Shown in pieces: positions 1 to 64,000 of a stretch of 64,000 nucleotides of DNA. The translations under genes and the position numbers were made by a program. The notes below the pieces were generated by a model. That model was not told where the DNA came from. It worked only from the letters and a program-made list of their open reading frames with translations, and did no database searches. The DNA is from Octopus sinensis. Lineage: Eukaryota. How positions within the stretch are numbered: the stretch's first letter is position 1; every line of letters starts with the position of its first letter. The DNA lies in contig NC_043002.1 in the NCBI RefSeq assembly GCF_006345805.1, positions 65,472,001-65,536,000 on the forward strand. Reading direction: 5' to 3'.

Positions 1-149
1 ATCTTACAACAAAAGAGACAACGTAAAACGTGGTGTAATAATTGGTTTAACACTCATTTAAAGATTAAGAAGGTGGTGGTGGGGAGTTTGAAGTTTCAAG
101 CTTCAAATATTACTCAGAAACTTTGATAGACGAAGTGTAGTGGAACGAA

Positions 150-645
150 AAAATAAGCAGGTGTAACAAAAACATGTGTATCGTTCTATATAAATTCTAT
201 AGAATTAATGCGTGTATATGAGTGGCCTGCTGTATTTAGTATTCTACCAAGACATCCACGTTAAGATAGATATAAAGATTGTTTTTTTGGTACTAATACT
301 GCTTCCGTCGCTAATAGTTTTATCTTTTTTTACAAGCCTGTGATTTAGTGACTAACAAGACACTAATATTTGCGACTTCAATAACAAAAGGAGACTACTA
401 TTTTATGTATCGCGGCAGCTAGATTCGGCTGGCATGCGGTCATTGGATCCCTGCCACTGAAGAAATGCAGGACACTAAGTTCACGTAATCTGGGTATTGT
501 GGTACCCATAGCAGAAAAATTCTCGTCTGCTACGATATATGTCTTTTCTTTTATGCTTCATGCGTTTAAATGAGAGGACCTCTCTAGGGTAAAAGCGCAG
601 TATTCGGCGTCCCAACAAGATATCCGTTGGGTATAAAGATCGCAT
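150..645 (+). repeat. Unclassified ~350-365 bp tandem repeat family, cluster A (~1.5 degenerate units)
   Basis: Shares ordered blocks with 59030-59560: ACATCCACGTT, TAAAGATT, AATACTGCTTCCGT, TTTTAYAAGCCTG, TATTTGCGAC and the TAGCAGA..TCGTCTGCTAC hairpin. Internal repeat: GACATCCACGTT (~251) vs GATATCCGTT (~619). Confidence 0.7.
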
Positions 646-836
646 TATATATGTGTGTGTGTGTGTGTGTGTGAGTGTGTGTGTATGTGTGTGTGTGTGC
701 TTGTGTGTGTGTCTACGTGTATACGCACCTAATCCAACTACACACTGTTATAGATAGATAAATACATACATACATACATACATACATATACATACATACA
801 TACATACATACATACATACATACATACATACATACA
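645..836. repeat. (TG)n and (TACA)n microsatellites
   Basis: Directly visible. Confidence 0.95.
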
Positions 837-2267
837 TGGTGAGTGTGGAAATCGAAAAGAGATGAAAAGAAACCGAACTTTATATTTTGTTAGAATGTAC
901 ATACATGCGTATTCAAATAATATGTTAAATTGCAAGCTACTGTCATTGAACAGCTAAGGAACATATCAAGTATTCGATACATTTTCTTCAACGTTCATAC
1001 ACTACCTCTATTTTTCCTGTTATTGTCCTAAATGTTTTACTTTCTATCATTTTACAATCCCAAACACCAAATCATATGGTGCCTCTGTTTTTGATACGTT
1101 TCATTCTTTGAATAGGTTAGTTTTTCCAAGTTTGCACTGAAGTCCAACTTCATCTTATCAAAGATGGTGTGGAAAATAGGAAATACTTTAGAATTGTGTT
1201 TTGTTTTCTATAATAAGTTTATTTCACAATTCATTTTCATGTGTTGGGTGAGTTCAAGTGATATTCAGTACAAAATATAAACTCAATTAAACGAGAAACG
1301 ATGAGAAATTGAAATACTCTTACGTGTGTTGGTTGAAGAAGTAAAATTTCTATCATATATTACAGGTTGCAGCAATTCTTTGTCTTAAATTTACATAAAT
1401 ATTGACAATGTATTTCAAGCGGAATATTAAGTTTGTTCGCTTGTTCTTTTATTTGTTAAAACTACATTTAATATCGATGGAATCTCAAAGTGAATGAATC
1501 ATCTAATTCCATATCATTCGATCATCACATAATTGTTATCATGCAGAGTATAATACACTACCGGGAAGATTGTGTATGGCAAAATACCTTGTGTTATACA
1601 TGCTGTAACAACTATATATTTCAATGTGTGGAGATTTGTAAGATATAAATATTATAAGAATTGTAAGATATAAATATTATAAGAATTGCGTTGATTGTAA
1701 GGCATGGAATATATAATAAGATATAACCACAGGTAATAAATATAGTAACTATAAATTATGCATGTTGTAAGTCATGTGTTGCATTCATAAATTAGGGCAT
1801 AAATATAAGAACCCATTAATGGGGTAGGCATAAATATTATAATCCATCAAACTGGTAAATCGTGTATGAAATATTCTTAAGTATTTGCTCACTTCTATTA
1901 ATCAACAGTATTTTATTCCATATATATTTGCGAATATATTTCTTTATAAGTAACAATGCATTAGAAATAAAACAAGGGAAATAGGAATAAATATAGCAAC
2001 AAAGATTAAAGTAGGAGGATATAAATAAATGTTGTGACTTCAACAATGATATGGAGATTATGAAAAGTACATAAATAAGAAGTATTCTGATTGTCTTGTC
2101 CAGTACAATTGAGCTTTTAACATTCATATAACTATACAGATTGGTATTAGCTAATGAAACAGCTGTAGGAAATAAAATTTGTGAAATACCATGCTGTTAC
2201 TTGAGTTTTTTCTTCAGGTCTATTGGGTAGCTTTTGTAGTGCGTAATAATGATTGTAAATGTGTAGT

Positions 2268-2269
2268 TA

Positions 2270-2316
<47 letters not shown>

Positions 2317-2803
2317 AACATATATATTTATATACGTATATATATATATATATTGAAGAATTGGAAAATTCTGCCTATCCCTGATTCACTCGCTATCTTT
2401 CCAGCCTTATAATTTAAGGTCTACGGAAGATAACTCTTTTGCCTTTTGTACTTTTATATTTTACATTTTAGATTTCTGTTTCTGTTTTCCGTTTCATTTC
2501 GTATTCCATTTTTTAACCTTCCATGTTTTCTCTGTGCTGCATTCTCATTTTGTTTTGTTTTGTTTTGTTTATTTGCGTTTCTTCTATTATTCAATATTTT
2601 TAGTTTGTTTATAATATGTGGTATGTGCTTGATGAATATGTAAGAGATATTTCTCAACATGAATTCATTAGTTAAAAATTTTAAGACCTGAATTGTGTCC
2701 TTTAAATATATAATATTAAACTCTCACCAGGTGGAGTACATTTTTGTTGAATATTCTATCACGGAACAGTACATTATATATATATATATATATATATATA
2801 ATA

Positions 2804-2850
<47 letters not shown>

Positions 2851-2855
2851 TTATA

Positions 2856-2902
<47 letters not shown>

Positions 2903-3260
2903 GATATATGTGCATGTTCATGTATGCATACGCATACAAATATGTACATATACGTATCTGTATGTATGTATGTATGTATGTATGTATGTATGTATATAAT
3001 ATATATATATATATATATAATATATATATATGCACATACACAAATATATGTGCGTGTGTGTGTATGTACGCTAGATGTATCGAAACAATTGTCGTGATCA
3101 ATAATAGATTCTCGTATATTCCATATATATATATATATATATATGTACATATATATATATATATATAAACACATACTTACATACATGCATACATACATAC
3201 ATACATACATACATACATACATACATACATACATACATACATACATACATACATACATAC
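2268..3260. repeat. (TA)n/(TATG)n/(TACA)n microsatellite cluster with unique spacers
   Basis: Directly visible; explains the IY/YI/MYVC ORFs. Confidence 0.9.
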
Positions 3261-3867
3261 GTTCATTTAATAGACTTTTGTTCATACCTGATTTTAATTT
3301 GTTCTCGGATTTCTCTATTTGTAGAAATGCGCGCGTGAGTGTGTGGGGAGAGAGTGAGTGGAAGAGAGAGTGGGAGGGTGAGAGAGGTCGAGCAGTTATT
3401 TGTTATACATAAATGTTTTCCAATTAAAAATAGCTAAAAAGAGATATCGTAAGACTAAAAATAGTAACAGTCGTATTCTACTTGACTTACAATTTATTGA
3501 GTGAAATGAAGGATGGCGATCAAGAGACAAGGAAAATTACATATATTTTCATTTCAGTGTTTCTTTCACTGCATTTACAAAGAAATAATTAAAGCCACCA
3601 TTTCCTCCCTTGCGAAGTATCAGCCATTATATATGCATTAGTGCTTTACCACTTGGAAATTGTTGTTATTGTTGTAGTTGCTGTTGTTTTTGTTTTTGTT
3701 GTTGTTGTTGTTGTTGATGTTGTTGCTGCTGTTTTTGCTATTGTTGATCTCGTTGTTGTTGCTTTTCTTCTTCGTCTTCTTCTTCTTATTATTATTATTA
3801 TTATTATTCTTTTTCTTCTTTTTTTCTTCTTCTTCTTCTTCTTCTTCTTCTTCTTCTCATTATTATT

Positions 3868-4075
3868 GGCAGAATCGTCAGCGCGCCGATCGCAAAATGC
3901 TTAGTGACATTTCGTCCGCTTTTACGATCTGAGTTCAAATTCCACCGAGGTCAACTTTGCCTTGCATCCTTTAAGGGTCGATCAATTAAGTACCTGTGAA
4001 TCACTGGGGGACGATGTAATCGACTACTCTCCTCCCTTCAAATTTCAGCGCTTGTACCTTTATTAGGAAGGATTA
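3868..4075 (+). mobile_element. tRNA-derived SINE, family A, with (ATT)n tail
   Basis: GGCAGAATCGTCAGC head, B-box-like GAGTTCAAATTCC, GGGTCGAT..AAGTACC..GATGTAATCGACT body; homologous copies at 36740, 52125 and 54660. Confidence 0.85.
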
Positions 4076-4084
4076 TTATTATAA

Positions 4085-4152
<68 letters not shown>

Positions 4153-4344
4153 TTATTTTTATCATTAGCAAACTCCGACTACTACCATTTCATTTATCTG
4201 TGTTTTCGTTTTCCCCTTAGACTTGACCTAAGAAATTAAAACTGTCAACTTCATTTCTTGTTTGAAAACGATTTGGATGTATGTGTGACTATGAGATTTT
4301 ATATGTGTTTGAATGGATAGAAGAAAGGACGAACAGACAGTCAA

Positions 4345-5065
<721 letters not shown>

Positions 5066-5858
5066 GTTTACGACTGTGTTCAATGTATATCTCCTAAACA
5101 TTGGTGAAAGAATCAGAAAATCCGGTGCTTTCGCATGAAGTCTTTGTGTGAGAGATATGTTGCATAAATTCTAACACATTTCAAGATGAGAGAAACTCAC
5201 AGTAGAAAAGTCGTATGCGGATTATATTTCGCGTTACGTCCCTTTATGTTTTCACATGAAACTGTGCTGGAGATAGTTTCGCTTTCAATTCTCCGGGGAT
5301 CAATAAAACAATACGAACCAGTAATGTACAATATTGATTCAGAAGGACATATATATTTAACTGCAAATGTGAGGCAATTTGCCAATGTAAGAAATCATTA
5401 TCGTCCCAGAAGGCAATGCAACGTCTTACGGATAATCACCAGAATCGCTAAGTTAGTATTGATGTGTTAGAAAGCTGGTAGTGATATACGTATCAGTACG
5501 TTAATGATGGTCTGTTGGTAAGTTATTGATGAAATCTTAATAAGCTAGTGGAGACCTTTCGCTAGGCTAGTGATAGTTTAAAGGTTATTGGCTATCTATA
5601 AATGTGGTTCTTAACATGTTTATGGCCCACCGACCTTCTCCTCCTAATGACGTTTTACAAACGCCTATTCGCCATATTCTGCAAAAGAAAAAAGTCTAGA
5701 ATATTTTAATCAAACAGTAGTTACATGCAGTAGTTCATTATACATATTGTCTTATACTATTTCATCTTGTACCTCTTTAATTGTACGAAATTGAGTCAAA
5801 ACTTTTCTCGTTTTCCAAGTTGTAATTAACAGCTCAGACAATTTACATACAAAGAAGT

Positions 5859-6780
5859 TTAACTATCAAAATATATCCCGTCATATTCTATTGTCAGTTG
5901 CCATCGTTGTGCCATAATCTCGATTCCACGCTTACAAACTTTGGCAAAAAATCGTGCACTCCTTTTCACTCCCGATCACATTATTGATTTCTGTTCGTGA
6001 AGGAAAGGAGCCACGGCTTGAAAAAGGTGGTAATCTGATGGTGTATGATCTGGATTGTAGGTAGCATTTCCTGCTCTTCAGCTTACTCAAGTTTACACTT
6101 GGGCATATTGGCAATGTGCACTGGAGAATTGTCATGCTATAGAAGTGCATTACACCGATTGATTACTGCGAGGGAGTGGATATTCAAACCATCATATACT
6201 TGCTGCAGTTGTTGTACATAAAGGTCAACGTTCAAAAGATGACCACATGGGACAAGCTCAATGACTAAACACTCGCTCGAAGTTCCACCAAATACACAAC
6301 ATGACCTTTTGTACATGAAGGCTCACTCGAGCAAAGCCACTGATATTTTAATTATGATTACGAAAATAGATGCATTTGTAATCCCCAGTTATCATGCGAC
6401 GCCAAAAGGGCATCTATGGGATTTGCCAGCAGTTGTTTGCAAATATTCACACGTTGTTGAGCCTCGCTATTGTTCAGTTCAAGAGAAGTTTCTCGACAGC
6501 GTCTGTTAACAATGCCGGGCTTATGGATGGGTCGATTGAAGGCGGTTTTCGTGTGATAATTTCTGCCCGCGTAGGTAAAAGTGCTTGTACTTTACTGTGG
6601 GTCAACAATTCCAAGCAAAGCTTCATCTTTCGCAACAGTTCTCCTTGAATTTGATTTGTCTTTGAGTTGCTGGCCCTTCCACATCATAATTTCTTTTGCC
6701 GCTGTCCTAATATTCAATCCCCTTTTCCACATGTAGCGTAACATGGGTCTAATTGCAACTTTTTCACCACTTGTTATGAA
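5859..6780 (-). pseudogene. Degenerate mariner transposase relic
   Basis: Minus-strand translation gives LHVQKVMLCIWWN, ELVPCGHLLNVDLYVQQL, HDNSPVH, YNPDHTPSDYHLF (cf. YSPDLAPSDYHLF) and C-terminal QRWQLTIEYDGIYFDS*. Confidence 0.8.
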
Positions 6781-6833
6781 TATAGTAAAATAAAAATATA
6801 CAATTACTATTCATATATATTCATAATATTCAT

Positions 6834-7007
6834 ATAGGCGCAGTAGTGGCTGTGTGGTAAGTAGCTTGCTTCCCAGCAACATGGTTCCGGGTTCACTTCC
6901 ACTGCGTGACACCTTGGGCAAGTGTCTTCTACTGTAGCCTCCGGCCGACCAAACCCTTGTAAGTGCATTTGGTAGACGGAAACTGAAGAATGCCTGTCGT
7001 GTATATG

Positions 7008-7065
<58 letters not shown>

Positions 7066-7272
7066 CGTGTGTGTGTGTATGTTCTTGTCCCCCGAACATC
7101 GCTTGACAACCGATGTTCGTGTGTTTACGCCCTTGTAATTTCGCGGTTCGGCAAAAGAGATGAACGGAATAAGCACTAGGCTTACAAAGAATAAGTCCTG
7201 GGGTCGATTTGCTCGACTAAAGGCTGTGCCCCAGCCAGGCCGCAGTCAAATGACTGAAACAAGTAAAAGAAT
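6834..7272 (+). mobile_element. tRNA-derived SINE, family B (octopus OK/OR-like), with internal (TA)(TG)n
   Basis: GTGGCTGTGTGGTAAG A-box, GGGTTCA B-box, CCTTGGGCAAGTGTCTTC, 3' GCCGCAGTCAAATGACTGAAACAAGTAAAAGA; many copies in the window. Confidence 0.9.
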
Positions 7273-7439
7273 ATGTTGTATATGGAAATAATAATTTAAC
7301 AGCGATTGGACAACTTGTATCAAATTAAAATGATATAACATGAAGATACAAATTGCCACTCAACCTGATTTTTCTGTAGACGAGAAACCATGTTTTTAAT
7401 TTTGGAAATTACATTAGCATCCGCCCGTTACGTTATATA

Positions 7440-7690
7440 CAGAGTGTTTAAAAAGTCTCTCCGCTGTAAGTATTTTATTGCAAAGTAAATATTTATAAGA
7501 TGGTAATTAGATTACAAAAGAATATATTAGACTTTACAAGTCTTTAAAAAATTTTATAAGAGGTGCTGAAAGTGCTGTCCTTCATTTTCAATACAGAAGC
7601 TGACTCTTCTACACATGTTTTGAAATACATCTTGGAGAGTCTAACTCTTGGATAGTCAGGATGAAAAAAATTCACTGCAGAGTCTTTTTG
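7440..7690 (-). mobile_element. Tc1/mariner-superfamily 3' end relic
   Basis: Minus strand encodes CIENEGQHFQHLL*, a typical Tc1-like C-terminus; TA-CAGAGTGTTT terminus. Confidence 0.6.
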
Positions 7691-8310
7691 AACAACCTAT
7701 ATTATTGGACGTCGGCACATCTTCTGCCGTGGCCATATTCGTATATTTTTTTTGTCTGAAGTGTGATTATGAGTATAGTATCAGATGTAAGGGAGTCTTC
7801 TAGTGGGCTCACAACGCTTCAGAGGGTTGCTACTGCTCAGATTAAGAACATCTTAATCTATAGGAAGGTTAACATTTATCAGATGGTAATTTATTGTTAG
7901 TACACTGCAGGAGATATGGCGGCCTATAGATAGGTAATAGGCTGTTTGCTGATAACGTCGTGGTGGAGCATGTGTGATCAACATCTCAAATAATTTAGAC
8001 CTATAAAGCCTTTATAGGAAACGAGGTCAGACCACATACGCTACACAGTCACCGCCTGTAATTGTGTACAGCAATCTTCAAGCATTTACGAACCATAAAC
8101 ACTACCCAACAGAATTCTATATTGTTCATAACCTACAGAAAATAAGTAATATTAAACTCAGGAAACGCGACCACAAGAGACCAAACACACCAAAGCAAAA
8201 CTGACAGAGTATAGAACATTCCCAAAAATAAATAATGCGTACTTTTTGTGCTATCCTGGGTCGGTCATTATGCCAATGATAAACACGTGCACTGATTCTA
8301 TTTTATTTCT

Positions 8311-8505
8311 TTAATATTTATTCGTCAATTAGTTAATTGTTTAAACTGTTAACTAACTGATTGTATGAGTAATAGTTCGGATGTCGATGATGGCGGTGAA
8401 AGGACTTTCACATAAATGACTGATTGTTGGACCGAACGACTAATCACATAAAAGATTAGATAATTGGTTAAACAGTTAACAAATTGATAGGTAAATAAAT
8501 ATTAA
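8311..8505. repeat. Imperfect inverted repeat (MITE-like foldback)
   Basis: TTAATATTTATT..TCAATT.GTTAATTGTTTAA pairs with TTAAACAGTTAAC.AATTGA..AATAAATATTAA; inner GTTCGG/CCGAAC. Confidence 0.6.
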
Positions 8506-8784
8506 GTGAAACAGATACAATGTGTGTGGTTACCATTGGCATAATGACGCGCATGAAACAACTTAATATGTTTCAATACAGGAGTTCAAAACAAGAATCT
8601 TGCAAATCAAACACAAAACGATATAACGCGCACACCTTACGAAAACAGAGTCGAACGGAGTGGTTTATTAAAAACTCGTATAAAACTGCGGAAAAACATA
8701 TTACTGATAATACTAACACTAATAAATACTAATAATTAATAATATAATAATAATATATAATACACAACACAACAACAACACAAC

Positions 8785-8841
<57 letters not shown>

Positions 8842-9324
8842 TAATAATAATAATAATAACAGAAAGAACAGCAAAAACAATTACAAAAATACTAACCAAA
8901 AATTACAGAACAATGGAAAAGGAGAAAAAGAAATCGCAAAAATATACACAAAACCAATATAAAATATTTACGAAAAATGTATCGTAAACTACAAAGGCAG
9001 ATATGAATAAATAACAGAAAATATTAGAATATGAACAATATATGTATACGAAAATAATGGCCGTTTTACAATCTGGTAAATACAGGTAGTTCAGTGAATG
9101 ATTTATGTAAATGCCAGTAAAATTATTTATGGTGTGTGAAAAAGGGAAAAAAATGTATATCATTGCTGATATTAACTATGTTTCTACGTTTGCTGATGGA
9201 GGGCAGCGAGTAACAACAAGCTAGAAAATATGGCAGAAATTAAGAGATATAAGAAAATATATTTGACCTCTGCAACGTAGCAGATTTCTCTCTTTCTCTC
9301 TCACTCTATCCTTCTGGCTATATA

Positions 9325-10490
9325 CGAGGTGGTATCAAAACGTTCCTGTACTATTTCTGTAGCCCGCCAATGGATGGCAGCACGAGGTTGGGTGTGCATG
9401 GAGAGGTAGCAGGGACCTTCATGAAACAGTGTGCCGAGTGACATCGCTGTAATTACTTGGCAAATTATGAAATTTGTGTTTGTGTATGATGTACTCTGCG
9501 ATTTGGTAATGGACAAGGAGTTGGAGCAAAGGGCTAACGTGAAATTTTGTGTTAAACTTGGGAAGTCTGCTACAGAGAAATTGAGCATGCTTTGATAAGC
9601 ATGAGATGGGGCAATGTGTCTTACATAATGTTTCGAGTGGCACAGACGCTTCAAAAGTGGAAGAACGTCTCTGGGAGACGTTGAGCGATCTGAAAGAACT
9701 GCCATGAGCGTCAACTCCGGGAATGTGGAAAACATTCATCAGTTTTTTGCACGATGAGAGTCCGAGGACAATCAACGACATTGCTGATATCGTTTGTTGG
9801 TCTGTCATGTGGGTCCGAGCAGGCAATCCTAATGCCTGAATTGAACACACGGCGTGTGTCTGTTAGTTTGACCCCCTCCTGTTGACCGCTAAGCAGAAAG
9901 AACATCGCGTCGCTAACCCATCCTTCGTGTCGAGGATCATCACCGGTGACGTGAGTTGACTCTATGGGTAGGACCCTGAGGCGAAGCTTCAGTCCTCACA
10001 ATGGAAGAGGCTCTCCTCTCCACGAAATAAGAAGGCACGAAAGAGCCGCTGCTCAAACAAGAGCATGCTCATGGGTTTTTTTTTTTTTACCATTTCCGCG
10101 GTATTCGGCATCGAGAATTCGCCCCCTGAGCCAGGCCATCAATCTAGATTTTTACTGTCACGTTTTGAAGCGTTTGGAGGAAGACATTCGGCGAAGAATT
10201 TGGTTCTTCACGACGAACATGCACCCTATCACTGAGCTCTCCTTACTCTTGATTTTCTCTCCAAAAACAACATAGATTTGCTTCTGCACTCACACTATTC
10301 GCCAGATTTAGCAGCTGCGGATTTCCATCTCTTCAGCTCAAAGGTCACTGCTGTAACACTTGTTGAGATCCAGAGCAAATCGTAAAAGGTCCTCGACTCG
10401 CTTACGGAAAACGACTTCCAGGCCGGTTTCTAAAAGTAGCAGCAAGTATCTTAATATTGCTGCGCGGCATTATTTGGAAAGGTTATGTTC
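9325..10490 (+). mobile_element. Degenerate mariner element
   Basis: TA-CGAGGTGGTATCAAAA terminus; ATG 9509 MDKELEQRANVKFCVKLGKSATE; later RIITGD and HYSPDLAAADFHLF; many stops and indels. Confidence 0.85.
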
Positions 10491-10648
10491 TTAGTAAAGA
10501 AGTTATATTTATTAAAACATAACTAGTCCAAACTTGCATATCTTTCTCTCCCTATGCTCCCTCATAGGGTAATAAGGGATTTCATGTATTAAATATCATA
10601 TATATATATAGATATATATATATCATATATATATATATCATATTAGAT

Positions 10649-10681
<33 letters not shown>

Positions 10682-10701
10682 TATATATTAAATATATGTA
10701 T

Positions 10702-11298
10702 AAGTGGGAAAAAAACGACAGAAGGCTTAAATGTGCAAAAAAATTATATATATTTTTGTGTTAAAATGTCGGGAGAATATGGTGAAAAATTTTTTTTCCT
10801 TTCCTTAAATGACATAATTTTAAAAATTTTTAAAGAAAGTACCGGTTTCGCGTGTAGCTTTTCAAATTCTGTGACGTTATGTTTATATGGTATGGAGTTA
10901 TCGTTGTTTTTATTTCCCAGGGAGATTTCTAAATAAGGGGAGATAGTGAGTGATTTCTTCCGGTGTAAGGGAGATAATCGCTAAAAAATTTTTTTTTTTT
11001 TTTTTTTCCTTTTCCTTGGAATTTCTCTGGGTGCAGTATGTTCGGATGGTTGAGTCTGGGTTTGTACTTTCAATGAAGAATGTTTCCTTGTTCAGTCTCA
11101 TTTGTGTTGATGATCCGAAAGCACAGTGGTAAAATGGAAGATTAAAAATTGTGTGGGTGGCAGTTTGCTTGCGCATTTTCTCAATGTGCTCACTAAAAGG
11201 TATCATTCTATATTCTGGGAATGCAATCTGTTGTCGTTGCAGTGTGCATCTACGCTGAGTGATAGTCCCGTGGAACCCAATAGTCCCGTGGAACCCAA
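10702..11298 (-). mobile_element. Inverted 3' fragment (pLTR-like) of the PLE
   Basis: Reverse complement of ~13281-13852; ORF 10910..11206 reads MIPFSEHIEK..STQMRLNKETFFIE; lacks the last ~55 bp tail. Confidence 0.92.
10833..10870 (-). ncRNA. Minimal hammerhead ribozyme (U3-A8 variant), inverted copy, stem I imperfect
   Basis: Minus strand AGAAT-TTGAAAA-GC-TACAC-GC-GAAA-CCGG-TA-CTTTCTT. Confidence 0.65.
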
Positions 11299-13538
11299 TC
11301 TTTCAACCAAACCTCTTTCTAACATAAAAATTGACATCCTCGCAAAAGGGCTCAAATTTACACCACCTCCACGCAGAGCAAACCTAAATGAACTCAAGGA
11401 TAATATAACAGAATTTTGCAGAAAATTAAGACTAGCAGAAGCATCAACAGTTTCAATACTGAAGATGATCACTAGTCAAGAACAAAAGTGAACACATCCC
11501 ACACAGAGAAGAAATAAAGATCTTGACGAATTCTGTAACCACATTGAGAACTTCCCCTACCATACTATACATAAACAGAAAGCTAACCCAAATTTTAACA
11601 CTACGCATGGAAAGAACTGATAGAACTCCAAAATGATGAAGATATAACCATTAAGAAGCGGACAAGGAAAGCAGTTGTAATAATGGATACATCATACTAC
11701 AGAAATCTTGTAATTCCTTGCTTGATGAAGACCTACATTATGAAAAAATTACCAACTACACCCCACAAAAAATAATGAAAACTCTATCTTCACTAATTAA
11801 AACCCATGAAAAGGACTGACAACCAAATAGATTGATTTCCTAACAAACTTTAAATGCAAACTAGCCTTTTCTATGGTCTGCCAAAAATTCATAAAAGTCA
11901 AATTATAATGAAACCATTAAAAAATCACCAAAGACATACATACACACACCTAATCCGGGGGACCTAAAACTACGACCCATTGTAGCTGGCCCAACTTGTG
12001 AAACACACAGACTAAGTCTACTTATGGACATCCTCTTGAAACCCTTCCTTAAACATATCGATAGCCATATCAGAGATGACTTAGATATGTTAAACCACCT
12101 TACAAAAAAAACCAAGGAAGAAACAATCCTGGTTTCATTTGATGTAGTCAACTTGTATACCAGTATACCTCATAATAATGGACTGGAGGCAATACAATTC
12201 TGGTTAGACCAATTTTCCGGAAGAAATACCAAAAAAAGGATCAGTAAGGAATTCATTACTAAATCAATTGAATTCATCCTACACAATAACCACTTCATGT
12301 TTGACAATACATTTTACCGTCAAAAATCCGGAATTGCTATGGGTACAAGGGCAGCAAGCACCAGTCATTGCGAACTTAACAATGGGACATGGAAATAATC
12401 ATTTACCAGGAATCTCTATCAATCTTTGGAAACTCCCTCTCTCAATACATAAAAGAGAATTGGAAACGATTCCTAGACGATTGTTTCATTCTCTGGAATG
12501 AAAACATAGATATAACTCCTAAAATTTAAAACCTATTGAACAGCATAAACCCAATATACAGTTCACAATGGAATACAACCAAAAGGAGCTCCGTTCTTGG
12601 ATATACTAATTAAAAAATAACTATTACAAATAGAAACAGACATTTTTTACAAAGCCACAGACGCCAAACAATACCTTCTTTTTAATTCATGCCACCCAAG
12701 ACACACTAAAACAAACATCCCTTCAACCTTGCAAGAAGGATATGCACAATAGTGTCAGAACAAAATACCAGGAACTTTAGACTGCAAGAACTCAAAAACA
12801 CCCTAATTGACAGACATTACCCAGCTCAACTCATAGAGGATGGGATCAGACGTGCAACAGAAATCAACATAAACTTTAAGAAAAGTTCAACACAACAACA
12901 CACCTTCCCCCGAAAATACTACCTTACATATCTACATACAACCCCAGAAACAAAGAAGCCTTCACCATCATCACCCAGAATTTACCATACTTCATAAAAA
13001 CCCAAAATTAAAGGAAATTCTAAACATACACCAAATCATTATAAATACACAGCCTAAATCACTTAAAAAAGATTCTCACAAAGGCAATTGTCTTCTAAAA
13101 TTACGGATGCAAAAGTAAAAAAATGTGGTAGATCGAACTGTGCAACATGTCCTAACCTATTGGAAGGATCAGAATTCTCTTTAAAGAGGGACAGAAATTT
13201 AAGATCAAATCTGACTTTACTTGTGCCTCTGAAAACATAATTTATGTTATTAAATGCTCGGGCTGCCACCAAGACTACGTGGGTTCCACGGGACTATCAC
13301 TCAGGCGTAGATGCACACTGCATCGACAACAGATTGCATTCCCAGAATATAGAATGATACCTTTTAGTGAGCACATTGAGAAATGCGCAAAGCAACTACT
13401 GCCACAATTTTTAATCTTCCATTTTACCAATGTGCTTTCGGATCATCAACACAAATGAGACTGAACAAGGAAACATTCTTCATTGAAAAGTACAAACCCA
13501 GACTCAACCATCCGAACATACTGACACAGAGAAATTAA
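11297..13538 (+). pseudogene. 5'-truncated, frameshifted PLE RT-GIY-YIG ORF
   Basis: NLSTKPLSNIKIDILAKGLKFTP, LVSFDVVNLYTSIPH, GIAMGT; many 1-bp indels relative to the downstream copy. Confidence 0.9.
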
Positions 13539-13689
13539 CAAGGAAAAAGGAAAAAAAAAAAAAAAAAAAATTTTTTAGCGATTATCTCCCTTACACCGGA
13601 AGAAATCACTCACTATCTCTCCCCTTATTTAAAATCTCCTGGAAATAAAACACCAGCGATAACTCCATGCAATATAAACATAACGTCAC

Positions 13690-13729
13690 AAGAAATTTGA
13701 AAAGCTACACGCGAAACCGGTAATTTCTT
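13690..13729 (+). ncRNA. Minimal type I hammerhead ribozyme, U3-A8 variant core
   Basis: AAGAAAT-TTGAAAA-GC-TACAC-GC-GAAA-CCGG-TA-ATTTCTT; perfect 7-bp stem I, 2-bp stem II, palindromic CCGG loop III. Confidence 0.8.
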
Positions 13730-13911
13730 TAAAAATTTTAAAATTATGTCATTTTAAGAAGAAAAAGAAAAAATTTTCCAATATTCTCCAGACATTTTAA
13801 CACAAATATATATATTTTTTAACATTTAAGCCTTCTGTCGTTTTTTCACACTTTACTATTTTCTTATATATTCACCCACGTGCTTTACCAAACAAACTTT
13901 CTTATCTATAT

Positions 13912-16900
13912 ATGAAACACGTGAGACGAAATTGCCACAGAAGTCAAACACCTCGGACAAAACCTTAAATGAGGACATACTCAAAGAACTGAAAAATATT
14001 AATTCACAGCTTCTTAACCTGAACAACAAAATCGAGGAATCACTTACTCGCCCGTGAAAGTAAAAGCAGAAGATGCAACCCGATACACTGACCAGGTGAG
14101 TAAGGATCTACAACTGTTATATACAACACTGAACTCAATTTTCATCAACAAATCCGAAAATAATACACAGGCACCTAATGAAACACAGCAGGACACCATA
14201 CGCACCCAAACCAACCCAACAAAAGAAAATAGGAAACGTTTGGAATACAAACCTGCACAACAGAAAACTCACCTTCTGGAACATGATAAAAAATTCCAAC
14301 AAAGCAGATATCTACGAGGGATGGATAAACTCAACACCAATTATCCTCCCACGCAAATTCCAGATAAAATTAATTCCTAACGAGCCTGACGGACAGAGAT
14401 CTATTAGAGAAAAGTCAGCTCTGTTCAATTTTAAATCAGAAATAGACCTTCTAAGACTCAGGGCCTCCACAAATGAAGAAAAACTTAAAAGCATAGACGA
14501 GGAGATGCACAATCTAATACTAAAACATACCGAGGGACAACTCCTCGATAATACATTGGATCACTGGAAGGATTCCTGTGAGAGAGAAGAGAGAAATTCT
14601 CTCCTACGCTGGGAGAAAAACATGGACTTCTTCCAAAAATATAGTGAAGCCTTCAAAAATGAATTGGGTACAAATAATCCCTTCCTTAAGAAAATTACAA
14701 TAAATAAAAAAGAAAAACCTAACAACCCACGAACAACCCCCAACTATCCTCCATACACTAAAAACAGAAATCACCCACAACCAACCTTTACAAACCACGC
14801 TAGACTTAACAGGGAACTAGCTGAAAGAGGACGCGTCTATGAAAGAAATTACAACCAAAAACAGAACAACCAACAACATCCTAATACCAGACCCAACCAC
14901 CATACAGCACAATACGACACTAGGATAAGGAATACCCACACGCAATCATCTACTACTACCCCATGAACCCAAACTACTGGTCCCCACTAAACACAAGACA
15001 AACGCAAAGAAACACTATGTCAAGCAACACCCCACATACAAGAAGTTCGAAACCAAATATTCCCATACAGAAATTTTTACACACACCACACACAAAGCAT
15101 TACACCATAGATTCCATAGACACACACACACAACGATCGGAGGCAACAATAACCACCACCACTCCCCCGACCAATGCCACACAACCTCACAGACAACTCA
15201 TACAAACAAAATTACACCCAACATTTTTTAGCCAGGGACCAGGGACACCAGGACACAGGCTGGAACCTAGTAATAAGGAAAAACCGAAGATAATCAATCT
15301 TTCACCAAACCTCTTTCTAACATAAAAATTGACATCCTCGCAAAGGCTCAAATTTCACCAACTCCACGCAGAGCAAACCTAAATGAACTCAAGGATATAT
15401 AACAGATTTTGCAGAAAATTAAGACTAGCAGAAGCATCAAACAGTTTCAATACTGAAGATGAATCACTAGTCAAGAACAAAAGTGAACACATCCCACACA
15501 GAGGAAGAAATAAAGATCTTGACGAATTCTGTAACCACATTGAGAACTTCCCCTACCATACTATACATAAACAGAAAGCTAACCCAAATTTTAACACTAC
15601 GCAATGGAAAGAACTGATAGAACTCCAAAATGATGAAGATATAACCATTAAGGAAGCGGACAAGGGAAATGCAGTTGTAATAATGGATACATCATACTAC
15701 AGAAATCTTGTAATTTCCTTGCTTGATGAAGACCTACATTATGAAAAAATTACCAACTACACCCCACAAAAAATAATGAAAACTCTATCTTCACTAATTA
15801 AAACCCATGAAAAGGAACTGACAACCAAATAGATTGATTTCCTAACAAACTTTAAATGCAAACCTAGCCTTTTCTATGGTCTGCCAAAAATTCATAAAAG
15901 TCAAATTATAAATGAAACCATTAAAAAATCACCAAAGACATACATACACACACCTAATCCGGGGGACCTAAAACTACGACCCATTGTAGCTGGCCCAACT
16001 TGTGAAACACACAGACTAAGTCTACTTATGGACATCCTCTTGAAACCCTTCCTTAAACATATCGATAGCCATATCAGAGATGACTTAGATATGTTAAACC
16101 ACCTTACAAAAAAAACCAAGGAAGAAACAATCCTGGTTTCATTTGATGTAGTCAACTTGTATACCAGTATACCTCATAATTATGGACTGGAGGCAATACA
16201 ATTCTGGTTAGACCAATTTCCGGAAGAAATACCAAAAAGGATCAGTAAGGAATTCATTACTAAATCAATTGAATTCATCCTACACAATAACCACTTCATG
16301 TTTGACAATACATTTTACCGTCAAAAATCCGGAATTGCTATGGGTACAAGGGCAGCACCAGTCATTGCGAACTTAACAATGGGATACATGGAAATAATCA
16401 TTTACCAGGAATCTCTATCAATCTTTGGAAACTCCCTCTCTCAATACATAAAAGAGAATTGGAAACGATTCCTAGACGATTGTTTCATTCTCTGGAATGA
16501 AAACATAGATAAACTCCTAAAATTTAAAAACCTATTGAACAGCATAAACCCAAATATACAGTTCACAATGGAATACAACCAAAAGGAGCTCCCGTTCTTG
16601 GATATACTAATTAAAAAAATTAACCTTAAAATAGAAACAGACATTTTTACAAAGCCACAGACGCCAAACAATACCTTCTTTTTAATTCATGCCACCCAAG
16701 ACACACTAAAACAAACATCCCCTTCAACCTTGCAAGAAGGATATGCACAATAGTGTCAGAACAAAATACCAGGAACTTTAGACTGCAAGAACTCAAAAAC
16801 ACCCTAATTGACAGACATTACCCAGCTCAACTCATAGAGGATGGGATCAGACGTGCAACAGAAATCAACATAGAAACTTTAAGAAAAGTTCAACACAACA

Positions 16901-17547
16901 ACACACCTTCCCCGAAAATACTACCTTACATATCTACATACAACCCCAGAAACAAAGAAGCCTTCACCATCATCACCCAGAATTTACCAATACTTCATAA
17001 AAACCCAAAATTAAAGGAAATTCTAAACATACACCAAATCATTAAAAGCTACAAACAGCCTAAATCACTTAAAAAGATTCTCACAAAGGCAAAATTGTCT
17101 TCTAAAATTACGGATGCAAAAGTAAAAAAATGTGGTAGATCGAACTGTGCAACATGTCCTAACCTATTGGAAGGATCAGAATTCTTCTTTAAAGAGGGAC
17201 AGAAATTTAAGATCAAATCTGACTTTACTTGTGCCTCTGAAAACATAATTTATGTTATTAAATGCTCGGGCTGCCACCAAGACTACGTGGGTTCCACGGG
17301 ACTATCACTCAGGCGTAGATGCACACTGCATCGACAACAGATTGCATTCCCAGAATATAGAATGATACCTTTTAGTGAGCACATTGAGAAATGCGCAAAG
17401 CAACTACTGCCACAATTTTTAATCTTCCCATTTTACCAATGTGCTTTCGGATCATCAACACAAATGAGACTGAACAAGGAAACATTCTTCATTGAAAAGT
17501 ACAAACCCAGACTCAACCATCCGAACATACTGACACAGAGAAATTAA
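13912..17547 (+). CDS. PLE polyprotein (N-terminal extension + reverse transcriptase + Cys linker + GIY-YIG endonuclease), broken by several frameshifts; start uncertain
   Basis: ORFs 14178-14966, 14963-15325 (KIINLS), 15383-15832 (IKEADKGNAVVIMD), FYGLPKIHK and LRPIVAG, 16028-16753 (SFDVVNLYTSI, GIAMGT, WKRFLDDCF, LPFLD), 16753-17547 (CGRSNCATC, NIIYVIKCSGCHQDYVGST, RLNKETFFIEKYKPRLN). Confidence 0.9.
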
Positions 17548-17697
17548 CAAGGAAAAGGGAAAAAAAAAAAAAAAAAAAAAAATTTTTAGCGATTATCTCC
17601 CTTACACCGGAAGAAATCACTCACTACCTCCCCTTATTTAGAAATCTCCTGGAAATAAAAACAACGATAACTCCATGCAATATAAACATAACGTCAC

Positions 17698-17737
17698 AAG
17701 AAATTTGAAAAGCTACACGCGAAACCGGTAATTTCTT
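17698..17737 (+). ncRNA. Minimal type I hammerhead ribozyme, U3-A8 variant core
   Basis: Identical to 13690-13729; predicted cleavage after GUA at 17730. Confidence 0.8.
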
Positions 17738-18016
17738 TAAAAATTTTAAAATTATGTCATTTTAAGGAAAGGAAAAAAAATTTTTCCAATATTCTCCAGA
17801 CATTTTAACACAAATATATATATTTTTTAACATTTAAGCCTTCTGTCGTTTTTTCACACTTTACTATTTTCTTATATATTCACCCACGTGCTTTACCAAA
17901 CACACTTTCTTATCTATATATATATATATATATATACACATATATATATATATATATATAATATATATGTATATATATGTATATACATATATATGTGTGT
18001 GTATGTATATATATAT

Positions 18017-18095
<79 letters not shown>

Positions 18096-18477
18096 ATATA
18101 GGTACGTACGTACGTACGTGCGTAGGTAGGTTGTTATTATTGTCCGTAGAATAGTAAAATGATAAGGCCTTTCCAATGCCCCACTCAGATGGAACTTGAG
18201 TAATATCGAACCTATATACAAATAATATCGATTATTTATATTTCAACTGGCTTCCGCAGAGTTACTACCAAATTCACTCACAGCGGATTTGTTTGCCCGT
18301 ACCTATAATAGAAACCACTCACCAAAGTTAGCGCGCGTCGGAATTGAACATGAAACCACGATGTTGCAAATCGAGCCTCTTAATCACCCAGTTTACATTT
18401 TATACAAATGGAGACAGTTCGTACCGTTTTGCTTTTCTATAATAGTGTAGTATTTCAAAACAAAAATTTGTTTTTTA

Positions 18478-18892
18478 CCAGGACTGGCTGTGTGGTAAGT
18501 ATCTTGCTTGCCAACCACATTGTTCCGGGTTCATTCCCACTGCGTGGCACCTTGGGCAAGTGTCTTCAACTTTAGCCTCGGGTCGACCAAAGTCTTGTGA
18601 GTGGATTTGGTAGAGGGAAACTGAAAGAAACCCTTCATATATATATATGTGTGTGTGTGCGTGTGTGTGTATGTGCGTGTGTGTGTGTGCATATGTTTGT
18701 GTGTCTGTTTTTTTTCCCCCCAACATCGCTTGACAACCGATGCTGGTGTGTTTAGGGGTTCGGCAAAAGAGACCAATTGAATAAGTACTATGCTTCCAAA
18801 GAATAAGTCCTGGGGTCGATTTGCTCGACGAAAGGCAGTGCCCCAGCATGGCCGCAGTCAAAATGAGTGAAACAAGTAAATGAGTAAAAGAG
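18478..18892 (+). mobile_element. SINE family B
   Basis: Collinear with 6834-7272, including the internal microsatellite. Confidence 0.9.
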
Positions 18893-19345
18893 TTGTTATT
18901 TTAATGACAAGATGTTGAAAATTAATACAGTATATGAACTTCGTTTCATTGCATCGTTTCTATTCACTGCTCTACAATTTCCATAACACGGGTTTTGTTT
19001 GAAATATGCCTTCAGACCTGACACAGCTCTCGCTGTAATCATAAAGAAAATCACGTTTGAAGTTGAAACAGATGAAAATAATTGTTTAACCTCTGTTATT
19101 CAAGTGATTTATGATTCAGAGCAACGTAGCATGGTTGCTAGTGTTATAAGCCAATTTCAAAATGGCGCCCAATTAGATGGCCGCAACTTTTAAAATGTCG
19201 TGGAAATAATATTCATAATAACGAGTAAAACTGGGAGTATAGTGGGGAAGCTTTTAACAATGCTCAAAAGAAAGCTTTTGATTAGCAATACAAGATTAAT
19301 TGGATAAGCAAATACAGTAATGTATGATGCAAGTATTATTCATTA

Positions 19346-19911
19346 CTAGGTTGTCCGGAAAATTCCTGCCGATTTATAGTAGCTTACATTTCGACTTATT
19401 TTAGAACATGGTTGAGTTCATAAAATAGGATTTGACTACACCTCCATTTAGAACACAGTTTAAGCTATCTTTTCGTGGAAGAAGGTTTATGTTCCTATAA
19501 CCTGTGTTAATTCTGTAACCCTTTAAAATGAAAGATAAGAAAGTTCATTTTCGGCACTTGATGATTTGGGAACCAGACAAAAATTGCAGCAGCTCGGCTG
19601 GGATGTGTTATCTCACCCTCAATATTCACCAGATATTGCTCCTTCAGTTTTCCACTTATTCAGGTCTCTGCAGAATAGTCTTAATGGTAAAAATTTCAAT
19701 TCCATGGATGACGTAAAACGATACCTTGATGAATTCTTTGCCATGAAACCACCTCAATTCTGGGAAGAGGGTATTTTCAAGTTAAAGGAAAGATGGAGAC
19801 GCATTGAGCAAGAAAATGGTTCATATTTGGTTGATTAAAGATGTAATGGCAAGTATTTATTGACCTTTTTCTTTACATTAAAACTCGGCACGAATTTTCC
19901 GGACAACCCAA
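19346..19911 (+). mobile_element. Internally deleted mariner element
   Basis: TIRs GGTTGTCCGGAAAATTCCTGCCGA / TCGGCACGAATTTTCCGGACAACC with TA flanks; N-terminal MKDKKVHFRHLMIWE joined to C-terminal LGWDVLSHPQYSPDIAPSVFHLF..ERWRRIEQENGSYLVD*. Confidence 0.92.
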
Positions 19912-20233
19912 TATATAGAACTATAGAGATGTTGTGATTTGATTGTTTAACAGATGGATCTGCTTTGTTATGAGTCTTGATTTCGAAGCTATCGTTTGTA
20001 TTTTCATTGTTTTGTGGGGAAAAGGTTTTATTCTACTTTGTCTTATTTCACAAGCGATCGTGAATGCTTGCCAAATAGATCTGCCAATATACACTTTTAG
20101 TCCGAAGCTCGTCAATAGCTTCTTTTTTACTGTCTTGCTGGTTAGCTCCTAAATTAATACGCGCGTGTGATAGGTGATTCCATGTCATGAAACATTTCTG
20201 GCTGATAAGCATTAATTTTCGACCATATTATGG

Positions 20234-20265
<32 letters not shown>

Positions 20266-20367
20266 TATATATATAAATTATAAATTTGAGAAAAAAAAAC
20301 ACTATTATGCAATTCAAACAATGACATAAACCAAATCATAAATGAAAAATAAAATATATTTTTATTA

Positions 20368-20485
20368 AACATATAACTAGATCACAAAAAGTGTAAAAAT
20401 GAATAATCAATATATAAGTTTTTTACTTATTTACTTATTTATATTGATTATTCATTTTTATACTTTTTTTATCTAGTTATATGTT
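20368..20485. repeat. Near-perfect inverted repeat, ~50 bp arms
   Basis: AACATATAACTAGAT..AAAAATGAATAATCAATAT pairs with ATATTGATTATTCATTTTT..ATCTAGTTATATGTT. Confidence 0.85.
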
Positions 20486-20489
20486 GTGA

Positions 20490-21400
20490 CTTCTGAGCAC
20501 CAATTAGCTCGTAGCAGAGGGCTTGGTATTTTCCTGCATTAAATTGGATGTTGTTGTCCTCAGTCCACTTATATGTTGCATGTTGCTCTATCTGTAGAAT
20601 ATCAGCATCAGAAGGTTCCTTGACTGCTTGTACTACTTTTCAGTCGTCGGCATAGCTAGTAAGCGTGGCTGTCTGTGTAAATAGTGGCATGTCTGAAAGA
20701 ACCATCATAAACAGTTGTGGCCCCAGTACACTTCCCTTATGCACTACACTCTCTATTACAGTCTCCTTGAAAGGGGCTCCGCTGGCTGCTACAGCCTGGC
20801 TTCCGTGGTTGCGACTCATGCAACCACTCGCTGATCTTCCCAGTTATGCCGAATCTCCGTAGTTTGTGACATTATCCCCGATCAACATTATCAAAGGCGT
20901 TTGCAAAGTCAAGATATATCACATCCACGTTTGAGCGATTCATTAATTGCTTCAACACCTAGTCATAGTGCTGAAAAAGTTGTGTAAGACGGCATTGTCC
21001 TGAGCGAAAGCCATGCTGGGTGTCAGGGAGCAAGTCATTATTTTCAAGGAAAGCAATTTGTTTCTTCCTGGCAATGCGCTCCATGACTTTACTGACATGG
21101 GAAGTTAGAGAGACAGGTCAATACTTTTAGCATCTGCTCTGATACCTCCTTTATGGACAGGGCATATTATGCCTTCCTTTAACTGTTTGGGAAGTCTCCC
21201 AGTTGTGAGTAACCCCTGGAAGAGAATCTGAAGTGACCTTGCTTGAGCCCCTCTGCATTTCTTAAGGAGGATTGCTGGTAATCCATCAGGGCCTCTGCCT
21301 GAGTTTCAGCTCATTTCATCAATGGCTGATGTCACCTTTAGTTTCCTCTGTTTTGATGCCATCAATAATTGCTATTTCGTTGAGTAGAGCTGTGGGGCCA
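20490..21400 (-). mobile_element. CR1/Jockey-group LINE RT relic
   Basis: Minus strand: PVSLTSHVSKVME, QHGFRSG, VDVIYLDFANAFDNVD, VLGPQLF, SYADD, WTEDNNIQFNAGKY. Confidence 0.85.
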
Positions 21401-21674
21401 AAGCTATTTGCAAGTGTCCCAGTGGAGTGGGACACTGGTATTTCACTGATCCTCTGGAGTTCTGCACTCAGTAAGCAATTTTCTTGGAATAGTGACCCTA
21501 TCTATAAAATGTATGTATGTATGTATGTATGTATGTATGTATGTATGTATGTATGTATGTATGTATACTCATACACACACACATCTATGGTGTATATGTA
21601 GACATGTGTACGGATAACACACTAGGACACATACATATACATATAGACTACATATATATATATATATATATATA

Positions 21675-23669
21675 CAGAACTGGGCGTAAGTTCGTTAATC
21701 CGATAATCGTTAATTAATGAAGTTAACATTCTCGTTAACGATTTAACTTTTAGTTAACTTTAAAAATAATTTCGGACTAATTAACTTCCGTTACATTTAG
21801 CTTCCGTTAACTCAAGTCCGTTAGCCCCAAAATTTCATACTGATTGGTAAACGTTTAAAAGTTTCTATTGTTTTCAGATTGTCTTAGCATTTCTAATATT
21901 GTACGCGTCATTTTTTCCAACCCTTATATAAGGCCACTTATTATAAATAACATGTAGGACTTCGTTTGATCCTGCCTGGATTTGAAACTAAATCCACCCG
22001 CTTGTTGCTTGCAAAGACGGCGGGAAATTCCTTTGTCCTGTCAAGAGGGAACAGTGTTTGATGTGTTTCCACTTGTTCAGTAACCTCGCTCAGGTGGCTG
22101 TCAACAGAGAAAATATTGACTTCCATAAATAAATGGAAGGAAAAAAGTTGGTAAATATTTCGGTGTGAACGCAAATAGCTGTTACGTGGTAGCAGGGCAT
22201 GCTAGGAATAGCAGCCAAATCTTTCCTTTTCTGGAAAAAGGAGCCGTTTACGCGTGATTTCACTGTCACATTCGTTGAAAGCATGCAAAATAACCTGGAA
22301 AAGAAAAAAAAGACACTCGAAACAAAACTCCCTTGGTGGAAACTTCGAGGTCCCCACCACCCTTCCCATCTTTCTTTTCTGGAAAAAAGTGACTTGTGGT
22401 GGGTTTGGAGGTCAGATATGTTGAATGCATCACAAAAAAAAAAGAAACTAGAAAAGAATTGTTCCACACCGAGATACGAAATACTTACCGAAAGAATAAA
22501 ATCTTGTTCCGATTATACCTATATTTTAATTAATTTAAATTAATGTAACTCATTTTGAAAAGTGGCAAAAGTTTTGTCGATTGCCATCTGGGATAATTTT
22601 AGTAACAAATCAAACAGGAAAGATGCATTAAGAATCTCAATTCTAGTGTTTATCCATAATGTTGTTGCTTTTACACCTGTTGATTAAATTTACCTGCCAG
22701 TCAAATTTACTTCGCGTGATCAACTATAAACCAGTGGTATATAAAGTACACACTGACAAAATTTCGAATTCGTATGTAGAAAATTTACAAAGTTACAAGC
22801 AAATATTATGGACGCCCCTCTTGAACCTGAATAATTCAAAATAACGTGAACAATTACGCATTAGATTTGACAGAATAATATGAACACTAAAGATGTTTTT
22901 ATGTGTTTTTTTCTTATACACATACATAACACGGTTTCGTCTCGGTTAAGACTACACGTGAGGTACTTTGATATTATCATTCCATAAAATTTATTTATGG
23001 GGGGATAAATATTGAAAAATATCAATGTATGTGTGAGTGAGAAAGAAACGAGGAGGATTGTTTGGGGATGTGCTTAAAACTACAGGCAGCTCTCCCTTAA
23101 ATCACACATTTTCTTCTGAAATTATTAACAATATTTTTAAAACTGAAAATGTTTTTATCACGGATTTTATGTGCGCTGTGAAAAAAAAATAGCCAAATTT
23201 GTTTCGGACTGGGGTGGTGAGGTGGTGGTGGGAGTGAAAACAAATTTTTATTTTTATTTTTTACTTTTTGTTCGTAGACATTGGAAAATATCTTCGTCAA
23301 AACAGGGAGCTTCCAAATCACGTGGGCCGTCTGATCTGAAACTCCGTTTTCTAGAAACTCCTTCCCGGCCACCAACACCAACACCAGTTCCCTTCCAAAC
23401 ATTTTGCCTACAAAACCTTTGTAATCGTAATCTATATCTTCTCCACCTCCCCTTCTACCCCTTCCTCATCTTCCTCCCCTTCCTCGCCTTCCTCCATTTT
23501 TCTGGAAGTTATGAGGCAACAAGGTCGGCGGGGTATTAAACTGTAGTTATACATTTTTTCAATAAAATTTAATGTAAACGGATTAACGTTAACTTCCGTT
23601 ACATTTTCAAAGAATTAACGGATTAACGATTAACAAAGTTAAATTTTCGATTAACGGTGCCCACCACTC
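21675..23669. mobile_element. Non-autonomous DNA transposon with hAT-like ends and unknown internal sequence
   Basis: Imperfect termini CAGAACTGGGC / GCCCACCACTC; dense subterminal CGTTAA/TTAACG motifs at both ends; TTAACTTCCGTTACATTT at 21781 and 23589; (TA)n flanks. Confidence 0.65.
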
Positions 23670-23694
23670 ATATATATATATATATATATATATA

Positions 23695-23785
23695 TTCTTT
23701 TATTCCTTTATTTGTTTCAATCTTTAACTGCGGCCATGCTGGAGCACGCCTTTAGTCGGACAAATCGACCCCAGTACTTATTCTA
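23695..23785 (-). mobile_element. SINE family B, 3' fragment
   Basis: CTGCGGCCATGCTGGAGCAC..AAATCGACCCCAGTACTTATTC. Confidence 0.8.
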
Positions 23786-24490
23786 GTGTGAGACTAGTGT
23801 ATGTATATAAATATATGCCTCTGTATGTGTGTGTGTGTGTGTGCGTGTTTGTGTGTGTGTGTGGTGTGTGTGTGTGTGTGTGTGTGTGTGTTTATCTATG
23901 GTGAACATGTAGACATGCGTAGAATTAACAGATATACATTCAAGTGTTCTGTGGAAACGGATTCAGTGGTTAAACCGCACACCTTATTTCCATCCACACA
24001 AAACCAAGAAAATCTTAACTAGGTTCAACTGGTTATAACCATTTCATCTAGTATAGCTACGTGTATGTTCTACAATTAGAATAAGAAGCATAAAGATAAT
24101 GATAAAAAAACATCTGAGGGCCCAACACAAAGTCTCTTTATAGTGTTAGTGCAGATGTGACTATCTCTTTAAAATATAAGGCTTCATCCATATTTATAAC
24201 AACCTAAAAATGGTGCCTGGCGAACATTCAGTCACGATTCTGAAAGCTGTAACATTGTTATATGTAGAGATTGTTCGCGATTCTTCTCTGCTAATTTACA
24301 AAATTCAGGACTAGATTTATAATAGATTCTAGTTAGAGGTATTGTTATCAAAATGATCCCAATAATGTATTTTTCATATCAGGAATCTACATACGCACAC
24401 ATACACCTCCCGGTCATACATGAAAATGTTCAAATGTGTATACGTGTTTCATATATATAGCACAATACGGTATCGTAATGTGTACATGTG

Positions 24491-24533
<43 letters not shown>

Positions 24534-25037
24534 GTATACATATATATATATATATATATATATATCAATCTAGCTATATATCTATCTATATATATATACA
24601 TATATACATATAATACATATATATATACACGCACACATTCATACATACATACGTTTCTTCTTGTGTGCATATGTGTATATATTCATATGCATAAATCCAT
24701 ATATTTGCATTAATTTACAAATACACAAATCATGCAAGACTGCAATTTTGTATCAATAAGGCCAATCAAATCAAATGTATGTATGTGTATATGCTTATAT
24801 CACACTATATAGGTATGTGCTCATATATATATATATATATATATAACACATATGTATATATATAACATATATACTTATATATATATATATGTAACATATA
24901 ACATATATACATATATATAACACATAAAATATAATATATATATATATATATACATATACATGTATTCTTTTGTTCTTTAATTTTTTACTGGTTTCAGCTG
25001 TGCGACTGTGGTCATACTGGAGCATCACCACATATAC

Positions 25038-25087
<50 letters not shown>

Positions 25088-25855
25088 ATGCAATCATAAC
25101 TATATATATTCAATATATAAACACGCATTCGCTTATACAAAACTACATACAATCTAACTCACATGAATTTCTACAGTATAATTTTAAAGTCTAATTTGTA
25201 TTCTCTACAAATATCTAACCGTATCAATCCTGTTGATTCCTATTCACAAGGTGAGACCAAGTTGTTGAAGACAGAAAACATCGCCATTTTTATTCGGTGG
25301 AAAGAAGCGTCATAAAGTCCTTGCGAGAAATGCCTTCTTGTACGAAAAACAGAAAAGAGATTAGCGGGACACTCCATCAAACCAATTTTCGTCTTATCAA
25401 TACAGTAAGCATATAAAATTTCAACACAATTTCTTCCTTCATATCTCGATCGACTATATAAAAATTCTTCAAGCAACATACCAACGTTTATATCATTGCA
25501 GTGAAACCTAAATGCTACAAGCAGGAAAAACACGTGACAAGTAACGTCACTAAGGCATAAAGGGAAAAACAACTGCTACGTGAATTATCTTTACAGCATC
25601 CACCATTTATTAGATCTACTAAAGCTGAGATCCATCAATCGACTTCTTTGCAGCCAATATAGTCCACGTGGAAGTCTTGTGATGTTTCTAATAAAACTTT
25701 ATCGTTTTGCCTATATTTTCTAATAAAGTCTGTAGATATATCCTTACTTTTCATCTCTTCTGAATTTTTCAACTTGTAAAGATAATTTATGGACTCAGAG
25801 TATATAAGATACCAAAAAAATTCTAACGATTGAGTTAGTCTCAATACTCAAAATA

Positions 25856-27084
25856 TTAGGCTGTTCAGAAAATAATGGCCTCTCTAAGTGTTGCGCTTTG
25901 AAACACAATTTTATCATAGTTCCACTTTGGCATACTTAATAATTGATGTATGCTATTTAATAATTTTCTACTTATTTCCGACAGAAAACCTTGGAGCATA
26001 AGCACCCTTAATTATAAAGATGATAAAAAAGGACCTTCGCTTATTTTTCTTGCATGAGTTCAAGCTTGGGCACAATACCTCCCAAACTGCTGCTAATATC
26101 AACAGAGCATGGGGAGAAGGAGACATAAATGATCGCACAGTACGAAGGTGGTTTCCGAAATTCCGTAGTCGCGATGAGAGCCTTGAAGAGGAAAGTAGAG
26201 GACGGTCATGCAATCTTGACAACGAACAATTGAAAGCAATTGCTGAGCAAAACCCACGTCAAAGTCTCAGAGAAATGTCTCAGGCACTCGGTGTCGGTAT
26301 TGCAACGGTCTTATGCAATCTGCAGAAGATTGGTAAGGTGAAAAAGCCCGATAAATGAGTACCGCATGAGCTCAATGAAAGTCAAAATGTATGGCATTTG
26401 GAATGCCTTGATGCTCTTTCTGCGAAACACCAATGATACTTTTCTTGAACGAATAGTCACTTGTGACGAAAATTTGATCCTGTATGATTACCATAAACGA
26501 TCGGGTCAATGGCTTCATCGTGATGATTCCCCCAAACATTTCCGAAAGCCAAAGTTGCATCAGCAAAAGATTACGGTGACTGCCTGGTGATCTGCAATTA
26601 GTGTTGTCCATTACAGCTTTCTAGAAGCCAATCAGAGCATTACAGCAGAGGTTTACTGCAATCAACTCGCTGAAATGCATGCTCACTTGCAAAACATGAG
26701 ACCTGCATTGGTGAATCGGCATGGCCCATTTCTACTCGACGATAATGCAAAGCCACATGCTGCAAGAATGAATCTGCAGAAACTCACAGATTTGGAATAC
26801 GAGACTTTATCACATCCTCCATATTATCCTGACCTTTCACCCACTGACTACCATTTGTTTAAAGCATTTAAACACGTTTTTAAATTATAAAACTTTCAGG
26901 TACAAACTAGAGGTAGAATGAGCTTTCAAAGATTTCTTAGCAACAAAGCCAATAAGTTTTTATCAACGTGGCATAACTAATCTCGTTTATTGATGGCAAA
27001 GATGCATAGAGGTTCACGGCTCATACTTTGACTAGTCAAAAAATTATGTTTCTGAAATCAGTCATTATTTTCGGAACAACCTAA
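25856..27084 (+). mobile_element. Near full-length degenerate mariner
   Basis: TA-flanked TIRs TTAGGCTGTTCAGAAAATAATG / CATTATTTTCGGAACAACCTAA; ~1.23 kb. Confidence 0.92.
26020..27035 (+). pseudogene. Mariner (DD34D) transposase pseudogene
   Basis: FLHEFKLGHNTSQTAANINRAWG, TVRRWF, RIVTCDE, LDDNAKPH, HPPYYPDLSPTDYHLF, CIEVHGSYFD*; in-frame stops and shifts. Confidence 0.92.
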
Positions 27085-27214
27085 TAGAAGGCAACGGAGA
27101 GAACCTCTTGTCATACTCTCCCATATCAATCTCGACATTAGAAATATTATGAAATTAGAAAAATGCTGTAGATCCATTCCGTTAAAAACAATGTGATATG
27201 TGAATTCAGGTAGT

Positions 27215-27524
27215 GTTCTAATTTTCAGTACTACTTATTGTTTTGTTTTTTTCTATTTATCCATATGTGTGTGTCTGCATGTATGTTTTTGCGTGTATGA
27301 AAGAGAGGTAATTACGTTTGCTTACGCTTCACTGAATCTCTTTTTCATTATACTTACTCTCTTACTTGTTTGACTGCGACCATGCTGAAGCACCGCCTTT
27401 AGTCGAACAAATCAACCCCAGGACTTATTCTTTGTAAGCCTAGAACTTATTCTATCGGTTTCTTTTGCCGAACCGGTGACGTGAAAACACCACCGTCGGT
27501 TGTCAAGGGACGTTGGGGGGGAGA

Positions 27525-27610
<86 letters not shown>

Positions 27611-28545
27611 CACGACGGGCTTCTTCCAGTTTCCGGCTACCAAATCCACTCACAAGGCTTTGGTCGGCCCGAGGCTATAGTAGAAGACACTAACACATGG
27701 TGCCACGCAGTGGGACTGAACTTGGGACCATGCGGTTGGTAAGCAAGCTACATACCAAACAGCCGCTCCTTTGACATTTCATCTTCAACTGTTATTATTC
27801 TACGTCTAAATCCCTCTTCTAGAAAGCCTTGGTTGCCACCAGAGAATACACGGCAATTTGCGAACATTTCTTCATAAATGAACACCAGATTTTATAACTT
27901 GACGCTTCCCTATGGCTCATCTAAGGAAGTGACGATAAAGTTGCTGGGACGGGTCTCATAATGGTCCTTATCGTCACCATTTTAAGAAAGCAAACCTGAC
28001 CTTATTTCATTTTTGTATTTGATTTGAAAGATTCTTGAAGTGAACTCGTGTAATGAAACAGATTTGGTGTATTTAGGACGATCATTATGCCAATAATAAT
28101 CTCACGTTTATTATTGACATAACGACCTTCCCAACATACAACAAAACCTTATCTTCGGCTCCGGATTGTAGAGATGACGGCCAGGAAATTTCTTGCTATC
28201 ATTAAATGCTAAAACATAATTAAATTTTGAAGGGATTTAATAATAATTATTTCGGAGTTTGGCTCGAGACTTTCACTTACTCAAATAGTCTTAGATATAT
28301 CTCAACAGAATATCCAGTTTATCATCAAAATATCTCCATCAACAACTTCCAGACGACTAACCAGACGACAATTAATCAAGATAAAGCTCTAATTTTCAGT
28401 ATTATTTATTGTTTTGTTTTCTGTTTATCAATATGTCTGTGTCCGCATGTATGTGTATGCCTGTATGAATGACAGATAATTACGTTTGCTTACGCTTCAC
28501 TGAATCTCTTTTTCATTATACTTACTTCATATTTCATTTTCAACT
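27215..28545 (+). repeat. Local direct repeat (27215-27358 and 28388-28526); first copy interrupted by a SINE
   Basis: AATTACGTTTGCTTACGCTTCACTGAATCTCTTTTTCATTATACTTACT is identical in both copies, with ~90 bp similar upstream. Confidence 0.85.
27355..27770 (-). mobile_element. SINE family B
   Basis: Reverse complement of the 6834-7272 type, with internal (CA)n(TA)n. Confidence 0.9.
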
Positions 28546-28586
28546 AATGTTTCTCTCGAGCTCTCTTTCACCTGTCTGCATTTCTT

Positions 28587-28647
<61 letters not shown>

Positions 28648-29320
28648 ATATATATACACACATAGATATATGTATACATATATATACATATATATATATA
28701 TATACATATATATATACATAGATATAAATATATGTATATATATATATTGATATATATATATATATAAACAAAATAATAAATAAAACATATGCATATATAC
28801 ATATACATATATGTACGTACCTACATCTATATGTATATTTACATGCATATATGGGTACAGGACACCAAAAATTATATAACTAAAAGTTGTTTGAATAATT
28901 TTACTTCAGTAAAATTATTAGAAAGTTATTCCATTTTTACAAAAGTAAAATTATTCCAACCAGCATCTAGTTATATAATTTTAGTTTATCATGTCTTTAT
29001 GTAGGATGTAAATAGCAAAATAAGTTCATATAAGTTACACCTGAAGACAAGCAATATAATCGTTTTAATATTGCATTGTATTTAGAAACATTCTATTTCA
29101 GCAATATCGAAGAATATGTTGTCATGTAACGCGCGTATTTTATATAATGTAAAGTATATGATTTCAAATAAGAATTGAAGGTATTAATTTTGATAAATTG
29201 GAATAAGAATTGTAGGTAATAATTTTGATAATTTTAATATTTAGTCCTATATGTACCTATTGAGGATAATGTCATTCAATGATGATTGAGTTGCCTGAGA
29301 GTGATTCTGTCTCTTAAACC

Positions 29321-29435
<115 letters not shown>

Positions 29436-29444
29436 ATATATATA

Positions 29445-29880
29445 CAGGGAGAATAAAAGACGAAGACATGTGGTATACACAACAAACAGAAGTATTAGTA
29501 TAACTCTCGGGAAGTGAAAACTCTTTAACGTTTCGAACCTACGCTCTTCCATAGAAAGGAATACAGAAAGAAACAGGAGAGAAAATAAGAATGTGTTGTA
29601 GCTAGCGATCTGTCATGGCGAATGCCTGACAGAGGGGTCACACAGGTGAGCTAGGAAGAAGGGGAGATAAAAAACGAATGTGCGCGCGCGTATGTATAAG
29701 ATTGCATGTATATGTGTGTGGAAGAGGGTTGGTGACCTTGACGTGTGCGTGTGTGCATGTGTAGGTGTGTGGATAGTGGTCTGGGGCTTGGAAGTGGTCA
29801 CTGCTTGTGTGTGCTTGGTGGTGTTATGTGATGTGGTGTTGTGTGATATTGTGGAGTATGGTGTGGTGGTGTTGGGATAT
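29445..29880 (-). mobile_element. PLE-like 3' terminal fragment with degenerate HHR, in (TA)n
   Basis: 29445-29670 is homologous to 53430-53670; contains an HHR-like motif; (TA)n on both sides. Confidence 0.65.
29522..29559 (-). ncRNA. Degenerate minimal hammerhead-like motif
   Basis: CTTT-CTATGGA-A-GAGC-GTAG-GTTC-GAAA-CG-TT-AAAG; core deviates from CUGANGA. Confidence 0.45.
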
Positions 29881-29883
29881 ATG

Positions 29884-29988
<105 letters not shown>

Positions 29989-30427
29989 TATATATAATAT
30001 ATATACACATACACACATACATACATCAAAGCACCACGTCAAAATTTGCTTAAATATTTTGAACGTGTGTCTATACCTGAGTCCGACTTCGGAGCATTTT
30101 ACGCATATGAGGGAATGTGTTACATATGTTTATATGTGTGTATTTTGTGTGTACATCAACTGGGTAACGTTTGTTGGAGATGAACAAAATACACTCATTT
30201 AATATTTGTAATAAGACGATAGTCATAACTGCCTATTATCTATCGTGTAAGTATCTGTATGCGAAAAGGTGTTTATAGTGTTTATACTGTACGTGTATGT
30301 GATTGTGATTAAAACTGCGTTGGACAGTCTTTGCGTATACGTCAGCCATTGACGAACTCTAGACCTCACGTATATAATTTATGCTTAAGCATAAACATTT
30401 CTAAATATTGCATACATATTCATTCAT

Positions 30428-30469
<42 letters not shown>

Positions 30470-30703
30470 ACACACATTTATACATATGCGCGGTGGTGTA
30501 TATTTATATATGCAGGTATATATATATATATATAAACATTTATACACATACATACATATATATAAATATATATATGTATGTATGTGTATATATATATATA
30601 TATATATGCATATATTTGTATACGCATACATATGTAATATATAGATGTGTATATATATCGATACATCTGTATATATATGTGCGTATGTGTGAATATATTC
30701 ATA

Positions 30704-30737
<34 letters not shown>

Positions 30738-30745
<8 letters not shown>

Positions 30746-30890
30746 CATTTATATATGAATATACACTAAAAAGGTGAATGCCTATGCCATTGTATATAAC
30801 TATATATATATATATAATATACATTTATATATGAATATACACTAAAAAGGTGAATGCCTATGCCATTGTATATAACTATATATATATATA
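30738..30890. repeat. ~75 bp tandem duplication bounded by (TA)n
   Basis: TACATTTATATATGAATATACACTAAAAAGGTGAATGCCTATGCCATTGTATATAAC twice. Confidence 0.9.
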
Positions 30891-31869
30891 CACATGACTA
30901 TCAATTTATATGTTATGTATATGTATGTACGTTTATACCTTTCGATAGTTTTATAATTATATATTTTTCTCTCTATCAGCGGTCATCAATCGCCATCAAC
31001 CATTGACTGTGCACTAATTAGTACCTCTAATCAAGCGTATTTTTTGTCCTTATATACATATATACATATACATAGTTATTTATTTATTTCTCCTTTTATT
31101 TTCTTTATATTATCTGTTTATTTTATTTAAAACTCTCAAAACACATTAAAAGAGACATCAAACGCGTATCAAACGTTGCTTTGAATATTCAGAAAATCAT
31201 TAAAGCAACTCTCATTTATGCTGGTAATGTAAGTAAATTAATAATTATTTCACCATTAGCTTTGGGCCTGGTTAAGAAAAAAAAATAACACTAGGAAACG
31301 AAGACATTGATAGTGTTGTTATGTATATTTGAATGATGCTATTTTTTTGTTTATTTTCTTTGTCTCGGATTTTTCTTATGTTTTTTTTATATATATTCTC
31401 TGCTACCTAGACGGCCTTCATGTTGGTTTTCTATTTGTTCTTCCTGCTTTTGCTATTTATTATTTTTAATGTCTAAGGTGTTATACTTATTTTGCGTGTG
31501 TTATTTTGTTTTGATTTACGCTTATGTGTTGGTTTTATTTATATTTTAAATATGGCGGTTATGTATGTCTATTAGATCTTTTATTTTCTATGTTATTTTC
31601 AATTTGTTTTCCTTGTCTTTTTTCTTTGGTTTTTGTTTTTGCTTTATTTTTCTCGTCTTTATCGGTGAGAAATTGTTTGTGGCATTTTGTTCTGTGTGCA
31701 ACTTTCTTTCCTACAATCTGTTGCAAAACGTTATGGCGCACACATAGGAATACAGGCACACGCACACACACACATGCATGCTAAGCACACACACATTTAC
31801 ACATACATAAAAATACACACAATATACACAACAGAAGAAATATATAAATCACACAACTCAATTAAGTGA

Positions 31870-33040
31870 TGATAATTTTTACATGGATTGGAAAGACGTC
31901 AAAGAGAAAAGTTCAAAAATACTAGGAAACTTACAGTCTGCAGATAATAAAAAATTGAATGTGAAGAGTGTAACCCTTAACTATCTTTGATTCACTGATA
32001 TAAAGATTTATAAAAGAATATACTTGAAAAGGATTCCGTGAAGCACAAGATTATAGGAACAACAATAAAACTGAATATACTTAGTTATGTCCTCAATGAA
32101 GACAAATGTGTATTATCAATAAATAATGAGTGAATAATTTTGACTGATTTCCGATAAACGAAGTTTCGCTTCGTAGTCGCGTCAGAGTTACCTCTCTTAC
32201 TAGCTGGTACGAAAGAGAATTAACGTGTTCGAAATGCATTGGGATGACGTTGATGTAACACTTTTATTTTTTGTCTGGAGGGAGAATATTTTTCTCACTG
32301 GCAAGCCGTTGCAGATTCAAGTATCCCTCTATAATATTTGAACTGTTCTAATGCTTGTTTGCAAAAGTTAGAATAGCGTGACTGTGTTCAAAATTGATAC
32401 AAGAGATTTATCTTTTCACTGTCAACTCTTATATAAATATAAACTGATTGTCGTCACATTTCGTTTCCTGTAGACGTTGTGTTTGTCCGCAGTCATCATC
32501 CAAGCAAGAATACCTTCTACCAGCCAATGCGTTTCCGTTAATGTGTGCTGACCTGATTGAAGTGTCCTCTTCCCCACAGTATTCAGACCACCAGGAGTCA
32601 TCTATATATGAACATTGTTTCTACTTAGAGTATGAACTTGTCTTTGGATAACAGAGCTGCATACTTAGGGTTTTCGCGTATAAATTAAGCATTCACCTGA
32701 GACATTGTGGATCTCCTCTTTTCACCACAATATTATATACATTTAATTGATCATTTATGCTTTACGAAATCAGAGATAATGATATCGTTTTCAGAATGTT
32801 TTATTCTTCTCTATTCAAACAATATGCACCTCCAGTCAATAAGATATGTTTTCTGTCTGTACTCCCTCTAAGATGCCGTCAGTTTGTGGCTGAGTTTACC
32901 GGTCTCTGTAAACTTGGAGAAAAATTTCAGATTCTGAAGATGTTTTAATGTATAACTTTCTTGTATGTCGTGTTAGTAAATGCTGATATAACTACAGAGA
33001 AATGAAGAGGCATTAGGTCAAAATGGGGGGTTGAATTTTT
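31870..33040 (-). mobile_element. Possible highly degenerate piggyBac-like relic
   Basis: Minus strand SEYCGEEDTSIRSAHINGNAL loosely resembles the PGBD2/3 N-terminal DEDSGDE..L.G..L motif; TTCAACCCC-like terminus near 33037; weak. Confidence 0.25.
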
Positions 33041-34074
33041 CATATAAAACATTTTATGGTGCAGGCATTTATGAATATTGGTCAGATTTTAAAGCCAGTT
33101 ATGATTATTGAACCATAACCATTCTTAGTTATTTTATGTTCTTTTTTATGTAATCACAAATATGTGTGTCACAGAGCCGCAGGTAGGGAAGTGTTTCTAT
33201 TAGTTATTAGATGTCTCAGGGCTACCGCCTATAGTATCAGCGTTTCAACATATTTCTACATGCTTTTATCTATATTTTCTTCACACTCAAGTGTAAAACC
33301 AGCCCTACACGTGACTCTGAAGAGTTTATATTTAATATTTCGTATTATGCACGTGAAATACTTTAGCTATGAAATCATCAACATAAAGAAGATTCTATGT
33401 CGCTCATTCACAGTATTTCTACTAATTTGTAGTTTGATTAAACAAATGTGTATTTGTATTTGATCGTTATGTTAGGCCTGTTAGGACTATATTTCACTTC
33501 GGTTTATGACGAGTATTCCATCAGAATTTTTTCCTATAATGAAGGAGAACATTTTTTGTAACTTCTCGTATTTTTATCTTCGGATATTTACTCTATGCGA
33601 ATAGCACAATATATATCTTGGCTATGAAATTATATGCCATAAATACTATGTATCTATAACTTGAAACATTCGAGCAATTTCTTAAGATATGGGTTAGACA
33701 TCGGTGTTAATTTCATACAGCCTGAAAGAATTGGTTTATCTTTGTGTTTTACCTGTGAATTCATCAATTTTTATGCATTAAACGTTTCGTTGCTAATACT
33801 TGATTCTAAACTACAAACGAAAATTAATGTAAGACCTAATGGAATAGCTCTCTCTAATAAGCTTTCTAAAAACCTAGGTATGCAGGAGTTTTTGTTAATA
33901 AGCAGAATATCCTGATGATCTATCGCGGCAGACTAATGCAAATAGTTAATCTGGATGTATATCTTAAGTTATTAGTCAAGGATAACCTTCCCTACTCACG
34001 TGATGGCTTATTAATGCGTAACTGATAAAACAGGCTGATATTTGAGAGTCAGTTGATATATTCGATATGACATG

Positions 34075-34432
34075 ATGTGGATACGCAATGGACCAGTGGT
34101 TAGGGCAGGGGACTTGCGGTCGTAGGATTGTGGTTTCGCTTCCCAGACCGGGCGCCCTGAGTGTTTATTGAGCGAAAACACCTGAAGCTCCACGAAGCAT
34201 CGACAGGGCGTGGTGGTGAACCCTGCTGTACTCTTTCACCACAGTTTTCTCTCACAGTTTCTTCCTGTTTCTCTTATACCTGTATTTCAAAGGGCCAGTC
34301 TTGTTACACGCTGAATCGCCCCGAGAACTACGTTAAGGCTACACATATCTGTGGAAAGCTCAGCCACTCGCACATTAATTTCTGTTGATCAGATCAACTG
34401 GAACCCTCGTCGCCATAACCGTCGGAGTGCCA
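34075..34432 (+). mobile_element. tRNA-derived SINE, family C
   Basis: TGGACCAGTGGTTAGG A-box, GGTTTCGCTTCCC B-box-like; AAAGGGCCAG..GCTGAAT..GAACTACGTTAA..CCATAACCG shared with 37060-37305. Confidence 0.8.
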
Positions 34433-34959
34433 CGATATGATATGATATCTTTTGAATCACTTTTGGACCTCTATCCACTTTGTTTTCTTTTTAGGTAGGA
34501 CCGGTGTTGCATAATAGTTTCCAGGTTTCCTATCGATTTTATTTTTTTCTTCTTTCAGATTTATCCCAGTTGATATTTGGCGTTTCTAGTTAAATCACGA
34601 ACCTTTGTAATTGCGAATATATTCTAGTTTTGCTCCTTCTGAAACATCTCATTTAATTCTTTCCACATTCTCTTCTGGAATGAAACTGTTTCATCCTCAG
34701 AAGATTTTAGAACCTTTACTCCGTTCACCTTACTCATTTATATCTGTAAACTGCTTTATAAGTTCCGCTTATTTTGCTTAACATTTCCTTCAACGACTTT
34801 TTTCTAATGCCAGGGTTTATCAACACGAAATTTTCACACTCGATTAAAATTTACCAATTTATAAAAAAGTAAAGTGTTTACTTTTTGCTACCCACCCGTG
34901 CTCCAGTTTTGTTTTATTTCTCATATTTTTTCCGTGAGTAGGGCCATTGTTAGTATATA

Positions 34960-35187
34960 CAGTTATCCCTCGCCATATCGCGGTTCACCTATCGCGGTTT
35001 ATTGTTTAAGCTTACGTCGATTCCTCTGTGGTGTTATTTTGCATTTATAATAAAATAAATATATACAAAATTATAAAAATAATCAAAAAATATATACAGT
35101 ATATTATTGTTTCTACTTTGAGAATTTTCATCTATCGTGGGAAAGTGGGTTGGGAACATAACACCCGCGATAGTCGAATGATTACTG
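34960..35187. mobile_element. pogo/Tigger-like MITE
   Basis: TA-CAGTTATCCCTCG..CGAATGATTACTG-TA; second copy in opposite orientation at 51191-51419. Confidence 0.8.
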
Positions 35188-35479
35188 TAATAAGCATCGC
35201 CACATAGGTTTTTGTCTTCCGTCGATCAACGATCCGTGTTTTCACTTTTTCAACCTCATTACTCTGCCTTATATTCATTTACATTTTGTTTACCTCATTA
35301 GAGTCTACAATGCATTGCTTTTGCGCTTTGTCCTTCGTAAAAGAGCAACTGAACGCTGTTAATTGTGAAAATAAGAGACATTACTATGTTGAAAATACTA
35401 AGCCTCAATTTCATTAATCATCGTTAGCATCAAACTTGGCATACGTTTATTAATGATAGTCATGTGGTTTGATATATAT

Positions 35480-35698
35480 TCTTTACTTGCTTCAGTCATT
35501 TGACTGCGGTCATGCTGGAGCACCGACTTTTGTCAAACTAATTGTCCCCAGGCTAGTACGTATTCTATCCGTCTCTTTTGTCGAACCGCTAATTTACAGG
35601 AATGTAAACACACCAGCATCTGTTGTCAGTCGATATTAGGGGAACAAACACAAAACACAGAAATACATATTGTGTGTGAGTGTATACATATATATATA

Positions 35699-35770
<72 letters not shown>

Positions 35771-35972
35771 TATATGTGGGGGAGGGGTGTATACGTATGT
35801 ATATACAATAGGCTTTTTTCAGTTTCCGTCTACCAAATCCACTCACAAGACTTTGGTCGGCCTGAATTTATTGTAGAAAACACTTGCTCAAGTTGCCACA
35901 CAGTGGAACTGAACCCGGTACCATAAGGTTGAGAAACAAGCTTCTTACAACGCAACCACTTCTGTGCCTATA
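35480..35972 (-). mobile_element. SINE family B
   Basis: Reverse-complement homology to 6834-7272; internal (TA)n expanded. Confidence 0.85.
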
Positions 35973-36739
35973 GCAGAGTTTATAAAAAAAATACAGTAAT
36001 CTTCTCATTAAATATTTCACAATCATATATTACAACTGTTTACACAATCATATATTACAACTGTTTACACTTTTCGCACTTCCAACGCTGAGGACACATA
36101 TTACCGTCTCTGCTGTTATGGTCACTGATACCATCGAAAAATAGTAAAAAGTACCATTCTAGTATGTTTTAATAAGTTATGCCATCCTCGTTATAGCGAT
36201 GCCTGTTTTCAGAGAAATACGTTATTTGTACACATTTTCGGGGAGAAATTTTATCTCACTAACAACCCGTCTTGCATTTAGCAATTGTTGTTCGTTATCG
36301 TCATTGTTTTATTGTGAAATAATTTACTTCCAAATAGAATTTGTAGCTGTATATTATTCAGCTATTTACGAGACCTATAGTGAGACCTTTTGTTCTTTTA
36401 TAGCAATTATAGGTTATCATTGATGTTGTAATTCTTATAGAAATAGCTATATTATTCAGTTTCTTCTTGAAGAACAAGGTTCTTTTTATGATTTTTGATG
36501 TTACTTCATCTAACGTTCTTTTTCGTTGTTGTTGCCCAGCCATAAAAAGTGTGAGATGGATATCTCTATAATTTTCAATGAAAGGTTTCTTGAATGAATG
36601 TGATCAGAAGACAAATCAGTGACTTAACAAGACTGGTACTAATGCAGCACTAATGTAGGAGGAGCTATTCAGCAATCGGTCACAGCTTGAAGGTGATTGG
36701 TCACACCGATTATATACATATGCATGTACATACGTATAT

Positions 36740-36876
36740 ATATTTATTTCTTTATTGCCCGCATGAGGCTAAACATAGAGGGAACAAACAAGGACAGACA
36801 AAGGGATTAGGTCGATAACATCGACCTCAGTGCATAACTAGTACTTATTTAATCGACCCCGAACGGATGAAAGGCA
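36740..36876 (-). mobile_element. SINE family A-related 3' fragment
   Basis: GTCGAT.ACATCGAC..GTACTTATTTAATCGACCCCGAACGGATGAAAGGC. Confidence 0.7.
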
Positions 36877-36925
36877 TACATACACATGTGTGTGTGTGAG
36901 GATGTGTGTGTGCGTGTGTGTGTAT

Positions 36926-36989
<64 letters not shown>

Positions 36990-37059
36990 GTGGGTGTATA
37001 CACAGAATGTAACAAGGCCACGCATTTATGCCAGCTGATTGGACTGGAGCAACGTGAAA

Positions 37060-37305
37060 TATGGCGAAGGTGCGAGGCTTAGGGGTTAGGGTGTTCGGCT
37101 CAAGATCGTAAGGTCGTGAGTTTCATTCCTGGCGGGGTTCTGTGTCCACTCCACTCAGCTGTCAAAACTGAGTAGTAAAATGTATTTTAAAGGGCCAGCT
37201 TGTTTCCCATTCTGTGTTAGGCTGAATTTCCCTAAGAACTACGTTAAAAGTATGCGTGGCTGTGGAGTACTCAACTGGAATAGTGGTCACCATAACCGAC
37301 AGTGA
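37060..37305 (+). mobile_element. SINE family C-related copy
   Basis: tRNA-like head; 3' body shared with 34075-34432. Confidence 0.7.
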
Positions 37306-37328
37306 GCAGTAGTAGTAGTAGAAGTTGC

Positions 37329-37369
<41 letters not shown>

Positions 37370-37548
37370 AAGTAGTAGTAGTAGTAGTACTAATAGAAGT
37401 AGTAGTAGTAGTAGTAGTAGCTGTGCAGCGATGGTAATAGTAGTACTAATAGAAGTAGTAATAGAAATAGTAGTAGTAGTAGTAGTAGTAGTAGCAGCAG
37501 CAGTAGTAGTAGAAGTAGTGGTAGTAGTAGTAGTAGTAGTAGTAGTGT

Positions 37549-37592
<44 letters not shown>

Positions 37593-37661
37593 ATAGTAGT
37601 AGTAGCAGCAGCAGTAGTAGTAGAAGTAGTGGTAGTAGTAGTAGTAGTAGTAGTGTTAGTA

Positions 37662-37693
<32 letters not shown>

Positions 37694-38010
37694 ATAGTAG
37701 TAGTAGTAGTAGTAGAAGAAGAAGAAGTAATAGAAATAGTAGTAGTAGTAGTAGCAGCAGCAGCAGCACGAGAAGGAAGAAGAAGAAGAAGAAGAAGAGA
37801 AGAAGAAAAGAAGAAGAGGCAGAAGAAGAAGAAGAAGAGAAGAAAAGAAGAAGAAGAAGAAGAAAAGAAGAAGAGAAGAAGAAGAAGAAGAAGAAGAAGA
37901 AGAAGAAGAAGAAGAAGAAGAAGAAGAAGAAGAAGAAGAGAAGAAGAAGAAGAAGAAGAAGAAGAAAAACAACAATATCAAAATCAAGAACAAGAAGTTC
38001 AAGAAGAAGA
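37305..38010. repeat. Compound (AGT)n/(AGC)n/(AGA)n microsatellite
   Basis: Directly visible; starts at the SINE 3' end. Confidence 0.95.
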
Positions 38011-38995
38011 GGATATGGTGTGAATCAGTAACATCAGCCGAAGCAACAGGAACAATATTTATGTGCGGCCATGTTCAACGATGACAGCTTTCTATATAGA
38101 AGATTCCATAGCATTCCTTAAGCACGACGAATCATTTCATTTAGTTCCCATTATTTCACGCATATATTGTTAGAATAGAAACTGATACCCTTCCCCCCCT
38201 CTCCCTTTCTCTTTCTTTCTCTCTTCCCCTCTATATCTATCTGTCTATCTATCTCTCCCATACACACAAACACACACCTTTATTTGTTTCTTCCCTATTG
38301 AAGACAGATATCTACCGATACATTGTGTAGCATTCTATGCATGGGCAACAGGTTATCATAATTGCCGCTGTGTTGGCTACAAACGTTAACGACCATGATT
38401 CAACAAAGCGGACGTGTGTGTGTGAATGTGAGTTGTGAGTGTGAGTGTGTGTGCATGTGTGCATATGTCTGTATGTGTGTATGGGTATATATATATACAT
38501 TATATGCATATATAAGATACGTATATATATATATATAATATATATATATATAGATATATTTATATAATATACTATATAGATATATATATTCATATATATA
38601 TATATATAAATTACGCCAGCAGACGCCGACCAAAAATCATTACTGTTGCTCCCATTGGAACACAAGGTAAAATCTATAATGAACTCCTCGCCTTTTCAAG
38701 AACATGGATTTTTTATATTTGACTCTATTGAATTATGTCACAATTATGAACTGTTCATCATACTCTTAAGCATATAGCATGGACTCTCTTTATTATAAAA
38801 AAAATTTTTGATAAGGTTCGTTATTTAAAATTTATCTAATATAGCGGCATTTCAAAATCTTTTTACAAATATATATATATATATATAATATATATATATA
38901 TAATAATTTTAATCCAAACGGGAAAACAAAAAAACAACAAACAATGGAACAATTACAGTATTATTAATAGGCGCTCAGGAAATGGAAGCAGGAAG

Positions 38996-39033
38996 GTATG
39001 ACGTTTCGAGCGGAGCTCTTCGTCGGAAACATA
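38996..39033 (-). ncRNA. Degenerate minimal hammerhead-like motif
   Basis: TTT-CCGACGA-A-GAGC-TCC-GCTC-GAAA-CG-TC; U4C change, weak stem I. Confidence 0.5.
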
Positions 39034-39769
39034 AAGAAGGAAGAGAGAGGAAAGAAAGATCCCAAAGCGGGCAACAGGGATAGAGAAAAAAAACGACTGG
39101 TGTTTATGAGTTACACATGGTGAAAGGCGGAAGTTTACGATAACAAGAGCAAAGTAGGTTTTTAAAGCCAAAAGAGTGGAGACAAGGTTGGTAACGCAAC
39201 AGATGTGTGTGTATGTGTGAGTTTGTGCGTGTGCGTGTGTGTATGTGTGTGTGTGAGCCGAGATAAAAAAACAAAAAATATATGTATGTGTTAGTGTGTG
39301 CGTCTGTGTGTAGGCGTGTGAGGTAGGGCGAGACAATGGTAGGCATAGCAGATAGTGGTCAGTAGTAAGAAAAAGAAGGAAGGAGGAAGGGAGGGAGGGG
39401 AAGGGGTGGGGGCGTAGTAGCGTGCCAGCGTGTGTTGAGTAGTAGTGTGTGTGTGTGTCCAGTGTCGTGGTAGTATTAATGGCGAGTAGATTGAATGTGT
39501 GTAAGAGTAATATATATATTTAAGCAATGTGTGTATATGTGTGCGCGTGTGTGTAACAAAAAAGGGGGGGGTTAAGGAAAAAGGACTCCAGCTGAGGGGA
39601 AGATGGAAGAGTGGTCCCGCGGAGACGGGCGTGGGAAAACCCAACGACAAGCGACGGTCCCAGGAACAAGCGGGAGGTCTCGTCGGGTCCAAGAGCGAGG
39701 TGCATGCGGCGCGTATGCGTGCGCGAACCGGCGCAAGCGCGTGTGTGCGCGCGCCTGCGAGTATGCGCG

Positions 39770-41280
39770 TAAGTATGTATGTGTGTGGATGTGTGAGTGT
39801 GTCTGTGTGTATGTCTGGGTGTCAGTGTGTCCGATGAATGTATGTGAGTATGTGTGTATATATGTGTGTGCATAGATGTATGTCCGTGTGTGTGTGTATG
39901 TGTATGAGTGTGTATGTATGTACGTGTGGGTGTGTGGAAGTGTGTGTATGTGCATGTGTGTGCGCGTACATACAGGTGTGTGAGTGAGTGTGTGTGTGTG
40001 TATGTATGTGTGAGTGTGTATGTATGTGTGTGTAGGATGCATGTATGTGTATGGGTGTATGTATGTGTGTGTGTATGTATGTATGTGTACGTGCGTGTGT
40101 GTGTGTATGCGTGTAGGTGTGCGCGTGTGCATGCATGCATGTGCGTATGTGTGTGTGTGTGCATGTGTGTGGGTATATATGAATGTGCGTATATGTGTGT
40201 GTATGTGCGTACATGTGTGTGTGTGTATGCATGTGTGTGTATGTAGGTGTGTAGGCGTGTGTGTATGTAAGTATGTATGGGTGTGTCCGTGTATGTGTGT
40301 GTATGTATGTGTGTGTATGTATGTGTGTGTATGCAGGTGTGTGGGCGTGTGTATATGTGTGTGTATGTAGGTGTGTGGGCGTGTGTATATGTGTGTGTAT
40401 GTAGGTGTGTGGGCGTGTGTATATAGGTGTATGTATGTATGTCTGGGTGTGTCCGTGCATGTTTGTGTGTGTGTGTGTATGCATGTGTATGTAGGTGTGT
40501 GTGTACGTGTGTAATGTATGTGTGTATGCGTGTGTGTGCGTGTGTATGCGTGCGTGTGTGTATGTAGGTGCGTGTGTATGTGTGTGGGAGTGTAGGTGTG
40601 TGTGCGTGTGCGTGTTTATGTTGGTGTGTGCGTATGTGAGTGTGAGTGTATGGGTGTTTGTCATGCATGTGTGTGCGCGTGCGGGTGAGTGTGTGTGTAA
40701 GTATGTGTGTGTGTATGTTTGTGTGAGTGTGTATGTGTGTATGTCTGTGTGTATGTATGTGCGTATAGGAGTATGTAGGTATGTGTGTGTGTATGTTTAT
40801 GGGTGTATGTATGTATGTGTGTGTGTGCATGTGTATAAGTATATGTGTGTGTACGTATGTGTGTGTATGTGTATGTGTGTGTGTTTATGTATGTGTGTAT
40901 GTATGTGTGTAGGCGTGTGTGTGTAGATATATGTATGTATGGGTGTGTGTCTCTGTGTGTTTGTGTGTGTGTGTAGGTAGGTGTGTGTGTCTGAGTGAGG
41001 GTATGGCTGTGTAGGTGTGTGTGTGTATGAATGTAAGTGTGTGTGTACAAGTGTAATGTATGTATGTAGGTGTGTGTGTGTGTATGTGTACGTGTGCGTG
41101 TGTATGTGTGTGTGTGTATGCGTGTGAGTGTGAGTGTATGGGTGTATGTCTGTGTGTGTGTATGTATGTATGTGTGTGTGTGTGAGGGTATGTGTGTGTG
41201 TGTGTATGTGTGTGTGTGAGTAGGTGTGCGTGTATGTATGTGGGTAGGGATGCATGCGAGTGTGTGGGTATGTATGCATA
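39770..41280. repeat. Long degenerate (TG)/(TATG) array
   Basis: G+T strand bias; internal ~34 bp unit GGTGTGTGGGCGTGTGTATATGTGTGTGTATGTA repeated near 40336-40425. Confidence 0.9.
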
Positions 41281-41547
41281 CATACGCACGCGCACATCCG
41301 AAGCAAGCCCACACACACGAAGCGCGCTCACGCACACAACGCACAAGCAGTACAACGCAAGCCCAAGGGGCCGACCAAGCCCCCAGCGCGCGCCAAGGCG
41401 CGCGAGCGCAAAGGCCCTCGAACGCCCCGTTACGCGGGAACCGAGGATCCATCGGCCAAAACCGGAAAGCAGAAAAGAGGGGGGGCTGCCTGGATGCAAA
41501 AAGGTGTATGTGTGTGTGCATTCAGATATATATATATATTTATACAC

Positions 41548-41590
<43 letters not shown>

Positions 41591-41870
41591 AGTATGTATG
41601 TATAAATATAAATATATATACACACACATATGTGCTCACATATAATCATACTCGTCCCATATAACGTAGGGTTCACGGGATAAATAATGTCTGCAGAATT
41701 AAGGTGTTTCTTTTGTTATGATTCGAAATAATTGGTCATATCAGCTTTCTTCTACAACAGTTACAGATCAAGTAGGTTGTGTAATGTACATAATGTGTAA
41801 TGTATATAAGGGGTGCGTGTACTTTTTTACATGTCCATATGTACGATTTGAATGTTTGTATGCGTGTATT

Positions 41871-41911
<41 letters not shown>

Positions 41912-41985
41912 CATTTCTAATTGTACATACATCCACATACAGTGGTGCGTGGGTTTCCATATAATACACACACACACACACACAT

Positions 41986-42076
<91 letters not shown>

Positions 42077-42114
42077 ATATACTTTATTTAAAGCAGCAGA
42101 AAATTCAACAAAAT

Positions 42115-42152
42115 CTGTTACTCTGAGTTTCTCGTTGCCGTTCATCAGACAG
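42115..42152 (-). ncRNA. Type I hammerhead ribozyme, canonical core
   Basis: CTGT-CTGATGA-ACGGCAACGA-GAAA-CTCAGAG-TA-ACAG; stem I CTGT/ACAG, stem II CG-GCAA-CG, GUA cleavage triplet. Confidence 0.8.
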
Positions 42153-43311
42153 TTTTTGCTATAATGGAACCGATATATCAATTCAATCCAGACTCTTACA
42201 AACGCTACACCTTTAAAAAAATGGACTTGTTTGATTGGCCCTTTAGAAATAACGGTCAATCTTCGAGCGATAAACAAAAAATGCGCTCAAAAATATATGT
42301 ATATATATATTAAAAAATTATAAAAATTATAAAATTCGAGGAAAAAACCTTACATTGAATAAAATACATATTGACGTTAATGAAGAAAATATAATTAATG
42401 CATGGAAATAAAACGCATTATAAATATTACACTGCAATACATATTCATATTAAAGTGTACACATATATATATCAACATACACAGAAGGATGCGTGCAAAC
42501 GCCATACATATACAGACGTATAAATATAAATCTAAAATATACACACAAATGCATGCATACATATATGTACGCAATCTATCTCGCACGCAAGTCAAAATCA
42601 TCGATGCTAATGTAGCGTTTCTTATTTACGGAGTAAAGGTTAAGTAAGGGGGACGTAAAGTTGTATGGACCAGTATCAGTTAGAGAGAAAAAAACGAAAG
42701 AAAGGAAGAGAGAGAAAAAGGAACGAAGAAGGGGGAAGGAAAAAAGGAAAAGGAGGGGTGGGGAAAAAAACGAAATAAGAAAAATTATGTATACAAGCTG
42801 TGTAACCGCGTTATTGACATATATGGAGACAAGTATACAAATACACAAGTTCGAATGGATACATACACATACAGTCGTGTATGTGTGTGCTTAAGCACAA
42901 ACATACGCTCACTTACACATACACAGAGACGCATGCTTACAAATACATATCCATGGCTATACACATACTTACATCAAAATTCTAATTTTGACAACATTGC
43001 TTTTTAAAAAAAGGCGAGTGCAATAATGAAAAATATACGAAAGACATAAAATATAACACCCTATTTTGGATCATCAATAAATTAAAAATCAAGGTAATCC
43101 TATACAATACAATAACATGAAATAAACAAAGCCGAAGGTTTTTTCCTAATGTATATGTAGAAATTTAAACAAAATAAACAAAATATATGCATGAGACTTT
43201 GCTATACGGAATGAAATCTGCATAGCGCGAAAAAAATCCATCGTCGCGTTTACATACTAGTCCAAGAGTCAAAATCAAAATTTCAAAAATCAAAAATACA
43301 AAATATATACT

Positions 43312-45211
43312 CTATCCATATGGTATATTTATATTTGACATTTTAAATTTGGTTGCGTGTCTACATAAGTTCATTAGCTCACTTCTTTGATTCAAAGAAT
43401 TATGGTCTTTGAATAAAATATACAGTTTCTCTAATAGGCAAAGCTTGCATTTAAAATTATTTCTGTGTGCTCCATGCCTGTATGGTGCCGCTCTGTCCAG
43501 AATGCTCCATGTCACGTTGAAAGGTGGGGTTTCCTTTTCTTTTAGTTCCCAGACATATTTTGCTAGGCTGGTCCTCTTCCTATTCTCTGGGTATCTAAAT
43601 GAATTTTTATGTGAATAAAATCGTGTTTTAAATGAATTTTCTGAAGCCCCTGTATATGTCTTGTATTCCGATGAGCCTTCTATTTGCACCTTGGCTCTAT
43701 AAACTACTCCTTTCACTAGACATTTCCCTTCTAACGGACAGGAGTTTTCGTTTTTGAAATTGCATTTCTTAATGGGCTCGGCACCATGTCTAATCTCAAT
43801 AAGATTCCTATTATGCTGGCTAATGTAAGAGGCGAACTTTCTGCAACAAGAATAGCTAACCTTCAGGGTTCTTCTATTAAATATCCTATAGAATTTATGG
43901 CCCTGCTTAAAATGCTTAGAGACTAATCTCAAAAATTCCTTACCTATATTAGTCTTTACGGCCAAATTGAAAGCTGGGTTGAACCACAAAACTTTCCTGG
44001 TCCTAGTTCTTCGTGCAGCATTATTATCAGCATTAAGCTGGCTGTATTGGATCTTCTCAGAGAATCCACTATTCTTTAATGCGCTATCGTAATAAGGTGC
44101 AGCATTATGGAATGCTGTCTCGTCCGAAGAAATTGAAGATATTCTTCTACCTACATTGCTGACTAAGTTCCTAAGAATAACTGGTGGATGGTTCGAATCT
44201 TTGCTAATATACGACAGCTTTTCATTGGGCTTACGGAAAGGTTTAAATCTATCCGACCTTACATTAACATTTACGTCTAAAAAATCTACACTATTCAGGT
44301 TAGCATCTATTATAATCCGTAAGCCCATCCTTTGAAAGAAAGCAATAAGGTCCTTCCTAAGTCTATCTGATTCATGGCCGTTTAGATTATGCGTGGCTAT
44401 AAGGCCGTTTTCCCTATATAAACCTGCATCTATAAATGGGAATTCTATTTTTAGATTATGGAGAATAAAGGCTCCTATGAGCATACATAACTCAGCCCCG
44501 TCGTATGCCCCCATCGGTACATCGAAAAGAGAATCCTCAGTCTTCTTAGTCCAGGTGGAATCCTCGAAAAAAAGAAGCGATTTCCTCGCATGCGATTTCC
44601 TCGCATGCATCCGAGCTATCGATGCTGACATACTGCTTGGCGAAGTCCAATGCCCTTAGGAGCAACGTCCTAGATATTGACGGGTAAAAGTGAATAATGT
44701 CGAATTGTGTGAAACTACAATTATTCTTATAGCTAATACCTTTAAACCGCTCTATGACTGACTTACTATTCTTCCAAATTCTCAAGTCTACTTCACTATC
44801 TAACTTAGCTAAAATACGGTCCAAAATATTTTTGCTAATAATTCCTATCGCAGTTTTAGCCGGATTTATCAATCTACATTTGGGGTTTCTATTAAAATTG
44901 GCTTTATGGTCTTTTAGAGTAATAAAAGCTGGTCGTGGTGAAAGATATTCAATCCTATCGCTAATCTTAAGATCGTTAGCTATTCCTCTTGCTTCTAAGT
45001 TCACCTCTTTGTATATATTCGTGTTATCTTTTTTGTATGTATCTGTGACACTATTCGAAATCAGGCGCTTATAAACGTCCTTATCAAGTGCATATAAGTT
45101 CCTTGTCTTATCAGAATTAACGAAGATCTTATTCGAGTTGTTAATCTCCTTAATTTTTTCTCTCATATTTCTCTGTAATTGGTTGGTATATTTGCGGAAT
45201 TTAATTTTCCT
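43312..45211 (-). pseudogene. PLE RT + GIY-YIG endonuclease; one frameshift near 44.6 kb; catalytic YRDD reads YREN
   Basis: SDKTRNLY, AFITLKDHK, CRLINPAK, QFDIIHFYPSI, FDVPMGAYDGAELC, LYRENGL, VDFLDV, SNHPP, WFNP, CNFKNENSCPLEGKC, VVYRAKV..YTGASENSFKTRFYSH, CKLCLLEK, LNQRSEL..CRH. Confidence 0.92.
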
Positions 45212-47589
45212 AATATATATATATTTATGTATGTAAGTATGAATGTATGTATGTATATAGATAGATAGATAAATATGTATAAATGTATGTACATGTATGT
45301 GTGTGTAAAAAATGAAGAATTATGAATGTTTAATCAGATTACTCACGTTTCCGATAGACTTGGATTATCCAAAATTCTGCGATGCAGCAATGATGCATTT
45401 TATTTGATCCCATATTTGTTCAACTAAGATTCTATAGAAATAGAGTAATTTAACACCATCCTATCCTTATCAAAGTTATACCAAGCTGCTTAAAATAGAG
45501 ATAATTTTAAATGAGATTGGTAGTAGCAAAACTAATAATATTTGACCAATGCAAGGGGCAAGATAGGTATTTCAACACACCTACTTAACAATTGTAATTA
45601 TCAGATCGTGCTATAATTGCAATATGATACCTTGTGTTTCAATTCCATCTGTCAACTTGAAAGTGTTTATGGCAAAAATCCTACCCAATTTGAACTATTA
45701 CTGACCAGTTTGAATGCACACAAGAACTATGTGCAACCACGTAATCGTGCAGTTAATTATCTAAGCCACGAAGGAAATTCTATTTGATCTGTATTAATTC
45801 TAAATATAAGCTATGCGAAAAGGCAGGTAGAGTTAATACAAATTCTAAAGGAAAATAACCAATATATTATGCGCTGTGATGACGATGAATTCTGCTCGTT
45901 CGGAAGCCTCAGCATAGTTCATAGATCGAGACACACTGTGTATGTGATGTCGAGAGCGTATGTGCATTGCAAGCTTATACCCGCTTTGTATACAAACGTT
46001 TTTGTATGATTCTAGTCTTTTACTTTAGCCATAGAATTGGACAAATTGGACATTGTCGAAGTATACCTGATATTTACCATTGATTATTGTTTCTGATGTT
46101 GTGCCGTCTGGTTCCCTGTTTCATTGTGTCCTTAAGCTATAGTAGTGATGTTATTTGTGCTAGCGATGCTTTTATGCTTCTTATGCTATTGCTATCGTCG
46201 CTTATGTTAAAATCATGGCATCATTAATCGTTCTGTAGCTATTCTCCATTATAATCACCATGGAAACGTCAGAATAACGGTAATAAATACAGGAAGATAA
46301 AGATGTCATAGAAACTATATAAATGCATTGAAAATGATTAGGTTGAAAAAATTTATGAATTTTATTTAATCTCTGAATGTCGACGTAGAAGCAGAATAAA
46401 TAGAGACAAGTATAGATTCCTAACAGTTCTGAAATTTTCCCATTAAGAAGTACAAAATATCAACGAAAAAAATCGTAATAGCCTTAAATTCAGAATACCC
46501 GTGTGTAATTGATATGACACTTTATTTTTTGTGTATTTAATTCAAAAACATAAGTTACGACGTACAAGTGTTTGCACTATTCGCCTGCTTACCGCCATGT
46601 ATAAACCCGGAAAAAGAGATGAATAAAGCCAAAGTTTATGAAAAACTATATAAACAAAGGTTGTATCCATTTAAAAGAATATGAATATTTTGAATTTAAT
46701 GTATAGCATATAAGAAAAATGAATCATGCAAAATTTCTGCATCGCCAGAAACAGAATAATTCAGTACCCGATCAAAATTATGGTTTCTAAATAAAGGAGT
46801 GCATATTTACTCTTAAAAACCTTCAAATAAAATAAAGATGCATAAATGGAAGCCAGAGCATTCGTTTCCAAACTGCATGCATATTTTAAAAGCTAGAAAG
46901 AACTAAAGAACTTTCTATCCCCCACGGAAAGAAAAAGGAAACAGCTAATTTGAAAAGATAGAAATATAAAGCTAAAACATGACATAGAAATAGGATGAAA
47001 AATAAATAAATAAAGTGAAATAAAACATGTAATAAAAATTCAAATGATAAGCTAAAAATATTTCCACAACACGAATAACTAATTCAGAATAATAAATATT
47101 GAGAATGTAAACCATGAAGATAGAACTAGCATATGCAAAACAAGAAAATATCTAAAAATAAAGAAACAAATCGAAATCAAGTTCTAGCGAACTAGCAGAA
47201 TACAAGCATCAGAAAATAAAACAACGAAAATATACATAGAAATAAACAGAAGAAAGATTTAGAAAATAGAAAATTTAAAATATGGATATTTTGAAAACGG
47301 CAATAATCTGAAGGTGGAAAGAGCTAACAGATTAAAATCAATGGAAGATTAAATGTCTAAATGTCTGAGTTGAGTTGTCGTTAATAAGATTAAATAGAAT
47401 TTTATGAACTATTAAATATATTTTTAAATATAGGCCAAGACAATTTATTTCTAAAGCTCGTGAAACCAGGTTTCATTTCTGCGTAGCACTCCAAACGAAT
47501 GTTTTATATAATAGTTTCGTATGCTACATAGAAACTGTTCGGAAACCCGTCTCTCATACACATATAAATATATATATATACAAATATAT

Positions 47590-47657
<68 letters not shown>

Positions 47658-47691
47658 CATAGATACATACATACATATATATATTATATAT

Positions 47692-47728
<37 letters not shown>

Positions 47729-47819
47729 TATACAGATTAGATGATAAGTAGCTCGCTTACCAAACGACATAATTCCGGGTTCCGGGTTCAGTCCTCACCA
47801 CAATATGGGCAAATATACC

Positions 47820-48300
47820 TCAGTCAACAAATTAACGAATGCGCAGAACGATTATGACCGCAAATCCAAATTTTCCCATTTTATCAATTTCCCTCCTAGA
47901 CTTCAACACAAGTAAGACTGAATAAAGAAGCCTCATTTATCTAAAAATATAAATCAGAATGAAATAGGCACCCATATAATAAAGGACTTACCTCATATAA
48001 TGGAACATGTAAGCCAGAATATAGTAGACAACACACACACAAAAAATTTTAATTACAGATTTACTTCCCCTTTACTGCAAAATAAATGAGTGAACAATTA
48101 TCTCCCCTAGCTATACTTTTTCCCAAGTAATTTGTCTCTTTCAACTCTCAGTTTGATGAGGAATGCGAAACTGGGCCTTAATTTAATAATGTTGAAAGAA
48201 CAGAAGCTTATTTTGTAAATAATTTTATATTTATTATCATGGCTCGAATATACTCTTAAATCCTGTTAGAAAAAGAAAAAACTTGCGTTTTTCATCATTT
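47820..48300 (+). mobile_element. Old 3' fragment of a PLE related to the 10.7-17.9 kb family, with degenerate HHR (~48153-48176)
   Basis: TTCCCATTTTATCAA..TCAACACAAGTAAGACTGAATAAAGAA (FPFYQ..STQVRLNKE); TTGATGA-GGAATGC-GAAA-CTGG. Confidence 0.7.
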
Positions 48301-48347
48301 TTCTTTCTCTCTCTCTCTCTCTCTCTTTATATATATATATATATACT

Positions 48348-48638
48348 ACGTGATCAAGTGATTGACCAGACTCTCGGATGCTGTTATACATCGCTGGTCA
48401 AAATACGCTTTGCATCGTTTTAGCTCCCGAGTGATACCACCCCACCAGTGGTGCAGACCAACATTCCCTCTGACCGGAATGCTACTCTGACGCAAGATTT
48501 CCCATTTGCGTCTGAGTAAACTGGAGCCACATGAAATTAAAGGTTTTCATCGAATCCACAACGAGCGCACTGTCCGAGGATTGAAATCATGATCTAATGA
48601 TCGTGAGTGCAACAGTCCTGAGTACGAGGCCACGCGCC
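48348..48638 (-). mobile_element. tRNA-derived SINE (degenerate)
   Basis: Minus-strand head GGCGCGTGGCCT..TTGCACTCACGATC..TTTCAATCCTCGGAC. Confidence 0.65.
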
Positions 48639-48829
48639 TACACACGCACACGCACTCACACACACTTACACACCACTACTACCATCACCACACCATACAC
48701 ACATATCATACACACATATCATACATACATACATACATACATACATACATACATACATACATACATACATACATACATGTACGCATGCATCTTTCCAAAT
48801 TTCAGTCGGATTGATCTGACTGTAGTGAA

Positions 48830-49010
48830 AGTATGTAGCCCAATGCTTAAGAGTTTGCACTCACGATCACAAGACCACGCATTCGGTTCCCGGACCAAAC
48901 GCTGTGTTGTGATCTTGAGCAAAAACATTTAATTCCACGTTGCTCCTGTCTCCTCAGCAGTAAAATGAATAACTCTGCAACGGACCGGTGATCTGTTAAG
49001 GATTAATGTT
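48830..49010 (+). mobile_element. tRNA-derived SINE (degenerate)
   Basis: GTAGCCCAATGCTTAAG..TTGCACTCACGATC..TTCGGTTCCCGGAC..TCTTGAGCAA. Confidence 0.6.
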
Positions 49011-50257
49011 CTGGTCCCGGTCATACGTTATGGAAACAGTGTAACCCCTCCAATGAATCCTTACTGTCTTTGATTTCATCCACAAATGTCAATATACTTA
49101 GCATAAAGCGTGTAAGAAATACTCCTTGGTGGGGCTCTCTTGTGCTTTGTTGAGCCGTAAATGTTGTTGGTTGTTAGTACAATATCCGGCTCTGAAGAAT
49201 GCGGCTAGACTTCGTGATGCAGTTTAGAACAAGTCGAGGATGTGCATTGCCCACGAGAGTTCCTTATGTATGGCCAAGCTTAGTATTTGCCTAGTATGAT
49301 GCCTTGCATGCTATCAAGTTTAATGTGGTAAATAATATTTCTTCGTTGTGTACGGTGGCTTGGTCATTGTGTAGTTAAACGCTGTGTTTTTCGTATAAAA
49401 CCATTGATGGCACTTTACTAGGTCTTTATTTCTGAATACTGTGCTGATTTGGTGTGAAGTAACAATGCTGCATGTTAACAAGACTTGAGTGCAGAAGTTC
49501 AGGAAGGGATGGGAGATTTTATCGTATACATGTAAAGGGGTGGAAGCTCTGAGAAGCAAAAAAAAAATTAAACAACTAGGCCTTTTAAAGTATATGAGAA
49601 TGAAAAGGGAAGCAAACGCGAACACGTGGACACACCAAATTGATCAACTGTGAGTTAGTGAGAGCTCCATCACCACAGTCTGAGGTGGTGCAATCTGAGA
49701 GATAATCACCAATTCAAGAAATGGAATACACATAATGCCTATAGCAAGGCAATTTTGCGAGGACACTGTCTGGTATAGATCTTCGCTTCATCGCGAAGAA
49801 CGTGCTACTTTGGAATACACATCAATTTTTCCATAAAATAAACATTTCTTTCACAATCTAAACTGTTTTATGAATAACGTTTTTTTAAATAATTCTACAG
49901 AGGCTTATAAAATGGATCACCACGGGCAAAATGTTAAAAAAGTCAACTGCTACAACGGAACAATCGGAAGACGAATAACAGACCAGATATTACAAAACAA
50001 GGATATTTGAAAAGCACGCGGAAATGACATATTTCAAAATTCGATGCTAAAGTGTTTTCGATTTCACAAAGGCCAACAGATAAAAGACAGGAACCCAGGT
50101 AACAGACAGCTGTTCAGATGCTAGAGTTACAATAACAGAAATTATTCTAATATTGAAATATCAGAATCTAAGCTAAAAATAAATTCACAAAATATCATGC
50201 AAAGATACAGCAGTAAATGAGACTCTAATTCATAGAGAAAGAAAGCGGTATATTTAA

Positions 50258-50360
50258 GGAGCAGGTAACCAGCTTGCTTCCCAGCCACATGGGTCCGGGT
50301 TCAGTCCCATTGCGTGGCACCTTGGGCAAGTGTCTTCTACTACAGCCTCGGGCCGACCTT
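50258..50360 (+). mobile_element. SINE family B, 5' fragment
   Basis: GGGTTCAGTCCCATTGCGTGGCACCTTGGGCAAGTGTCTTCTAC. Confidence 0.8.
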
Positions 50361-51190
50361 GCTTGTTTCTCAAGGTTATGACTGAAAAATATAGAGAGAC
50401 ATTGTTTGAGCAAAAAATAACCTCGGGGCACATTCTACATACAAGATTTAGTCAGTTTCTATTTGTTCTTTTATTTCTTTCAATCATACCAAGAGAGATG
50501 CATAAACACACACGCAGACCATAATTATATGGAATTATATGTAAGCGAATCCAAGAAGTTGCGAAGCGAACAACTTGACAATTCTGCCGCATTGCGACTC
50601 AATTACACCAAGAAATAATGTTGATATTATCTCCCTTGTTTATTAATTTCCAGAGAACTACTTAGAAGGAAGAAAATATTAACTGATAAGTCAAATGCAT
50701 CATGATAAAACACATAGCACCCCATATACGAAAACAAAAATGTATGTATGTATGTATGTATGACGAGTTACACGTCGAAAACACTTTATGCATGTACATA
50801 CATTAAGCAATCTGCAAATACTTCCACGCTTTAACAGCAGATTCCATAAATATAAATGACATGACAATAGCACTGTTGGAGATATCTATAGAGATGGGTG
50901 AAGACATTATAAGAAACCGCTTTTGTGTCGTATTTTAAGAATGGAAAGAAAAGCTATGCACAATAGTAGACAGCTTGTTCTGTCTCATTACAAGTATCCC
51001 GTGAAAGCAGTAAAAAATGATCGAAATCTATGAACATCGAATTCTAATTAATCAATTTGGGTTTTATGGACGTAAGATCAGTATCAGGAGTAAGTTATGC
51101 AGTTGCTACAATAAAAAAACGAAATAAATATAAAAATACACTCCAAAACATATATCGCAAGTTTACGAGTAATTCTCCACAAGAGTTGTA

Positions 51191-51419
51191 CTGTAATCCC
51201 TCGACTATCGCAGGTGTTATGTTCCAAACCCCGATCGGTGAAAATCCGTGAAGTACAAACTATACTGTACAGTATTTTTTTTATTACTTTTATAAATTGT
51301 ATATATTTGTTTTATTATAAATGCAAAACAACACCACGTTGGAATCGACGTAAACTTAAATGATAAACCGCGATAGGTGAACCACGATAAGTGAACTACG
51401 ATATGTCAAGTCATTGCTG
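51191..51419. mobile_element. pogo/Tigger-like MITE (same family as 34960)
   Basis: TA-CTGTAATCCCTCGACTATCGC..CCGCGATAGGTGAACC..TTGCTG-TA. Confidence 0.8.
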
Positions 51420-51828
51420 TAGGGGTTAATACAAGCATTCAACCACGAGAGTTTTCAATTTAATGTGAGTCTCAGTATTTTCAGACGAAAGAAGACCATG
51501 AAAAAAATGACAGCAAAAAGAAAGCCTTCACAAAAGCAAATTTGAATGGGGACAAAAGGCGATGGCTGAGGGCCTCATAAAAGCAGAAGGACATTGGATA
51601 GCGTACCAAACAACACTGTGGAAATACTGAAAATATGCAAAAATAATAAAGAAAAAGAACGAAGCAGAAAAGGAGGCGGAGAAATGTGATGGATGGTATT
51701 CATGACGATATTTATATGCCAACCGCGATATCTTTAATTGGATCAAGACAAATTTATTGACCAACCCATAGCGACTCGAGCGGAAACCAATATATTATTA
51801 GTACATATTCGTTGCTTCTCCGCCTGTA

Positions 51829-52035
51829 TTAGGTTGGTGCATAATTATTGCGGCTTTTTCAATAAATTTTATTCAGCAAAAACAGTAACAACATCTTTAA
51901 ATTATTATTCCGGAGCATATTCACCATCTACTTCAATTTCTGCTTGGCGTTCTGTTTAAATCGGCGTTCTGTTAAAACGTTTTTGTTGAATAAATTTTAT
52001 AAAGAAAAAGCCGAAATAATTATGTACCAACCCAA
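51829..52035. mobile_element. Mariner-derived MITE with ~55 bp TIRs
   Basis: TTAGGTTGGTGCATAATTATTGCGGCTTTTTC..ATAAATTTTATTCAGCAAAAAC pairs with GTTTTTGTTGAATAAATTTTAT..GAAAAAGCCGAAATAATTATGTACCAACCCAA. Confidence 0.85.
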
Positions 52036-52124
52036 TTTAACTCTAAGATTGCCCTCATTCAGCAGATTTTAGTTTATAATAATTTATACTGTCCTTACGC
52101 AGTTCGTATTCACTTCGAGCTAAA

Positions 52125-52310
52125 AGTTTAGCAGCATTTCATCCGTCCTTGCGTTTTTGAGTTCAAATTCCGTGGAAGACGACTTTGCTTTACATCCTCT
52201 CGGGATCGATAAAATAAGTATCAGATGAACACTGAGATCGATGTAATCGACTTATCCTTTCCCTCAAAACTGCTGCCCTTGTGGCAAAATTTGAAATCTT
52301 TATTACTACA
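52125..52310 (+). mobile_element. SINE family A
   Basis: Homologous to 3868-4075. Confidence 0.8.
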
Positions 52311-52836
52311 TCTAATGCATTTTACTTTTCTTTACTTAAAAGAAAATGGTGTGACTTGAAAGTGAATTGCCTCCTATGTGTAACAAGTCGAGCGACGATT
52401 TTGAGAATTCCTCGTTCTACGTCTTTTGTTAACCTTATCGGCCTAGCTACAATGAAAATCAAAATCTTGGCAGAGTTTGCATCCAAATGTAAACGACATC
52501 GCATTGTGTTTTATTCATTGTAGCTTTCTACTTTTTAATACAATGTATATGTGAAAATTTGTAAGATTTTATCGTGTAAGCAAATCTAGCTAAAAGACGT
52601 AGAAAAGAAATCAAATTAAACTTGAAGTGAGCTCAAGTACTCTTACTTTCCCCAATCATTGAGCCAAAGAAGAAACTGTCAAATGTCAGGTGATGTTAAG
52701 TTGAAACAATCACAGAACTTTAGAACCGAATTGGTTTTAACTATCTGACATTTTGAAATTCTTTCAAACAGAAACTACCATACAAGAGTATATAAGCAAA
52801 ATAATACCTACAATAACAATGCTGGAAGTAACAATC

Positions 52837-52883
<47 letters not shown>

Positions 52884-52997
52884 TACAGGAGTAACAACAA
52901 CAGCAACAACAAGAACAACAACAACAACAACAATAACAATAATAACAATAATAATAATAATAATAATAATAACAATAATAATAATAACAACAACAAC

Positions 52998-53065
<68 letters not shown>

Positions 53066-53073
53066 TGATAATA

Positions 53074-53344
53074 GCAAAGTACCAGGAACTAGCTATTGAA
53101 TTACAGACACTATAGAAAGTGTGGGTAAAATGTATCCCAGTAATTATAGATGCATTGGGAACTATCCTTAAAAATCTGAACAGGTGTATAGTGGAAATAG
53201 GCATAAAAGCCAGTTTAGTGCAGCTGCAGAAAACAGTGTTATTAGGGACAGCTAGGATACTTAGGAGGGTTCTTGGAATCTAAGGTAACTTGTTGCAGCA
53301 CAGAGTTAGGATTCTTTTCTTCTTTAATAGTCTCATCTATTGAG
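53074..53344 (+). mobile_element. 3' end of an R4/Dong-clade non-LTR retrotransposon in (TAA)n
   Basis: KYQELAIELQTL*KVWVKCIPVIIDALGTI..LQKTVLLGTARILRRVLGI* is the typical REL-endonuclease C-terminus; (TAA)n on both sides. Confidence 0.88.
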
Positions 53345-53419
53345 TAATAATAATAATAATAATATTAATAATAATAATAATACATGGTTATATACAGTGG
53401 TGCGTGGGTTTTCGGATCA

Positions 53420-53670
53420 CCATCACTTTGTTATCTCCCCTTCTCCCTAGCTCTCCTGCGTGACCCTTCTGTCCGGCCTTTGCCATGGTAGATCGCTAGC
53501 CAATACACATTCTTTATTTTCTCTCCTTGTTTCTTTCTGTGTTTCTTTCTGTGGAAGAGCGTAGGCTCGAAACGTTAAAGATTTTTTCACTCCCCGAGCG
53601 TTATACTAATAGATCTGTTTGTTGTCTACACCACCTGTCTTCGTCTCTTGAATATTTTGGGAATTTTCCC
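53420..53670 (+). mobile_element. PLE-like 3' terminal fragment with HHR-like motif
   Basis: Homologous to the reverse complement of 29445-29670; ends in (TA)n. Confidence 0.65.
53544..53581 (+). ncRNA. Minimal hammerhead-like motif with atypical core
   Basis: TCTTT-CTGTGGA-A-GAGC-GTAG-GCTC-GAAA-CG-TT-AAAGA; stems I and II perfect, A6 replaced by U. Confidence 0.55.
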
Positions 53671-53741
53671 TATATATATATGTATGTATGTATATATGCA
53701 TGTATGTATGTATGTATATGTATGTATGTATGTAATTATGC

Positions 53742-53831
<90 letters not shown>

Positions 53832-53833
<2 letters not shown>

Positions 53834-54180
53834 AGAGTGGCTGTGTGATAAGAAGTTTGCCTCTCAACCACGTCTTTCGGAATTCAATCTCACTGAATGT
53901 TACCTGGGGCAAATGTCTTCTCCTACAGCCCTGAGTTGATCTAAGTCTTGGGAGTGGATTTGTTATACAGAAACTGGAAGAAGCATGTCGTGTGCATGTA
54001 TACCTATGCGTGCGTCTATATTTATATCCCACCAGCGCTTGATTATTGTTGTTGGTTTTGTTTTGTGTCACCTGAAACTTAGCGGCTCAGCAGAATAAGT
54101 AATGGGACCGATTTGTTCGACTAAACCGTTCGGGGCAATGCCTCTGCGTTACCTCAGTCCAATGACTGAAACAAGTAAAA
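53832..54180 (+). mobile_element. SINE family B (older copy)
   Basis: GAGTGGCTGTGTGATAAGAAG..AATGACTGAAACAAGTAAAA. Confidence 0.8.
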
Positions 54181-54659
54181 TATGTGTTTGTGTGCACTCA
54201 AATGTACCAGTAGGCATATTTTAACATTTCATTGTGAAAAGCACTAACATTCTGAGAATAGTCTTCTTTAAGATCAATATAATGTCTTAATTCAATTTTA
54301 TTTGTAGTCTATCTTATGCGGGTTGTTTATATTCTGATCCTAACTGGGTTTTTGTTTTATGTCATTATAACTTCTTCAAAAAGCTCATAGTACCGTAGAT
54401 GCGTTATTTTGTCTATTAAATGCTTCTTTGAATCTTAACTCATATGGTTTTAGTTCATTTTCTTCCTGAATTTTTGAACTAGTTTCTCTTTATGTATTTT
54501 CGTTTAGGTTGAATCTTTCTTTCTCTGTGATTTCTTTCTTCTCTTTTCCCTTCAAGTTTTATCTGTAATGAATTATTCTTCATCGCACAGTAGAAGTTTG
54601 TTTATAAAGTCTGTAATGTAAGTAAAAGCAGTGTGTGCTCATCTATTTGTAACCCCACA

Positions 54660-54885
54660 GCTAATATTCGTTTCTATTAAAGGCACAGCGCGTGAAAGTT
54701 TTGGCGAGGGGCTAATCGATTATATTGACACCAGTTTGCAACTCGTACTTATATCATCGACCCTTGAGAGGATGAAAGGCAAAGTCGACTTCGACGGAAT
54801 TTGAAGTCAGAACCTAAAGAGAAACGAAATTCTGCTAAGCATCTTACTCGGCGTGCTAACGATCCAGCCACCTCGCCGCCTTAAC
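54660..54885 (-). mobile_element. SINE family A, full length
   Basis: Minus strand begins TAAGGCGGCGAGGTGGCTGGATCGTTAGCACGCCG; homologous to 3868. Confidence 0.85.
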
Positions 54886-55378
54886 ACCTGACCTAATAAT
54901 ATCTCTATTGTTATGCCCAGAGTTTTGATTAGTGGTGCTCAGGTAACTAGTGTTAGTAAGTTGAACGCTTCGTTATTGTTGCAGATGATGTGAATAACTT
55001 GTTTGAATATTTGGAACATTTTCTCGAACTATTTGTTAACAGTGCTATTCATGTTTCCTCTTCTCATTATGAATTTCGCTTCGAGTTTCAGCGTTTTAGT
55101 TACTGCTTTGCTATGTCGTGTTGAGTAGTGTTGTGCGCTATGCATTTCGGATGTGAAAAAGTAATATGTTTACATAAATCTTGTGAAGTTTGTGAAAGAA
55201 ATTGCTTTTGTCTGTTGTTTACCTCCGGGTATCAAGAATAGCCCCCACCTTAGAAAATCAAGGATCTTTATACACGATTTTTCAAAGAAATTTCCATTTG
55301 GTGATACTTGAATAAAGCTTGCTTCAAAAAGATGTCTCCTTACTCCAAATATATTATATTTTGTAGTTTGATTATTTA

Positions 55379-55379
<1 letters not shown>

Positions 55380-55462
<83 letters not shown>

Positions 55463-55484
55463 GTTGTTGTTGTTGTTGTTGTTG

Positions 55485-55541
<57 letters not shown>

Positions 55542-55756
55542 TATTATATTTCCCTAGAAATGTGACAATAATAAATACAATGTGTTTTGCTAAAGTTTGA
55601 TACATTAGAACTAATACTATTGCAACATTTACTACTACTACTACTACTACTACTACTACGATTATTATTATTATTATGCATAATAATAATATCTATAACA
55701 ATACTTATAATAATAGTGATAATAATAATAGTAATATTAACAATAATAATAACTAC

Positions 55757-55789
<33 letters not shown>

Positions 55790-55790
55790 G
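55380..55790. repeat. (TAA)n/(TTA)n/(TTG)n/(CTA)n compound microsatellite
   Basis: Directly visible. Confidence 0.95.
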
Positions 55791-56466
55791 TTAAAAATCA
55801 TGTTATTGTGGTTGTTAGTAAAGAAAGCCATGGACAAAAGAAGTTTTAAAGGTCAAAGAGGTGGTCGCTCCACAAAAGAATTTTAAGCCTTCTGGTAATA
55901 TCGTTTGCAATCGACGTTTCTTCGCATTATTATCATAATAATCAACTACTCCGACATCAACATTACAGATATCATCAGCAGCAGCAACATCAGTGGTAGT
56001 AGCAGCTGTAATATCATCACCAGCTTCCTGATGGTGATCATCATCATCATGGACATCATATTTCATATCTGTAATCTTCATGAATTTCCACATACACATA
56101 TCTATGTAATGCACGTATGTACGTATGTATGCATGTATCTATATGTACATATATATATAATATTTATATATGTGTGTGCATGTGTATGTATATATATTTA
56201 TATATATAAATGTATCTATAAATACATATATGTATATATATATGTACATATACATATATATATTTATATACACACACAACAATATTTTAGCTTATATATG
56301 CGTATTAATATCTATACATAAACAAATGTATGGATATATGAATGCATATATGCATATATACACATAACAATATGTATATATATGTATATATCATACGCAC
56401 AAGTACATACACACACACACACACACGTAGATACATATGTACATCATATATGTATATACCTACCTA

Positions 56467-56503
<37 letters not shown>

Positions 56504-59029
56504 TCTGTGTGTGGTATGCATACTTTGAAGTTATATTTACTAGTTGAATGTAAGTACGAATGAATGAAGACAAATTCTGTCGATCTTTCTTACTCGCTTC
56601 TATACTTCTCTCTCTCTCTCTCTCTGTTTCTCTACCTCCTTTTCTCTCTCCCCCACTCTTATTATCTATCTCTCTGCATCTGTCTATCGTTTTATCAAGA
56701 AATCTGTTTATCTTTCCTTCTATCTTTTGAGTTCCCATTTCAAAGGATATTCAGAATAAAGCGAGCCTTGGTTAGTAACAACAGCACATCTTCTGTAAAC
56801 TTCAGACTTGTCTTTTACAGTAATGTTGATGTGAAGAATATAACGTTGTTTCCATTTTATTGTTCCTGACAGAACAATTTCCATGACAGATATATAAAAC
56901 TTTTACTGTCTTTTCTTCCGTTCTTTTCCTTTCTTCTTCAATCAGTTCTTTTCCCTATTTCTTTACCATTTATTTTTCTTTTCATTTCATATAAACGAAA
57001 TATTGCTTTTGTATTTGCTGCATTCCTTTTGTTGTTACTTTTCGGTACGTGTAGTGGTGTTGGCGTGGGGTTGGAAACTGTATGGCATCTGAAATGCCTT
57101 GCGGTATGTTGTCTCGTACTTACTAGTACGAGTTTGGTTTCAAATCCCATCCCGGTAGATGCTTTCTTTCATCCTCCCGCTTAAATATGTACCATTTAGA
57201 TTTTTGTGTAAGGTATTTGACTCGGACCACCAGTATAAGGTATGTGAATATTTGAAATTTATTTAGAGAAATATTTCTTTGTTTTTAATGTTGTGCAGTA
57301 GCAAAATTTGTAAATTGTTAGAATATAGCCTTCTATATTTTCGTATTTATATATTTATGCATTTTCATATTTTCCGATATCGACAATACATTTTCCCTTC
57401 TCTGCTTTTCATGAAAATAAAACTCAATAATGAAGGTAAAAGACAGCAGAGTTGCTGCAATATTTATCGCATCGAACACAAAGCTTAGCTCAGCCCGTTC
57501 GGTTCTTTACGTCCTGTGTGGAAACTCCTTTGCGGTCGATGCAATAAAGTATTAGTCGATTACTTGGGTCGATGTAATTGATTAGGCGTATTCGTTTTCA
57601 CTCTCAGAAACTTTGTATTTGGCAGTTCAGGAAAATACTTTTATGGGATCTTTTCATAAAGAAATGTTGAAATAAAATGGTTTCTGTTATTTTTTACATT
57701 AATTCGCTAAGAAAGGGGAGACTTTTTCCTCCTGCACGTAAGTTTCACAAACGTTTAAGTATTCCAAAACACCACTCTAGATATGAAACTGTCCGTAATG
57801 AACAGTATGCAAATAAGAAAGAAAAAATTCATTTAATTTTTCTGCGCAAACTATATGATTTATAAAAGTAAGATTTTACAACTAAGAGTAACAACGGTAT
57901 TTGAATAATTTTGACGAAATGGTAAACGATAATGGCAAGAGCATATATGCATTTCGCAAAGCAAAGCAATGAACAAGATCATTCCCTTCTATAGTTGCAT
58001 GCATTGTATCTCGTACCTGGGCGCAAGATGCTTTCTGAGAGAAAGTCTGCCCTGAAGATATGCGTGGCAAAATACGGTGCATCTATATATATTCTGTTAT
58101 TAATGAATGTTAATTAAAATCCAAAGTACATCCCTGAATCCCTAAAGTCTCGGGAATTTTCGCATGCCTGCAGAAAGGCAATTACAGGCAGCTCTGTTTG
58201 CTGTGAGGAACAATATCTCCTCCATCGACCAGGACAGAGTTTACGTAACCAGAACAGTTATAGAAAATGTTGTATCAAGATGGAAAAGTAGAACGAGGTG
58301 ATGAGATAATCAACTAGCTATAAGCACGTATTACACTTTATGAACAGGCCCGAAAAACGAAACAGGATAAAGGACATTGGGGACAATGTTACCCCTACAA
58401 AGCAGCCATTGTGTGGTGCAATTTGAGTAAGCGGTAAAGCGCCGAGGTCAACATATAGTGAGTTGGAGTTACTATTGAAATATGAGTCCATAATAGACAC
58501 TAAAATCCATAAACCATTCTGGACGTGTGTCCCGTCTTAACTGCAAAAACAAAAGTCAGATACTTCATGTGTTGCAAGAAAACCAGTAGAGCGACTGTTG
58601 CCCTGAAGAAGTCTGCAAAAGAAGTACAAGAAAACAGCATATACAGCAACAAATATGACAAGTTTGAAAATGGCTTGTTCTAAGAACACCACCAGCTGCG
58701 GTGAAATGGATTGGGAAGATATAACTTCAGCTTCAATATTAGGAGTTACAAAATGAGGGTCAGGAAATATAAGAGGAAGAAGCTAAGACCTTGGTAGTAG
58801 AAAGTGGTACATCTCATTACATCACTGGTGCGATATTTCCATGGAAAATTTAGTCGAAACGATTCACCTCAGTGACTGCTTTCAAAATCGGAAGCTTATT
58901 TCTTTCGCTCGTGTGACGAACCACTACGCTGCGAGGATGTAAACAAACCAAAACCATTGTGAAGCAGCGGAGAGAACAATCACAAAGAGGGAAAATATAC
59001 GCGAACATACAAACACAACTGGCAATTTC

Positions 59030-59560
59030 GGCGCCTGCAGCAGACGAGTATCGTCTGCTACAAGTGATATAAATATGTGTGCTTTTACGCACCATGTCTC
59101 CATTTGATAGATCCTCTCAAGGTGAATATCGTAGCATTTTGGCGTTCTAACACATCGTCCAAGTTAAGTCGGACATAAAAATTGCCTTCTGACATCAATA
59201 CTGCTTCCGTTAAAAAAAATTATTTTATAAGCCTGCTGGCTATTTGCGACACCAATGCCTCAAAAATCATTGGAATTCTTTACATTATCTGCGGTGTGAT
59301 CTGCTCGGTTTACGGCTAGTGGACGACTGTCACCGAGGAGGCGCAGTCCATGGAAATCAGGTGATTTCACTGTTCCGACACTCGTAGCAGATGATTCTCG
59401 TCTGCCAACGTTATAAATATGTGTGCTTTTAAACACCATGTGTCCATATAAGAAGTCCTCATAAGGTAAATAATTCAGTATTATACGTTTTAACAAACAT
59501 CCACGTTGAGTTGGATACAAAGATTACCAATTGGTATTAATACGGCGTCTGTTGCTTATA
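59030..59560 (+). repeat. Unclassified ~347 bp tandem repeat family, cluster B (~1.5 units)
   Basis: CAGAYGA..TCGTCTGC..TATAAATATGTGTGCTTTTA..CACCATGT.TCCAT at 59041 and 59388. Confidence 0.8.
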
Positions 59561-59944
59561 TGATATATACATATATACATATGCGCTCGACTGTATTTTA
59601 TTCATTTTCTGTCAACCAAATTCATTAACAAGGCATTGGTCGGCGCGGAGCTATAACTGAAGACACTTGCAAAATGTAGCGCATAGTGTGTGCATGTGCA
59701 TATGTATGAGTGCACGCGCGCGCGAGCGTGTTTGCAGACCATTTTCAAAAAGAATTCTTGATACAATCACAAAAGATATTCTTAAATTAATTATTGCTAA
59801 TTATATTAAAATAATCTTTAAAAAATCAAAGCTTCGTTCGAAAAGATTTCTGTCATTGTATTTTGGAAGAGATTTTATATGTAACTTATAATCTTTAATT
59901 AGGAAAATTTTTCTTCATACAGAGAGAGAGAGAGAGATGGGGGA

Positions 59945-60558
59945 GGGGTGAATAAACTGTCGTCTAACTTACACAAAAATGAAAATAACACTGACATCTC
60001 ATTTTAACAGATATACTTACCAAAATTACATAAAAATATCTTGAAATACTAAAGAGTAAATTTATCTAATAAATTTGCTATTGGCTTGAAAATCACGGTC
60101 TCCACACGACTTTGGAATCTCCTGAAATTCTTCTCGATGGTTTCCTTGTTTAAGTTAGTGAATGCTGCCATAATTATTGCCTTCAGTTCATGTAGGCCAC
60201 CATGTTAAATCTCAGACCGTGCGGGAAGGTGAATGGAGGCATAACGTTTCCATCACTAGTGATGATGACTGGATGTTTGATTTTTATCAATATCTGTCCT
60301 CATATTGCACTCTCCTCAGATTGACACCCAAACACTCTGAAATGTTCGCATTGAAGCTTCCGGGGCGAATGCCAAGCAGTACAATATGTCGCTTCCAAAT
60401 TTCTGACAGAGTGAATTGCGACATACTACTGTTTTTCTCACAGACGGTGTCCGACTGACCCTTCAATACTATGTAGTCGGCAAAATCTACAACAGGCAAT
60501 ACGCATGGGCGAAATAAAAAAATATAAAATGGCGACAAATTTAACCATCGCACCCAGT
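59945..60558 (-). mobile_element. Internally deleted Tc1-like element
   Basis: Minus strand: N-terminal MSQFTLSEIWKRHIVLLGIRPG..ISECLGVNLRRVQ and C-terminal ELKAIIMAAFTNLNKETIEKNFRRFQSRVETVI; TA-CTGGGTGCGATGG terminus. Confidence 0.65.
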
Positions 60559-60565
60559 AAATATG

Positions 60566-60642
<77 letters not shown>

Positions 60643-60688
60643 TATATATATGTGTGTGTGTGAGTGTGTGTGTGTGTGTGTGTAATAT

Positions 60689-60888
60689 CGTGGCGTGCTG
60701 GAGAGTTCCTGGCTTTAAGGGTATCGTGAAAGATCTGGAGAAAGAGGGTTAACTTGCCGAATATCTTCACAGGTCTTTGAAAAACCTAAGTACTGCTGTA
60801 ATAAGTGAGTTAATCTGAGTAGAGAATATGTTGAATAAATCATAACTAACTGACCCTCCTGGACCCTCCAGGAAGATTTCAGCACACA
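60689..60888 (+). mobile_element. Mariner-derived MITE
   Basis: GTGCTGGAGAGTTCCTGG / CCAGGAAGATTTCAGCAC TIR pair; internal GAATATGTTGAATAA (EYVE*) mariner C-terminus. Confidence 0.6.
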
Positions 60889-61464
60889 CACCCCTCAGCC
60901 CCAAACCCGTATATGTCTATTATCAACAACGGGCCGACGTCACCGAGTGATTTAAGGGGCGAGAGTTTCGTGCCTTGTCTATTACTCTGCTGAATAAATA
61001 CGGAAATAAAGAAATAAAGGAAATTAAGATATATACGTATATTTATACATGTAACAGCGCCAGTGAATATAAATACAGTATGTACAGGATTACACACACA
61101 TACACATACCTATCTTCACACTTTATCACGCACGTTCTTTTATATGTTTCTTTATTGTATGGTGTAACGGGCAAGTAATTTGAAAAATATGCACTATACA
61201 CGGCATGTAATTGCTTTTATAATTTGTTCCAGAACATTCCAGGAAAATGCCATTATCACTGATATGACCCTTTAATTTCTAACCAGTTTGATAGACGCCA
61301 ACTCAGGAAACTCTGTAACTGTTGCAGATTATTAATGAAAATACGTGTTTGTTCCCATGTTTTGAGTTATATTTCCTGTTTGCATCACTAAAACTATACA
61401 TACATGTATTCATACGTACGCGCATACATACATACGTGAGTGTGTGTGTGTGTGTCTGCTTTTG

Positions 61465-61800
61465 AAGGCGCATGGCTCAGTGGTTAGAGCATCGCTTTTA
61501 CAATCGTGAGATTGTGAGTACGATTCCCGAACCAGGTAGAGCGTTGTGCTCTTGGGCAAGAAACTTCATTTTTCTTTGCGCCAGTTCAATCAGCCGTAGA
61601 AATGATTTGCGACGTTATAGTTGCCAAGCAATATCAGCTTTTGTCTTTCTCTTGGATAACATCCGTAAAGTAGAGAGGAGATCCTGGTATGCGTGGGTGA
61701 CTGCTGGTCTTCCACAAAAAACCTTGTGCCTCAGAAAGGAAATTTGTTGGTGCAATCCCACAATCCCATGGTCAATTGTGACCGAAGGGATGGTCTTTAC
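61465..61800 (+). mobile_element. tRNA-derived SINE
   Basis: TGGCTCAGTGGTTAGAGC A-box, GAGTACGATTCCC B-box-like, CTCTTGGGCAAG. Confidence 0.75.
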
Positions 61801-62071
61801 TTATATATATATAGTTCATTCGAGGAAGTTAAGTTCGCATGAGATATTATTTAACCCAAGGTATTCCACTGGTTCAATCCGTATTATGTAATGGTAAAGC
61901 CATTTGCATATGTTTAGGATTATTGAAATTTTCAATATTTGTGGGTAAACAGGGAAAAGTAAATGTAGAATAAATGGCTGCTGTAGAAAAATGATATTTT
62001 ATTTTTTAAACAAAACGTCAGTAATCAGTAATTACCTCTTTTTATTCCCCATTTTCTTCTCCTAGTTTTCC

Positions 62072-62105
<34 letters not shown>

Positions 62106-62193
62106 ACAAATATATATATATACATACACACACACATATATATATATGTATATATATATATTTATATATAGATAGATAGATATACATATATAT

Positions 62194-62244
<51 letters not shown>

Positions 62245-64000
62245 TATATTAAATGGTTTCTATTAAAATGCTCAAGAATGTATTTATTTTCAGTTCAGAG
62301 TAAAGATTAATTGCCTGCAAGTTTACACATCAAATATATTTTATATTACAAATTTATACATTAAAAAAACACACACACAATAGCAACTTAACCAACATTG
62401 ACAATTATAACCCTTAAATATGTTTAAAATGCCTAGAGAATAATTTCTGGATTTTACAATCAATTTGTTCATTAGTTTTGTTTTGTTTTTTTAATATTTT
62501 TCTAACTGTAAATATAAACTCTTTGTTACCTCATTATGCAAACTTCAAAGAAATTTATTCTTTTCTTTCTTTATAGTAATTTCTTTACTCTACATTACTG
62601 ATTTGAATTATATATATTCTCTATCAGTTTCATTTTATAACAATATCTGTGATTTAAAATTTAATATGATAAAAATTAGTTAGAAATAGTTTAGCTTAAT
62701 TCAAAGAAATTTTAAAATTAAAATTATCATATAATAACTCTGCTTTTCATTATGTTAGTTAGCCCGACAGTAACGCTTTCACGTGATTAGAGAAAAAAAA
62801 AGATGGAAAGAAAAGAGGGAAAGAGAAAAAGGATAAGGCGAAGAGTGAGACAGAAAGAGGGAGAGAGAAACATCAATGAGTTGTGGTCGGGGGAACGTAA
62901 TATTTATTTGTGGTTAAAAATGTTAGTTGAGGGTAGTGATATAGAGTAGAATTTGGAATATAATTCTATCAGAGGAGTGATGTTCTGACGGTGAGATTAA
63001 AGAAAGGGGGAAAAAAAGAGAGAGAGAGATGATGATGATGATGACAGTGGTGGTGATGGTGGTGGTGGTGGTGGTGGTGGCGGTGGCGCTGGTGGTGGTG
63101 GTGACTGCATAGTGAAAAATTTTGTTTTAAATTGAACTAAGTTTTTTATATCACCTATATTTTAATGCATGCGCATCCCAGACTTGCCATTCATTTCAGA
63201 AAGAAACCAGTTTCCTCTTCACCTGTCATATGTAATGACTGTCAATAAATCACAAAGGCAGATAAAGTGGGGATGTTCTTATCTGAACCTGTATTCGACC
63301 ATGGTCATCTATATATTGCATTCTCAAGGGCTCACGTATTATCTAATATGAGAGTTAAAGTTAGCAACACTGACAAACAAGGGAAAGGAAGAGGGGGAAC
63401 TTACACAAAGAACATATTCTACAAAGAAGTATTGGATTGAAAGGTATACGCAAACTGAAATATGTATTGGCTCCGACCCATCGACTTGGCTTATAAGATA
63501 TCAACGATGTGCTTTTCAGTGTATGTCGTGTTGCATTAAATTTTTATCCCCGTGAAATTGTGACCCCTATATTTTGCACATAAAATAATTTTTTTACTAT
63601 AAAAATTTGTTTTCTAGATATGAAATTGTAACCATGTAAATTTTAAAATGTAATTTTTTTCTCTTTATGGATAAAAGAGAAAAATAAGAGTGAATGTTTA
63701 TTTCATGACTGCTGTGTATTATGTCTACAAAAATTGCGCATAAATTATATAAACTCTACATAAGGTGCATTAAGTCATCGTCGAAGTCCAATTTGCTTTA
63801 TTTTTCAATGAATAGCAGATGAGCTACGACTATCTATACAGACACAACACAGGCTACGCTTTCAGGTTTTACTGGTAAAGTTTTCAGGAATAACCCAATA
63901 AGCTTCCGTGAAATATTCACTGGTCCCGCTGGTTAACTAATTTTTTTAAATTACAATAAAAAGCCGAACAAATATACAAAAAAAACAATTTATGAAACGC

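What the first reader, a model, noticed from the sequence alone, without database searches (positions are those of the whole stretch)
13690..17737. Young tandem PLE with non-canonical U3-A8 minimal hammerheads 4008 nt apart
Seen: both direct copies carry the identical motif AAGAAAT-UUGAAAA-GC-UACAC-GC-GAAA-CCGG-UA/AUUUCUU. Known: the hammerhead core is CUGANGA with a tertiary C3-G8 pair, and PLE pLTRs carry minimal HHRs whose palindromic loop III may allow dimer-type cleavage. Here both pair positions are changed together (U3-A8) and the 7-bp stem I is perfect. Inference: the motif is functional but invisible to CUGANGA-based searches, and read-through cleavage at 13722 and 17730 would release a unit-length ~4.0 kb RNA that might circularise.
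Basis: partly seen in the sequence, partly recalled or inferred. Interest (0 to 1): 0.8.

Follow-up and report, generated by a model that had tools for sequence, protein, structure and literature searches.

The report
Penelope hammerhead with cut-site circle fossils
A young jumping-gene family carries a tiny hammerhead-ribozyme motif of an already published variant type, and two other insertions of the family consist of short repeats that each begin at the motif's predicted cutting point, which likely means the RNA was cut there and probably closed into a circle before being copied back into the genome.

Summary
Confirmed: an identical 40-nt motif at 13690 and 17698, 4008 nt apart, in a young Penelope-like element (C-terminal GIY-YIG, Neptune/Nematis type); a damaged third copy is inverted at 10833-10870. 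It is a genuine minimal hammerhead. Related families found by protein keep it in otherwise dissimilar UTRs, and the 3-8 pair holds in 13 of 13 representatives (U-A, U·G, A-U, C-G). The headline is not new: U3-A8 PLE hammerheads (same UUGAAAA core), dimer cleavage and the circle hypothesis are in Cervera & de la Peña 2014, and this scan noted U3-A8 motifs before on other DNA. Two additions. Sister families have an A3-U8 core (751 matches, 0 control), not found in the papers searched. Two insertions elsewhere in the genome are head-to-tail short units whose 5 and 3 identical joins all start at the predicted cut (±1 nt). These are likely fossils of in-vivo cleavage and circularisation. Limits: only two loci, found by a search restricted to that site (one was recovered again by an unrestricted search), not checked in raw reads, and no cleavage assay. 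All insertion ends lie 149 or 191 nt past the cut, so templates were intact or re-ligated there.

The parts
13690..13729 (+). Minimal type I hammerhead motif, copy 1 (U3-A8, 7-bp stem I, 2-bp stem II, palindromic ACCGGU); predicted cut after 13722
17698..17737 (+). Identical hammerhead motif, copy 2; predicted cut after 17730
10833..10870 (-). Third, damaged copy (core intact, stem I broken) in the inverted arm
10681..11279 (-). Inverted 5'-truncated arm of the same insertion, ending at the 'short' end (equivalent of 17879) in (TA)n
11296..13913 (+). 5'-truncated upstream unit (second round), supplies the pseudo-LTR with hammerhead copy 1
13914..17921 (+). Full 4008-nt unit of the Penelope-like element
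14133..14966 (+). Largest open piece of an upstream ORF1-like region (no Pfam match)
15224..15230 (+). Slippery-type heptamer before a G/C-rich stretch where the ORF1 and RT frames overlap (possible -1 frameshift; inferred)
15659..16753 (+). Reverse transcriptase region (DKG motif from 15659; PF00078 at E 1.3e-8), interrupted by a private stop at 15830-15832 and a frameshift near 16643
17125..17547 (+). CX4CxxC linker plus C-terminal GIY-YIG endonuclease with CCHH residues (PF01541 E 0.0027, below the curated cut-off)
17880..17921 (+). 42-nt 'tail' between the two recurrent 3' ends (17879 and 17921), the likely reverse-transcription start sites
   Evidence: PMC11167929
17922..18099 (.). (TA)n target microsatellite (a matching run flanks the other end near 10600-10680)

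Best explanation
The motif is a minimal hammerhead ribozyme in the pseudo-LTR of a young Penelope-like retrotransposon that is predicted to cut only as a dimer, likely did cut in vivo at the predicted site, and whose cut RNA was probably ligated into circles that the element's reverse transcriptase copied round more than once. Steps: (1) shown: the motif, its place 150 nt after the endonuclease stop, and its conserved pairings across families; (2) predicted: two copies pair through ACCGGU to build helix III, and in the pseudo-LTR context the active fold is a minor state, so cutting would be slow or protein-assisted; (3) inferred from two genomic fossils: the cut leaves a 5' end at A1.1 that was joined to an upstream break in the same RNA; (4) inferred: a host RtcB-type ligase makes the join; (5) shown as genomic pattern, mechanism from the literature: copying starts at two internal sites 149 and 191 nt downstream of the cut, one for each end of the broken (TA)n target, giving two arms; (6) inferred: cutting at both copies and religation would give a 4.0-kb circle, and 1.65 rounds on it would give this window's tandem.
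For: Conservation without circularity: families found by protein search only, 48-68% identical in the endonuclease, carry the motif in their 3' UTR: F 20 of 25 copies, G 21 of 21, H 8 of 9; family I 0 of 5 by the filter but recognisable by eye in degenerate form. The only notable UTR similarity between families A and F begins inside the motif (E 8.5e-4). The 3-8 pair is kept in 13 of 13 aligned representatives with four pair types (U-A 4, U·G 4, A-U 3, C-G 2); covariation score 0.567 against 0.165 for shuffles and 0.07-0.16 for slid partners. Genome counts: A3 with U8 751 against A3 with another base 43; U3 with a pyrimidine at 8 only 11, against 2244 for a purine at 8 under a slightly looser pattern. 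Compensatory stem I change within family F. Dimer: helix III has probability 0 in the monomer; the ACCGGU duplex is -8.3 kcal/mol; the swapped double hammerhead -14.1 against -15.5 for the best dimer fold. Fossils: L410 has 5 identical joins of unit position 199 to 3818/3819, L409 has 3 identical joins of 1658 to 3817-3819 (predicted first base after the cut: 3818), in both arms, with only 1-2 nt of shared A, no splice signals, and normal (TA)n-flanked long and short ends. Eight other non-native same-strand joins in the loci held fall elsewhere and occur once each. Rough odds of two joins at those two positions: 3e-4 to 0.02, depending on assumptions. One template: the window's two units share 5 substitutions found in 0 of 11-67 other pieces; pieces of one insertion share non-majority letters at 3.35 per kb against 0.78 between insertions. 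Precedent: U3-A8 active in vitro (as cited in PMC3088659); RtcB circularises hammerhead-cut animal retrozymes (PMC7229834).
Against: No cleavage or RNA-end data: eight runs were laid, all as contigs and none on record as RNA; no join into the cut site was listed. The fossil evidence is two loci. Both came first from a search restricted to joins at that site; only L410 was recovered again by the unrestricted search; I could not run a matched control at another position or check raw reads, and L410 lies on a 44-kb unplaced contig. Simple 5' truncations do not pile up at the cut: 1 of 10 matches (L411), and of 34 resolved upstream pseudo-LTR pieces one starts at 3819, 5 within 3812-3840, and 21 run through the site. 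About 20 of those 34 end within 300 nt of the tail, which fits linear transcripts starting in the pseudo-LTR at least as well as circles. In the one PLE reconstituted in vitro, hammerhead mutants still inserted and no RNA-seq reads ended at the cut (PMC11167929). Stem I has only 0.06-0.15 probability in the pseudo-LTR context; stem II is 2 bp, shorter than in any of the 56 published representatives I read (3 bp or more). The shuffle control ignores relatedness, and most rows of the 13-row alignment were found by motif patterns that limit positions 3 and 8.
Confidence: 0.62

Rival explanations
1. The ribozyme cuts, but no covalent circle forms: the reverse transcriptase runs off the cut 5' end and jumps to the 3' end of the same linear RNA, or switches between the terminal repeats by homology, which also yields tandem rounds.
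For: Explains joins at position 3818 and shared private variants equally. No circle was seen directly. The many short upstream pseudo-LTR pieces fit linear templates. End-to-end template jumping by non-LTR reverse transcriptases is established (recalled).
Against: All 5 and all 3 joins are letter-identical with no added bases, whereas repeated jumps usually vary (recalled); RtcB ligation of such ends is shown for animal retrozymes.
Confidence: 0.2
2. The motif is kept as a folding or dimerisation signal, or as a passenger, and rarely or never cuts; tandems come from uncut read-through RNA and the two special loci are chance deletions.
For: All insertion ends lie downstream of the cut and most templates were intact across it. 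Cleavage was dispensable in vitro for a Poseidon element. Naiad elements thrive without hammerheads (PMC8557442). Published min-hammerheads cleave poorly. The core has drifted through U-A, U·G and A-U, and some subfamilies carry an extra base before U3 of a kind that slowed a saltern hammerhead.
Against: The invariant columns across families are U4, G5, A6, A9, G12, A13, A14, A15.1, C15.2 and U16.1, mostly catalytic-core positions, and 3-8 mismatches are rare. Two independent loci join at the predicted scissile bond to within 1 nt.
Confidence: 0.15
3. Chance match in an AT-rich UTR, multiplied only because the element is multicopy.
For: AT-rich context; among close subfamilies other UTR blocks are as conserved as the motif (28-30 of 40 invariant columns against 28 of 40).
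Against: 0 hits in 100 shuffles; the motif persists in protein-ascertained families with dissimilar UTRs and with compensatory changes.
Confidence: 0.02

Closest known systems
Minimal hammerheads of metazoan PLEs, U3-A8 variant of Schistosoma mansoni Cercyon elements (Cervera & de la Peña 2014, PMC4209133)
   Same: Type I, in the pseudo-LTR, same UUGAAAA core (S. mansoni family 4 in Fig. S3), G10.1-C11.1, palindromic helix III needing a dimer; same proposed role including circles.
   Different: Stem II is 2 bp (published 3-8 bp), no unpaired base after A9, 4-nt CCGG insert, 7-bp stem I; Neptune/Nematis-type element; sister families with A3-U8, absent from the 56 representatives read.
Poseidon element PAc of Anolis carolinensis (Frangieh et al. 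2024, PMC11167929)
   Same: Two internal start sites for reverse transcription downstream of the hammerhead that define the tail; both target strands extended; template intact across the ribozyme. Here 25 of 25 two-armed insertions have one long and one short end.
   Different: PAc has C3-G8, its ribozyme overlaps the ORF start, and its start sites are not homologous to the target; here both ends coincide with TATATAT runs matching the (TA)n target. That paper found no ends at the cut site; here two genomic loci join there.
Non-LTR retrozymes of animals (Cervera & de la Peña 2020, PMC7229834; bioRxiv 10.64898/2026.07.22.740005)
   Same: Short head-to-tail units thought to be copied from hammerhead-generated circles by PLE enzymes; RtcB ligation shown in vitro.
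   Different: Retrozyme units each keep a whole hammerhead and form families; the units in L409 and L410 have lost the 5' part of the ribozyme, start at the cut, and were each seen at one locus.
Natural hammerhead core variants (Perreault et al. 2011, PMC3088659)
   Same: U3-A8 covariation seen in nature; insertions at 2a/2b and in GAAA described.
   Different: A3-U8 is not mentioned in the passages read; those examples are not PLEs.

Membership tests
Penelope-like element, endonuclease-containing, C-terminal EN | Reverse transcriptase with DKG motif followed by GIY-YIG endonuclease with CCHH | tested here: met
   PF00078 E 1.3e-8; DKG and GIY-YIG/CCHH in translation; PF01541 E 0.0027, under the curated cut-off
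Penelope-like element, endonuclease-containing, C-terminal EN | Partial tandem forming pseudo-LTRs, inverted truncated arm, 30-40 bp tail at one end | tested here: met
   (tail is 42 nt); features as in PMC8557442
Neptune or Nematis clade | CX2-5CxxC linker before the endonuclease; (TA)n targeting | tested here: met
   CX4CxxC; (TA)n flanks; definition
Neptune versus Nematis | Placement in an RT phylogeny with reference elements | not testable with these tools
   No named reference set was available; the tree holds only unnamed homologues and own-genome families
Minimal type I hammerhead of PLEs | Core U4 G5 A6 N7 A9, G12 A13 A14, A15.1-U16.1, H17 | tested here: met
   Sequence; invariant in 13 representatives
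Minimal type I hammerhead of PLEs | Base pair between positions 3 and 8 | tested here: met
   U3-A8 here; 13 of 13 paired, four pair types; genome counts
Minimal type I hammerhead of PLEs | Stem I, G10.1-C11.1, palindromic helix III | tested here: met
Minimal type I hammerhead of PLEs | Long helix II and an unpaired base between 9 and 10.1 (usual, not universal) | tested here: not met
   2-bp helix II, no extra base; families G and H have 4-5 bp; published set
Minimal type I hammerhead of PLEs | Self-cleavage after position 17, as a dimer | not testable with these tools
   Only indirect: joins at the predicted site in L409 and L410
Rfam hammerhead families | Match to a curated covariance model | tested here: not met
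   No hammerhead model at E up to 10 in 13640-13780
Non-LTR retrozyme (for L409, L410) | A complete hammerhead in every tandem unit | tested here: not met
   Units begin at the cut and lack the 5' part of the motif

The most novel reading that the evidence does not exclude
Genomes keep readable fossils of PLE ribozyme activity: when a hammerhead-cut RNA is ligated to a premature break, rolling-circle copying writes short repeats whose joins mark the scissile bond to the base. L409 and L410 would be direct genomic evidence that a PLE hammerhead, here one with U3-A8 and a 2-bp stem II, cuts in vivo and that autonomous PLEs replicate through RNA circles. The clade's switching among U-A, U·G and A-U at 3-8 would show a core tolerance beyond the published natural set.
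Probability: 0.5. Interest if true: 0.72.

Novelty: new member of a known kind. Interest (0 to 1): 0.52.

Why it matters
Whether PLE hammerheads cut in vivo and whether PLE RNA circularises has been open since 2014; the 2024 reconstitution found cleavage dispensable and no RNA ends at the site. Repeated joins that start at the predicted cut are a genome-only read-out that can be sought in any long-read assembly, which makes the question testable at scale. The A3-U8 families also show that descriptor searches limited to CUGA or UUGA miss hundreds of motifs in one genome. The U3-A8 motif by itself is ordinary.

Tried and rejected
Relatives in other organisms with their UTRs: the metagenome scan with the endonuclease found no relative; the pattern scan gave 119 loci, 0 with a PLE protein match, so all covariation rests on one genome. 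RNA evidence: no RNA holder listed; eight runs laid as contigs, no join into the cut site listed and no ends; contigs X1 record 8 and X4 record 31 bridge the site but may be DNA; no verdict on expression or cleavage. Shifted register (the base before U3 pairing with 8): suggested by four family-B copies, rejected because family F shows position 3 itself covarying with 8 and family B mostly has U or C there with G8. C3·A8 matches to the descriptor (L031, L039, L049, L059) lie in another element's RT-coding region without stem I: not counted as hammerheads. Short same-strand repeats with whole motifs (L426, L427, L428, L429): in L426 the printed unit includes non-element sequence and (TA)n, and the other three look alike by self-alignment, so I read them as DNA-level duplications, not circles. 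Pile-up of simple truncations at the cut: not found; the 5 of 20 ends in a 20-nt window after the cut (binomial P 0.014) used a width chosen afterwards and is not relied on. Four of the 10 matches were single-A losses in an otherwise whole motif and were set aside. The endonuclease tree leaves families F and I unresolved, so A3-U8 arose once or twice; rows L070 and L071 are unreliable (frameshifted). Papers not held: Lünse et al. 2017, Przybilski & Hammann 2007, Nelson & Uhlenbeck 2008; they may report A3-U8 or 2-bp stem II variants.
Full report
Observation. A relaxed descriptor finds only these two sites in the window and none in 100 dinucleotide shuffles. No Rfam hammerhead model matches. 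A third, damaged copy lies on the minus strand at 10833-10870.

The element. The motif sits about 150 nt after the stop of a GIY-YIG endonuclease that follows a reverse transcriptase (DKG motif, PF00078; CX4CxxC linker; CCHH residues). By the definitions in PMC8557442 (passages) this is a C-terminal-endonuclease PLE of Neptune or Nematis type. The insertion is: inverted arm (10681-11279), 5'-truncated unit (11296-13913), full unit (13914-17921), between (TA)n runs. The genome G000 is a 2.7-Gb animal assembly; the few named homologues are molluscan, and I recall the window's SINE and microsatellite load as octopus-like, which no call tested. The family is young (0.6-0.8% from the column majority) and abundant (1123 candidates; 34 of the first 100 listed matches have this exact core). 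This copy is probably dead: both units have a private stop at 15830-15832 plus indels, many of them likely assembly errors.

Is the motif selected? Among nine close subfamily representatives it is no more conserved than two other UTR blocks (28 of 40 invariant columns against 28-30), so close relatives do not decide. I therefore searched the genome with two distant endonuclease proteins (30 best loci each) and read the UTRs. Family F (about 65% identity) has the motif in 20 of 25 copies with an A3-U8 core and a compensatory change in stem I; family G (55%) in 21 of 21 with U3-A8 and a 4-bp stem II; family H (48%) in 8 of 9 with U3-A8, a 5-bp stem II and another palindrome; family I (62%) fails the filter in 5 of 5 but shows a degenerate A3-U8 form by eye in 4 of 5. 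Outside the motif these UTRs hardly align. Family B and some sister subfamilies have U3·G8, and canonical C3-G8 families also occur. In 13 representatives the 3-8 pair is always kept, with four pair types; most of these rows were found by motif, so the protein-ascertained families carry the weight. Genome counts agree: A3-U8 751 with 0 control, A3 with another base 43, U3 with a pyrimidine 11. These counts are weighted by copy number.

How it would work. Helix III cannot form in a monomer; ACCGGU pairs between two copies at -8.3 kcal/mol and the swapped double hammerhead lies within 1.4 kcal/mol of the best dimer fold. In the pseudo-LTR context stem I has only 0.06-0.15 probability. So slow, dimer- or protein-dependent cutting is predicted. 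In 25 of 25 two-armed insertions one arm ends at unit position about 3966 and the other at about 4008, 149 and 191 nt past the cut. This matches the two internal start sites shown for a Poseidon element (PMC11167929, parts 1-2 of 4) and means that templates were intact, uncut or re-ligated, across the ribozyme.

Fossils at the cut site. A search for the post-cut sequence without its normal upstream base gave 10 matches: 4 single-A losses, 1 simple truncation at the site (L411), and 5 matches in two loci. L410 is a two-armed insertion of 390-nt units with 5 identical joins from position 199 to 3818/3819; L409 has 1848-nt units with 3 identical joins from 1658 to 3817-3819. The first base after the predicted cut is 3818. 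The joins share only 1-2 A, are not splice sites, recur in both arms, and the insertions have the normal long and short ends in (TA)n. Because that search looked only at this site, I ran an unrestricted one for the tail-to-body junction (49 matches). It recovered L410 and two other body-to-pseudo-LTR joins elsewhere (3690, 3951), each seen once; in all, 8 other non-native joins in the loci held occur once each. Rough odds for two joins at those two positions are 3e-4 to 0.02 (assumed totals). The simplest reading is a 5'-OH end from the ribozyme joined to a premature break, then copied round; end-to-end jumping on a linear RNA is the main rival and still needs the cut. Consistent with one template read more than once, the window's two units share five substitutions absent from 11-67 other pieces, and pieces of one insertion share variants four times as often as pieces of different insertions; gene conversion after insertion is not excluded.

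Against. Two loci only, no raw-read check, no matched control at another position. Simple truncations do not pile up at the cut: 21 of 34 upstream pieces run through it and about 20 of 34 end within 300 nt of the tail, as linear transcripts would. The RNA look-ups gave no verdict. In the Poseidon system cleavage needed protein, was dispensable for insertion, and left no read ends.

Comparison with print. Cervera & de la Peña 2014 (PMC4209133; main text parts 1-2 of 4, supplement parts 1-2 of 3) already report U3-A8 in Schistosoma Cercyon PLEs (about 1300 hits, same UUGAAAA), U3·G8 in Saccoglossus, low dimer activity and the circle hypothesis. Perreault 2011 (passages) reports natural U3-A8 and cites in vitro activity. 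Retrozyme circles and RtcB ligation are in PMC7229834 (passages) and a 2026 preprint (passages and sections 14, 16); PMC6765202 (passages) reviews the model. Cut-site joins were not evident in the listings of two searches (titles and abstract starts only) or in this scan's notes. Three key papers were not held, and the preprint's supplements were not seen, so these absences are provisional. Earlier notes of this scan describe U3-A8 PLE hammerheads in other genomes and call them known.

Verdict. The motif is real and a new member of a known kind; alone it would score about 0.25. The A3-U8 sister families and the two cut-site fossils bear on the open question of in-vivo cleavage and circles and suggest a genome-only test, which lifts interest to about 0.5.

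Noticed in passing
L244-L272, L334-L345 (family F); L257-L273 (family I): Sister PLE families with an A3-U8 hammerhead core; 751 exact matches in the genome against 0 control. Three of 5 family I copies also have an extra U inside GAAA.
   Followed up: yes
L410 (G000:C12162) and L409 (G000:C2 near 128.18 Mb): Insertions made of 390-nt and 1848-nt units whose repeated joins start at the predicted hammerhead cut.
   Followed up: yes
window 13914-15260: An upstream ORF1-like region (no Pfam match) overlaps the RT frame at a slippery-type heptamer (15224-15230) followed by a G/C-rich stretch conserved in many copies: possible -1 frameshift, a feature the legend of Fig. 1 in PMC8557442 mentions for some PLEs.
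   Followed up: partly
window 14093-14101: Perfect 5' splice-site-like sequence near the start of the unit; no matching spliced form was seen in the contigs laid. Families G and B have an acceptor-like AG just before the hammerhead core, as in Drosophila Penelope.
   Followed up: partly
L034, L040, L044, L053, L056, L061, L071, L076, L077, L078, L080: Sister subfamilies have a 6-bp stem I with one extra U before position 3 (a '2a' insertion), with either A8 or G8, and were still mobile.
   Followed up: partly
window 48130-48190 (L331): An old family-B PLE fragment with a decayed U3·G8 hammerhead lies in the same window.
   Followed up: partly
window 17879 and 17921: Both recurrent 3' ends coincide with TATATAT runs inside the element, so priming may use pairing with the nicked (TA)n target, unlike the non-homologous start sites reported for Poseidon.
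   Followed up: partly
window 9330-10460 and 19350-19910: Degenerate mariner-like DNA transposon fragments (recognised from recall, not tested).
   Followed up: no
window 18480-18710, 6840-7090, 27520-27770, 35790-35970: Copies of a roughly 200-nt SINE-like repeat ending in (TG)n, in both orientations.
   Followed up: no
L089, L095, L096, L097: Other min-hammerhead families with U3·G8 and 4-5 bp stem II, often as inverted pairs; no PLE protein matched within the loci held.
   Followed up: no
L132: A C3-G8 hammerhead-like motif with the same CCGG palindrome in an AT-rich metagenome contig without a PLE protein match.
   Followed up: no
P0026: A PLE RT-endonuclease homologue labelled as from a bacterial metagenome bin, probably eukaryotic contamination.
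   Followed up: no
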